Shown: positions 1 to 64,000 of the stretch, in pieces
Position numbering within the stretch: the first letter of the stretch is position 1
Layout: every line of letters starts with the position of its first letter
Source of the DNA: Octopus vulgaris
Lineage: Eukaryota
Reading direction: 5' to 3'
DNA: 64,000 nt
NCBI GenBank assembly: GCA_951406725.2
Contig: OX597814.1
Span: 56,482,001 to 56,546,000 of the forward strand
Notes under the pieces: generated by a model
Database searches by the model: none
What the model was told of the DNA's origin: nothing
The model's input: the letters and a program-made list of their open reading frames with translations, nothing else
Program-made: the position numbers and the translations under genes

Positions 1-62
1 ACATACATACATACATACATACATACATACATACATACATACATACATACATACATACATAC
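1..62. repeat. (ACAT)n microsatellite
   Basis: Perfect tetranucleotide run at window start. Confidence 0.98.
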
Positions 63-517
63 ACATATAAGAAATAAGAACCCACAGTATTGTTGAAGCC
101 ATAGCCACTCATAATAAAAAAGAGTACTGGTATAATGCTCCAGTGAAAACCTCAATAAAATGTAAACACAGTAGACCTGATATAATGATTTGAGATAATG
201 AAGAGAAACTGTGTATAGTTGTGGAAATCAGTTGCCTGGCGGATGTTAGCATAAAGCTGAAGATCAGTGAAAAAGAGAACACCTTCGTTTAACTATTGAG
301 AAATCTGCAGTTACTCTATCCAGATTACAAGTTCAGGTATATACCTATAATTATTGGGGCACTGTGATATGTAAGACACTGCCTAAATAACAATCTTGAG
401 AAATTGGGATTCTCAAAACCAGAAAGGAGAAACCAGATAGGAGAAAGATTAGATTCAAACCATCACTGGAACTGTAAAAATCTGTAACATTTTCCAGAAG
501 TATATCATCAAAAATAA
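63..517 (+). mobile_element. 3' fragment of RLE-type (R4/Dong-like) non-LTR retrotransposon
   Basis: Manual translation from 161: CKHSRPDIMI*DNEEKLCIVVEISCLADVSIKLKISEKEN...YIPIIIGAL; RPD..E..K restriction-like endonuclease motif with stops. Confidence 0.8.
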
Positions 518-550
518 GACATACAAATCTGCAGGTATACATACATGCAT

Positions 551-593
<43 letters not shown>

Positions 594-1805
594 TAGCCTG
601 TTGATGTTGATATTCCAATGAAAGAGCCTTTGATCTAGGTTAGAAACCTGCTCTTTCTCTATTGGCAAGAAATTTTGAAATAGAACTGAATAATGACGTA
701 CATACTTACATGCATTTTTATAAGTACACAATATAAAAAAAATTCTTTCGAGTCAACGGTATCAGTCTCCATGGAAAGAACCTTTACATGGCCGTTTGCC
801 TTGCTAAAAAAAGTCAAACTTACCACATATTACACCATAGAAAGGTACATTAGATTGTATAGTCCTAGACACACTATATCTGAATATCAGATAAGATGAT
901 CAAGACTGGATTAATTTTAATTAATTTTTGTCTAGTTGCTGTCCATACTACTCCTTATAATTATCATCCTTCTGCTTTTTTGTTTAAAGGATCGCTGTCG
1001 CTTTTCATAATGTATTCCTTGTAAGATAGCAAGGTTTTCATTAATTATGTGTTCTTTCATTTTCGAACTTCTACATTTTTGTCTATTACTTCATATTTCT
1101 GTAGTTTTAGGGGGGTTGTTTTGTTTTTTCATATTTTTGTAGTGTTTGCCTTTCTATTTTTTTTTGTGTGTCTTTTCGTTAGATGATTTCATTAAGGACA
1201 GAGAAATTTTTTTAATTTCTATCATTCTGTGAGTATTTGTTTTCTACGTTGTTTGCATGGCTTGAGATTTAAAAATAAGTAATTTTGAGAAAATACACAC
1301 ATTTCTGTGGCCGTTGAATAGGTTATTTAGGTTGTTCTAGTGATATTTGTGTTCACATCTATTTTCACGGGGTCTATGACGGCCAAGTTAATGCTTTCCT
1401 AATTCCTATTTTATCATTAGATCGATCTCGTTTAGCCAGAAGACAGTCCTGGCAAAACAAACCCACAACAATTTGTAGCCCAATTATTGACAGAAGCATA
1501 AAAATTTTGAAGGCCGTATACCCTATTATGGTCGACTTTGCCTTTATCCATGTTTAATTCCTTATTCATTTCAGTGACTATAACTTAGTGCCTAACTATA
1601 TTGTCTGAACTCCAGTCAGCTGTCGGTGTTGTTGTTCAACTCCAAGTAAATCTTGATCCAACTGACCTATTATCAAAGGTGTTCCTGCCATGAACATGCG
1701 GGCGTTTTTAAGGGTACTTAACTCTTTATTTAATGTGTTCTTTCGCATTTTTAAGACTATGTTTTGGTTGTTATTTCTAGAGTAGAGTTGGCTTGCAATC
1801 TGTTT

Positions 1806-1882
1806 CATCATCATCATCATCATTATCATCATCATCATCATCATCATCATCGACATCGTCGTCATCGTTGTCATCGCCATCA
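1806..1882. repeat. (CAT)n microsatellite
   Basis: Trinucleotide run. Confidence 0.95.
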
Positions 1883-2065
1883 AGTGTACCGTAGCGATCA
1901 GGGTCTATAGGCATCTAACAAAGTTTCTTACAAATAAAATGTTTTGTCTGTTATTTCTAGAGTAAAGAGTCCCTTGTTAGCTTGAAGGCTATCTCATCAT
2001 CTCATTATTATGCAGTGTACTGTAGTGATCAAAGACCGTTGACATCTAACAGAGTTTCTGACAAA

Positions 2066-3203
2066 TATAGGTTGGCAGCTAAGTTACCGCTGTTTTTTTT
2101 TAATTTTGGAATTTATTGCGTTTTTAAATTTTGGAATCTATTTTTTTCGAGAATTCTGTTTTTGAATCATTTTGAAATCTATTAGTTTTTTTTCCTCGTT
2201 AATTTTAGATAATTTTTGTTTATTTTCAGATGATTAAAATGGAATGTCAAGTTTAAAAAAACCAGCATTTTTGATACCTCCTTCTTTTTGCTTGTCATAA
2301 AGTTTTTAAGGCCGCAAAAACTGCTCGCGACATTTGTGCTGTATATAGAGAGGGTACCATAACTGAAAGAACCGCTCGTGATTGGTATGCCAAGTTCAAA
2401 AATGAAAGTTTTGACCCCAAAGACGCACCTCGTTCTGGCCGTCCAGTTGAGTTCGATGAAGAGCGATTAAACCAACTTTTGCACGAAAATTCTCGTCAAA
2501 TGACAAGGGAACTGACAGAGAAAATGGAATGCTCCTACACTGCTATAGAAAAGCATCCTCACTCGATGGGAAAGTTTCAGAAGGATGGAGCATGGGTTTC
2601 GCATGCTTTAAGTGACAACACCAAAAATCAGCGAGCCACGATCTCCGCTGGTTTGCTTGCTCGTCACCGCTCAACTCATGGACGCAAGCAACGATTTCTT
2701 TACCGAATCGTTACTGTCGACGGAAAATGGTGCCTGTACATCAATATGAAGCAGCGTAAGGACTGGCTTAGACCCGGTAAACAAGTGACACTGCGCGTGA
2801 AACAAGATCTTCATCCGCGTAAAACGATGTTGTGCGTACGGTGGGACTGGGAAAGGATTATACATTACGAATTATTTGAAAGGAACCAAACGGTCAACGC
2901 GGAACTCTATGTTCAACAGATGGAACGACTCAACGCGGCTATTCAAGAGTAAAGACCTAATCCGCAGCATGGAATTATTCTGCTACACGACAACGCCCGC
3001 CCTCATATCGCCAAAATGACCAAGGAAGCAATTCAAACGCATGGCTGGGAAGTGCTGCAACACCCATCGTACTCTCCTGATTTGGCACAAACGGATTTCC
3101 ACCTCTTTCGATCTCTTTCAAATGCTATGCGCGGAGTTTCGTTCAATACTGATGCAGAATTGAGAGCTTGGTTGGATCAATTTTTCGAGTCGAAATCGGG
3201 TGA
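2066..3203 (+). mobile_element. Mariner (DD34D) transposon, 3'-truncated, defective transposase
   Basis: TA + TAGGTTGGCAGCTAAGT left TIR; MECQV..., WVSHAL (WVPHEL), IVTVDGKW, LLHDNARPH, HPSYSPDLAQTDFHLF; in-frame stops. Confidence 0.93.
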
Positions 3204-3325
3204 TTGGAGTGGAGCAAGGTGAAATTAAGTCCCATATCCAAGGATACAAACCACCGCCCGGTCCAGTAATCAAACCTACAATCATACGATAGTTGGCCCA
3301 ACATTCAAACCACAAGGTCACACAC
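3204..3325 (-). mobile_element. Degenerate tRNA-derived SINE (family S3) replacing the mariner 3' end
   Basis: Similar to 61030-61150 (ggagcaaggtgaaat...cgcccggtccag..atc.aaacc.acaatc.tacgat). Confidence 0.65.
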
Positions 3326-3766
3326 CTTCACATGAAATCCGGTGAGTCATAGGATATTTGGAAAGTTATGATGCAGAATGGGATGGGTGATAGCTATGAG
3401 TCTACTTCCAGAGGGCGACCGAAAAGAGAGTTGGAAAGTTTAGATTATAAATATGATTTTATTTACTGACTTCCCATTTTGAAAATATTGCATTTGTCAA
3501 AGATGCCTTATACTCCTCCCGGATAAGCATAGATCCACTTATCTGTGCAAACATGCTTTCCTATATCTACTTAAACAGTCAGTCATGTGTTTTCACAGAA
3601 ATACACCCATCCTATACCTCAAAAGTCCTTTTCCTGAATCATCATCATCATCATCATCAAAATCATCACCTCATATTCATCATCATGGTCGCATCGTTGT
3701 CATCGTCATGTCGTCGTCGTCGTAACCCTAATCATCAACAAACACTTCTTGTTCTTCTTATTCTAC

Positions 3767-3767
<1 letters not shown>

Positions 3768-3843
<76 letters not shown>
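3768..3843. repeat. (AAT)n microsatellite
   Basis: Perfect run. Confidence 0.98.
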
Positions 3844-3867
3844 TTGATGTTGTTGTCACTATATACA

Positions 3868-3962
3868 CACGAGATCAACTTTGACTTCCATCTATTCGGG
3901 GTCGATATAATCGACTGACCCTAACTCACTAAAATTGCTAACTTTGTGTCAAAATTTGAAAG
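3868..3962 (+). mobile_element. SINE family S1, partial
   Basis: gagatcaactttgacttccatc..ggggtcgat...aaattgct..ttgtgtcaaaatttgaaa shared with 26448, 34872, 39153. Confidence 0.7.
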
Positions 3963-3990
3963 AAGTGTCGTTATTATTATTATTATCATT

Positions 3991-4546
3991 GAGTAAGAGA
4001 GCAGTGCATGCCATCAAAGTGACACTGGCGTAAAATATACGAAGCCCAATATACCTATTATGACTACCTGTCTGATAAGGATACACTAAGCACATGCATC
4101 ACAACCATATGTGCACAGCATGGTGATCTCATATCAAGATAAACAGCACATGACCTTGCAGGTGGGGCCCAGTTAGAATTTTTTTCTGGTCGAGTAGTCC
4201 ATCCCGCACAAAAGGTCCCTGAATAAGGGTTGTTTAAGGATGTTGAACAAAACACCAATGTTTCCAGAGGTGAATTATTCAAACCCCAAAGAATCCCTCT
4301 CAACACATGGCTATGATGCTCCCCACTACTTTCGCTCGTGATCAGAGATGCACATATTGTCAGCCATTAAGGGACATGCTCAACTGGTTAAGGTCAAACA
4401 ACAGACAAGCAAATCTGTGATATTGAGAAGAATATTTGCTGTAGCCCATCTTTTATACCAAGACAAAACAATGTACATGATAATACTTCCAATCAGTTTA
4501 GATCAGCAGCCACGAGACCCACTGTCAGGTACTGCATCAGGGCATT
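3991..4546 (-). mobile_element. 556-bp non-coding interspersed repeat flanked by (TAA)n; putative non-autonomous element
   Basis: ATT repeats on both sides; partial copies at 27936-28099, 33884-33955, 39490-39540; no TE protein motif seen; strand inferred. Confidence 0.65.
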
Positions 4547-4548
4547 TA

Positions 4549-4645
<97 letters not shown>

Positions 4646-4678
4646 CATTATTATTATTATTATTATTAATATTATTAT
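4547..4678. repeat. (ATT)n microsatellite
   Basis: Near-perfect run. Confidence 0.97.
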
Positions 4679-7600
4679 TCGATAGTCTTATTTTTATCAC
4701 GTGCTTTCTCTGCACTACTGAGCGCAGCTCTGTGTACCTTGGGTATGTGCTGTGGTTTGTTGTGATGCTATGATGGTTACTGTATTGAAAGTGTTTTACG
4801 TAGGATGTGTGCGGTGCCTAGTAGTGCTATTTTCTGTATGTTATATATATACTTATAAATCCTTGTGTTTTTGTTATGTATTTTTCTGAATTTTTTTCTT
4901 ATCATATCTAATGCGCCTACTATGATAGGTTTTGTTTCTGTTTTTAAACTCCACATTCAAGTTACCTCTATTTCCAGATCTTTGTATATTGAAAGTTTCT
5001 CCGTTTCTTTTAGAGAAACATTGTCATCCGTTGGTATTGATACATCGATTAGGAAGCATTTTTTCTTGATGATCTCTGACAACTATATCCGGCCTGTTGG
5101 CCTTAATTTGTCTGTGTGTATTGGCATACCCCAGAGTATGAATGCTTCTTCATTTTCTGTGACTTTTTCTGGCTTGTGACTATACCATTTTTTTCTCTTG
5201 TTATTCCGTAGTGTATATAGGTCCCAACTCTGTCATATCTGTGAATATATTCCTTCTTGTTCAGGACTGGGCAGTCAGGGACAATATGATTGATTGTTTC
5301 TTCTCCATCTTCACATTTTCTGCAGTTACTTGTATTTCTTTTCATTACATGTTTTTGGTAGTTTCTGGTGGGAAGGTTTTGATCTTCTGCTGCAATTAAA
5401 AATCCTTCAGTCCCTGATTTGAGTCCTGAGCTTCTCAGCAATTGTTGGAATCTTTGTTTGTCTATTTCTTTTCTGTCTAATTTAACCCTGTATTTGCCAT
5501 GAAGAGGTTTTTCTTGCCATCATTTTATCATGATCCGTTGCTGTTCCACTTATAGTTTGGATTTCATGTGTTTTACAGGTTTTGTTGTTTCTTTTTTTCA
5601 TTCATAGTTGACAGGTGCTATGACTTCTTTTTGTATTTCTCAGCTTCCTTAAAGACTGAAAACAATATTTTGTTTTGCTCGTATTTTGTGGCTATTTGTA
5701 TTAGTTTTTCTTGCTTCTGTAGTCCTACGGTGGTTATTTTGTAATAGTCTTCTAGCTGTATAAGGCCCCCACTATCTTCCATACGTTGTATATACAATTT
5801 TTCTATGACAGATTTTAGATGGTGCATCCTAAATCCTATCATTAATTTTCTTGTTTTTTCTGTCAATTTTGATTATAGTTCATTTAGAGTCCAGTTATGA
5901 ATATTGTAGCTGTAACTTACAACTAGGACGGCTAGGGTGTTAATACCTGTTATCTTGTTTTTCGTATTGAGCTCTGTTTTCAGTATCAATCTGACATGTC
6001 TATAGTATTCTTTTCTTATCTTCTCTTTCATTTGTGTGTGTTGTATCGTATCTAGTTCATTGATTCCTAAGTATTTGTATGTCTGGCTTTGTTCTAATTT
6101 TCATATTTTATTTGCTTTATCTAGTGTGATGCTGCTACTCTTAACTAGATTTCCTCTTTTCAAGGTTGCTTTGGCACTTGTTCTAAGCCAAATTTCATGT
6201 CTGTACTAATATTTCCAGCTGTTTATCATTTGTAGCGTGCTGTATAAAAAGAGGCTGATTTTTTTTTGCCCTAACAGTTGTATCTACATCCAGTTCTGTT
6301 TAGCATGTCAGATAAAGGTATCACTTCCAAGCAAAGAAGGAGCGGAAGGAGCGTGTCTCCATGTAGTATTCCTCTTCTAATGGGGATGACTTTGTTTTTT
6401 ATAAGTCTCTCTTTTGTCTGGAGCTGTAGCACTGTTTGCCATTTATTCATGGAATGTTTTATATATTTTATGATTATTGATGCTACCTTGTTCATGGCTA
6501 GTGTTTCGAGGATCCATGTGTTGGGAAGACTATCAAAAGCCTTTCGGTAATCGATCCAGGCCTTACTTAGACCCTTCTTTCTACATCTATCTACAGTTAT
6601 GGCTTTATTGATCAGTAGTTCATCTTTACAACTGTATGAGCCCTTGTAGCATCCCTTCTGCTCTTCTGGAAACAGGTTGTTTTCTTCCAAATGTTGGTTC
6701 ATTCTCTGCGATATTATTGCAGTAAAGGCTTTGTAAATTATAGGGAAACAAGTTATCGGTCTGTAATTTTGTGGGTTTGCCGTTTCAGTGGATCTGGAAA
6801 TGAGGATAGTTTTTCCCTTCCGTGAGTCATTCAGGCATTGTCTCTGTCTCTGCTAGTATTTCATTAAATTTCTCAGTCACCTTTCTATGTGTCCCTGTTA
6901 GATATTTTAACCAGAATTTGGGGATCTTGTCATGCCAGGTGCCTTCCAGTTGCTTAGGTTTTGCAGTGCCTGAGTGACATCTTCAGTTGTTATAGGGGTC
7001 CATAGTTGTTCAGGTGCTGTGTTCGTTGTTTTGATAGATCTTTTCTCAGGTTGTCTCTTCGCTGACTACATTTCTTTCCAAAATTCTTCCACTTCTGCCG
7101 TTGATCTGCATCGAACACTATTTTACTTTTGCCAAGTTCTTGGTAGAATCTTTTGGGGTTGGAGTTGAACTGTTTGTTTTGTTCAAAGAAACGTTGGCGT
7201 TTCTCATACCGGCGGATTTTTTGTGCTTTGACGTGGATATCTTGCTTTAGCTGTCCCTTTACTTCAGGTATACCTTGTTCTGTAATTTTGTATTTATGTA
7301 GCATCTTTCTTCACTTCTTGTCGCTTAGTAGCGTTGATTGTCTATTAGTTTCATTAAGGATTGACAGATTATTTCTGTTATTTTTTTTCTGGATATTATT
7401 TATCCACAAGGTCTGTTTGGATGGGTTTTAGTGGGTATCCAGCTTCTTTTGTGGCCACAGAGGCTGCTGCATGTATTATATCATTTAGCCTGGTGATACT
7501 GACATTTGTTTCTGTGGTTATTAATTCTGTGACGGCCAAGTTCATGCCATTTATTATTGATATTGTTTTAGTATCAATTTTAATTTTTGGGACGTACAAT

Positions 7601-7982
7601 CGGTGGTCATTACTGATATCTGTGGCTTTCAGTTCTTTGATTATGCTCATTTTTAGAATATCATAATCATTAGGTTCACCTTCACTGATTCCAGGTTTTA
7701 GATTTGTTTCGTATTCCCACACTTCATATTTTTGTCTGTGGTGTTCTGGTTTGGTGCATTTTGTTCATCATTATACATTCCTACGGTGTGGGTTTGTTGT
7801 CTTTCGTTGTTTTCGTATTTTACAGTCCCAATGTTTATGATATTATTTGGCATTGCTGTGTGGTTACTATCTACGTTTTACTAATGTAATTTTCCTTTTA
7901 AGTGTTCTATTTCTGATATTTATTTTTGTTTTTGTTTTGTTTTGAGAATATATTTCCGTATGTTAGCTAGTGTATTAGCTAG
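4679..7982 (-). mobile_element. Dong/R4-like RLE retrotransposon family A, long degenerate copy
   Basis: RT motifs [11 protein letters not shown] and GILHGDTL; SSGLKSGTEGFLIAA; CCHC CRKCEDGEETINHIVPDC; RLE ANRPDIVV; 3' UTR runs into (TAA)n; many frameshifts. Confidence 0.92.
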
Positions 7983-8032
7983 TTATTATTATTATCATTA
8001 TTATTGTTGTTGTTGTTGTTGTTGTTGTTGTT

Positions 8033-9380
8033 ATATGAAAACACACAGTCTATTTTGCTGGGTATGATAGAAGGTGTCAGTTGTCCACAACCAGTAGACT
8101 AAGGTGACACTTGTTTACAGGTCATACTTCAAGAAACCTGCGAAGAATTCTTGCAGTTCCAAGCAATACTGATTTTTGTAGGTGTCCTACCCTCACACTT
8201 GCACCGATCTTTTTCAGTCATATTGGTAGTTGAGTGCTGATACTTTCAAGTGCGCCAATTACTATTGATATCACGTCTACTCTCTCCGTTGACCACAAAT
8301 CTTCGTATTTCCCACTTTAAATCGTCATTGTTTATTTTTTTCTTCTTTCACATTGAACCTGTTGTCACCGGTGTATGCTATGTCTATTATCATACATGAC
8401 TGCACTGGATTTGCAATTCTCATTTTCGGTGACTTCTAGAGTTTTCTCATGCAACGTCTTTGTTCTTTGTAGACCGTGATTTCCACAGAACTCCCTATAG
8501 ATCGTTCTTGCCACATTATCATGGCGTCTTTTGTATCTGCGTGGTGCGAATTTCGGGAATTCACTAATGATGTGCCACACCGTTTCACCGCTCTCACCAC
8601 ACATTCTGCATTTGTCGCTATCAGTAGTGTTGTCTATTCTACACTTCATATAATTAGTCCTTAACGCTTGTTCTTGAGCAGCGCATATAAGTGCTTCTGT
8701 CTCTATCTTCAGGTCACTCCTCCTCATCCATAGCCATCGGTCCTCTGTGTCTATTTTGGCGTTCACATCTCTTGCAAACTGACCATACACTTTCTTTTCC
8801 TTCCATGCTTTTTCTTTTTGTTTTTGTTAATTTCTTGTTTGAATTTTTCTTTAGTTACACAATTTTCAGTTTTGATGACGTCAACAGTGGTCCACGGGAT
8901 TTTTCATATACCACCCTAAGTTGTTTTCCTTCGCTTCGATACAGTCCTGGCAACTTATCAAACCTCTTCCACCCTTTCTTCTGGAAAAGTACAGCTTATC
9001 GGTAGGGTGGAAAGTTCCGTGTACTGTTTATATTTTTCTGGTCTTGGTATCCATTTTCTTCATTTCTCTCTTTTACCGTTTTATAATTCCTGCTCCATAT
9101 CGAAGTGATGCTATCACCCACATATTAAGTGCTTGGGTGTTATTCCATCCAGTCAATTTTGAGCGCAACACTAACCTCAGTCTTAGGAAACATTCCATCC
9201 TCAGTTGCTCTTTCATTTCCTTTTCCATTGCCTCGTTGAACTCTAGTACACCAAACTATCTGTATCGTTCCGTTTCAATTTTCTTAATCAAGTCTCTTTT
9301 CGGTAATTCTATCCCTGCTAGGAACTGTACCATGCCTCTTTTTAGGTAGATTATTCTGCACTTCTTGAGTCCAGATTCCA
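8033..9380 (-). mobile_element. Dong/R4-like family B, 5'-truncated
   Basis: DLKIETEALICAAQEQAL, CRMCGESGETVWHIISE, RRHDNVA; near copy of 47210-48690. Confidence 0.92.
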
Positions 9381-9647
<267 letters not shown>

Positions 9648-11047
9648 TTCAGTAGTTTTATTTTTATAGCGTGCTTTCACTTTACTACCGAGCGCAGCTC
9701 TGTGTGCCTTGGGTATGTGCTGTGATTTGTTGTGATGCTCTGATGGTTACTGTATTGAAAGTGTTCTGCGTAGGATGTGGGCAGTGCCTAGTAGTGCAAT
9801 TTTCTGTATGTTATATGTGTTTGTAAGTCCTGGTGTTTTTGTTATGCATTTGTCTGAATATTTTTTTATCTTGCCTAATGCCCCTACTATGATATGAATT
9901 GTTTCTGTTTTTAGATTCCACATTCTAGTTACCTCTATTTCCAGGTCTTTGTATTTTGAAAGTTTCTCCATTTCTTTTAGAGACACGTTGTCATCTGCTG
10001 GTATTGATACATCAATTAGAAAGCATTTTTTCCCTTCATGATCTCTGACAACTATATCTGGTCTGTTGGCCTTAATTTCTCTATCTGTGTGTATTGGCAT
10101 ATCCCAGAGTATGGTTGCTTTCTCGTTTTCTGTGACCTTTTCTGGTGTGTGCCTATACCATCTTTTTTCTGTTGTTATTCCATAATGTTGGCATAGCTTC
10201 CAGTGTATGTAGGTCCCAACTCAGTCGTGTCTGTGAATATATTCCTTCTTAGCCAGGACTGGGCAGCCAGGGATAATATGATTTATTGTTTCTTGTCCAT
10301 ATTCTGCAGTTACTTGTTATATTTCTTTTCATTACATGTTTTTGGCAATTTCTGGTGGGGAAGGCTTTGGTCTTGTGCTGCAATTAAAAATCCCCCTGTC
10401 TCTGCTTTGAGTCCTGAACTTCTCAACCACTGCTGGAAATTTTTCTTTGTCTATTTCTTTTGCATTTAGTTTCGTCCAGTACTTGTCTTGAAGGGACTTT
10501 TCTTGCCATCGTTTTATCATGGTCCGTTGCTGTTCTAGTTTTAGTTTTGATTTCATTTGCTTTATAGCTTTTGTTGCGTTTTCTTCTTCTTCTTCTTCTT
10601 CATATTTGTTAGGTGGTATGATTTCTTGTTTGTATTTGTCAGCTTTCTTAAATACTGAGAACAATTTTTTGTTTTGCTCGTGTTTTGCCGCTATTTGTAT
10701 CAGTTTTCCTTGCTTCTGAAGCAGGTATTTTTGCAGTCCTATGGTGGTTATTTTATAATAGTTTTCCAGCTTTATAAGGCCTCTACCACCTTCTATACGT
10801 TGTATATATAGCCTTTATATGTCAGATTTTGGGTGATGCATCCTAGATCCTGTCATTATTTTTCTTGTTTTCCTATCTATTTTGGTTAGTTCATTTAGCG
10901 TCCAGTTAAGGATATTGTAGCTGTAGCTTATAACTGGGACGGCTAAAGTGTTAATACCTATTATCTTGTTTTTAGCATTGAGCTCTGTTTTTTAGTATTG
11001 ATCTAACTCGTCTATAGTATTCTTTCTTTATTTTCTCTTCTCTTTAT
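9648..11047 (-). mobile_element. Dong/R4-like family A, second copy (3' part)
   Basis: ORF 9747-10100 ANRPDIVVRD..FLIDVSIP..KLSKYKDL..IVGALG..ALLGTAHILR; 3' UTR matches 4679-4780. Confidence 0.93.
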
Positions 11048-13664
11048 TTGCGTGTGAAGCAAAGGCTCTCTCAGATGAGGGATACGTGGTGGAATAAGAA
11101 GGCTGATGAGATACAGGCGGCATCAGATTCCAATAACACAAAGCTGTTGTATGGTCTCTTGCGAGAAGTTTATGGACCGACGTCTTCCCTGATGACACCA
11201 CTTCGAAGCAGGGATGGTAAAGAACTTCGTTATTCACAAGGAATTCTGCGGAGGTGGAAAGAACACTTAGATGAACTTTTGAATCAGCAGTCTGTAGTTA
11301 GTGAGGATGTTCTCAATCTCATCCCTGGATTTCCTGTGAAGGCAGAACTCGCAGAATCACCAAAGCTGGAAGAAGTTGCGATGGCTGTCTCAAGGCTGAA
11401 TAATGGGAAGTCTCCGGGTATGGATGGCATACATGCGGAGTTGTTACAGCATGGTGGTGAGAAACTTCTGCAGAAACTTCACTCTTTGTTTGGTAAGATA
11501 TGGACTAGTGAATCTGTACCTGGGGACTGGAAAGATACAGTAGTGGTGGTCCTGTATAAGGGAAAGGGCAACATGAATGATTGTGGTAATTATAGGGGAG
11601 TATCGTTGCTGTCTGTCGTAGGAAAGGTTTTATGCGGGGTACTTCTGGATCGTCTACTGAAATACGTTGCAGATTGTGTTCTTCCAGAAAGTCAATCTGG
11701 CTTTCGTGTGGGACGTGGCACTGCTGATATGATCTTTTCAGCTAGACAGCTTCAGGAAAAGTGTGTGGAACAGGATCTGGATTTGTATAAGATTTTTGTC
11801 AATCTGACAAAAGCCTTTGATACCGTCAATAGAAAAGCATTGTGGAAAGTCCTCCAGAAACTTAGGTGTCCTGAAAAGTTCCTTGCTTTGGTTAGGTCTT
11901 TTCATGAAGACATGAATGGTAGGGTGAATGTTAGACGGAAAATGTCGGAGCCCATTTCAATACAAAATGGAGTGAAACGGGGATATTCTGGCACCGACCC
12001 TATTTTCCATATATTTTGCGATGTGTTGTGTATTGCATTCAGAAACTGCAGGTACGGTGTTTACAGTGTTTACATCCATTATCGAACCTCTGGCAGCATA
12101 TTTAATATCAGGCGCTTTGCTGCAAAAACAAAGGTATTTACCTCTATCATAAGAGACCTTTTGTATGCAGATGATTGTGAGCTAGTAGCACACACAGGGA
12201 TTGATATGCAACGCATTTTGAATGCATTCTCTGGCGCTTGCACTGCCTTAGGATTGACAGTCAATCTCAAGAAAACTGTTGTCCAACCTGTCCTGGTAAG
12301 CAGTATAGTGTACCAAATATCTATGTGTATGATAAACGACTTGATGTAGTTGATCAGTTTGTCTACCTGGGAAGCACTATTAATAGATATAGCAATTTGG
12401 ATGATGAAATTCCATATAGAATTAGGAAAGCAAGTGTTGCTTTCGGAAGGCTAGAAAAGCGCCTCTGGAGTCGGCGAGACATATGCAGAAAGACAAAGAT
12501 AAAGGCGTACAAGGCATGTGTGCTCTCTTCTCTTCTCTATGCCTGCGAGACGTGGGTCACATATCGATGCCACCTTAAACAACTGGAACGTTTCCATCGG
12601 GTATTCAGTCCGATTATTTCTATGTCCCTGCGCATGATACAGTCTTAAGACATTTATTGGATGGCCGTTGACTCTCAAGAGTTCCTCCGCCCTTTGACGG
12701 GTTTCGTTTTTCATCCCGCAGGGTGTTCAATAAACACCTTCCTCACCAAGTAAGCTTGGTGGGGTTGCCAGTTTAGTCACCGACGACCCGACCATGCAAC
12801 AGGTTGTACTGGGTTACATGTTACCAGTAGCACTCGAAAGTGACCTGACATACATACATACATACATTCCATCAGATGTGTCTCAGACGGATCTATGGCA
12901 TTAAGTGGAAGGACCGCATCAGTGATCTTGAAATATTGGAAGGCTCTCGGTGTGAAAGTATAGAAGCTCTTGTGTTAAAGCAAAGGCTCCGATGGAGTGG
13001 TCATCTGGTCAAGATGAAAGATTCAAGGATGCCAAAACAACTCTTTTATGGAGAGTTAGCTAAAGGAGAACGACCTCCACATAAACCAAAAAAGAGGTAT
13101 AAGGACTTGCTGAAGGCTTCCTTAAGAGATGCTTGCATCTCTCCCGACACATGGGAAGGCATAGCTATTGATCGTAGCAGGTGGAGAAGGATTGTGCACG
13201 AGGGGCAGCCACTTTTGAGAAATCTCGAGTCGCACATGAGAAAGTAAGGAGGGATGTCAGGAAGGGCATCGCTGTTACACTTCCAGATGGGAAGGGTCTT
13301 CATATGATGCTGACATGCAGTGTCTGTGCAAGACCCTGCCTCAGTAAAGCTGGACTCAAGAGTCATCTTCGTAGTCATAAAGCGAGACAGATGAGTGACA
13401 ACCTGGCCACTGGTGGTGGTGTAACACACCATACTAATCATATCTGAGAGAGTGTAAGTCGGCAGGAGGACTTAAACGACATGCAAAGGTACATGTAGCC
13501 CAATTGCAACTACAGCCAGCTATTACCGGTAAAGGTTTTAGTTGCCTATTCTGTACAAGACATTGTAGATCTTTAGCTGGGCTAAAAAGTCACATTCGAT
13601 CACAGCACCAGTAACAGTTAAGCTTCGTGCAATGGCCATACTCGATAACGAGGGGGCAGCCATA
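11048..13664 (+). mobile_element. RTE-clade (BovB-like) LINE, 5'-truncated: RT plus C-terminal C2H2 fingers
   Basis: 433-aa ORF with KSPGMDGI, NYRGVSLLS, ESQSGFR, LTKAFDTV, LYADDC; later FVYLGS, LLYACETW, RLRWSGH; (ATGT)n tail follows. Confidence 0.95.
12599..12866 (-). mobile_element. 268-bp insertion in the RTE ORF; structured non-coding module, probably an RTE 5' UTR
   Basis: TTCCATC duplicated at 12592-12598 and 12867-12873; removal restores ERFHQMCLRRI; homologous to 61235-61421. Confidence 0.75.
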
Positions 13665-13771
13665 ATGTATGTGTGTATGTATGTATGTATGTATGTATGT
13701 ATGTATGTATGTATGTATGTATTTATGTATGTATGTGTGTATGTATGTATGTATGTATGTATACACACACA
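13665..13771. repeat. (ATGT)n tail of the RTE element
   Basis: Tetranucleotide run directly after the RTE 3' end. Confidence 0.93.
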
Positions 13772-13990
13772 CAGTAATCCCTCGATTATCGCAGGTGTCA
13801 CATTCCAAAATCTCCCGCGATGCGTGAAAATCCGCGAAGTAGAAACAGCACTGTACAGTATATTTTTAATAATTTGTATATATTTTATTACAAATGCAAA
13901 ATAAAACCACGGTAGAATCGACGTAAGCTTAAATAATAAACCGCTATTGGTGAACCACGATAGGTGAAACGATATGGTGAGGGATTACTG
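13772..13990. mobile_element. pogo/Tigger-like MITE
   Basis: TIRs CAGTAATCCCTC...GAGGGATTACTG, TA on the right. Confidence 0.85.
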
Positions 13991-14319
13991 TATGTATATG
14001 TATAAATATATATATATTTCTTTATATATATATGTATATGTATATATATATATAGAGAGAGAGGGGGGAGAGTAGTGGTACATGCATACATACATACATA
14101 CATACATACATACATACATACATACATAGTCTTAGTCATTGATTAGATTTCATTTAAAATTTATCATCTTTATCTGATTGATATAATCTCCCCTTTTACG
14201 CATTGCATTGCAAATGGAAGTAGCTGCGTGTAAATATATATGCCGTTACAGTTGTTTCAGCTTTATCAGGAACACTATAATGGGTCCTCAGATAAATACT
14301 TTTGTTTCTTTTTTTCCAT

Positions 14320-15070
14320 TAGCTTAAAACTTTATACTTTATCAAAATTTTTTACAAGTCACTTAACACTATATTCTCCTACATTGTTCATGACTTCTTA
14401 CCAGCTTTCCGCTAACTTCTGAATGCTTGTCAGTTGAAAACACCGGGTCTTGAGTCAAAGAATTCATTGTGTCACGTTTTCAGTTCCACGTTGTTGTTCA
14501 ACAGAATGCTTCGCAGACTGTTGGCGAGCGACAATACAACGAGTGCGATAAAACTTTCCAGCCGAGCTCTTGAAAAGCATTTTCAGCTAAATTAGTGGTG
14601 CGTGGGTAGGTGTTGTCGTGTTGAAGAAGCACACCGTGTTGCCGTTTGGGTCGTTTAGACCTTATGTATCAAGTAAAGGTGGCGGGTGACAGGATCATAA
14701 AAGCATCCCATTGAAACAGTGCCGATTCTCGTGAATGAGCTAGTTCAATCGATCCTCATTGAACTGAAACGCGGAGAGCTGTGTGATCAAATTTCTCCTC
14801 CTTGAAGTGTCTAAACCATTTTTGTGCAGTTCCTTTAGTAATAGCACCTTCTTACACAGCACAAATGTCTCGAGAAATTGTGGCCTGTTTGAGACCTTAA
14901 CTGAAAGCGAAGAGAAGCAGGCGTGGAAAAATGTTCCTTTTTTTCTACTTGGCACTCCATCGGCATATGTCTGAAGAGAAATAGACTTTATTCAATTTTT
15001 TTTTAAATGTGCAAAAGTTGTAGAGAAAAAATAGGGTTACAAAAACCCAGTAAAACTTTACGATAACCAT
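14320..15070 (-). mobile_element. Internally deleted mariner remnant related to 2066-3203
   Basis: Minus strand MECQVEKKEHF, QKWFRHF, QFNEDRLN, VLLQHDN, IQKLAESW. Confidence 0.75.
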
Positions 15071-15651
15071 ATTTTTCGTGTTAAATCTTCGTAATAACAT
15101 TTGAAAGAAACAAACAAATTTATTTCAGAACCCAATAATTTTACTTCTAAAACGATATACACAAATTGTACTATTTTTGCTTCACATATTACATTCTTTG
15201 TTTAAATTTTCTATTTTCATTGGTGCTTACACCTTAAACATATTTAGTACGTAATTTTAGTTCAGTCTTCAAAATATTATTTTCTATTTGACTATTTGAT
15301 AAAAAACGGGTATATATGTATTAACTATTTGTCTATCATTTTCTTAATCATATACGTACATTTTGCGTTAAAAATACCCTTGTCATAAGTCAAATTATTT
15401 CTGTTATAAAATGCTTAGGCTTTATTAGCTACTTCAGATAAACTTTGTGGATTATTTTCTGTGCCATGGGTACATGTATGGTCATAAATATTGTCAAGAT
15501 ATTAGGAAAAGTAAATTGGGTATAAAGTAACAGTCTATAAAGAAGGCCGGGATGTTAATTACCAGTTAATGATTGCATTTTTCAATTAAATGGAGCCGCT
15601 TGAAACGGTTGTGCTGCAGCACTTCTTGATATCCTGTTGCTTATTTTGATT

Positions 15652-15849
15652 TTATATACATATATATATATATATTTGCATATATATCTATGGTGTATTT
15701 TTACATACATAAATATACACACATACTTATGTATGCACGTCTGTGTGTGTATATGTATGTGTATGCATGCATATACATATATATATATATATGCATGCGT
15801 GCACACGCACATATAACTGCACACATCTGTGTTGTAACAGACGAAGTGC

Positions 15850-15886
<37 letters not shown>

Positions 15887-15985
15887 CCCAAACATATACA
15901 AACGGTTACAACGACGAAGAGGGTTCCGGTGGATCAGATCAGTGGAACAGCCTGCTCGTGAAATTAACGCGTAAGTTATACACAC

Positions 15986-16044
<59 letters not shown>

Positions 16045-16192
16045 AATGTGTGTGTGTGTAGTATATATCATAATTTGTTGGTGGTTTCCCGCACAAAGTA
16101 CAATGTAGTCATTACTTTGCGAAGAGTAAGAATATTAATTATAATATAGTAGTTAATGACGTTTTCAGTTTCGTAACATTTAAATTTCATGT

Positions 16193-16255
<63 letters not shown>

Positions 16256-16360
16256 CATGTGTGAGTGCCTATAATACAAATAAACACACAAACACACACA
16301 AAGTCACACGCAAGCTCACACATATGCTGACACATCATTTATATATATATATATATATAA
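15652..16360. repeat. Mixed (TA)/(CA)/(TG) microsatellite cluster with a short interspersed-repeat fragment at ~15897-15975
   Basis: Direct observation. Confidence 0.85.
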
Positions 16361-17129
16361 ACTTTTATTTATCTTTGGTTGTTTCTCTTTTTTGTGAACA
16401 AAAAAAAAAGAGAAACAACCAAAGATAAATAAAAGTTGCCAGTCCCGCAATATCAATCCAAGCAGTTCATCTATAAAGCTTGAATCCTTTTCACCCTCCC
16501 ACCATCGTCACATTAACATTTTTCTTCTTCTTTTCAATTCATTCTTTGCAAATTATTTTTTTACTTCTTTTTCTGTTTTCTTTAATGTTACTTTAATTTG
16601 TGGTCTCCCTTTTAAATCTCCTGATGCACAAGAATAGATCGTATTTCTTTTCACAACTCTGCTTAAAGTTTGAAATGGTAGGGACACTGATGGTAATGGA
16701 AAATGGGAACACGAGGGGGCAACTGCGGCTTAGGAGGAAGATTAACTTGTGGGTAAGTTATGCATGGCTAATATTAGTGTGTATGAGGTATGAAACACAT
16801 AAACGGCTGGCGATATCAGATGAAACAAAATGCTTGGCACTTGACACTTTCAAACCTGAGTTGTGAAAACATTGAGATTTTTTATCTTTCCAGCGCGGCT
16901 GTATCCCTTCCTCTTCAATATCTACTTCTTTATCTTCCGTTTTCATTTAAATCGGTTTTTTGTTGGGGGGGGGGGTTCATTTTTCTTTCTTTCTTTTTTT
17001 TTTTGCTTATTTTCATTTTTTTCTAGATCTGCTGATTTCTGTAATTGAACTGCGATCATGCTGAAGCTTAACCTTTAAAAACCTGGAAGCTACTTATTTT
17101 AATTTCACTTGGCGATGGACAGCTACCAA

Positions 17130-17147
17130 TATATGTATATATATATG

Positions 17148-17214
<67 letters not shown>

Positions 17215-17319
17215 TGTGTTGTGTGTGTGTGCATGTATATATGTATGTATATATGTATATATATGTATATATGTATAGATATATATATGTGTGTATATAT
17301 ATATTTCTATGTATATATG

Positions 17320-17384
<65 letters not shown>

Positions 17385-17393
17385 GTATATATG

Positions 17394-17425
<32 letters not shown>

Positions 17426-17447
17426 GTATATATATGCATATAATGTG

Positions 17448-17532
<85 letters not shown>

Positions 17533-17537
17533 GTATG

Positions 17538-17578
<41 letters not shown>

Positions 17579-17615
17579 ACATAAAATATATAGACAGAGA
17601 AATATTTAGACATAT
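17130..17615. repeat. Long (TA)/(TG) microsatellite
   Basis: Direct observation. Confidence 0.97.
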
Positions 17616-17617
17616 AT

Positions 17618-18046
17618 AAATGTCTAGTGCTTGTAGCGAAAGAGGTAGTATGGTAGACCCGTTGAAAGGGCTAAACACAGACACTTTCCTCTTTGGCCAA
17701 GCCCTCATCAACATTTTCAAGTTTCACATGAAAAGGAAATTGAGGGTGGAGAGGGGAGTGTTGCTGTGTAGCAAGTTTGTTGAAAGGTGGGTGGATATTG
17801 GAAGAATGGCCAGTGTGAAAGGACCAATTCTGAGCGTGAACCTGTTAAAAGTGAATCAAAGGAGAAAGACTCTTGTCCTGTTGTTCAGGTATTTGTGACT
17901 TTTCTGGGGTTTTCCACGGGAACCTTGAGGTGCCTCCCCTATTGGGAGTTTTAGTGAAAACCCATTGTATCTTCCTGTTTTTGTCTTTTATGTTGTATGT
18001 CAATTAATGTTTTGTATGTGAGCCTTTGTGGCTAATAAAAAAAAAA
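17618..18046 (+). mobile_element. Tx1-clade LINE 3' end fragment
   Basis: Homologous to 22984-23405; ends GGCTAATAAA(A)n then TTA repeats. Confidence 0.88.
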
Positions 18047-18975
18047 TTATTATTATTGTTATCGGCGAGTTAAGACATGTTTTTCAGAGCTTCATCAGGT
18101 TGGATTTTGTGATTTTTTCAAGTTTATTGAAAATAAACTTGAAAACTTTTGTTTGTCTGTTTTTATTTTCCGAACCCCTTTTGGTGTGGAGAAGACGTTC
18201 TTTTGTTGAAAATTTCCCCCCTTCAGGGGCAAATTTTGGACTTTTTGTCCATCTACAATATTTTTTGCTTTTCGTTTGACGAAAAACAAGATAGCTTCTT
18301 CCGTCGAGGGGAGTGCCGGTGGCTGTTCTGACGACCAGTACAGGCAAGATCCCACCCCCCTCTGAACAGCACAATCACGAGCAACGGTGCCAACCATCAC
18401 CATCAACAACAATATAGAAAACCCAGAAAATATAGCAAACCAAGAAATCACCACTAATGTTCCTGAAAAAAGAAGGAGGAAGAGAGATAAGAAAAAAAAG
18501 GATGATACTGACACCACAAACACGAACAGCTAATCTAGCGGCAACGGTTTCGCCTTGGCGGCAAAGCAAACGAAAGAGATGTTGAATTTGACAACAAATG
18601 AAATACAAAATGCAAAGGGATTGTTAAGGAAGGAAACAATGTCTTCCTTAACACCCCTCGGGAATTAGTAAAGGAAACGAATCGAAAATCAGTAATACAC
18701 AGAGTTTTAAACATCAAAAAGGAAAGAGTAGAAAGAGCCACCCAGAAACTGTTAGAAATGGCCATCAAACCGATTTGGACCAACAAAACCTATGGGACAA
18801 GAGGAAAGCGCTTCGGCACGGTGGAAGTGCGTTTTGCAACTGAGAAGGAGGCAAGACAGCATTCCACTGTGCCACTAAAAACAGACGAATTCCTACTCGT
18901 GCCGACATACCTTGGTGGGCGCGTGAAAAAAATTAAAATTGGGGAGGTGCCCCCGAAATAAATACATGTTGGCTG

Positions 18976-19448
18976 GTGGCGGCTGTCCTTTTTTATATAG
19001 CGGACACCGCCAATATACTGGAGGTGCATAAATTGCACCAACAAAATTGGACGGGTCAGGGACTAGAGCTTCTTGTTCAAATTGAAAAAGGGGCCATAAA
19101 TTCTATCCCCGACGCCATAAATTTACCAGACGGCACGAGACTGTACGTAACCGTAGAGGGCAGGCGGCTGAGGTGCTACTTTTGTGGGAACGACCAGCAC
19201 CTCAAGGTCGACTGCCCCAAATACGAAAAAATGCGAAAAAAGCTGCAAGCGACAACAGAAGCGGGGGCACCTCCAGTGCAGCAACAGAAATCAAACACAT
19301 CGCTATCAGTAACACTGACGCCGCCTCTAGCAGTCGCCAGGGCAACACTAATACCAACACCAACAACACCGGACGGAGTAAGACCACCAGCCGAAGTAAC
19401 TCAACCAGTCGGGCTATCACCACCACCACCACCAATACCAGCCGGAGT

Positions 19449-19479
<31 letters not shown>

Positions 19480-20031
19480 TATGAACACCCCACAAAAAAG
19501 TACAGCCAAAGAATATCCCCCCTTCTCGATCAAAACAACCCGGACTATTCGAGTATTGAGGTCGAGAAGGGGGAATGGCAAACAGTTCCCACTAAAAAGA
19601 GGAAAATAAGACAGTGGAAGAAAGAGGGAGAGGCGCAGAGAGGAGGAAATGCCCAACAGCAGCAACACACACACGCACACAGCAACCAACAACACGCACT
19701 ACCACCTCAAACACCGACACAAGCAGATTGCCCAAACACCACCAACCTCACAGCCATCGACACCGACAACACAAACCTCGTTAAATATCTCTGGCAACAC
19801 ACAGACACCACAATGGAAGACATTCTCTTTCTAACATACAATGCACCACCACCACCACCACACATAAAAATATTGAAATTAAAACATGGCACCTACAACC
19901 ATCTAAAAAATAACTTTCCTTGTGCTGTCGGGTCTTTTCAAAAAATGTTTTCTAAAACAATCTACAAAAACCTCGTAGAAACGCCCACAACAAAGACCAG
20001 GGGGACAATAGTAAGCAGAGCTCTTCTCTGA
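18976..20031 (+). pseudogene. Tx1 ORF1 (gag-like), C-terminal open segment
   Basis: 351-aa frame with CYFCGNDQHLKVDC (CX2CX4HX4C), Pro-rich linker, WQTVPTKKRK; upstream part broken. Confidence 0.85.
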
Positions 20032-20044
20032 ATTTATTTTTACA

Positions 20045-23000
20045 ATGGTCATTGTAAGAGGTTGTGTAAATCTCAGGGGCCTCAGGTCGCTTTGCAAACA
20101 AGATCACCTTTTAAATGACATGAGGTCCCTTAGTGTAGATGTTGCAGCCATTAGTGAATCCAGACTATCCGACCCACTGGACCGCATCACCTTTTTCGGT
20201 GGATACGAGTTTTTCTATCTCCGTATCGGCCGGGAGGGGACGGTGGTGGTACTGTGGTGTTTTTCCGGAAGGGTCTGGATTTGAAAATAAAGGCAGTCTT
20301 CCGGGATCCTGAAGGTAAGTTGGTGGTCCTAGATGTGAACAGCGGTGACGGCGGTGCTTTCAGACTGGTGGCTGTCTATGCTCCGACTGGGGCAGGGCGG
20401 TCTGATTACTTCAAGCTTCTGGAGGATTTCCTGGGAACGTCTCGGACTTTAGTATTAGTAGGGGATTGCAATACTCTCTCAGATGGACGTTTCGATTGCG
20501 TGGGAGTACCTGATAGGAAAGTGAAGGGCAAAAGCCTCAAACACTTGCTCACATGTTTTCACTTGTCTGACGGGTACCGACTAGATTACCCGAATGTGTC
20601 AATGTGGACTTGGACAAACCGCTTCGGGTCATCTAGATCGTATCTAGATAGGGTATTTTGTAGGCCAGAGGATAAGGATAGCTTAGGGTGACCTCAATTT
20701 CACATAGTCGTCTACACAGACCACAAATTTGTGATCTGTACGGTCGACTTAGATAGACTTCATAGACAGAGTCCCGGTTGCTGGAAGCTGAACACGTCGT
20801 CACCGGCGTGTCAAGATTAAAGAGACCGTAGTTAAGCGGGCGTTGACGGGGCTAACGTCAACAGCAACTGGTAGTTTGCTCTTAAAAGGGCAATTAGAGT
20901 AGAATGGATTAGGTTCAGCAAGGCATTAGCGGTGGAGAAAAATAGAATAGAGGGAGATTTAGTTAGAAAGTTAGATGAGGCACTTAGGACAGGCATCGCA
21001 ACTGGAGTGTTGGCGGCGAGATTGGCCCCCGACCAATTTTTCGACGCCAAACACGAAGGTTGCGTTGTCAGAGCTAAGGCACGCTCACTAAGCGGGGAGG
21101 GAACGAAAGCGTCGCGATGGGCCCGCGTGGCAGAAGCGAAAAGTGGCAATAAAGTCACCATTCGGTCATTGGTGTACCAGAGCGAATGTGTGGTGTTCGA
21201 GCTGAAACAGATGTGTGCGGCTTTTCAATAGCACTTTGCTCGACTGTTCGGGACGAATGGTGGGACGCTTCATACGAGCTTCAAACTGTCTGTCGTACGA
21301 GCTTCATACTTCGATGCCAGACTTGTTTGCGGGCTTCTTAGCAAACGTCTACTGCAATTGGCAGCAGAATGGGAGAATTCCCACTTTTGTCTGTCGAGGG
21401 GCGGTAGTACTACTGAGAAAGGACCCAAACAATGAGACGTTATAAAGAATTTCAGTCCCACCATTCTGCTCAATGCGGTGTTGAAGATTTTGGCCAAGAG
21501 GCTGGTGCTTGTCGTGGACAAACTGGTTGGCGAAACGCAAACATGCGCTATCTTAACTAGGAATATTCACGATAACCTCCATCATTATGTGCTACATCAT
21601 AGAGAAGGGGGATTACGAAGCTGGTATGGGTGGGGGTCTGATCAATTTAGACCAATCTAAAGCCTTTGATAGGGTCGACCATCAATACTTGGCAGCTGTC
21701 CTCAGAGCAGCCGGTTTCGGTCCAGTTTTCCGCAGTTGAATCGCTGCTTTGTATAGCGGCATCTGCTAGGATGTTCGGGTGAATGGTCACCTGTCAGAAC
21801 TATTCAGCATCTTGCGTTCGGTCCTGCAAGGGTGCCCTCTATCCTCCCTTTTCTATATACTGACTCATGAGCCATTACTGCGGAAGTTGGAGGCTTTGAG
21901 GGGTGTCCCGCGTGATCTAGGATATGGGAGAAGTTTGCTTACGGTGATGATGTCACCATCATAGTGTCGAGCCACAGGCATATAGACCTGATTGGCGAAA
22001 CACTACAGGTATATGAAACGGTGAGAGGAGCAAAACTTAACGCGGGAAAAACAGTGGGTTTGCAACCCGGCACCTGGAGATTCAAGTCCATGCCGTCGAA
22101 CAGCGTTGTAGGACCCTGGACAGACGATCCCGTTCAGTTGGTCCGGTTTGGTCCGGACATCCAGGTGGAGAAAAACTTGGACGAGGTGACGAGCAGGGTA
22201 GCCAATCTTACCCAGAAATGGGCCGAGAGGAAGCTGTTCCTGAAAGATCGAGAGAAGGCGACGAATGCGTATATCGCATCCGTCATCTATTAGCGCTTGA
22301 CTGTCGTTCCTTGCCCTGTTTACGGGTTGACCAAGGTGGTGCGCTTACTCTTCCGCCGCCGAATGGCGGGCTGGACATGCCGTGGTTACTGATGCGCAGA
22401 CATGTGCTGCAGATGCATACATGCGGCATCTCCAGTGTTCCCTTGACAGTCAGCAGGTGTGGTCACTGTTTGTAAGAGACACTTTTCCACAGCTCGTTTC
22501 TTTAACAATCGTGGATTAGGCGTAAACTGAGAAGGTACGCTTGGCACCTCGAGTGCCGTCAATTCCTCACAGCCGGGCGGTCACTGCGGTCGGTGTTAGT
22601 TACATTCTAGAGTTCTGTTGAGGGCTAGTGGAGGGAAAGTTCGACGACGTTCTCGGGAAATACTGGGTGCCGATAAAGATCAACTAACCAGTCTGTTTCG
22701 GAGAACTTTTTGGCTTGTGCCTATGGATAACTTCAAGAAATCCCTTGCCTGGTAGTGCTACCGAGGGACGCAACCTGTTCGGGATATACTTTACACGCCT
22801 GAGGTATGCCCAGAATGATCAAACCGTTCTGCACGCCCCAGTCCAGTACCCGAGTATTGCTGACCTGTGGGTTTATGTTGAACACCTGCTGTCGCGTGTG
22901 TGACGTATCTGACTATCAGCTGAATCCATTGTGAAAATTGCCCTGCCGTCCTCTTTTGGCGAAAAAGGGCAGGCAATTTTTATTTGTCTAGTGGCTGTAG

Positions 23001-23190
23001 CGAAAGAAGTAGTATGATGGATCCGTTTGAAAGGGCTAAAGACATACACTTTCCTCTTTGGCCCTCATCAACTTTTTCAAATGAAACCTGAAAAGGAAGT
23101 TGAGGGTGGAGAGGGAGGTGTTGCCTTGTAGCAAGTTTGTTGAAAGGTGGGCGAATGTTGGAAGAATGGATAGTGTGAAAGGACCAATTC
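20045..23190 (+). pseudogene. Tx1 ORF2 (APE endonuclease + reverse transcriptase), fragmented
   Basis: Motifs spread over ORFs 20045, 20254, 20932, 21478, 21779, 21964. Confidence 0.88.
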
Positions 23191-23883
23191 TTGTCCTGTT
23201 GTTCAGGCACCCGTGGTTTTTGTGGGGTTTTCCACGGGGATCGTTAAAGCACCTTCCCTATTGAGAGTTTTAAATTGTTTAATTTTTAATCGTTATATAT
23301 ATTATTTACACGTTGTAAAACCCATTGTATCGTCCTGTTTTAGTCTTTTATGTTGCTGCATGTGTTCTAATGTAATTTTATGTAAGTCTTTTGGGCCATA
23401 AACGAATTAATTGTTATTGTTGTTGTTGATGTACAACAGCTATTATATGCTAATCAGATTAGCAGAATGCTATCCTGGGATTTGGTAACAAGCATGGGTT
23501 TTGCAAAATACAAAATGACGTTTTTCTGTAGATCGACAATACGTGTCTCCATTACAGAGTCCTCCTGCTAGTCATGTAGAAATTTGGGCTTTGTGTCAAG
23601 TGCACAGCTTATCGCAGGAATCATTTTTACCATTGTGCTTTGCAATATCTTCATCTGTCTAACCAAGTACTGATACTCTATTAGCATTTGGTGCAAAATG
23701 TACTCTTGTTTATATTACTAATGGAGAGGTAATTCTCCACCACCTCCCGCGCCAAGAACACCAGATCACGTGATTTCAACATTCCTTGGTCTTGTCAAGG
23801 ACGGCCGCTCTCCCCGTCAGCGATATATCACAAAAGCAGTGCTAGAACAGACGCAGATGCCGTGATTAGCCAGCGAGCGTGTT

Positions 23884-23930
<47 letters not shown>

Positions 23931-23937
<7 letters not shown>

Positions 23938-24068
23938 CAACGGAGGCAGTATTAATGAGAGTTTCTCTCAAGTTGTCTACCGCCGTATAGTTTGTTCGGC
24001 CAGAATATCTACGCTTAACGGATAAATATTATCTCTCGGTATTAATACTGCCTCTGTCGCTTAGATAT
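23931..24068. mobile_element. Short foldback/MITE-like element next to (TA)n
   Basis: ataagcaacggaggcagtattaat ... attaatactgcctctgtcgcttag inverted arms. Confidence 0.6.
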
Positions 24069-24329
24069 ACTTTTCCATTACTTCTGAACCAAAGACCTAA
24101 CTAGGTTTTAGATTTGAAGTACATACAATATTTCAGTGCACTGTTTTATTGACACATTTCATACCTGAATTTATACTCATTTTGTTCTAGCTTACTGCAC
24201 CCGCTTAGAAAATGTTTAATATTTTTATCCCTTTTTCCACATTTTCTATATTTGCTGAGTGACTTTCATCAATCTTTATCAAATCTGTGCCTTTATCAAA
24301 TTCGTTCATGTGGTTTGTTCCTAAGTAGC

Positions 24330-25230
24330 TATAATTAGCAATTCGTTTGCTCGTTTCGGGTTTCCATTTCTCTGCAACATTCATCGTCCTTCACTGCCAA
24401 CATCCACAATTTGTTTCATGAATTAGTAATGTAGTTCCTTTTCTTTCCAGATACTTTTCTTATCGTTTTCCTTTCTATTCGTGAAATCTTTTATTGTTTC
24501 AGTGACTGCTTCAGTATTTCTGGACGCAGATAAATGTCTTTCTTTACTATACACAACATAGCTTTTCAAACCTGGTTCCACTGATACTGATTTATTTATC
24601 TTTTTGTTGGTGTCTAGTATTTTTACCCGTCTTTGTATTAATGCGTACTTTTCCTTATCTCTTCTTCAGCATCCTGTAACTCTGTCTCATGTTCTTCTTA
24701 TTATACTTCTTTTTGAGCTAATCCTTATGTCTTTCCTTCGCCGTCTTCATTTCAGTTATAGCATACATACTTCCATAACTATTTTGACCTGCTTAATGTT
24801 TCTCCTATGGGTCTTTGACCTTTTCTTGTTGCCCTTCTTTTTTAACTTAAAGAATTTCAACAGCAACAGAGATTGATCGGGGTATTCCTAACATATTAAG
24901 TTATTTACATCTGTTGTATTTCAATTTTGATTTCCGCTATAGTTTATTCAATTTCTTCTCAAATTTTTTGACTTTCGATTTCCTTCAAAGCTTGTTATCT
25001 CGTTCTAACTCTATTTTTCTTTTAATCATTTAAACGTTGAAATACTCTCCTTTCCTCTTCGGCTTTATCTTTTATTCCCATGAGGTAAAACGTACTCATT
25101 ACTGTTTCTTTCTTCATGATCATTGACTGAGTTCTCTGTTAGCTCATGCTCAATTTCCTCTCCTATGTAATCATATTCTTCGTCGTTCAGTGTTCTAGCA
25201 ATCCCTTCCAGTTCTAAGTGGAAAAGCCAT
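24330..25230 (-). mobile_element. Highly decayed Dong/R4-like pre-RT remnant
   Basis: Minus strand TEAVTETIK and IRKVSGKK-like segments resemble the KIRRYEKR region of family A; weak. Confidence 0.4.
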
Positions 25231-25289
25231 AATTTTCTCAGGATTTGATATTTTTCACCGAGAAGTATTTGTTCTTCAGCAGGGAACAT

Positions 25290-25298
25290 TCTCTCTCT

Positions 25299-25351
<53 letters not shown>

Positions 25352-25360
25352 TCTCTCCCA
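25290..25360. repeat. (CT)n microsatellite
   Basis: Direct observation. Confidence 0.96.
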
Positions 25361-25947
25361 TTTTCTCGGGCTTACTTCATGACAATTCTGTAGTTTCTTT
25401 GAAACCACTTTCTCTTAATCCTTACAGCTGTAGATGAATAACAGCCAAGTTCATTCGTCTGTACAAGGAAAAGCAATTGCTGTGCAAGAGGCACTCACCT
25501 GAAGATCCTGTGTCATTAATACCGTTGTGGTATATGTGTGCGTGTGTGTGTGTGTGTGTGTGCGCGCACACACACACATACATACTTGCATGCATACAAA
25601 CATATATACACAAATACATACATACATACATACATACATACATACATACATACATACATACATACATAGATATATACACACACACACATACACACACATA
25701 TGACGTTATACTCATAGTTAGGATTGTGATGAAAAGGTGACCGCTGTTCATATCGAGAGGCTGCCAACAAAGAATAAAAAGGCACTCCTCACCCCATAAG
25801 ATAGGCTTGATTTCGTCTGACGTCAGTCAGATACGTTATGATTTCGAGGTGTATTGTTATCTGGCTTGACAGAATCATTACAACATTCATGACTTGTGGA
25901 GTTATGTCAAACAGCTGCTCTCATATATAGGACGAATCATATATAGC

Positions 25948-26430
25948 CGACTCCATCGTAAATGTCACTCCGCCTGGAAGTGTAGACATATTTTCTCTGC
26001 CTGGTAGCTATGACGAAAGAAGTTATGTGGTAGACAAGATTGAAACTACTAAGGACTGACATTTTTCTTTTCGGTCAAACCATCATCGACTTTTTTTCAA
26101 GTTCCACTTAGAATGGAAAGTGAAGTTGGGGACTGAGTGTACCCAGACCCTAGTAAATTTGTAAAGAGGTGGGTGAAAGCAGCAAGGATGGCCCGAACGA
26201 GTAGGCCTACTCTAAGTATGTGTCTGTCATCTGAAAAATACGGAGAGTGAAGTACATGCCATAGTACTCTTGGTGATCAGGGTTAGTCGAGAACCCTAAG
26301 GTCAATTCGGGGTTGGGGTTTCCTAACTGGGAAATTTTGTTCTTATAATTCCGTTGTTAATTGTTATCGTTTTTCTTGTTTGCGCGTGTTTATGTAATTC
26401 CCCACTATCTTTTGTCTTTGTATTGTTCTA
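25948..26430 (+). mobile_element. Tx1-clade 3' fragment, diverged
   Basis: Similar to 22920-23200 (tccat.gt.aa..tctgcctggtagctatg.cgaaagaagt..tgtgg..aagtttgt..a.aggtggg). Confidence 0.7.
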
Positions 26431-26447
26431 AATGCTTCTACGACCCT

Positions 26448-26618
26448 TACAGCATTTCGTCCGTCTTTACATTCTGACTTCAAATTTCGCTGAGATCGAC
26501 CTTATAGCTTTCATCTTTTCGAGGTCTATAAAATAAGTACTAGTTGAGCACTGGGGTCGAAGTAATTGACTTAGCCCCCTTTCCCGAAATTGCTGGCCTT
26601 GATCCTGAATTTGAAATC
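26448..26618 (+). mobile_element. SINE family S1
   Basis: B-box-like ttcaaat, central gatcgacc..ctttcatc..gaggtc, cactggggtcga, tail aatttgaaa + ATT. Confidence 0.8.
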
Positions 26619-26689
26619 ATTATTGTTGTTGTTATGGCCAATTGTTTTTTTTTATATTGGCCTCACAGACTATACTTGTGATCTGCTCC

Positions 26690-27745
26690 GTTTTTGAGGG
26701 CGTTAGCTTGATAAATTTTGCGAATAGATTCTGATTATGGGCAGCAAAAATGAATCCCTCTATTTCTGTCTTCAACCCTGAACTCCGCAACCACTAACGG
26801 GTTTGTGATTGGTCAACATCAGCTCCTTGGGTGCGGAGTGGGTATTGGCCAAGGAGAGGTTACTGCAGCCATCTATCTTTCAAGGTCTGAAGTCTTGCTT
26901 TTGCTTTCATCCTATATATTTTGGTTGCCTTTCTTGATCTTTAGTCATCTTCGTTAGCGTTTTCTGTTTCTGCAATTTGTAACTCTACTCTCTATTCCCC
27001 AGCTTCTTTGTTTACAGAATGGATTCTGAGATTCATGTTGTCTCACTTATATCATCATCCAATCATTAGTCTTGCTTAAGTATTTCTTCAGACCGAATGC
27101 AACCGTTTTATACAAGAGTTCTAGTTGGATCAGTCCTCTTCCACCTTCTTCCCTTGACAGTTAGAGGCGCTCTATATCTGCCCTGGATGGTGCATTTTAT
27201 TGGAAATTGATAGTTTTCTAGTTTTTGTATCCATTATTAGTAGGTCAGCTAAATTCCCCTTGATTATATTAAAAACATATTGTACAACAAGAACTGCTAA
27301 AGCGTTAATAGCGTATGTTTGGTTCTTGGAGTTCAGTTTTCTGAACCAGCCTTACTTTTCCATTGTACTGCTTCTGAGTCTTCTTCATTTGTGTGTGTTG
27401 CATGCCATCACCCTCATTAACTCCAAGGTATTTATATGTTTCTCCTGAATCTAGTTCTTTTATGTTTGTATCTAAGTCAATATGAATAGATGATGATGCT
27501 AGTTTTTTTCCTATCAAAAGTTGCTTTTGCGCATTTATCGGGACCAAAATCCATACCGGTATTATTACTGAGCTCTTTTACTGTTGATAGAAGTCCTAAT
27601 TCTTGGTCATCCCCAGCATACAACTTTAAATCGTCCACAAAAAAGAGATGGTTGATCAGTCTATTGTTGTTACAACTAAGTTTATATCCATACATTATGT
27701 TGTTTAGTGTTTCAAAAGGGAAAGAATGCAATACAGAACACGAGT
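26690..27745 (-). mobile_element. Dong/R4-like RT C-terminal remnant
   Basis: LINHLFFVDDLKLYA, DFGPDKCAK, TYKYLGVNEGDG, LRSSGLKTEIEGFIFAA. Confidence 0.85.
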
Positions 27746-27935
27746 AGTCAGAGGGAGTTATCTTGGAAAATTCTACAGTGTATTTTGATTTTGTTAGATT
27801 GCATGATTCCATTTCTATGGTTAAGAAAAGGAGATATTGACTACTTCGGAGAACTACTTCGGAGAAAGTCTGAGGTAACTGGAGAGATATTGTATATATC
27901 AGGACCTTGTATATGTCTAGATTATTATTATTATT

Positions 27936-28098
27936 ATACGAAACCCAACATACACATCATGACTACTTGTTTGATACTGGTATACTAGGCACATACATTA
28001 CAACCATATGTGCACAAGATAAACAGCGCATGACCTTATAGGTGGGGATAAAATAAAGTTTGCTTAAGGATGTTGAACGAAACATATATGTTTCCAGA

Positions 28099-28099
<1 letters not shown>
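27936..28099 (-). mobile_element. Partial copy of the 556-bp non-coding element
   Basis: Matches 4037-4268 with deletions; ATT repeats on both sides. Confidence 0.7.
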
Positions 28100-28169
<70 letters not shown>

Positions 28170-28181
28170 CATTATTATTAC
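28100..28181. repeat. (TTA)n microsatellite
   Basis: Direct observation. Confidence 0.97.
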
Positions 28182-28757
28182 TTTTTTTCTTCTTTCAAAT
28201 TTGCTTCCATTTCTTGCCGAGTGTCTTCCCGACTCCTAGGGCAAAGAAACTCATAGTATACATTGGTAGGCCATTAAACCAAAATCAATAGTTCGTTCAT
28301 TTTTTTTTTTAAGTTAAATTAAAATACATGAGCAGCAACAGTTCTCACATTGACAATGCTCTTCTCAATACGTGTGATGTACCAGTTAAGACAATCTTTT
28401 GCACTTCTTGCAGGGATGGTAAGCCAGGGATCATTCTCATATAATTTTCGGTTCCCTTCTTGATCATTCCTAGTGCTCCTACGATCACTGGTATTGTAAC
28501 CGCCTTGAGATGCCACATTTTCTCAATTTCAATGAGTAGGTCTTTATATTTTCTGAGCTTGTCAAACTCTCTCTTTCGCTGAGATATTATGATCACAGGG
28601 GATGCTCATGTCGATCAATAAGCAAACTTTATTGTTTTGGTCTTTCACAACAATGGCTGGTTTATTGGCCTTGATGGTTCGGTCTGTATGTACTGGAAAG
28701 TCCCACAGAATCGTTACATTTTCTCCTTCAGTTACATTTTCTCCTTCAGTCGTCGTC
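28182..28757 (-). mobile_element. Dong/R4-like family C 3' end (RLE domain)
   Basis: ILWDFPVHTDRTIKANKPAIVV..LLIDMSIP; KYKDL..IVGALG; ATT repeats on both flanks; near-identical to 49449-49960. Confidence 0.92.
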
Positions 28758-28781
28758 ATTATTATTATTATTATTATTGAG

Positions 28782-29572
28782 ATCGGACATTGATATGTCC
28801 GATTAGCATACGTGAGGGGATGTCATCGCTCCCATCTCTAGCCTTACGTGATACATACAGACACAAGATTCTGGGGGGTTAGCCGTCCTCAGCGTGTGTT
28901 AATCACCTCTTGCCAATGATGGAAGCTCATTCCCCTCGCAAATTACTATATATTTTTCATGCTACTCACTGTCGCTGATCTCGTAGAAGAGAGAGAATTT
29001 GCGAGTGGAATGAGCTTCCATCACTATCTGGTGATCGAGAAACCACCCAGAAACTCGAGTCTGTATGTATCTCGTAAGGCTAGAGATGGGAGCGATGACT
29101 TTCCCTCCCAAATACCAATCGGACACGGAAGGCGGGTCCTTAACCAGCTGGATGAGATGTATTCCTAGAGCTATAAACATCAGTAGCACTGTCCTGTATA
29201 TGACATCACACTTAGTTGGCAAATATCTGTTACGGTTCCGTACTGCTATTGCTTATATTTCGCTCTAAGATTTAATACAACATTCTCTCTCTTCCACGAG
29301 ATTGGTGACAGTGAGGCGCTAGAAAAAGATATAATTTGCGAGTGGAATTAACACACGTGGACGACGGGTAACCACCCAGAAACTAGAGTCCGTGTGTATC
29401 ACCTAAAGCTAGAGATAGGAGCGATGACCTCCCCTCGAAAATACTAATTGAACACAGAATATGTGTCGTGAGCCAGCTGGAGGAGATGTGTTCCTCCAGT
29501 AGCGCTGTCCTGTATAGGACGCCACACTAAATATGTTACGGTTCCATACTGCTATTGTTTATATCTCGCTCA
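28782..29572. repeat. Three copies of a ~200-290 bp unit: one inverted, two tandem
   Basis: 28796-28998 is the reverse complement of 29283-29455; 28996-29270 is a direct copy of 29332-29572. Confidence 0.85.
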
Positions 29573-29760
29573 GAAATATAAACTGAGAATGTGTGTGTGT
29601 CTGTCTGTATGTGTGCATCGTTAACACTCGAGAACTACCCAACCGATTTCATTCAAATTTTGCACATCCTTACCTAAGGTCGATGCAATGTCATAGGCCA
29701 AAAACATTTTCAACTTCTTGCCTAATGCAAGCCCGGAGCAATCTCTTATCTTTTACACTA
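29573..29760 (+). mobile_element. Helitron-like 5' end fragment
   Basis: atataaactgagaatgtgtg..gtctgtctgtatg..caaccgatttcattcaaattttg pattern typical of non-autonomous Helitron/Helentron starts. Confidence 0.5.
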
Positions 29761-30075
29761 TTTCAGCATGATAATGCACCAATTCACACAGCTAAAGTTG
29801 TTAATGATTGGCACAAGGAACATTCTAGTGGCGTTGAACATCTTATCTGGCCACCACAGATCCCAGATTCCAATATTATTGAACATTTATGGTGCATTTA
29901 AAAAAAAATAAGTAAGGAGTCGATATCCTCCACCATCATCACTACAAGAACTGGAGAATGTTTTAGCTGAAGAATGAACAAATATTCCTTTGGAAACAAT
30001 TCAAACTTTGTACGAGGCCATACTACGTAGAATTCAAGCTGTAATTATTGCCAAAGGCAGTCTTACCCCATATTG
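29761..30075 (+). mobile_element. Tc1 (DD34E) transposase C-terminal remnant
   Basis: FQHDNAPIH, WPPQIPDSNIIEHLW, RRIQAVIIAKGSLTPY. Confidence 0.88.
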
Positions 30076-30112
30076 CCCAACCCCTATATATATGGATATA
30101 TACATATATGTA

Positions 30113-30177
<65 letters not shown>

Positions 30178-30179
30178 GT

Positions 30180-30455
30180 CTCAGGCCGACCAAAGCCTTG
30201 TGAGTGAATTTCGTTCACGGAAGCTAAATGAAGACTGTCGTATACATGTGTATATTTGTGTGTCTTTGTTTGTACCCCCACCATTGCTTGACAACCGATG
30301 ATGCTGTGTTTACGTTCCCATAACTTAGGGGTTCAGCAAAAGATACTGATAGAATGAGTACTAAGCTTACAAAGAATAAATCCTGTTGTCCATTTGTTCG
30401 ATTAACGGCATGCTCCAGCCTGGCCAAAGTCACATGACTGAAACAAGTAAAACAA
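30180..30455 (+). mobile_element. SINE family S2, partial
   Basis: ggccgaccaaagccttgtgagt...gcttgacaaccgatg...atgactgaaacaagtaaaa. Confidence 0.85.
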
Positions 30456-30506
30456 AAAACTATGCCATTTTAATCCCGAGCAAGGCCATATTATATCTAC
30501 TTGTAA

Positions 30507-30862
<356 letters not shown>

Positions 30863-31573
30863 GAGTTGACCTTGAGCAATCCCGAGTCATCTGATTGTTT
30901 CTATTAAGCGGAAAACAAAAAATGAGTCACAGTTTTGAGGCCTATTTTTTATCATTCTGATTTTAGAAATTAAAGCGGAGATTAGGTAACAGAATCTCTC
31001 TAATATCACTTGTTAATAATCTTTTTTCACGTAAAATCAGTCCCTGAACTTGTACTTCCGTTAGCAGAGGAAGAAGTATATTTATTTATTTATTTTAACC
31101 ACATTAATATATCTTAATTCCTGTTCTAGTGCAATCTGAAGTCAGTAAACAAGACTGTATTTTATTCCAGCCGGACACAGATGATGTCATGAATCTTTTT
31201 AACACTTGTTTGTTTGTTCGTTTTTTTTTCATATCTTCATTTGTTTACAGTTATTCTTGTAGATGTTTAATCCTGCAAAAATACATACCCTAATGATTAG
31301 GAGTGGTCGGCACATGATCATGAGATTGTGGATTCAATTCCTGGACTGGGAAGCGGCACGTTCTATCATTGAGCAAGACGCTTTATTTTACTGTTTACAT
31401 AAGAAACGAGATTAAGCTTATACACGGTATACAAAATATGTGAATACGTGGATGATACAGTCTCCTTAGTACAGAAGAGCTTCCACCCAGAGCCAGTCAA
31501 AGAACTCCACAGATCCAAATACATTGTGTCTCTGAGCAAGTCACTTCATTTTACATTGCTGTTGTACCAGCTG

Positions 31574-31793
31574 TACGAGGAGGTGCTAAAAAATTCTTGA
31601 CTTTGGGTAAAAGACAATACAGGTGGATCGGTTAATTATGATTATATTCAACATATTCTCCCCTCAAATCCACACCCTTATTGCAGCGATCCTTCAGTTT
31701 TTCTAAGCCCAGTAAATGAACTTGGAAGGTTGGGCCTCCAGCCGGACTTTCTGCGATACCCTTAAAGCCAGAAAATTTTAGCACCCCTTCGTG
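31574..31793 (-). mobile_element. Mariner-derived MITE, copy 1
   Basis: TIRs tacgaggaggtgctaaaaaattct / agaaaattttagcaccccttcgt; reverse copy of 37213-37422. Confidence 0.8.
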
Positions 31794-32074
31794 GGCGCCA
31801 GCTAGTCTATGGTGAAATCCTTTCTACCACCAATTGTGACGTCCACGAACTTCTACTGGAACAAAGTGTGTGACTCGTGAAGGTTTCTAAGTCCTCTCAC
31901 AACCTTATAAGCACCTGAAATAATTTGTGAATGCGTGATATGTATCATATAGTTATACTTGCTCATGACTGATGAATGGCTGTAGTGTGCTTTTTATTTG
32001 TAACCCAGATTAACATTGATACTGCAGATTTTGAGATATATAAATGTACGCATACTTACATATACATAGAAACA

Positions 32075-32615
32075 TCCATATGCCCAATCCATAAAGGAGG
32101 AAGTAGAGCAGATGCTAAAATCTATAGGCCTATCTCTCTGACCTCGCAAATCAACAAAGTCATATAACGAATAGTCCGAAGGAAATTAATTGCATTCCTT
32201 GAAGAGAATAACATGCCGACTGACACCCAACATGGTTTCCGACCAGGTAGAAACTGCCTGATACAGCTCTTGCAGCATTACGACTGGGTAATGTGGACGT
32301 GATATACTTCGACTTCGCAAAAGTCTTTGACAAAGTCGGCCATGGTATTATTTGTCACAAGCTGCAAAATCTTGGCGTAGTTGGAAAACTTGGAGAATGG
32401 CTACATGACTTTCTAAAAGATAGAAGTCAGGTAGTGGTGGTCAATGGGGACACCTTCAAGAAAACATAAATAATGAGTGGTGTTGCACGGGACACTGTCT
32501 TGGGGTTGCAGCTATTCATAGTGACCCTTTCTGACATGCCGTCAGTTGCTCAAGTAGCCACCCTTGCTAGCTATGCAGACGACACAAAAGTCTCTCAGAG
32601 GATACAGAACCCGGG
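32075..32615 (+). mobile_element. CR1-like LINE RT fragment
   Basis: PIHKGGSR, YRPISLTS, QHGFRPGRNC, DVIYFDFAKVFDKV, YADDTKV. Confidence 0.88.
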
Positions 32616-32982
32616 CTAATACAAACGAGCCTGACAGATATAAATACAAATGAGCCTGATAGATATAAAAGACAAACTGGCATCTCTTAACAGATCGCTG
32701 ATGTTTGTTGTCCACTCACATTTAGGTGAACCTAGCTGAAGAATACTAATTAGATTTACGATAACAAGCGTATCCTGGAAAGTCTGAAACTCGCGAACTA
32801 GGCTATCCATTCTAGATTGTCCATTTCTCCGGCGTTATTCCTTGAGGTAAGACGAAATTTTTTATGTTCGCCGGCCGCACACATCTTTGCCTCTATACAT
32901 TCAGTGAAGCTTTACATAGCGACGTACGGATATCAACTGCTATTTCCAGCAAACATTGGTACCTTGCTGTGTCACTATTTCC

Positions 32983-33384
32983 TACTCTTTACTCTTTTAC
33001 TTGTTTCAGTCATTTGACTGCGGCCATGCTGGAGCACCGCCTTTAGACGAGCAAATCGACCCCAGGACTTATTCTTTGTAAGAATAGTACTTATTCTATT
33101 GGTCTCTTTTGGTCAAATTTTACACTATTGGGTAACACCATCGGCTGTCAAGCGATGGTGGGAGACAAACACAGACACACAAACATACACACGCATACAT
33201 ACATACATACATACATACATACATACATACATACACGACGCACTTCCTTCAGTTTCCGTCTACCAAATCCACTCACAAGGCTTTGGTTGACACAAGGGTA
33301 TAGTAGAAGACATCTGCCCAAGGTGTCACGCAGTGGGAATGAACCCGGTAAGCAAGCTACTTACCACACAGCCACAACTGCGCC
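32983..33384 (-). mobile_element. SINE family S2 with internal (ACAT)n
   Basis: Head ggcgcagttgtggctgtgtggtaagtagcttgctt, ggttcattcc B-box-like, tail aaaagagt repeats. Confidence 0.88.
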
Positions 33385-33443
33385 TATATATAATTCTATC
33401 TTTACGGGTGCTTTATTTCGTTGGAAAATAATATTATTGTATT

Positions 33444-33500
<57 letters not shown>

Positions 33501-33501
33501 T

Positions 33502-33711
33502 AAAACAATTACAATGTGGGAGATGTTTATAAGCCATTTAACAACACACAAAAAACCGTTAGATTCACTTCAAAATTTTTATTTAATCTGCCAAAATATT
33601 TTCGTCGCTTTGAGACCGCAACCTGATCGAAATTTAAATTTTGAAGTGAATTTAACGATTTTTGTGTGTTTTTAAATGGCTTATGAAGACCTTCCACGCT
33701 GCAATTGTTTT
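33502..33711. repeat. Foldback: ~83-bp imperfect inverted arms with ~45-bp spacer
   Basis: aaaacaatt...aagccattta..ttcacttcaaaattt / aaattttgaagtgaa..taaatggctt...aattgtttt. Confidence 0.85.
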
Positions 33712-33980
33712 CGTTCCAGCATACGATCTCAAGTTGCATGGAGCGGGGCGAATGAAAATGTTTTAGATAATACTGTATAACATGATTTTTGTCTTTGGAT
33801 AGCAACTGTTATTTCTCATTTGCTTAGCCTTACAAAGTATGAAAAATGGTTAATATTTCCTTAAAACTTTACTTTTGTCACATTTATTCAAACCCCAAAT
33901 CCCAAAGAATCCCTCTCAACACATGGCTATGATGCTCCCTCACTACTCCTGCACATGAAGAACTACTTCCAAACTTCCAA

Positions 33981-34356
33981 AGAACTTGCTTCCAAACTAC
34001 ATGGTTCCGAGTTCAGTCCCTCTGCGTGACACCTTCGGCAAGTGTCTTCTGCTATAGTCTCGGCCGACCAAAGCCTTGTGAGTGGATTTGGTAGACGGAA
34101 ACTGAAAGAAGCCCGTCGTGTATGTGTGTGTGTGTGCGTGTATGTATATGTATATGTTTATGTGTCTAGTGTTTGTTTCTCCACAATCGCTTGACAACCG
34201 ATGTTGGTGTGTTTACTTATTGGTTCGACAAAAGAGACCCATAGAATAAGTACTAGGCTTACAAAGATTAAGTTCGAGCGTCACTTTGTTCGACAAAAGG
34301 CGGTGCTCCAGCATGGCCGCAGTCAAATGACTGAAACGAGCAAAAGAATAAAAGAA
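33981..34356 (+). mobile_element. SINE family S2
   Basis: gagttcagtccc B-box-like; ggccgaccaaagccttgtgagtggatttggtagacggaaactg. Confidence 0.88.
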
Positions 34357-34871
34357 TGTGTGTGTGTGTGTGTGCTAGACATACTTTTTATTTGGTTTGC
34401 AAGACTCTTAATGTGAATTTGTGTGTTCAAAAATATCATGATCTTACGCCAATCATAGTAAACACACGCACTGGATCAATATCACTTCTTTTCTGTTAAA
34501 TATCTGAAGAATTAACTAATCGATCGTTTATTTAATGTGTAGGTTAAATAATTAATATGTTGTTTCTCAAAGTCGTTTCGTCGCTATTCGTAACCTCATC
34601 AATGTTATGCCTCCTCCTCCCTTTAACATCTGTCTTGAGTCTGTCTGAGAATTATTCTTTCCTTGAAGAGAGGAGGCATGTCATTCATGAAGTTACAAGT
34701 AGCGATGAAAGGATTTTGAGAAACAAACAACACATTAAAAAAAACATCGATTAATTAGTTGATTAGATATTCAACCAACCGACGAACAATAAAGAGGTGA
34801 TATTGAGCCAGTTCGTGTGTTTACTATTGTTGGCATAATGACCCTCCCAAGACACAAAGGTGGGTGTATAA

Positions 34872-35065
34872 AGATGGCAAAATTGTTAGCACACCGGGCA
34901 AAATGCTCAACAGCATTTCGTCCATCTCTACGTAGAGTTCAAATTCTGCTGAGCCCGACTTTGCCTTTCATCCTTCAGGGTCAATGAAATAAGTGTTTGT
35001 TGAGCACTGAGGTGATGTAATCGACCCTCTCCTAAAATGTCAGGCCTAGTGCCTATAGTAGAAAT
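34872..35065 (+). mobile_element. SINE family S1
   Basis: tggcaaaattgttagc A-box-like, gagttcaaattc B-box, gactttgcctttcatcc. Confidence 0.82.
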
Positions 35066-35086
35066 GATGCATACATACACACACAC

Positions 35087-35117
<31 letters not shown>

Positions 35118-35230
35118 ATATATATACATATATACATATATTCATTTACACAATGACTTGGGGAAAATTTAGCAGTTGAAAATTGCAAACGAAACCCGTC
35201 CGCACCCTCTGTGTATGTGTGTGTCTGTGT

Positions 35231-35291
<61 letters not shown>

Positions 35292-35447
35292 GCGTACGAC
35301 GGACTTCTTCCAGTTTCCGTCTATCAAATCCACTAATAAGGCTTTAGTGGCTCTGAGGCTGTAGTAGAAGACACTTGCCAAAGGGGACATTCTTCCCAAG
35401 CATATGGTTTGGAAGCAAACTTCTTACCACACAGCGACGTCTGCGCC
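35292..35447 (-). mobile_element. SINE family S2 5' half ending in (TA)n
   Basis: cagtttccgtcta.caaatccact.a.aaggcttt; ttaccacacagc..gcgcct. Confidence 0.8.
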
Positions 35448-35763
35448 TGTATGTATGTTATGTGTGTGTATATATATATTTGTATTTATGCATATATGTA
35501 TGAATACATATACATGTATGTCTGTGTGTATATGCATGAGTGTGAACATACGTGTATTGACGTTGAGAAATGACGAGTAGTGTGCTTGTTACTAATAGTT
35601 GGAGGAAAAGCATAAAATGAGTCATATTGCTTATACTTGCGTGTGCTTGCCATCATCTTATTTTGATTTCGTAAACTGAAGTGAAGTTTATTGAATTAAG
35701 TCTTTCTGATTTAATTGGTTAATTCTTCTCTGCGTAAACGCAGCCGCAGCACCTGCATTTTAC

Positions 35764-35955
35764 TTAACCCTTTTGATACCAACCCGCCTGAGATTGCCCC
35801 TAGTTTTACGATACAAATTCCGTTTTAAACTGGTCTAAATGAAAACCTTCTGTTGAACTTATCAGCTTAATAACAGTTAAATTATCTTAATAAAGTCTTC
35901 ATTCTTCTTAAAGTTAATTGAATTACAGACAGCGTAATTCAACTAAAAGAGTTAA
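35764..35955. mobile_element. piggyBac-like MITE
   Basis: TTAA-CCCTTTTG ... TAAAAGAG-TTAA; degenerate reverse relative at ~60624-60828. Confidence 0.65.
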
Positions 35956-36185
35956 CAGAGGAAAATGATTTTCTTTTTTTGTTTTTAAACACATCAATGT
36001 ATGTTTTAATTTTTGCTTTAGTATAATCTGAAACGAGGAAACATGGTTTACATTATTGAAGCCAAATACACATATGATATCATACATTAGTTTTATCGTT
36101 CCATTTTTTGATGTCTTTATGTGTTTACTGTTAGTCTTATCGGTATAATTGCTGTTAAACCCTGTACAGCCCTGATGCTGTAAAG

Positions 36186-36446
36186 CAATGCTTCTCAATC
36201 ATTTTTTTTTTTTGTCTATGAACCTTTTTGATTACTATTTTACTCCACTGGATCTGCATAGCCATTTACTGTTGAAAAATAAATGTTACTGTATTTTTAT
36301 AATTGAATATTATAAGGAATTGTATAAAAACAATTTAAACATTTTGTGTATTGTAGAAGAATACGCAATTTATTGCACATCAATTTTAACAAGATCTTAT
36401 ATGGATTCCCAAGGGCCATATGGACCCCGGTGGAGAACCCCAACTG
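36186..36446. mobile_element. hAT/Charlie-like MITE
   Basis: Ends caatgcttctcaatc ... ggtggagaaccccaactg resemble CAGTGGTTCTCAACC TIRs; no clean 8-bp TSD. Confidence 0.5.
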
Positions 36447-37212
36447 TAGGGCTATGTTTAAAAGCTTTAGCCATGACGACACCATTTTTTTAAATAATGT
36501 TATCCAGTGCGTCTCAATAAATAAGAACCAATTTTGCTGTTATTTCTAACGAGTCGATTGATTACATGAAGTCGTTGATGGCGTCGCTAGAATGTGCTGC
36601 TCGGGGTAGCCTTTGAGTTTTCCACACACACCTGCCCCCCCCCCCCCACTTAATAGGCTTACTGTATTTTCTGGCATACAAGTCCAATTTTTCGAACCAT
36701 AATTTACAACCAAAGAAGGTACGTCGACTTATACATGAAGACGACTTTAGTGGGTCAAAACTTCCATGTGAAATGCACCAGGATTTGGAAAAACAGTGAC
36801 GATGTTTGATTGTTTACAGGACATCTTTACACTATATACTGCATCGACTTGCAGCAAAACTATCGCCCCATAAAAGTGTCGCCCCCATTACCCTCATCCT
36901 AGCTACGCTACTGGGAATCTCCTTAGCTGGCTCGTTATTTTTTGTTTCTAATAATTGGCTAATGTTCGAGTTGAGAAACTTGATTTGAAACCGAATATTC
37001 CTTTACCAAATCTCAGCAGCACCTATCTAACTAATCCAAACTAATCTATCTGTTTTCTGTATCACTTAGATTCCTGCGTTTTGTGCTTATTTCTGGTTTC
37101 TGTGGCCTTTTGCGAATTAGGTATAAACTTCTCTGAACAAGACGCTATTCTACGGCATTCTTTTCTCACGTTTCATAGGAAGGAAATCTTGACTTGATAT
37201 TTCCATTCAGAA

Positions 37213-37422
37213 TACGAGAGAGCGCTGAAAAGTTCCTGGCTTGAAGGGTGTCGCGAAATGCCTGGCTGGAGGTCCAACATCCCGAGTTATTTTACAGGAC
37301 TTAGAACCGTTGCAATAAGTGTGTGAATCTGAGAGGGGAATACGTTCAATAAAATCATAATTAACTGATCCTCCTGTATTTTCTCTTACCCAAAGCCAGG
37401 AACTTTTCCGCATCCCCTCGTA
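37213..37422 (+). mobile_element. Mariner-derived MITE, copy 2
   Basis: TA-flanked ~28-bp TIRs cgag.g..gc.gaaaagttcctggctt; retains transposase end RCNKCVNLRGEYVQ*. Confidence 0.88.
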
Positions 37423-37772
37423 ATTTACTCATTAATTCTACAACGTTGCTATTGTGATCGAGCAGATCCTCCCATCGTTTTGAGACATGGCCTATCTAGG
37501 ATTACATACTCTAATGCATCCACCTGTTTTATTTTATGTTTTTTAGAAGGTGAGTGTAAGTAGTAGGATATATGGTTGCTATTTCTGGCATCGTAGAGAC
37601 TAACTACTAGATGGCTCGGGTATAGCAGTGACAATATTATGTAACTGATGAATGTCACTTTGGTTTGCTGTGCTGACTTCAATTCCTCTCGTGAGTGCAA
37701 CTTGAAGATGGATGGACACTGCATGAATAAATTTGCTGTATATAAATTACATGAAGATTTTCTCTCTGTAAC

Positions 37773-37841
<69 letters not shown>

Positions 37842-37880
37842 GCATGCATGCTTACATACACATACATACATATATACATA
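37773..37880. repeat. (GATA)n/(ACAT)n microsatellite
   Basis: Direct observation. Confidence 0.96.
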
Positions 37881-38194
37881 CTAATCTCAGATGGAATTCT
37901 TGACATTAGTTTTCACTTGTTCGGTCAATTAAATTATGCAAGTATGTATATATGAATTAAATCGTTTATTTTATTTTATTGTTAATGGTGAAACTCGAAG
38001 CCTATGAAGCCACAAATAAAAGAACGTAGAATTTTGGTAAAAAAAAACAAATTAAATGTAAAAAAAAAGTGGTTAAAGGATGGTCGTGCGATTCGATCCC
38101 GGATGTTCTTTAGACATGACAGATATATTACCATTATATCAAAGTAATGCTTTAACCTTCCGCTATCCATTTTAAAAGCTGTCTTCTTACCAGT

Positions 38195-38700
38195 GAGAGT
38201 TACATTTTGACTGTGTGATGTTTTGAGTCCTGATATGGTTCTTTTTTTTTTTTTTTGCTCATATCTATTGCTCTAATCATTACTTGTAGTGCTTTTACTT
38301 TCATATTTGACATCCAGTTTATTTCAATTTCAGTATCCTTATACTTGTATAGTTTCTTCAATTTCTTTCGTACAATTCTTTCTTCAAAGGAGATCACGAT
38401 GTCTATCAGCATATATTTATTATCTTTCCAGCTGAATGTTTAAACTTGATCTTATCATTTTAGTATATCCAAATGATTGTATCAAGGCCATTGTCATTTA
38501 CAGTGATTGATTTGCGTCTGTACACTTTCTCGTCCAATTTTATATCGAAGCGTTGGCATATTGTCTAGTTATCATAGAAACTGGCTAGATCGTGTCGTGT
38601 CTGAGTATAAACTCGGATTGTACAAGGCCTGGGCAATCGAAGACGATTTTGTTAACCGTTTCATTCAACTATCTGCATCGTCTAGATGTCCCAACTAGTT
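38195..38700 (-). mobile_element. Decayed Dong/R4-like RLE fragment
   Basis: LIDIVIS..KLYKYKDTEIEINWM; RHDTI segment upstream. Confidence 0.6.
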
Positions 38701-39059
38701 TTGTAGCTGTTTATACTATGCAGCGTTCTAGTGCAACTCGTATCAAACCATTTGTTTCTACTTTCAACCCAGATCTTCTGAGTCACTACTAGCTTTTATT
38801 TTCACCTATTACGGGCGTTTCATCTAGCTTTTACCAGCTGAAGCTTCAGGGAAAATTTTATTTTTAATGCAGGAACTCTAAACAGAGGTAGGAATATTGT
38901 TTCAAAAAAAAAAGAGAAATTTTTTCGCAAATTAAAAGTTCTTTTTTTCTTTCGTTTATCCCAGATGAGCAAGAATTAATGCAAATAATTAAAATCTTAC
39001 CTCCAAATCTAGTTTTGCATTAACTATCGTGTTTGGTGGTGGTTGTGGTGGAAGGAGGG

Positions 39060-39366
39060 ATATTAGTAATAGCATGGTACTGGAGTCGATCCCATCGACT
39101 TCCCCCTTCCCCCTAAAACTGCTTGTCTAGTGCTATAATTAGCAGCAATTAAGGGCGGCGAACTGGCAGAATCACTGGCGCATCGGACCATATGTTTAAT
39201 AGCAATTTTTTTTTTTTGGCTCTTTACCTTCTGAATCCAAATCCCGCTGAGGTCAACTTGACTTTGCACCGTCAGGGGCTCGATAAAACCAAGTACCAAT
39301 CTGGAATTGATGTAATCGACTTGTCAACTTCCCTCAGTACTACTGGTATTGTGTCAAATATTAAAT
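39060..39366. mobile_element. Two SINE S1 pieces in opposite orientation (minus 39060-39140, plus 39153-39366)
   Basis: ggcggcgaactggcagaatc head, gaggtcaacttgactttgca central block. Confidence 0.72.
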
Positions 39367-39574
39367 AGAATTATTATTGTTGTTATTATTTTAAAATAAA
39401 AACAATAGGACTCCACAATATATTATTAATTTTATGCTAAAAAGTAGATATTTTTCCATCAGTCTTCACTTTCTTCGCAAAATTCAAATAAGAATATTTT
39501 CTGTAGCCCATCTTTTATGCAAAATATTTGCTGTAGCCCATTATTATCATTATCATCATCATTATTATTATTTT

Positions 39575-42372
39575 CATATACACTCAACAGATTAGACTGT
39601 TGGAAAAGAAAAAATTGTAACATCGAGCTACAACGAGTAACCTTAGGTGCCAAGAACCCTCCTAAGTATCCTAATAACACTGTTTTCTGGAGCTGTACTA
39701 AACTGGGTTTTATGCCTATTTCCTCTATCCATCTGTTCAGATCTTTAGGAATGCTTCCCAATGCACCTATAACTACTGGGATACATTTTACCCTCACTTT
39801 CCATAGTCTCTGTAATTCGATGGCTAGGTCTCATATTACTTCTCATATTAATGTTTTCATAATTTGTGACTGTAAAGTCAATTATCTGGCACTTTCTATC
39901 TTCTTTACTACCACCAAATCAGGCCTTCAAGCTTCTTTTATTCAGTCTGAATGTTGAAGTTTCACATCTTATATTTCTTACTTTCTAGTACTTTACTGGG
40001 TTCATGTTCATACCATTTATGAGTATGTTCAAATCCTAGCTTTCTACATAGCTCCCAGTGGATTACTCACTCTAGATTGTCCATGTCTTTTCTTGTATTC
40101 CTTCTGTTACTATGTGAGTATCACTTTCCTCTTTTGAGTTGCATAATCTACATTGAGAATCTACTTGGATTTTGTCTATCTTGGTTTTTATCCAATAAGT
40201 CCTTAATGCTTCATCTTGTTCAGCTACTAACAAATTCTGTCTACGTGTTCAGCTTTCCTTTCTACAACCATGACCATATATCACTACTATTTGCTGCAAC
40301 TATCTCTGGGAATCTACCATGCAACACCTTCTCCAGCCAGTCAGATAATTTCTGTTCTTTTTCTGTTTTTTAACTTCATTTTGGTTTTTGGTTTCCCTAT
40401 GTCTTGTTGTAACTCTAGCAGTTTTTACTATTACCTACATAGGAATCTATATCTACTTTAGCTAACTTCACGCAGTCTTATACTGATATTAACTCTCTTC
40501 CACCTTCCTTTCTAGGTAGGTATAACCTTGCTACTCATGTTGAATTCCTTCCTAGTACTCTTGTCTAGCTTTGCTATTTCAGTTTTTATCCAATCTACAA
40601 AAGCTGCTGAGTACCTAAGTAATAAGACTGCCAAAGTAGTTACAGCATTCACTAGATACGGACCATTTAGCTTTGACTTCATTAGCTCCTCACCCTTCAG
40701 ATGTACTTCTCAATTTTCGTTTTCATTTCTGCAGTTAGTACCCTGTCAGATTCTAATACTCATAGATACATAAAAGTCTCTCCTCATTTCAATGACTTTA
40801 ATGTCTAGCCATCTGGTAATTGGATGCCTTCGCTGTTGACTACCTATTTCTTTACTACCAACAAGGGGCTAAACACAGAGAGGACAAACAAGGACAGACA
40901 AACGGATTAAGTCGATTATATCGACCCCAATGCGTAACTGATACTTATTTAATCGACCCCGAAAGGATGAAAGACAAAGTCGACCTCGGCGGAATTTGAA
41001 CTCAGAACGTAGCGGCTAACGTTTCTGCCAGCTCGACGCCTTATGACTACATGTCCCCTTCTCCTGATTAATATTGCACACTTATCTATGCCAAATTCCA
41101 TGCCTATATCTTGCTGAAGAGTCTTAAAGTCTGTATTAAGGAATCTTTATCTTTTTCGTTCTTACTAAAAAGCTTCAGATCATCCAAGTAGAGCAAATGG
41201 TTAATTTTTCCCTTACTATTTCTGAACTCATACCCTGCCTCTGCCTTCCTTAATACTAAACTGCGGAAGGGGGTCAAACATAAGACAAATATTAAAGGGA
41301 ACAACAAGACCCCGGGAAAATCCCTCTTTTGATATTAACTTTCCCTAACAGTGTGTCGCCTGAGTAGAGATCTACTTTCCATTTCTTCATGCTACAGCTA
41401 ATCAATTCTCTTATGTTGTTTGCTATACTGAATATACTTAATCATTCACTTATCCATGAGTGTGGAGTCAAGTTGTAGGCTTTCCTATAATCTATTCATG
41501 CTACTGTTAGATTTTTCTTTCTAGCTTTTACTTCATTTAGAACTGCTTTGAGTATGTATAATAGATAATACGTTCTTCTAGCCTTCTTCCTCCAACCTTT
41601 CTGTTCTTCTTGCAACAAATTCTGGTTGTCAAGGTGCCCGTAAATGCTTTCTGAAGGCATTCCTGTTAACAGCTTCCACACTAAGCAAGTGATTGGTCTA
41701 GCTGTATTACCCTTGCTCTTGTCCTTCATGAGTATTGTCCTTCCTGTAGTCATCCAATCTGGTATTATTTCTCCATTTAGGCAATCTTGAAGTTGTTCCC
41801 TCAGCCTCCCATGCAAACTACTGAATTTCTTTAATCCACTTTAGCTATTATCCTTCAACTAAATTTTGTCCTGGACCCTTCCAATTCGGCATTTTTCCTA
41901 ACCCTTTATGCATTAATGCACTAGTTAATCTTAGATCTAGCTGCATCTCACTCACAACTTCGTCCCTCGCTTTCTTTGACCATACTGCATCTTCATTATG
42001 ATTGACTGGCTTATCCCAAATATTACTCCAGTACTTTCTAGCTTCTTCTGCATTAGGTTTCTCATCTTCAGTACTCCGTTCTCCGCTATTTATTTGGTTA
42101 AAAAATCTCCTCTGATCTGTCTCAAATAATTTATTCTGTTGATACTGATCTATTCTTTTCTGATATCTACAAAGCTTGCCTGCTACTGTTATGCTACGCT
42201 GCTTCAACTCTTCTATTACTATCTCAAATCCTTTCTCTTTGACTAAGTATCTTATCTCGAGAGAAGATTTGCATCTTGTATTTCCTAACTTGTTCAGTTT
42301 GCAGGCTTCTATTCTACTCAGAACTTGACTTAAAGTCTTCACTTTATTTTGTAGTCTCCTTTTCCAGAAGAC
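39575..42372 (-). mobile_element. Dong/R4-like family D, degenerate, interrupted by a SINE
   Basis: KMPNWKGPG, WMTTGRT, ARPITCL, INHLLYLDDLKLF, IPVVIGALG..LQKTVLLG; 3' end into TAA repeats. Confidence 0.9.
40844..41043 (-). mobile_element. SINE family S1 variant with 7-bp TSD
   Basis: TGACTAC at 40837-40843 and 41044-41050; gagttcaaattcc B box. Confidence 0.88.
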
Positions 42373-42377
42373 TACGT

Positions 42378-44712
42378 TGTGGTCCTAGACGTGACCACAT
42401 CTAAATTGGTGGTCCTAGATGTGAACAGTAGCGACGGATATGCCTTCAGGCTGGTGGCTGTTTATGTTCTGACGGGAGCAATGCAGCCAGATTTCTTCAG
42501 ACGTCAGGAGGCCTCCCTGGGAACGTCTCTACCTTTAGCAGAAATGGGTGATTTGAACGCCATCTTGGACGCACGTTTGGATTGTGTGGGGCTATTTGTT
42601 AAAGAGGTGGGTGCAAAAGCCTCTCAAACCTGCTCATATTCTAGATCATATCTAGAAATAATATTCTGTAAACCAATAGATGACGATAGTATAAGTTCTC
42701 TACTTTTTAAATCGTCGGTTACACAGACCACAACTTGGTGATCTTCACAGTCGACTCAAATAAACTGTGTAGGCAGGGACTCGCTTACTGGAAGCTGAAC
42801 GCGAGCCTCCCGGCGTGCCACGCTTACAGAGCCAAGGTTAGCAAATTAGTCAAGCGGGAGTTGACGGGGTCAATCGTCAACAACAAATGGTGGTTTGCTG
42901 TGAAAAGGGCAATTAGAATAGAATCGATTTGCTTTATTAAGGAATTAGCGATAGAAAGGAATACAATATAGGGCAACTTAAAATCTTATAAAAGACGCTT
43001 AGGAAAGGCATTGCAACCGTCGTGCTGGCCACGAGATTGGCCCAGGACCAATTCTTCAACGCTAAGTACGAAGGCTGCATTGTCAGAGCTAAGCGCGTGC
43101 TCTAAGAAACGGGGGGAACGAAAGCTGCTTGATGGCCCCGAGTGGCAGAGGCGTGATAACAAAGCCACAATTATGTCTTTAGTGGACCAAAATGAACACA
43201 CGGTACACGAGCTCGAGCAGATGTGCAGCATTTCAACAAAAACAATTCGCCCAACTATTTGGTAGTCCGGAACGCAGGATGGGCTTCAGTGCCTACCTTG
43301 ATGGCATGCCCCGACTCTCGACCAGCGGGGAGCGTAGCAAAATGCCGATAACAGCTATGGAAATACGGGATGCGATGATGGGCTACATGGGGAGGGGAAA
43401 ATCGACTGGTTTTGATGGTCTGTCCTACGAGCTTTAATTTTTATACCAGACTTGTTTGTTGGCTTTTTAACAGACATCTACCACAACTGGTAGCAGAACG
43501 GGAGAATTCTTAGTTCTGTGAGTTGAGGAAAGGACCCAAACAAGGGGGATCAAATAGAAAATTTTAGGCCCATAACGCTGCTGAATGCAAATTTCAAAAT
43601 TTTAGCCATGGTGTTAGCAAAAAGATTGGCACATGTCGAGGAATTGATGATAATGCGCAAATATGCTCTACCACAAACAGATTCATCCACGACAAGCTCC
43701 ACTTCATGCGATACATCATAAATAGGGTGGGTAAAGAGGATGACATTGATGGGATCCTAATCATTTTGGATCAATCTAAAGCTTTCGATGGGTCGACCAC
43801 CAAGACTTGGTGGTTACTCACGCGGCTGCCAGTTTCAGGCCCGTTTTCCGTGACAGGATCGCTGCAATGTACAGCGATATCTGCTCGGAAGTTCGGGTAA
43901 ATGGTTACCTATCGGAACCATTCAGCATCATCCGTTCAGGCCATCAAGAGTGTTCGCTCTTGACTCTTCTGTATGTACTGGCTGTAGAGCCACTACTGCA
44001 GAAATTGGAGGCGTTGAGAGGCATCCCACGCAAAATAGGACGTGGGAGAACCGTATCGACATACGCAGATGACATCACAGTCATAGTGTCGAACACTAGG
44101 TACAAAACCTGGTCTGTACTGCTCGAAAAGAATACGAGGCAGATGCAATGACAGGTGCAAAAATTAACCATGAAAGCCAATGGCCCGCAGCTTGGCACCT
44201 AGAGAGGCAGGTCTATGCCGTCCAATAACGTCATTGGACGCTGGACAGAGTGACCAGTTAAATTGCTAGGGATCTGGTTTGGTCCGGATTTTCAGCAGAA
44301 AAAGAACTGGGACGATGTGACGAGCAGTGTTGCCAATCATCCAGAAATGGGCCGGGAGAAAGCTATCCCTGAAAGTTCGGACAGAGGTGGATGCTTACAT
44401 CGCCTCCATTATATATTACCGCCTGACTGTCGTGCCTTGTCCCAGTTTACATCTGACCAAACTGGAGTGCATACTCTTCCGCTTTCTGTGAAAGTGTCGC
44501 GTTCCATTGGTCAGGCCCTCCATTTGCTGTCAACACCCGCTGAATGGAGGGCTGGGCATGCCGTGGCTGTTGATGCGCAGACATGCACTGAGGCGGCGAC
44601 ATCTTCACTGCTTCCTTGACGGTGAACAGGTGCTGTCGTCTTTTATCAGACAGGATTTTCCACAACTCTCTTTGACTGAGCTGCAGTTCTGGATCAAGCG
44701 TAGGCCGATATG
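42378..44712 (+). mobile_element. Tx1-clade ORF2 fragment (APE end to post-RT)
   Basis: FRLVAVY, GDLNA, YWKLN, KSTGFDGL, LDQSKAFD, YADDIT, GGLGMPWL. Confidence 0.9.
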
Positions 44713-44839
44713 AAGAGAACATAGAGTGTATGTTATGTCAATTATCTCAACCAAACATGAATTAAGTAAACGATTTACTTTTTCACTTTATACTAGAAAA
44801 GGAAAATGAATGTTTGGCATTCATATTTCTTGTTTACGA

Positions 44840-45922
44840 GTGTATAGATTTGTTTATCTCCACAAAACATACGACCAATACCCTTTAAAGCATTTAGAAT
44901 CAACAATTAAGTTTACTATTTGTTTTCAAGTAGTACAGTCACTACTTGTAAATATTGTCAGCAAACTTGAGTCAACAAAAGGACTACCCGTTTATATCGT
45001 CATAGCATCGTGATTTTTAAGTGCCTGACAGCAACTCTTGGTATCACAAGGAACCTATCCTCTATCTATACAAGTTACATAGTTGAAGTTATTATGCCAC
45101 GCTTAAACTTTGTTTCCAGGAAAGGAAAGTCACATCCAATTTAGATAAGTAGATCTGGTATCAATTCATTCATTGTTTATATACAACGGTCTTTGTTATT
45201 ATTGCACACTTTCATAAGTCCTTCCCTTCCAGTGCGCGAAATGTTTTCCCATGTGTGTTTCGGACCCCAGTAATGAACTCATTTGCAGACAGCCAATCAG
45301 AGCAGAGCCACTTTTATCCTTTCTTCCTTTCTAGTCAGCATCGTGCATTCCTTACTCATTCTCTCTCTACTGGCAGACAGCAACCTGTTTGTCACTATCG
45401 AAAACAAATTTCGCTATCACTACAAGTACTACTGTTTCTCACTACCTGTCAGGCAAACGAATAAAATATATGTAAACAATATTTCTTCCTTCTTGGTGTT
45501 GATCCTTCGATGTTCACTGGTTACTCCGACGTTGCCACAATAATACACTTGCCCAAACGATGCTGACAAGAAAGGAAGAAAGGATAAAGGTGACTCTGCT
45601 CTGATTCGCTGTCTGCAAATGAGTTCATTACTGGGGTTCGGAACTCTCGCTGAAAAAAGTTCGCTTCCAGCTCGTAACTTTGACATAACTTCCCTTTTGG
45701 ATAATGTTTAGACCGAAGATTAGCTCTTCGTGGTATCAACAGAGCTGTTATACACTTCACTCTCTAATCCACGTGCAATATTTACAAGTAGAGAGCACAT
45801 TAATTGATAAACAAACAATAAACTCATCTATGGAAAATACAATTGAAGATTTGTGCTGATTCTAAGTGCTTTAAAGGGTACGCGACGTGTATTTTGTGGA
45901 GGTGGACAAATTTACTATACAA
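44840..45922. repeat. ~1.1-kb imperfect palindrome (foldback)
   Basis: 44840-44930 inverts 45830-45922; 45255-45344 inverts 45558-45648; ORF track gives matching peptides FRTPVMNSFADS on both strands. Confidence 0.85.
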
Positions 45923-46000
45923 CGTTCAACCGAATGGGTAGTTATGTGCGGTAGAACAGTAACTGTCATATTTTTGAAAGGTATGGGCGATGATGGTTGG

Positions 46001-46139
46001 TACCTTGGGTACCAACTAAAGGGAAAATCCTAAACAATCAACCACCTCCTCTTCATGGATGATTTGAAACTGTAAGGCAGAAATGAGACACAAGTGAGTT
46101 CCTTTGTGAACACGGTCCCCTGTTTTAGTACTGATATTA
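46001..46139 (+). mobile_element. Dong family B RT fragment duplicating 47061-47199
   Basis: Near-identical sequence, TINHLLFMDDLKL. Confidence 0.88.
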
Positions 46140-46185
46140 GGTATGAACGACGATGACTTGGGGATTAAGGTGTATGTCAAAAATT

Positions 46186-46512
46186 AGGCACAAAAGTAAC
46201 CGTGTGCTAAGTACCAACCACATAATTCCGGGTTCATTCCCACAGCGTGGTACCTTGGGCAAGTGTCTTCTAATATAACCTCGGGCCGACCAAAGCCTTG
46301 AGAATGGATTTGGGAGACTGAAACAGAAAGACGCCCGTCGTATATATATAAATATATGTGTGTGTGTCTGTGTGCTTGTACCGCAACATAGCTTGACAAC
46401 TGATGCCGGTGTGTTTACGTTCCCGTAACTTAGCGATCGGCAAAAGAGACCGATACAATAAGTACAAAGCTTACAAAGACTAAGTCCCGGAGTCGATTTG
46501 CTCGACTAAAGG
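46186..46512 (+). mobile_element. SINE family S2
   Basis: ggttcattcc, ggccgaccaaagccttg, gtcgatttgctcgactaaagg. Confidence 0.85.
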
Positions 46513-46524
46513 AAGAAATGCTGT

Positions 46525-46525
<1 letters not shown>

Positions 46526-46555
<30 letters not shown>

Positions 46556-46599
46556 AAGAAGAAGAAGAAGAAGAAGAAGAAGAAGAAGAAGAAGAAGAA
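46526..46599. repeat. (AAG)n microsatellite
   Basis: Perfect run. Confidence 0.97.
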
Positions 46600-48692
46600 A
46601 TCCTGGGCTAGTTAACAAAAGAACGAACGGTGTTGTGTCTGAAGGATGCAGCGAAGGGAAATGCTGCTGACAATTAGACCAATTTCCTGTCCCCCATTAA
46701 TGTGAAAGTTAAACGATATATTACCGCCGGAACAAAAAGGCTGTAGAAGGAGATATAAAGGTATCAAAGATCAACAATCAATAGACAAAGTGGTAATACA
46801 AGATTGTAAACGGAGAACAAATCTGGGAATGGCGTGGATTGACTATCGCAAAGCTTATGGTATGATTCCACATTTGTGGATCATCGAGTGCTTAGATACG
46901 ATTGGAATTGCGAGAAATGTAACGTGCTTCCTGAAGAGAAGAATGGTGGGATGGGAAACTGAACTGACATCTTACAGAAAGAGCTTGGGGACCCTGGGTA
47001 TCAGAAGAGGGATTTTCTAGGGTGATAGCCTATCTTCGTTGCTTTTTGTTCTCTGCATGATACCTTGGGTACCAACTAAAGGGAAAATCCCAAACAATCA
47101 ACCACCTCCTCTTCATGGATGATTTGAAACTGTATGACAAAGATGAGCCACAAGTGAGTTCCTTTGTGAACACGGTCCACTGTTTTAGTACTGATATTAC
47201 AATGGAATTTGGACTCAAAAAGTGCGGAATAGTCTACCTAAAGTGAGGCAAGGTACAGTTCCTAGCAGGGATAGAATTACCGAAAAGAGACTTGACTAAG
47301 CAAATTGAAACGGAATGATACAGATATTTTGGTGTACTTAGAGTTCAACGAGGCAATGGAAAAGGAAATGAAAGAGCAACTGTGGATGGAATGTTTCCGA
47401 AGACTGAGGTTAGTGTTGCGCTCAAAATTGACTGGATGGAATAAAATCCAAGCACTTAATATGTGGGTGATAGCATCACTTCGATATGGAGCAGGGATTA
47501 TTAAATGGTAAAAGAGAGAAATGAAGAAAATGGATACCAAGACCAGAAAAATGTTAACAGTACACGGAACTTTCCACCCTAAGAGTGATACAGATAAGCT
47601 GTACTTTTCCAGAAGAAAGGGTGGAAAAGGTTTGATCAGTTGCCAGGACTGTATCGAAGTAGAGGAAAACAGCTTAGGGTGGTATATAAAATATGCCGCG
47701 GAGCCACTGTTGGAACACACGAAAAAGGCCGACGTCATCAAAACTGAAAATTGCGTAACTAAAGAAAAATTTAAACAAGAAATGAACAAAAAAAAAGCAT
47801 GGAAGGAAAAGAAAGTGTACGGTCAGTTTGTAAAAGATGTGAACGCCAAGACAGATACAGAGGACCGGTGGCTATGGATGAGGAAGAGTGACCTGAAGAT
47901 AGAGACAGAAGCACTCATATACGCAGCTCAGGAACAAGCATAAGGGACCAACTATATGAAGTGCAGAATAGACAACACTACCGACAGCGACAAATGTAGA
48001 ATGTGTGGTGAGAGCAGTGAAACGGCGTGGAACATCGTTAGCAAACGCCCGGAATTGGCACAACGCAGATACAAAAGACGCCATGACAATGTAGCAAGAA
48101 TGATCAATTGGGAGCTCTGGGGAAATCACGGCCTACAAAGAGCAAAGACGAGGTATGAGAAAACTCCAGAAGAAGTCACCGAAAATGAGAACTGCAAAAT
48201 CCCGTGGGATGCAATGATCCAGTGCGATCACCTGTCCAGATATCGGAAACCGGACATTGTTGTGGTGAATAAAAAAGAAAGTCAATGTATGATAATCGAC
48301 ATAGCATGCCCTGGTGAAAACAGGATCAATGTGAAAGAAGAAAAAAAAAACAACTATGACGATTTGAAGTGGGAAATACGAAGGATGTAGTCAATGAAGA
48401 GAGTAGACGTGATACCAATAGTAACTGGTGCACTTGGAAATACCAGCATGGAAGTATCAGCACTCAACTACCAGCTTGGACGTATCAGCATTCACCTACC
48501 AACATGGCTGAAAAAGTTTTGTGCAAGTGTGAAAATAGAACATTTACAAAAATCAACATTGCTTGGAACTGCAAGAATTCTTCGCAGGATTCTTGAAGCA
48601 TGACCAGTAAACAAGTGTCACCTTAGTCTGCTGGCTGTGGGCAGCTGACACTTTCTATCATTCCCAGCAAAATAAGCTGTGAGTTTTCATAT
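46600..48692 (+). mobile_element. Dong/R4-like family B, 5'-truncated
   Basis: [61 protein letters not shown]; (AAT)n tail. Confidence 0.93.
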
Positions 48693-48711
48693 AATAATAA
48701 TAATAATAATG

Positions 48712-48787
<76 letters not shown>

Positions 48788-48790
<3 letters not shown>

Positions 48791-48995
48791 CAGTGGTGGT
48801 CGAAGCGTTGTGCTCAATCTCATTGAAACTTCAAAACTTCTTAAGGCAAGAGGAAATCCTATGCAAGATTGATGTCTTGCAAAAAGCAGCCTTATATTGC
48901 ACGGCGCACATCTTAAGGAAAATATTATCTGTCTGAGGTCCTTGTGACTTGACAGATGACTAAAGACTCCGGTTCATTTTTACTTACACTGTGTT
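48788..48995 (+). mobile_element. Dong/R4-like family E extreme 3' end
   Basis: IPVVVEALCSI..LQKAALYCTAHILRKILSV* followed by a distinct 3' UTR. Confidence 0.75.
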
Positions 48996-49009
48996 ACGAA
49001 GTATGTTAT

Positions 49010-49134
49010 ATATACTTACAAGTATATATATCATACAGAAAATAGCACTACTAGGCACCACTCACATAGCCAAGGCACACAGAGCTGTGCTCAGTTGTGC
49101 AGAGAAAGCACGTCATAAAAATAAGACTACTGAA
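49010..49134 (+). mobile_element. Dong family A extreme 3' end
   Basis: cagaaaatagcactactaggcac..ccaaggcacacagagctg..aaaaataagactactgaa is the reverse complement of the family A ends at 4679 and 9648. Confidence 0.85.
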
Positions 49135-49135
49135 T

Positions 49136-49228
<93 letters not shown>

Positions 49229-49304
49229 AAGAAGAAGAAGAATAAATGAATGAATGAATGAATGAATGAATGAATGAATAATAATAATAATAACAATAAT
49301 AATG

Positions 49305-49341
<37 letters not shown>

Positions 49342-49379
49342 CAACAACAACAACAACAATAATAATAATAATGATGATG

Positions 49380-49448
<69 letters not shown>
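49135..49448. repeat. Compound (TAA)/(AAG)/(GAAT)/(AAC) microsatellite
   Basis: Direct observation. Confidence 0.97.
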
Positions 49449-49960
49449 GACCGAACCATCAAGGCCAATAAACCAGATATTGTTGTGAAAGACCAAAACA
49501 ATAAAGTTTGCTTATTGATCGACATGAGCATCCCCTGTGATCATAATATCTCAGCGAAAGAGAGAGTTTGACAAGCTCAGAAAATATAAAGACCTACTCA
49601 TTGAAATTGAGAAAATGTGGCATCTCAAGGCGGTTACAATACCAGTGATCGTAGGAGCACTAGGAATGATCAAGAAGGGAACCGAAAATTATATGAGAAT
49701 GATCCCTGGCTTACCATCCCTGCAAGAAGTGCAAAAGATTGTCTTAACTGGTACATCACACGTATTGAGAAGAGCATTGTCGATGTGAGAACTGTTGCTG
49801 CTCATGTATTTTAATTTAACTTTAAAAAAAAAAAAAAATGAACGAACTACTGAGTTTGGTTTAATGGCCTACCAATATACACTATGAGTTTCTTTGCCCT
49901 AGGAGTCGGGAAGACACTCGGCAAGAAATGGAAGAAAATTTGAAAGAAGGAAAAAAAAAA
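49449..49960 (+). mobile_element. Dong/R4-like family C 3' end
   Basis: ANKPDIVVKD..LLIDMSIP; 83-aa ORF identical to 28345-28596; TAA repeats on both flanks. Confidence 0.93.
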
Positions 49961-49982
49961 GTAATAATAATAATAATAATAA

Positions 49983-50365
49983 AGGCACAAGGCCTGAAAT
50001 TTGGGGGCATGCGACTAGTCGATAACATTGATCCCAGTGTTCCACTGGTACTTAATTTAACCACCTCGACGGGATTTTGAACTCAGAACGTAAAGATGAA
50101 CGAAATACCGCGAAGCGCTTTGCCCGGCGTACTCACGATTCTGCCAGCTCGCCGCCTTAAACACTTTGTAAATAATAGTTTCAAATTTTGACACAAGGCC
50201 AGCAATTTAGCAGAACGGAGTAAATCGATTATATCGACCCCAGTGTTAAACTGGTACTTATTTATCGACCCAGAAAGAATGAAAACTCAGAAGTCGTAAG
50301 AAATGCCGCTAAGCATTTTCCCCAGTTTTTCTCAGCGCAGTAACGATTCTGTCTGCTCGCCGCCG
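49983..50365 (-). mobile_element. Two adjacent SINE S1 copies (49983-50158, 50178-50365)
   Basis: ttgaactcagaacg, gattctgccagctcgccgcc, atcgaccccagtg. Confidence 0.82.
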
Positions 50366-51177
50366 AATCCATTCCAATCACTGGGAGAGGCTAGTGTTCA
50401 GATGACATTCCCGTACAAAACACTTAACATGCTTTTAAACAAGTATTTCTTTCAAAATCGGTTTCCAAAACAAACAGACAGATTAAAAAAAAACACATTG
50501 AAGGCGACCAACAAGACAATTTTCTTCGAAACAATCAACTTTCCTTTTTAAAACTTTTTGGCGGAAGAAAGAGGCAGTACCACAGGATGTCCGAGATTGG
50601 CAGGAAGGAAAGAGGAAGTCATTTGCAGATCGAGAACCAAGCCTAAATGCTTGCATCAGAGTGGACTCCGTTAATTGCCTTCAAAGATCAGATGGTAGTG
50701 TTTGACCGAGATATGAATTAAGTCTACTACCCAAGTAGGAGAAAGCGGGATTTGAACACAGGACTCGAAAAATCAGAACAAATACTGCCATAAGGCATCT
50801 CGTCAAGCAATGTCGTAATGACTCCTCTGCCTTAGACTGGTACTTTATTTATCGATCCTGGAATGATGACAGGAAAATTTACTCGAATTCAAAACGCAAG
50901 AAGCTTAAACACCGTAAGTCATTTCGTCCGATGCCCTAATTTGTCGGCCATTTCTTATTAAATGAATTATTAACGAGTTTGTTTGTTTGTTTGTTTTTGC
51001 AACCTAAAATTCACGACTCTCTAAAATAGCTAATTAATTTTAATTAGTTAAAACATGCAATAGCGGCTAAACTCTACCGTTTACTCCATATTAAAATTTA
51101 TTATAGTATAACGCATCCATTACCCTCTCACGCAAACCGCCAAACTTTCTTGAAAGACTCCCCCTAACGGCGCTTTC

Positions 51178-51385
51178 ACTTTTTGGCACGGGGTCAGCAA
51201 TTTTAAGGGAGGGGTGAGTCTGTTACATCGATACCAGTATTCCTCTGGTACTTATTTTATCAAGCCTGAAGTGATGAAAGGCAAAGTCAACCTCAGTGTA
51301 ATTTGAATTCAGAACGTGAAGACGGAAGAAATGCCGCTAAGCATTTTTCCCGTTACAGTAACGATTCTGCCAGCCTACCACCTTA
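51178..51385 (-). mobile_element. SINE family S1
   Basis: gatgaaaggcaaagtcaacctc, atttgaattcagaacg, gattctgccagc. Confidence 0.8.
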
Positions 51386-51494
51386 GAACTCACCCTAATA
51401 TCACCAACCTACATGTTCTAATTACAAAGCCATAATATCGATTGGCGGTTTTAACAAGTGATCTATACACACTACTGAGACTAGCGTCGACATC

Positions 51495-51910
51495 TTTTAT
51501 CCTTTATCTTCTACTTGTTTCAGTCACTGGACAACGGTCAGGCTGGTGCACTGCCCCGATGGGCTTTTAGACGAAGAAATTCACCCAGTACTTATTTTTT
51601 AAAGTCTACTACTTAGTCTATCCTTCTCTTCCGCCGAACTGCTAAGTTAATTGGATGAAGACAAACGAACACTGGTTATCAAGCGGTGGAGGGACAAACA
51701 CAAGCATAAAGACACACACAGACAGAGAGAAAAATACATCTGTATGTATGTGTAGACAGACTGACAGATAGACAGGTAGATAGACTACAGGCTTTCACAC
51801 AGCATTGATAAGCTCGGAGGTTTATTAGGAAACACTCAAAGTGTTGCGCCAAGGGAATGAACCTGAAACCACGTGGTTGCAAAACAAGCTTATTAATCAT
51901 ACAACCATTA
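51495..51910 (-). mobile_element. SINE family S2, diverged
   Basis: tacttgtttcagtca tail; ggttatcaagcg; ggaatgaacc. Confidence 0.7.
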
Positions 51911-52442
51911 GAGATTTTAAATTAATTCTCTAATACGAACTTAGAAACGAAAATACTAAAAGCTTCCTAAACATAACTAGAAAGTCCCTTGCAAAATATC
52001 TATCCGGCCACCAAGTGTATGTAAAGTGTAAAAACAACACATTAGCACATCTAGGATCTGTACGAAGACGGCAACACTGGTATTTCTTCCCACTATTTCT
52101 TGGACAAAAATCCCTACAATAACTCAAAACCTACATCAACCGTGTGGAAACCAGGCTTCAAAAGCTAAAATAGGCTAAAAGTAGCACCAACTAAATCCGT
52201 TATCTTCCATTTTTTTATTAGTAGTATCAAAGAATATCTCATACAACCAATATTCTCATTGCACAATATAGACGTTAACATTCACACAAAGTACAAAGGT
52301 AGAGGAATTACATGAAATATTTCTTTGCCCACTTTCAAGAAAAAGTAAAGAAATCGGAGCGATACACAAGCAGACCAAAAGCATTGGCTTGACATAAGGG
52401 GACCAACACAAAACAGCAATAATACTTTTGTGTACATATATA

Positions 52443-53725
52443 TTAGGTCATCCCATAAATAATGCGGTTTTTTATACTTCTTTTATTTATCAAAATTAAG
52501 ATAAACACAGTTATTTTTTAATCTAAAATATACTCTCCTACATTTTCTATAGTGCTCTTCCATCTATCTTGTAGACTTGCAAGGTCCCTCTTCCAAAATT
52601 CACTTGTCCGTGACGAAAAATACTCCTTCAGTACTGTTCTAACCTAGTCTACAGAATTCATACTTTTTCCGTCCAAATGATCTTGATGACTGCGGAATAA
52701 ATGATAATTAGATGGGGCAATGTCGGTGAATATGGCGAGTGGGACATCGTTTCCCATTCAAACTGCTCCAGCTTTGGAATGTATTTTTCGCTGTATGTGG
52801 CCGAGCTTTATCCTGATGGAAGAACACCATTCTTCTTGAAACCAAACATGGTCGTTTTTCTTCTAGCGCTGACTTAAGCCACACAAGCTACTCGCCGTAG
52901 ATCTCCTTTATTATCGTTTGATTTAAGTTTAAAAGTTCAACGTGCACTAAATCTTTCATCTCCTACCAAACAGGTAACAACACCTTACGTGGGTGAAGAG
53001 CTTCTTTAGCCTAGGGTACCGGTGTTTCTCCTTTCCTTACCCACTGTCTTCGGCGCTTGAAATTTTTATAGAGAACCCATTTCTCATCACCAGTCACTAT
53101 TCGGTCCAAAAAAGGTTCATTCGTGAGACGTGTCAATAACGAGGAGCACACATTCAGTCTCTGCACGCGATTAGATTTGGAAAGTTTGTGAGGAACCCAT
53201 TGACCCAATTTGCTCACTTTTCCGATGGCATGGCGTTGTCGATAAATGGTGAAATGACCAAATCCAAGCTTCTCTGTTAGTTCCTCAACAGTTACATTGG
53301 GATTTTGTTCCACCAGAGTTTGAAGACGTCCTCGTCGAGTTCTACAGATCTTCCCGGACGTGGTTCATCTTCTAAGCTGTAGCTACCGGCTCGGAATTTC
53401 CGGAACCGCCGTTGACACTAGCTTACGCTTATTGTCTGATACCCATATTCTACATTATTACTCCTCGCACTTTCCGTTGCGTTGTTGCCTTTATTGAACT
53501 CATAAAGCAAAATATGCCGAATATGTCCATTTGTCACTTCCATTATAGCTTTGAAAACGTAACTGCTAAAATCGAACTGCACTCTTCAAAACATAAACTA
53601 AGAATAAGGACAAGGTAAAATTACTACCTGATTTTATAGCAAGTTGATGCAGGTAGTTTATCCCGTCCCCCTCCGGCTTTTAGTTCATGCAGTTGAAAAA
53701 CCGCATTATTTATTTAATGACCCAA
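52443..53725 (-). mobile_element. Full-length (~1.28 kb) mariner with both TIRs; transposase pseudogene 53543-52518
   Basis: TA-TTAGGTCATCCCATAAATAATGCGGTTTTT / AAAAACCGCATTATTTATTTAATGACCCAA-TA; MEVTNGHIRHILLYEF, WVPHKL, IVTGDEKW, FFHQDKARPH, GEYILD*. Confidence 0.95.
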
Positions 53726-53737
53726 TATATGTGTGTG

Positions 53738-53769
<32 letters not shown>

Positions 53770-53774
53770 ATGAC

Positions 53775-53813
<39 letters not shown>

Positions 53814-53981
53814 ACATTGTTATGATGAAAAACTTGAGAATCATAGATATTGTGAATAATCTTAAATAGTGTTTTATGAATATGAAAAATTCCTTACTTG
53901 TGAACTTATGCGATGCAGAAACATATGTCGTGATACATTAACAAAGGTTAGGGATTTCCATCCACAAATTATTATCGTTAT

Positions 53982-54057
<76 letters not shown>

Positions 54058-54561
54058 TGTTTGTGTGTGTGTGTATACATATATAGAGAGAGAGAGATTT
54101 GATCCATCAAAGGACTATAGTAGTTTTTTTATGCTAGGCATATCCGCTTTTACAGGTATTATTGAACGCCTAACAAGTTTGTATTCCATTTCGATTCCTG
54201 CTTCTTCTCTTTATCCAACTCCTGCTAAGTAGTAGCAGCCATTAATTCGCCATCAATCTTCACTAGATAAACTACAGTGTATATATGTATATATGTGTAA
54301 ATGTGTATGAATGCATATATGTGTATATTTATATGTGTTCATGTGTGTGTCCGTGTATGTATGTGTGCTCATGTCTGTATATATATCTGTGTGTGCGTAT
54401 GCGTGCTCACACTTGAATTTACGTACGTGCGTGTGCGTATGCACGTATTTGTATGTGTATGGACGGTGTTTCCCTGTCATTACCTCCTCATCTAAACGTT
54501 TTCCATGTCTTCTGACATTATTTAGATGACACATCTGGTCAAGCTGAGATATCACAACTAT

Positions 54562-54563
<2 letters not shown>

Positions 54564-54628
<65 letters not shown>
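54564..54628. repeat. (CT)n microsatellite
   Basis: Perfect run. Confidence 0.97.
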
Positions 54629-54631
<3 letters not shown>

Positions 54632-57110
54632 GTAGAACCACCTTAAAACACAGATGAGAAAATGAACGAATCTCGTACATCTGTAGAACTGACCAGCTAC
54701 CATTGCGTCGCAGTGTGACGTATTCCTAATCTGCTGCTGCTACTTAGATAAGATTGAAGCACGATGCACAGTTAGATAGAAGATGCATTGTCACTTTTAA
54801 AGACAGAAGACTACCAGTGCAGACGTCATTGCCTGAGCAGCCTAACGTTCCTCTAAGCAAGCACAGGAAGAAGACCCAACAGCACAATTTGCACTCGTTC
54901 CTCTGTTCTATGAAATGTTCACCACCTTTGCAGTGGTCAAGCATCGCCGTCAGTTCGGATTTCTGAATCCATATCAAATTGCAGTCACATTTAATCTGTT
55001 GCTGTTTGCCTTGACAAAGTTTTTACTGTGGATATGGCTTGACATTTATACTAAGAGAGTTCGTGGGATTATATGCTATACACGCAGAAATGGTCCCATA
55101 AAAGTTGAGTCTGCTATGGACTGAAGAAATAATATAAAGAAGAGTTCTTTCGTGGACTGAACCCTGGTCATGAGATATGACACCCTAAACTTTTCATAGC
55201 ATATATTGAATGCATTGTAGGACTTATAAAGAGAAAATATTTCCTCTGTATGTCAGAGCATTGGCGGAACTTACGTCGCTGTCCGTTTATTTGGATTATA
55301 TGCATTAATCATTGTAGACGCATGTCCATATCAGAGACATGGAGTCCTTGCTAGAAACTGTCAAAGATGACTGTGAAAAATGTTCACACAGGATCTTTGC
55401 CAAGTTTAAAAACTCTCTTGGATTCCATTTGATCAAGCTCATTAGCAGGAGAACAAGACCATGCCAGGCTCACAGATTCTTTTGGGGCCAGAGTTGGTTA
55501 GACTGGGGAAGTTTAAAAAAAGAATATCTTCTTGGTGATGATACAGAGATCTCCAGAAACTTCCAGTACTACAAGCAAAGTCAATCGACGTATAACCCCG
55601 TCCAGATGACTATCCTCTTTGAAATCATCAGAAGAATGGACAAACTTTTCTCGGGTGATTTCCCAGATCTAGCAACTCTAGACAATTCCAACAGCAGGGA
55701 CGAATTCGGTGTAATCACAATGCGCAATTTGAAAGATTATAGACAGAAAAACAATTCTAGGAATTCGTCGAAAATGCTGCCTAAGTACGTCGCCACTCCA
55801 TCTATAATACAATCATCAACAATTATTTTCTGCTCTCCAGAAAACATTGATACAAGATAAAATCTAAAAAGAACAAGATTGAAGTGCTTCAGAACAATGT
55901 AGGGAAAACTAAGAAGATGATTTAGACAAGTGCTTTGCACAAGGACACAGTCCTTCTAAGTTTCGTTTGTCAAACACGAAGGCTGATATTCTGAAATGTT
56001 TTGAACATCCCAGACTAACAAAGCCACCTTCGGCGTAGGATTGCTAAGACATGGAGGGTATTGGAATCGTCCGATGCTTACCCATTATCAGTATCAGCAT
56101 CTTCCATGAATGTGCCGTTTTGAGTATTCATACCTTATCAAACATCTGCAGGTGGCTACGAGGTTGGATTTGCGTGGGACTCATACATATTAGACAGTTT
56201 GAAGGAATCTATACGGGAGAAGAGAGACAATGGCTTACACGGAAAATATTAAGCTAACATTACACTACCAGGCAATTAGATGGGCTTCCTTCATGATCCA
56301 ATGAATAAGAAGCTTTTTCCCCCTTTTAATTTCCAAGGTTCAAGAGTTCAAATTGTTTTCAGTCAAAGTTGTATATGTTACATCAGAGCATGCTTTGATG
56401 TCCGTTGAAATAAGTATTCCCCATTCAAAATGCAAACATGAGTAGATAGACACCAAGTTAGAAGTTGTGTTTCATATTTCATGCACTGGATCATGGTGAA
56501 AACACTTCATAACTTGCCTTAGATACAGTTACTATAGTCATCCTGACAGGCACATTTCATGGTATGATTGAAGCTCTATCTTTGGCTAACTACTGGATGG
56601 CTCTTTAAATGGGTAAGATTTATCACAGTAACGCCATCTCTGCAAACCTGGGGAAACTACTATCACAAACGCTTTCAATGGCATGAGCAAAAAATCGTTT
56701 TCGCAAGCTTGGCAGGTCTATGAAAATGCCTCAGAAATATAAGTGCATCTCGTTACTCATTCCTTTCAGTTACTGGATGTGACAACAACCCTTTCAAGAA
56801 GCTTGTGAGAGTGGCCGTTATCCTGAATGACAAATGTAGTCCATTAACTGCAGTCAGCATGACGAGAAGGAATATTTTGTTAAAATCGAGTAATGGACAA
56901 AGTGTAAAGTGACACTCTATCTCATCAAGCAGAAATCTAGATGACCAGCACACTAACACTGCTTGTGGTTCCTTCCCCACTGAAGTATTTCCATATTGAG
57001 TAATAATTCCATGGCTAGAGCGTGCAGAGAGCTGATTAAATGTTCTTACAAAGGTGACTTCTCCGACAGTAGGTTTACTGAAATAAATCAGGATTGCTCA
57101 TCACATTGCA

Positions 57111-57308
57111 AGTGCAATTGTACTCTATAAGACATCGCAAACTATGTGTTAGTGAAATTGTACTCCACAGGACATTATAAGCAATGTGTTAGCGCAATTG
57201 TACTGTATAGAACATTGCAAGTTATTTGTTAGTGCATTTGTACTGCACAGAACATTGAGAGCTCTGTTAGCGCGATTGTACGCCATAAGACATTGCAGAC
57301 TATTCGTA
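57111..57308. repeat. Minisatellite, 5 x ~40 bp
   Basis: Units AG(T/C)GCAATTGTACT...ACATTG...TGTT start at 57111, 57151, 57191, 57231, 57269. Confidence 0.9.
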
Positions 57309-57664
57309 ACACATATCAAAACATTACTACATACAAAGTTAGAAACTATGACAGTTGGTTATAAGGAGTTATTCTAGCAAATGTCATGGAAATTTACTTA
57401 GAAATTGTATGACTCACAAAACTTGAGAACAACGCTGTTCATTATAGGGTATGGTAATGTTTAACATGAGTTACTTTAATATTTTTTGTTCTTCATATTT
57501 GGTAATAATTTTTTTAAAAACTCTGGGAGGCCCAGAGTTTAATATCCTCCACCTCTAACTATGCCTATGCTGGAATCATTTAGATCATGTCTTCTCAATC
57601 AACAAGAACAAAATCATCACCATTATCATCATCATCCTCACTACCACCACAACCATCAGCAAAG

Positions 57665-58310
57665 AATACACACGGAAATATGTTGGAGCAACAAGAGCTC
57701 ATTTCAGGCCAGGCTAAATAACCACAGATCCGCTTTTGGGATCCCTTAAAGGTGCAGCATTACAACATTAGCCAGCCATATATGGGGGTTAAAAGAGGGG
57801 ATAATGCTATACAAAATTAACTGGAAGCTGCTGGAACAACCTGAGTCATACATCAACGGAAACAGACGAAGCAAATTTTGCTTAACCGAGAGAATAATGA
57901 TCAAAAACTTCGCACTGTCCAGGCGCCTTCTTGAATTCAAAAAGTTAAATTTTCAGCTGTCGCTCTCATGAGAGACAATTCGTTTTAGAAACGTGTTCTT
58001 CGCTATTTGCAGAGTAGAGAACGGAAAAAACATACACAAACACAGCTGATCCACTCCGGCTATGGCCGGAATTGTGCAAGGAGAGGAAACTTTCCTTTGT
58101 CTCCTAGAAAAGGGTTTTCGTTTCAATTTTTTTCACCACCAAACTAACAAAGACTGTATATTTATCTCCAGTATTAAAGAGGTTTTGTGCCTCCGTCTAG
58201 CATGTCTGATAAGTCATCTATATTGCTAATTGCAATAAGCTGACACGAAATCAATAACTTTCTGACTGGTTATATGCTATAACCAAGAATATACTACTCG
58301 ACTATACTCG
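57665..58310 (+). mobile_element. Penelope-like element 3' remnant (GIY-YIG C-terminal half + UTR)
   Basis: KYVGAT, FQARLNNHRSAF, TLASHIWGLKE, INWKLLE, FCLTERIMI across frameshifts. Confidence 0.78.
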
Positions 58311-58483
58311 CATACATACATACATAAATCTATACATACACACTTGAAGCGCACAAAATGGTGATCGTCATGTCAAAATGTTATGAGAAACTGTCTTTCA
58401 ACTAGTTTTAACAGGCTAAGAGGGTGCAAGACAAAGGAGAAAAGTGGCAACAAATATACCGCCTGCACACAGACACACAAATA

Positions 58484-58629
<146 letters not shown>

Positions 58630-58639
58630 GAAAGTTGGT

Positions 58640-59700
58640 TTGTGAAAGCACGTGGTTGAATATATAGAAAATAGTAAAAAGTGAAAAAACTACAGAAGGC
58701 TTAAAGGTTAAAAAATATATATATTTGCGTCAATATGTCTGAAGAATATTAAACATTTTTTTTCCTTACAATGACATAGTTTAGAAGAAAGACCGGTTTC
58801 GCGTTTAGCTTTTCAAATTTCTTACGACGTTATGTTTATGTTGAATAGAGTTATCGTTATGTTTATGTTTAAAAGAGTTCTAAATAAGGGGAGGTAATGA
58901 GTGATTTCTTCCAGTGTAAGGGAGATAATCGCTTAAATTTTTTTCCTTTCCCTTGGTGTGAATTTCTCTGTATCAGTATGTTGGCATGGTTAAGTCTGGG
59001 CTTGTACTTTTCAATGAAGAATGTTTCCTTGTTTAGTCTAATTTGTGTTGATGATCCGATAGCACATTGGTAAAATGGAAAGATTAAAAATTGTGGTAGT
59101 AGTTGCTTTGCGCATTTCTCAATATGCTCACTAAAAGGTATCATTCTGTATTCTGGAAATGCAATCTGTTGTCGATGCAGTGTGCATCTACGTCTGAGTG
59201 ATAGTCCCGTGGATCCCACGTAGTCTTGGTGGCAGCCCGAGCATTTTATGACATAAATTATGTTTTCAGAGGCACAAGTAAAGTTAGATTTGATCTTGAA
59301 TTTCTGTCCCTCTTTAAAGAGGAATTCTGATCCTTCTAGCAGGTTTGGACATGTTGCACAGTTCGATCTACCACATTTTAAAAAAAATTTTGCATCCGTA
59401 ATTTCAGAAAACAATTTTGCCTTTGTGAGAATCTTTTTAAGTGATTTAGGTTGTTTGTAGCTTTTAATGATTTGGTGTATGTTTAGAATTCCCTTTAATT
59501 TGGGGTCCTTATGAAGTATTGGTAAATTCTGGGTGATGATGGTGAAGGCTTCTTTGTTTCTGGGGTTGTATGTAGATATGTAAGGTAGTATTTTCGGGGA
59601 AGGTGTGTTGTTGTGTTGAACTTTTCTTAAAGTTTCTATGTTGATTTCTGTTGCACGTCTGATCCCATCCTCTATGAGTTGAGCTGGGTAATGTCTGTCA
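58640..59700 (-). mobile_element. Penelope-like element (Neptune-like), RT thumb/linker + GIY-YIG endonuclease, 5'-truncated
   Basis: Open frame 59700-58869: RHYP, LPYISTYNP, CGRSNCATC, FTCASENIIYVIKCSGCHQDYVGSTG, H..C, E..FI..Y.P.LN; GAAACCGGTC in the 3' UTR. Confidence 0.9.
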
Positions 59701-59920
59701 ATATATATATATATATATATACATACATACATACATACATACATACATACATACATACATACATACATACGACGGGTTTCTTTCAGTTTCCGTCTACCAA
59801 ATTCACTTATAAACCACTGGTTGGACTGGAGCTATAATAAAAGGCACTTGCCCAAGATGCTGCGCAGTGGGGCTGATCCCGAAACCCTTTGGTTGCAAAA
59901 CGAGCCTCTTAACCACATAC
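59701..59920 (-). mobile_element. SINE family S2 5' half with (TATG)n/(TA)n
   Basis: cgacgggtttctttcagtttccgtctaccaaat. Confidence 0.8.
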
Positions 59921-60205
59921 CAATTTGTCGTAAGAAACATATGTGAAAAGCGATAAATGTTACAACTTTACAAATCTTTCTCCCTCTTATAAAATATTTA
60001 GCACTGTTTCAAGTGAAAAGTAATTGTTATTGCTGTTTATATTGTTGCTGTTGTTTTTTTGTTCCGTTATCGAAATAAATTCCTATATCTTCCGCTTCTG
60101 TCGCCCCTCCACCAACACCATTCAGTTATTAACGGAAATTTATCACTAAGTACTAAGTTTATCACTAAGTTTAGTACTGTTGATAGTTGTGCTAGTGGTG
60201 ATAAG

Positions 60206-60259
<54 letters not shown>

Positions 60260-60292
60260 CTTGTTGTTGTTCTCGTTGTTGTTATTGTTGTC
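60206..60292. repeat. (GTT)n microsatellite
   Basis: Direct observation. Confidence 0.95.
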
Positions 60293-60904
60293 GGAAAAAT
60301 AGTTGTTGTTATTGGTGGTGGTGATGTCGTGTGGCCCCTAGTTGAGCAAATCTGTCATCAAAAACATTCCAACTATAACCATCCCTTTTTTAGAGGCATT
60401 TAAGAAGCTTGTTAAATTTCTTCCAATCACTTGAGATTTTTCAAGAATATTTTCAAAAGTTGTAGTTCTCATGTAGTTTTGAATGCTGGCTATGAAAATT
60501 ACATTCATTTTGTTTTTCTCTCGAAATTAATAATAAAGACGCTACAAACATTTAAAATAATGTAATTTTAGTCAGTCAGCAGCCTCCATTTAGTGGCATA
60601 TTGTGTCTGAGTATTTAGAATGATTAACCTTGTCGTTACCAGACTTTTGTTGAAATATACAGATTTATTTGAAATCATTGTAAAATTAATGACAAATTTA
60701 TTAAAATAACCTAGTGTTTGGAACATAATTTAATTTGAGATTTTGACAAAAGATTCTAATTTAAATTGATTTAAAACAGAAGGATAGTATCATAGAAGTT
60801 TTTTCAGGGGAGATCTGAGAGAGGTTAGTAACGGAGAAGGTGAATATTGGAGTTCACTACAGCAACAAACTCTGACTCTTGTACACCTGCGTTATTATAA
60901 ATTA

Positions 60905-61159
60905 AATAAATGCGCCCTTTTTAAAGCCTTGCCAGGCTCATGGGCCCGGTTTCCCGGTTTCCGTGGCGAATGTGTTCCCCAGCTGGATGGGACGCCAGTC
61001 CATCTCAGCGTTACTCATTTTTGCCAGCTGAGTGGACTGGAGGAACGTGAAAGGAAGTGTTTTGCTCAAGAACAGAACGCGTCGCCCGGTCCAGGAATCG
61101 AAACCACAATCTTACGATCATGATGCTGACATCCTAACCACTAAGCCACTCGCCTCCAC
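60905..61159 (-). mobile_element. tRNA-derived SINE family S3, complete
   Basis: A box TGGCTTAGTGG, B box GGTTTCGATTCC, cttgagcaaaacactt and gatggactggcgtcccatccag blocks, ATTT tail. Confidence 0.88.
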
Positions 61160-61234
61160 ACTGCGTTGTTATAGAGACGGCTTATTATTGTTTAACCCTG
61201 TGTCTCTGATTACGAAGACCTACAATAAAAACTA

Positions 61235-61420
61235 GTCAGGTGAAGGGTCTTATCATAGGCTGATGAGATCTGCTGCTGGTACTATGTAAATCAGTACTAC
61301 CCGTTTTCATGGTCGGGTGATTGGCGACTGAGCCAGCTACCCCATTGAGTAGTTTGCTACTCTTGTGAGGAGGGTATCTGGATACCCAGCGGACTAAAAG
61401 CAAGGCCTGTCAAAGGACGG

Positions 61421-61421
<1 letters not shown>
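61235..61421 (+). other. Multi-hairpin non-coding module homologous to 12683-12849 (putative RTE 5' UTR)
   Basis: Shared GTCAGGT, CATGGTCGGGT, GTGAGGA, GTCAAAGG.CGGA; hairpins conserved with different sequence. Confidence 0.65.
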
Positions 61422-61481
<60 letters not shown>

Positions 61482-61647
61482 TCTTACTCTTTTACTTGTT
61501 TCAGTCATTTGACTGCGGCAAAGAACAACGGTCGTTGAGTTGGGGAAGACAATCTCTAAGATTGTCAAGAAGGCTGAGGGGATCCGAGCATCACATAGGC
61601 AGACCTTTGTCAGCCGCTCTCCAGCAATCTATTCAAAACTGTATATA

Positions 61648-61822
61648 ACAATGGTGCATCAGTAGTCTGGTACTCCTATCTTGCTCAGCATATCAATCTC
61701 CTGGAAACTGTTCAGAAACGTGCAACAAAACGAATTCACCAAAATCAAAAAACAACACAGTACCCATGACTTTCGGAGACATTTTTCACATGCAGAATTG
61801 TTAAAGCATGGAATAAACTACC
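61648..61822 (+). mobile_element. CR1-like LINE 3' remnant
   Basis: ASVVWYSYL..LLETVQKRATKRI; FTCRIVKAWNKLP. Confidence 0.75.
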
Positions 61823-61945
61823 TATAATAGGAGAGCAGTAATACTGCTCTTGTATAGGCATCTGCTACATAAAATGCACAAAAGAATCAGTACCAGACGA
61901 GGAATGTCCAGTAGAGTTGGTCAGCATGTGGTGTTATCGAATGCA

Positions 61946-61989
61946 TGTAGCTCATGAGGCGCAAAACGTCGAAATCACGTGATATAACA
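61946..61989 (+). ncRNA. Degenerate minimal type-I hammerhead ribozyme motif
   Basis: CTCATGA-GGCG-caaaa-CGTC-GAA-ATCACGTGAT-A; core differs from CUGAUGA at G5. Confidence 0.5.
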
Positions 61990-62349
61990 GTTCTCTACTG
62001 CTGCTGGAGAGTTCTCGTCTACTACTACTACTACTACTACTCCTAAGCTTTTATGCTCCAGACGCCGATAAGAGAGACTTTCTCAGGGCGAAAGCAGTAG
62101 TATTGTGACGCCCATACAATACTTCCTCGTTAAGTAAAGTACAAATATTGCAGATCATTGTAATGTACCTTTCTGATAATTAGAAATTCTAAATGTATTG
62201 TTATGAATATCATATTAAAGTATCAACAAAGCAAAGTAGAACCAGCTACTGGTAACTGTAAGAAACCCACGAATCAAACTGTTTTAAATTATAATAACTG
62301 CACATGAGTTTGTGTGTGTAATACTTTTATTACACACACACATATGCAT

Positions 62350-62455
<106 letters not shown>

Positions 62456-64000
62456 TTATTAGCCATACAGGGTTCGACACAGTGGGGACGATATAATGTA
62501 GAGTTTTTTCTTTTCGAGGGGGCGAAAAATAGGGACAATGATCAAAAGGGATCGAAATTGTTTGGGACATAGAAAAGTCGAAATAGTACAAAAAGAACGT
62601 AGTTCCCAAAAGTGGGGAGGTTTATCCGTGGAAAGAAAATTCTCGGGCAAAATGCACATGTGCATTACACTAAAGTACTCCCTTTCTCTTTGGTTCATAG
62701 GTCTATGCTCACCTTCCTTTCCAAATGATACTTGAAACATTTGATGAGCGATTGACCAGATAGGAAAGTGTTTGTTTCTAGTCCTTTCAAACACATTCTT
62801 TCGCCATAGCCACTACTGCAATGAAAACAGCTCTTCCTTCCCGTTTGAAGGAAGGAAGCAGGGCAATATTAATGATAGACTCGGCTGATAAACCAACTCG
62901 TCCCATACTCGACAACACTTCTTCGACATAAGCCCACAGGTCCGCATCTCGGGCAGGTTGGCCCGGTGTTTCTAGAGCCATGCCTGTAGAGCTTATCTCG
63001 AACGAGTAATGTCTCTCGATAGCACTGCCAGGCCAGGGATCTCTGGAAGTTGTCCATAGGTCCCGACCCCAAAGTTCTCATGAACAGGTGGGTCAGGTAT
63101 TCCTCGTCGACGCCCAGGTTCTCCCCAAGATCGTCGTCATACCTCCCCTCCTCTATAGAATGCTTTAGTAGTATTGCAGTCATGCAAGTTTGATCCGGGA
63201 CGGCAGAGTTGCTTGAAGGCAACGCGACTCTCGCGGTGCCATTCGCCTAGCCTCGGTCTCTTTTTGATCCACGATTGCAGTTCGGCCAAGAAGACGAGCT
63301 GCGGGAATGTGCGCTCCACAAATGGCGACCACACCCGTTCACCGTCGTCTATGAAGCGCCGGAGATATCGCAGTCTCAGCGCATGTCTGCGCATCATTGA
63401 CCACAGCATGCCCAGCCTTCCTTTTAGCGGATGTTGGCAGCAAACGGATCGCCTGACCATCGGAACGCTTCCTTTCCACAAGAAGCTGAAGAGGATGCGT
63501 TCCTGCTTGGTGATGGTAGGGTCGAGACAAGGCACGACGGTCAGGCGGTAGTAGATGATGGACACAATGTATGCGTTCGCCACCTCTGCCCGACCTTTTA
63601 GAGACAGCTTCCTCTTTGCCCATTGCTGGCCACCCTACTCGTTATCTCGTCTCCGTTTTGCTGCCAGTTGCAGTAGACTGCTTCCAAGATGCCTCCAAAC
63701 AAATCAGGCATATGACCATAAAGCTCGTAGAGCAGACCATCCAAACCCGGCAATTTGTCCCTCGAGCAATCTGCTATCGCATCCCGCACGTCCGCTAACA
63801 CGCCGCCACTCTTGCCGATAGCTGTGACAGGCTATGCAAGTAGGCACTGAAGTCTACTCTGCGTTCTGGCTCGCCATTTGTCCCAAACAGTCGGGCAAAG
63901 TGTTATTGAAAGACCTCACACATTTCTCTAGGTAATTCGCGCCCCTGTTCATCTATCAGAGACCGAATGATGGCTTTGTTGCCCTGTTGCGCTTCTGCCA
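62456..64000 (-). mobile_element. Tx1-clade LINE ORF2 3' part, internally deleted, continues past window end
   Basis: KLPGLDGL, ANAYIVSIIYYRL, FSFLWKG, GRLGM, TCPRC; ends GGCTAATAAA then (TCTA)n. Confidence 0.9.

Follow-up and report, generated by a model that had tools for sequence, protein, structure and literature searches.

The subclass 1a xrRNAs of mosquito-borne flaviviruses combine a three-way junction, two pseudoknots (PK1 and PK2), a U-A-U triple and a single unpaired C between helices P2 and P3 (PMC8374639, PMC12081666, PMC8571300), and this C sets them apart from subclasses 1b and 2 (PMC8374639). The ring is closed by an extruded L3 base that pairs with a base after P1 (bioRxiv 2020.06.25.172429), and in class 1 xrRNAs the halt site lies 4 bases upstream of PK1 (PMC12081666). 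HDV-like ribozymes have been reported from the 5' ends of retrotransposons in several clades, among them RTE, R2 and Ingi (PMC5786205, after Ruminski 2011). Their proposed tasks are to set the 5' end and to guard it against 5' exonucleases (PMC5786205, PMC12222951, PMC11331408), and for R2 the protection by the HDV-like fold is proposed not to depend on catalysis (PMC12222951, PMC11331408). In octopus, brain expression has been reported for the RTE LINE RTE-2_OV (Petrosino 2022, PMC9115989). A 2025 paper states that no xrRNA-like structure is known in cellular RNA, and none of the best-ranked titles and abstracts listed in literature searches, a scope outside which subscription papers and Repbase reports lie, concerns an xrRNA in a retrotransposon or a cellular genome.

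The window analysed here is a stretch of 64,000 nucleotides from Octopus vulgaris, whose genome of 2.8 Gb abounds in microsatellites and broken retrotransposons. A sequence-only reading had described two diverged stretches on opposite strands, sharing four anchors and five hairpins, as an RTE 5'-UTR RNA under structural selection. The stretches, anchors and hairpins lie where it had placed them, and its description is supported: the pairing covaries, and relatives carry an APE-RT ORF downstream. The expected position ahead of an RTE APE ORF holds for those relatives and not for the two window copies, both of which are broken-off 5' ends with no ORF after them. The first two hairpins, drawn separately as H0 and H1, are real helices and not separate ones: they are the arms P2 and P3 of one junction closed by CAGGU/ACCUG. 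This three-way junction, and the pseudoknot between the H1 loop and CAUGG, had both been missed.

Both stretches, copy A and copy B, are RTE-type 5' ends whose first 59-79 bases are predicted to form a subclass 1a xrRNA, one that probably stops Xrn1/Xrn2. The reading draws on the 5'-terminal position, the three-way junction, the covarying pseudoknot and the conserved core bases, which the sequences show. The predicted fold is a known viral one in a new cellular setting, likely with a new role.

The octopus domain shares with subclass 1a xrRNAs (RF01415 Flavivirus_SLIV, RF03547 Flavi_xrRNA) the GUCAGG start, a 5-bp P1, a variable P2, the junction C, the P3 core, two unpaired junction bases, PK1, the positions of the U-A-U triple, a PK2 of 4-7 bp and the hairpin that follows, together with tandem copies in one family and a similar P3 plus L3 span (23-25 bases against 19-23). 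It differs in lying in a cellular genome, mostly at a LINE 5' terminus (also in the interior of an LTR element), where the viral domain occupies a 3' UTR. At two junction pairs it has U-A in place of the viral C-G, and the score falls under the Rfam cut-off. The octopus structure would also guard a coding, full-length template, whereas the viral one yields a non-coding decay product (sfRNA). The features of both copies are listed in Table 1.

Table 1. Positions of the features of copies A and B in the window; paired strands are joined by "with".
Feature	Position	Strand	Remark
Copy A xrRNA-type core	61235..61313	+	long P2
Copy A P2	61242-61272	+	
Copy A P3	61274-61280 with 61290-61296	+	
Copy A PK2	61281-61286 with 61308-61313	+	
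Copy A downstream hairpins	61315..61424	+	
Copy A H2	61315-61342	+	
Copy A H3 core	61347-61362	+	
Copy A H4	61372-61387	+	
Copy A H5	61389-61409	+	
Copy B xrRNA-type core	12791..12849	-	core positions all intact
Copy B 5' G-U	12849-12848	-	core base of xrRNA-type domain
Copy B P1, CAGGU/ACCUG	12847-12843 with 12804-12800	-	
Copy B P2	12842-12831	-	H0 of the sequence-only reading
Copy B junction C	12830	-	
Copy B P3	12829-12824 with 12812-12807	-	H1 of the sequence-only reading
Copy B PK1 partner C	12806	-	
Copy B PK2	12821-12817 with 12796-12791	-	loop strand with CAUGG
Copy B downstream RTE 5'-UTR hairpins	12697..12789	-	
Copy B H2	12789-12762	-	occupies place of xrRNA P4
Copy B H3	12761-12744	-	
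Copy B H4	12738-12722	-	
Copy B H5	12719-12697	-	
Whole copy B insertion	12599..12866	-	17 bases of (TATG)n and first 251 bases of family B
7-base direct repeat TTCCATC	12592..12598 (+) and 12867-12873		flanks copy B insertion
5'-truncated RTE-type LINE	11018..13662	+	RT frame 11018-12349, resumes beyond copy B insertion

Conservation and recognition of the 5' domain

In an alignment of 17 non-viral, non-LTR sequences, 94.0% of the cells of the 5' domain are paired, compared with 85.5% in shuffles and 25-47% in slid controls. Pairing reaches 98.8% in P1, 96.6% in P2 and 100% in P3; PK2 stands at 78.8%, a figure lowered in part by two misaligned rows and by a lineage that has no PK2. Both sides change in 8 of the 21 pairs (2/4 in P2, 3/6 in P3 and 3/5 in PK2), which bears out in a deeper alignment the compensatory pairing that had been claimed from two copies. 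P1, PK1, the triple and the junction C give no covariation because they are invariant among the non-viral copies: PK1, between the 5' G and the junction C, is G-C in 17/17, the single unpaired C between P2 and P3 is present in 17/17, and the bases for a putative U-A-U triple are present in 16/17, the exception being copy A with G-U. The search patterns required the P1, PK1, triple and junction C bases, whereas families A and B came from similarity searches, and P1, PK1 and the junction C are present in family A as well. The 3' tail of L3 is A-rich, as in the flavivirus loci, and a U directly follows P1 in 12/17. The P1 pair that closes the junction is U-A in all 17 non-viral sequences, against C-G in 10/10 flavivirus loci.

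In 14 of 15 lineages PK2 is built of 4-6 Watson-Crick pairs; the lineage without it is L344. In an alignment-free comparison of the 15 lineages, loop strands paired with their own partner over 4.47 bp on average, versus 3.11 with those of others and 2.47 in a shifted window, and 0 of 100,000 permutations reached the observed sum. These lineages were hand-picked from clusters chosen without regard to PK2, and they are related, so the permutation result is not a clean probability.

When the 5' domain was folded in isolation, three of eight non-viral sequences gave the exact junction, two a slipped register and three another structure; one of the two flavivirus controls also folded otherwise. Copy B formed the three-way junction and copy A did not. 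For the whole module, folding energies are modestly better than those of shuffles (z -2.24 and -1.83).

At the gathering score, the Rfam search of the window returned no match. At a relaxed threshold, the sole match of copy B, to Flavivirus_SLIV, spans the full 75 positions of the model (22.7 bits, E 0.084, cut-off 54.5), and copy A matched no xrRNA. Weak matches to the same model were obtained for 5 of 13 short loci from several families (16.7-22.7 bits) and for 0/2 family C controls; the genome-wide RF01415 search gave no match in the 64 scored of 84,788 candidates. Four of ten flavivirus loci likewise lack an xrRNA match at the cut-off at the corresponding site.

The core sequence pattern matched 3421 sites in the octopus genome and one in the reversed control, a count in which many sites belong to the unrelated family C, and the long-P2 pattern matched 99 sites and none. 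Sites other than family C sort into families A, B, B2, B3, D, E and F. Family C, which lacks P2, was rejected as xrRNA-type (0/16 loci pass the structural criteria, 0/12 match model R1); it is very abundant and fits the sequence pattern without the structure, and is thus a trap for pattern searches (L062, L063, L065, L069-L075 and others). On the viral collection a loose pattern gave 120 stretches, flavivirus 3' UTRs among them. Nine of the 17 viral loci given to Rfam carry flavivirus DB or CRE elements, and a tenth flavivirus locus (L137) was so classed by size and position only.

A model (R1) was built on the 17 non-viral, non-LTR rows. At a threshold of 20 bits, and among 80 of the 120 viral loci, all of which share the pattern, it recovered 7/8 flavivirus-size 3'-end loci and 2/72 others, the latter two likely RNA-virus contigs; it also located a second xrRNA overlooked by the pattern. 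R1 matched 16/16 held-out family F loci and 1/100 prokaryote pattern matches (100 of 120 run). Copy A, one of the training rows, scores 52.2 bits. A rule-based filter with all structural criteria passed 12/15 and 15/29 loci of the octopus genome, 7/10 flavivirus loci, 3/110 other loci of the viral collection and 1/120 prokaryote loci. The prokaryote pattern matches behave like chance.

These data bear on whether the conservation lies at the DNA level, as an internal promoter, or is the neutral relic of a captured viral 3' UTR, with the xrRNA likeness due to chance or left over. LINE 5' termini often contain promoters, the Rfam score is low, and loose patterns do yield chance matches, as in family C and the prokaryote loci. 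Compensatory changes in P2, P3 and PK2 nevertheless run across lineages with about 24-72% protein identity, P2 varies from about 11 to 35 bases and is a hairpin throughout, and the flanks that were characterised are retrotransposon or host sequence. A DNA-level or relic origin is largely refuted by the covariation and is in our judgement very improbable.

Downstream hairpins and the two loci

Over 15 sequences, the domain that follows the knot is 88.3% paired, compared with 82.2% in shuffles, and 11 of 20 pairs change on both sides (9/16 of the pairs predicted by RNAalifold); the compensatory pairing claimed earlier holds here too in a deeper alignment. H2, H3 and H5 covary. H5, which had escaped the sequence-only reading, gives the strongest signal (4/4 pairs). 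H3 is present and had been drawn too short for family A; H4 is also present and is the weakest helix, 72% paired in a register probably one column off and absent from the RNAalifold prediction. At about 250 bases from the start, L317 and L377 closely match a 23-base RTE-like sequence of cephalopod SINEs (PMC5786205), which ties these UTRs to the described RTE mid-UTR domain.

The same knot could have another main job, in binding an element protein, anchoring the 5' junction or forming with H2-H5 a domain for cap-independent translation, with nuclease resistance weak or incidental. The knot directly adjoins four conserved hairpins with conserved loops, and the retention of 5' UTR parts by bipartite non-autonomous RTEs implies a role in cis (PMC5786205). 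A non-coding LTR element, in which there is no 5' end to define, also carries tandem knots in its interior. Families D, G and F, however, have other sequence in place of H2-H5, and the knot is retained with three different downstream sequences (families A/B/E, D/G and F), which makes it a separate and independent module. The bases retained are moreover those that the flavivirus ring requires (PMC8374639, PMC8571300), and viral xrRNAs typically occur in tandem (PMC8374639). Such another main job appears unlikely to us. The IRES or RT-binding role suggested by the sequence-only reading may be left for H2-H5 only, which D, G and F lack. These hairpins form a distinct, lineage-restricted UTR domain, whose role we would guess to be translation initiation of uncapped RNA or protein binding.

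Both window copies are repeats whose relatives run on downstream and have GTCAGG as their upstream limit. Copy A is 74-82% identical to the 40 scored of 258 genome candidates, and belongs to family A, an old element of about 400 bases; a (TA)n run from 61425 cuts it off. It differs from its own family at one base of P1 (61302), at the A of the triple (61275) and at the first pair of P2, and it has a 4-base linker; these four core departures mark it as a decayed copy, probably a non-functional one.

Copy B shows 95-97% identity to the 40 scored of 2590 genome candidates. Its family B is a non-autonomous element of about 550 bases with an RTE 5' UTR and 3' end and an (ATGT)n microsatellite tail, as in the bipartite non-autonomous RTEs and RTE-derived SINE bodies of Kojima 2018 (PMC5786205), where the conserved domain lies instead in the middle of the UTR. 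At 14 viewed of the 18 GTCAGG sites in the supplement of that paper, the fold was found in none. Given the adjacent (ACAT)n, copy B might have been a 3' end in reverse orientation; this was ruled out by the layout of family B, in which 39 of the 48 listed copies reach the 3' motif and tail about 550 bases away. The insertion is 3'-truncated and lies inverted within the LINE that it interrupts, between TTCCATC repeats that are likely a target-site duplication. This LINE ends in 45 bases that match the family B 3' end at 96% identity, and elements of its kind likely mobilise family B. Upstream of copy B, a (TATG)n run (12850-12866) lies inside the flanking duplication and therefore came with the insert; it could stem from an antisense transcript primed at its own repeat, or be upstream flank brought along.

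The window holds further fragments at 58869-59831 (-), 9747-10814 (-), 18937-22475 (+) and 2275-2952 (+). By their translations, these look like a GIY-YIG ORF of Penelope type, LINEs of Dong/R4 type with (TAA)n ends, a LINE of Tx1/L1 type and a mariner transposase.

The autonomous LINE and the 5' ends of its insertions

Family B2 was represented by 61 pattern matches, 47 of which have the 3' end within 5 kb. Among the 36 copies longer than 3.7 kb (median pair identity 96%), three contain an intact ORF of 1109 aa with APE, RT and zinc-finger parts, which begins 587-602 bases after the G and thus leaves a UTR of about 590-600 bases. All four published RTE-2_OV primers tested match one B2 copy exactly and at the expected spacing. 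On this sequence evidence family B2 is the RTE-2_OV family, which it resembles in ORF size, UTR length and primer matches. Copies B and A, 88% and 75% identical to the B2 5' region, differ from RTE-2_OV in being non-autonomous relatives, and the accessible text of its description (PMC9115989) mentions no RNA structure of the UTR. The published RTE-2_OV transcript coordinates (PMC9115989) place the first base about 19 bases inside the element, which a collapse of repeats in the assembly could also produce, and this offset is not counted as evidence.

Of 226 loci examined, 17 have a sense endonuclease-domain match after the motif, a count that includes duplicates and at least one probably unrelated neighbour. 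Among the carriers, local identity is as high as 72%, and in RT it drops to about 24%.

Target-site duplications of at least 9 bases were resolved for 35 of the 47 B2 copies. The gap between duplication and G is 0 in nine, 1 in three, 2 in two, 3 in eleven, 4 in four and longer in six; 29/35 insertions thus begin 0-4 bases before the fold, with a mode of 3, in a set where several duplications lie within microsatellites and two loci are near-duplicates. The gap is suggestive next to the xrRNA halt site but not discriminating, because reverse transcriptases add untemplated bases (PMC11331408); such addition, or a start site close by, would explain the 0-4 extra bases just as well. Upstream-base logos of families A and G show no clear 4-base leader. 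Among 28 copies of family D, roughly half have one or the other of two common upstream flanks (L592-L621), which confounds an analysis of their flanks and indicates that these copies sit in, or spread with, other repeats. In many copies (L225, L226, L242, L245, L317, L664), the first 5-20 bases, as GTCAG units, are duplicated ahead of the element, which suggests repeated priming or template jumps at the RNA 5' end.

A self-cleaving ribozyme, HDV-like or of a new type, could instead free the element from a read-through transcript. The knot is, like the HDV-like ribozymes of R2, RTE and Ingi/L1Tc, a compact pseudoknotted RNA at the extreme 5' end; its exact 5'-terminal position, the loose resemblance of the nested P1 and L3 pseudoknot to HDV, and the 9/35 junctions without an extra base would all suit cleavage. 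Extra bases are nevertheless present at 26/35 junctions, neither an HDV topology nor its catalytic motif was found, and no Rfam ribozyme family matched at E up to 10, twister included for both window copies. A descriptor of the HDV type, defined by a nested double pseudoknot with a P3 of 3 bp, an L3 of 7-8 bases and a catalytic C in J4/2, was run without a positive control and had no match in 10 of 11 sequences and one non-conserved match. The hammerhead core CUGANGA...GAAA is absent from both window copies and from 8/9 relatives; a hammerhead in copy A, considered because of CTGATGAG in H0, lacks the GAAA partner. The xrRNA model, in contrast, accounts for every conserved base. The undescribed ribozyme of the sequence-only reading thus gives way to a described viral fold, and we regard self-cleavage as quite improbable.

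If the 5' domain acts as an xrRNA, the 5' G-U would thread through the ring with PK2 as a latch, and Xrn1/Xrn2 would be halted a few bases ahead of the element. RNA read through from a flank, or initiated near the start and then decapped, would be trimmed to and held at about 3-4 bases before the G, leaving a stable full-length template that needs neither cap nor ribozyme; unlike with HDV-like ribozymes, the end would come from the halting of a host nuclease. The xrRNA knot resists from the 5' side only. The reverse transcriptase, arriving from the 3' side, would therefore copy through it, and fresh insertions would begin at the knot.

Other carriers and the meaning of the fold

Family F is a non-coding element of about 750-800 bases with terminal direct repeats of about 150 bases (TG...CA), which we take to be a TRIM-like LTR element (L261-L276, for example L261:5529-6279, G000:C12 near 33.736 Mb). 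A purine tract precedes the right repeat, and two or more of the six copies viewed have a 5-base duplication. The element carries 1-3 tandem xrRNA-type units, with P3 and PK2 compensated within each.

The metagenome scan returned at least 121 stretches, including further families with other P2, L3 and PK2 sequences. Two contigs contain four tandem units (L332:1142-1406 (-) and L337:148-407 (-)), three of which have a P1 of CGGGC/GCCCG, a compensatory change in the otherwise invariant helix; L332 repeats itself at about 1.6 kb, which would suit a unit that is tandem or circular. Beyond the flaviviruses, RNA-virus-like contigs also show the subclass 1a fold (L422:3001-3060; L424:1150, 1497; L303:2703, 3039; L437), with a U-A P3 pair, placed either downstream of the final ORF or as tandem units between ORFs. 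L422 has weak Pfam matches to RdRP and an S-domain coat protein, and L303 to a coat protein.

A broader proposal, which we put forward tentatively and think somewhat less probable than its opposite, is that the xrRNA is an old mobile module of LINEs, a small LTR element and unrelated RNA viruses. For some LINEs, trimming of read-through transcripts by a host exonuclease would then be a third route to the 5' end, beside definition by a promoter and cutting by a ribozyme. The LINE active in octopus brain would be a natural case of an xrRNA in cells, and viruses may have received the element from retroelements or handed it to them.

Thousands of copies in the genome carry the predicted subclass 1a fold, which opens a LINE whose transcription in octopus brain has been reported. 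If the proposed function is correct, it would show how uncapped LINE RNA survives with a defined 5' end, and would bear on the origin of viral xrRNAs. The stability of the RNA 5' end limits R2 insertion (PMC12222951, PMC11331408), and in that case the fold would also give tools for RNA-templated insertion, which share this limit, protective 5' parts of non-viral origin.
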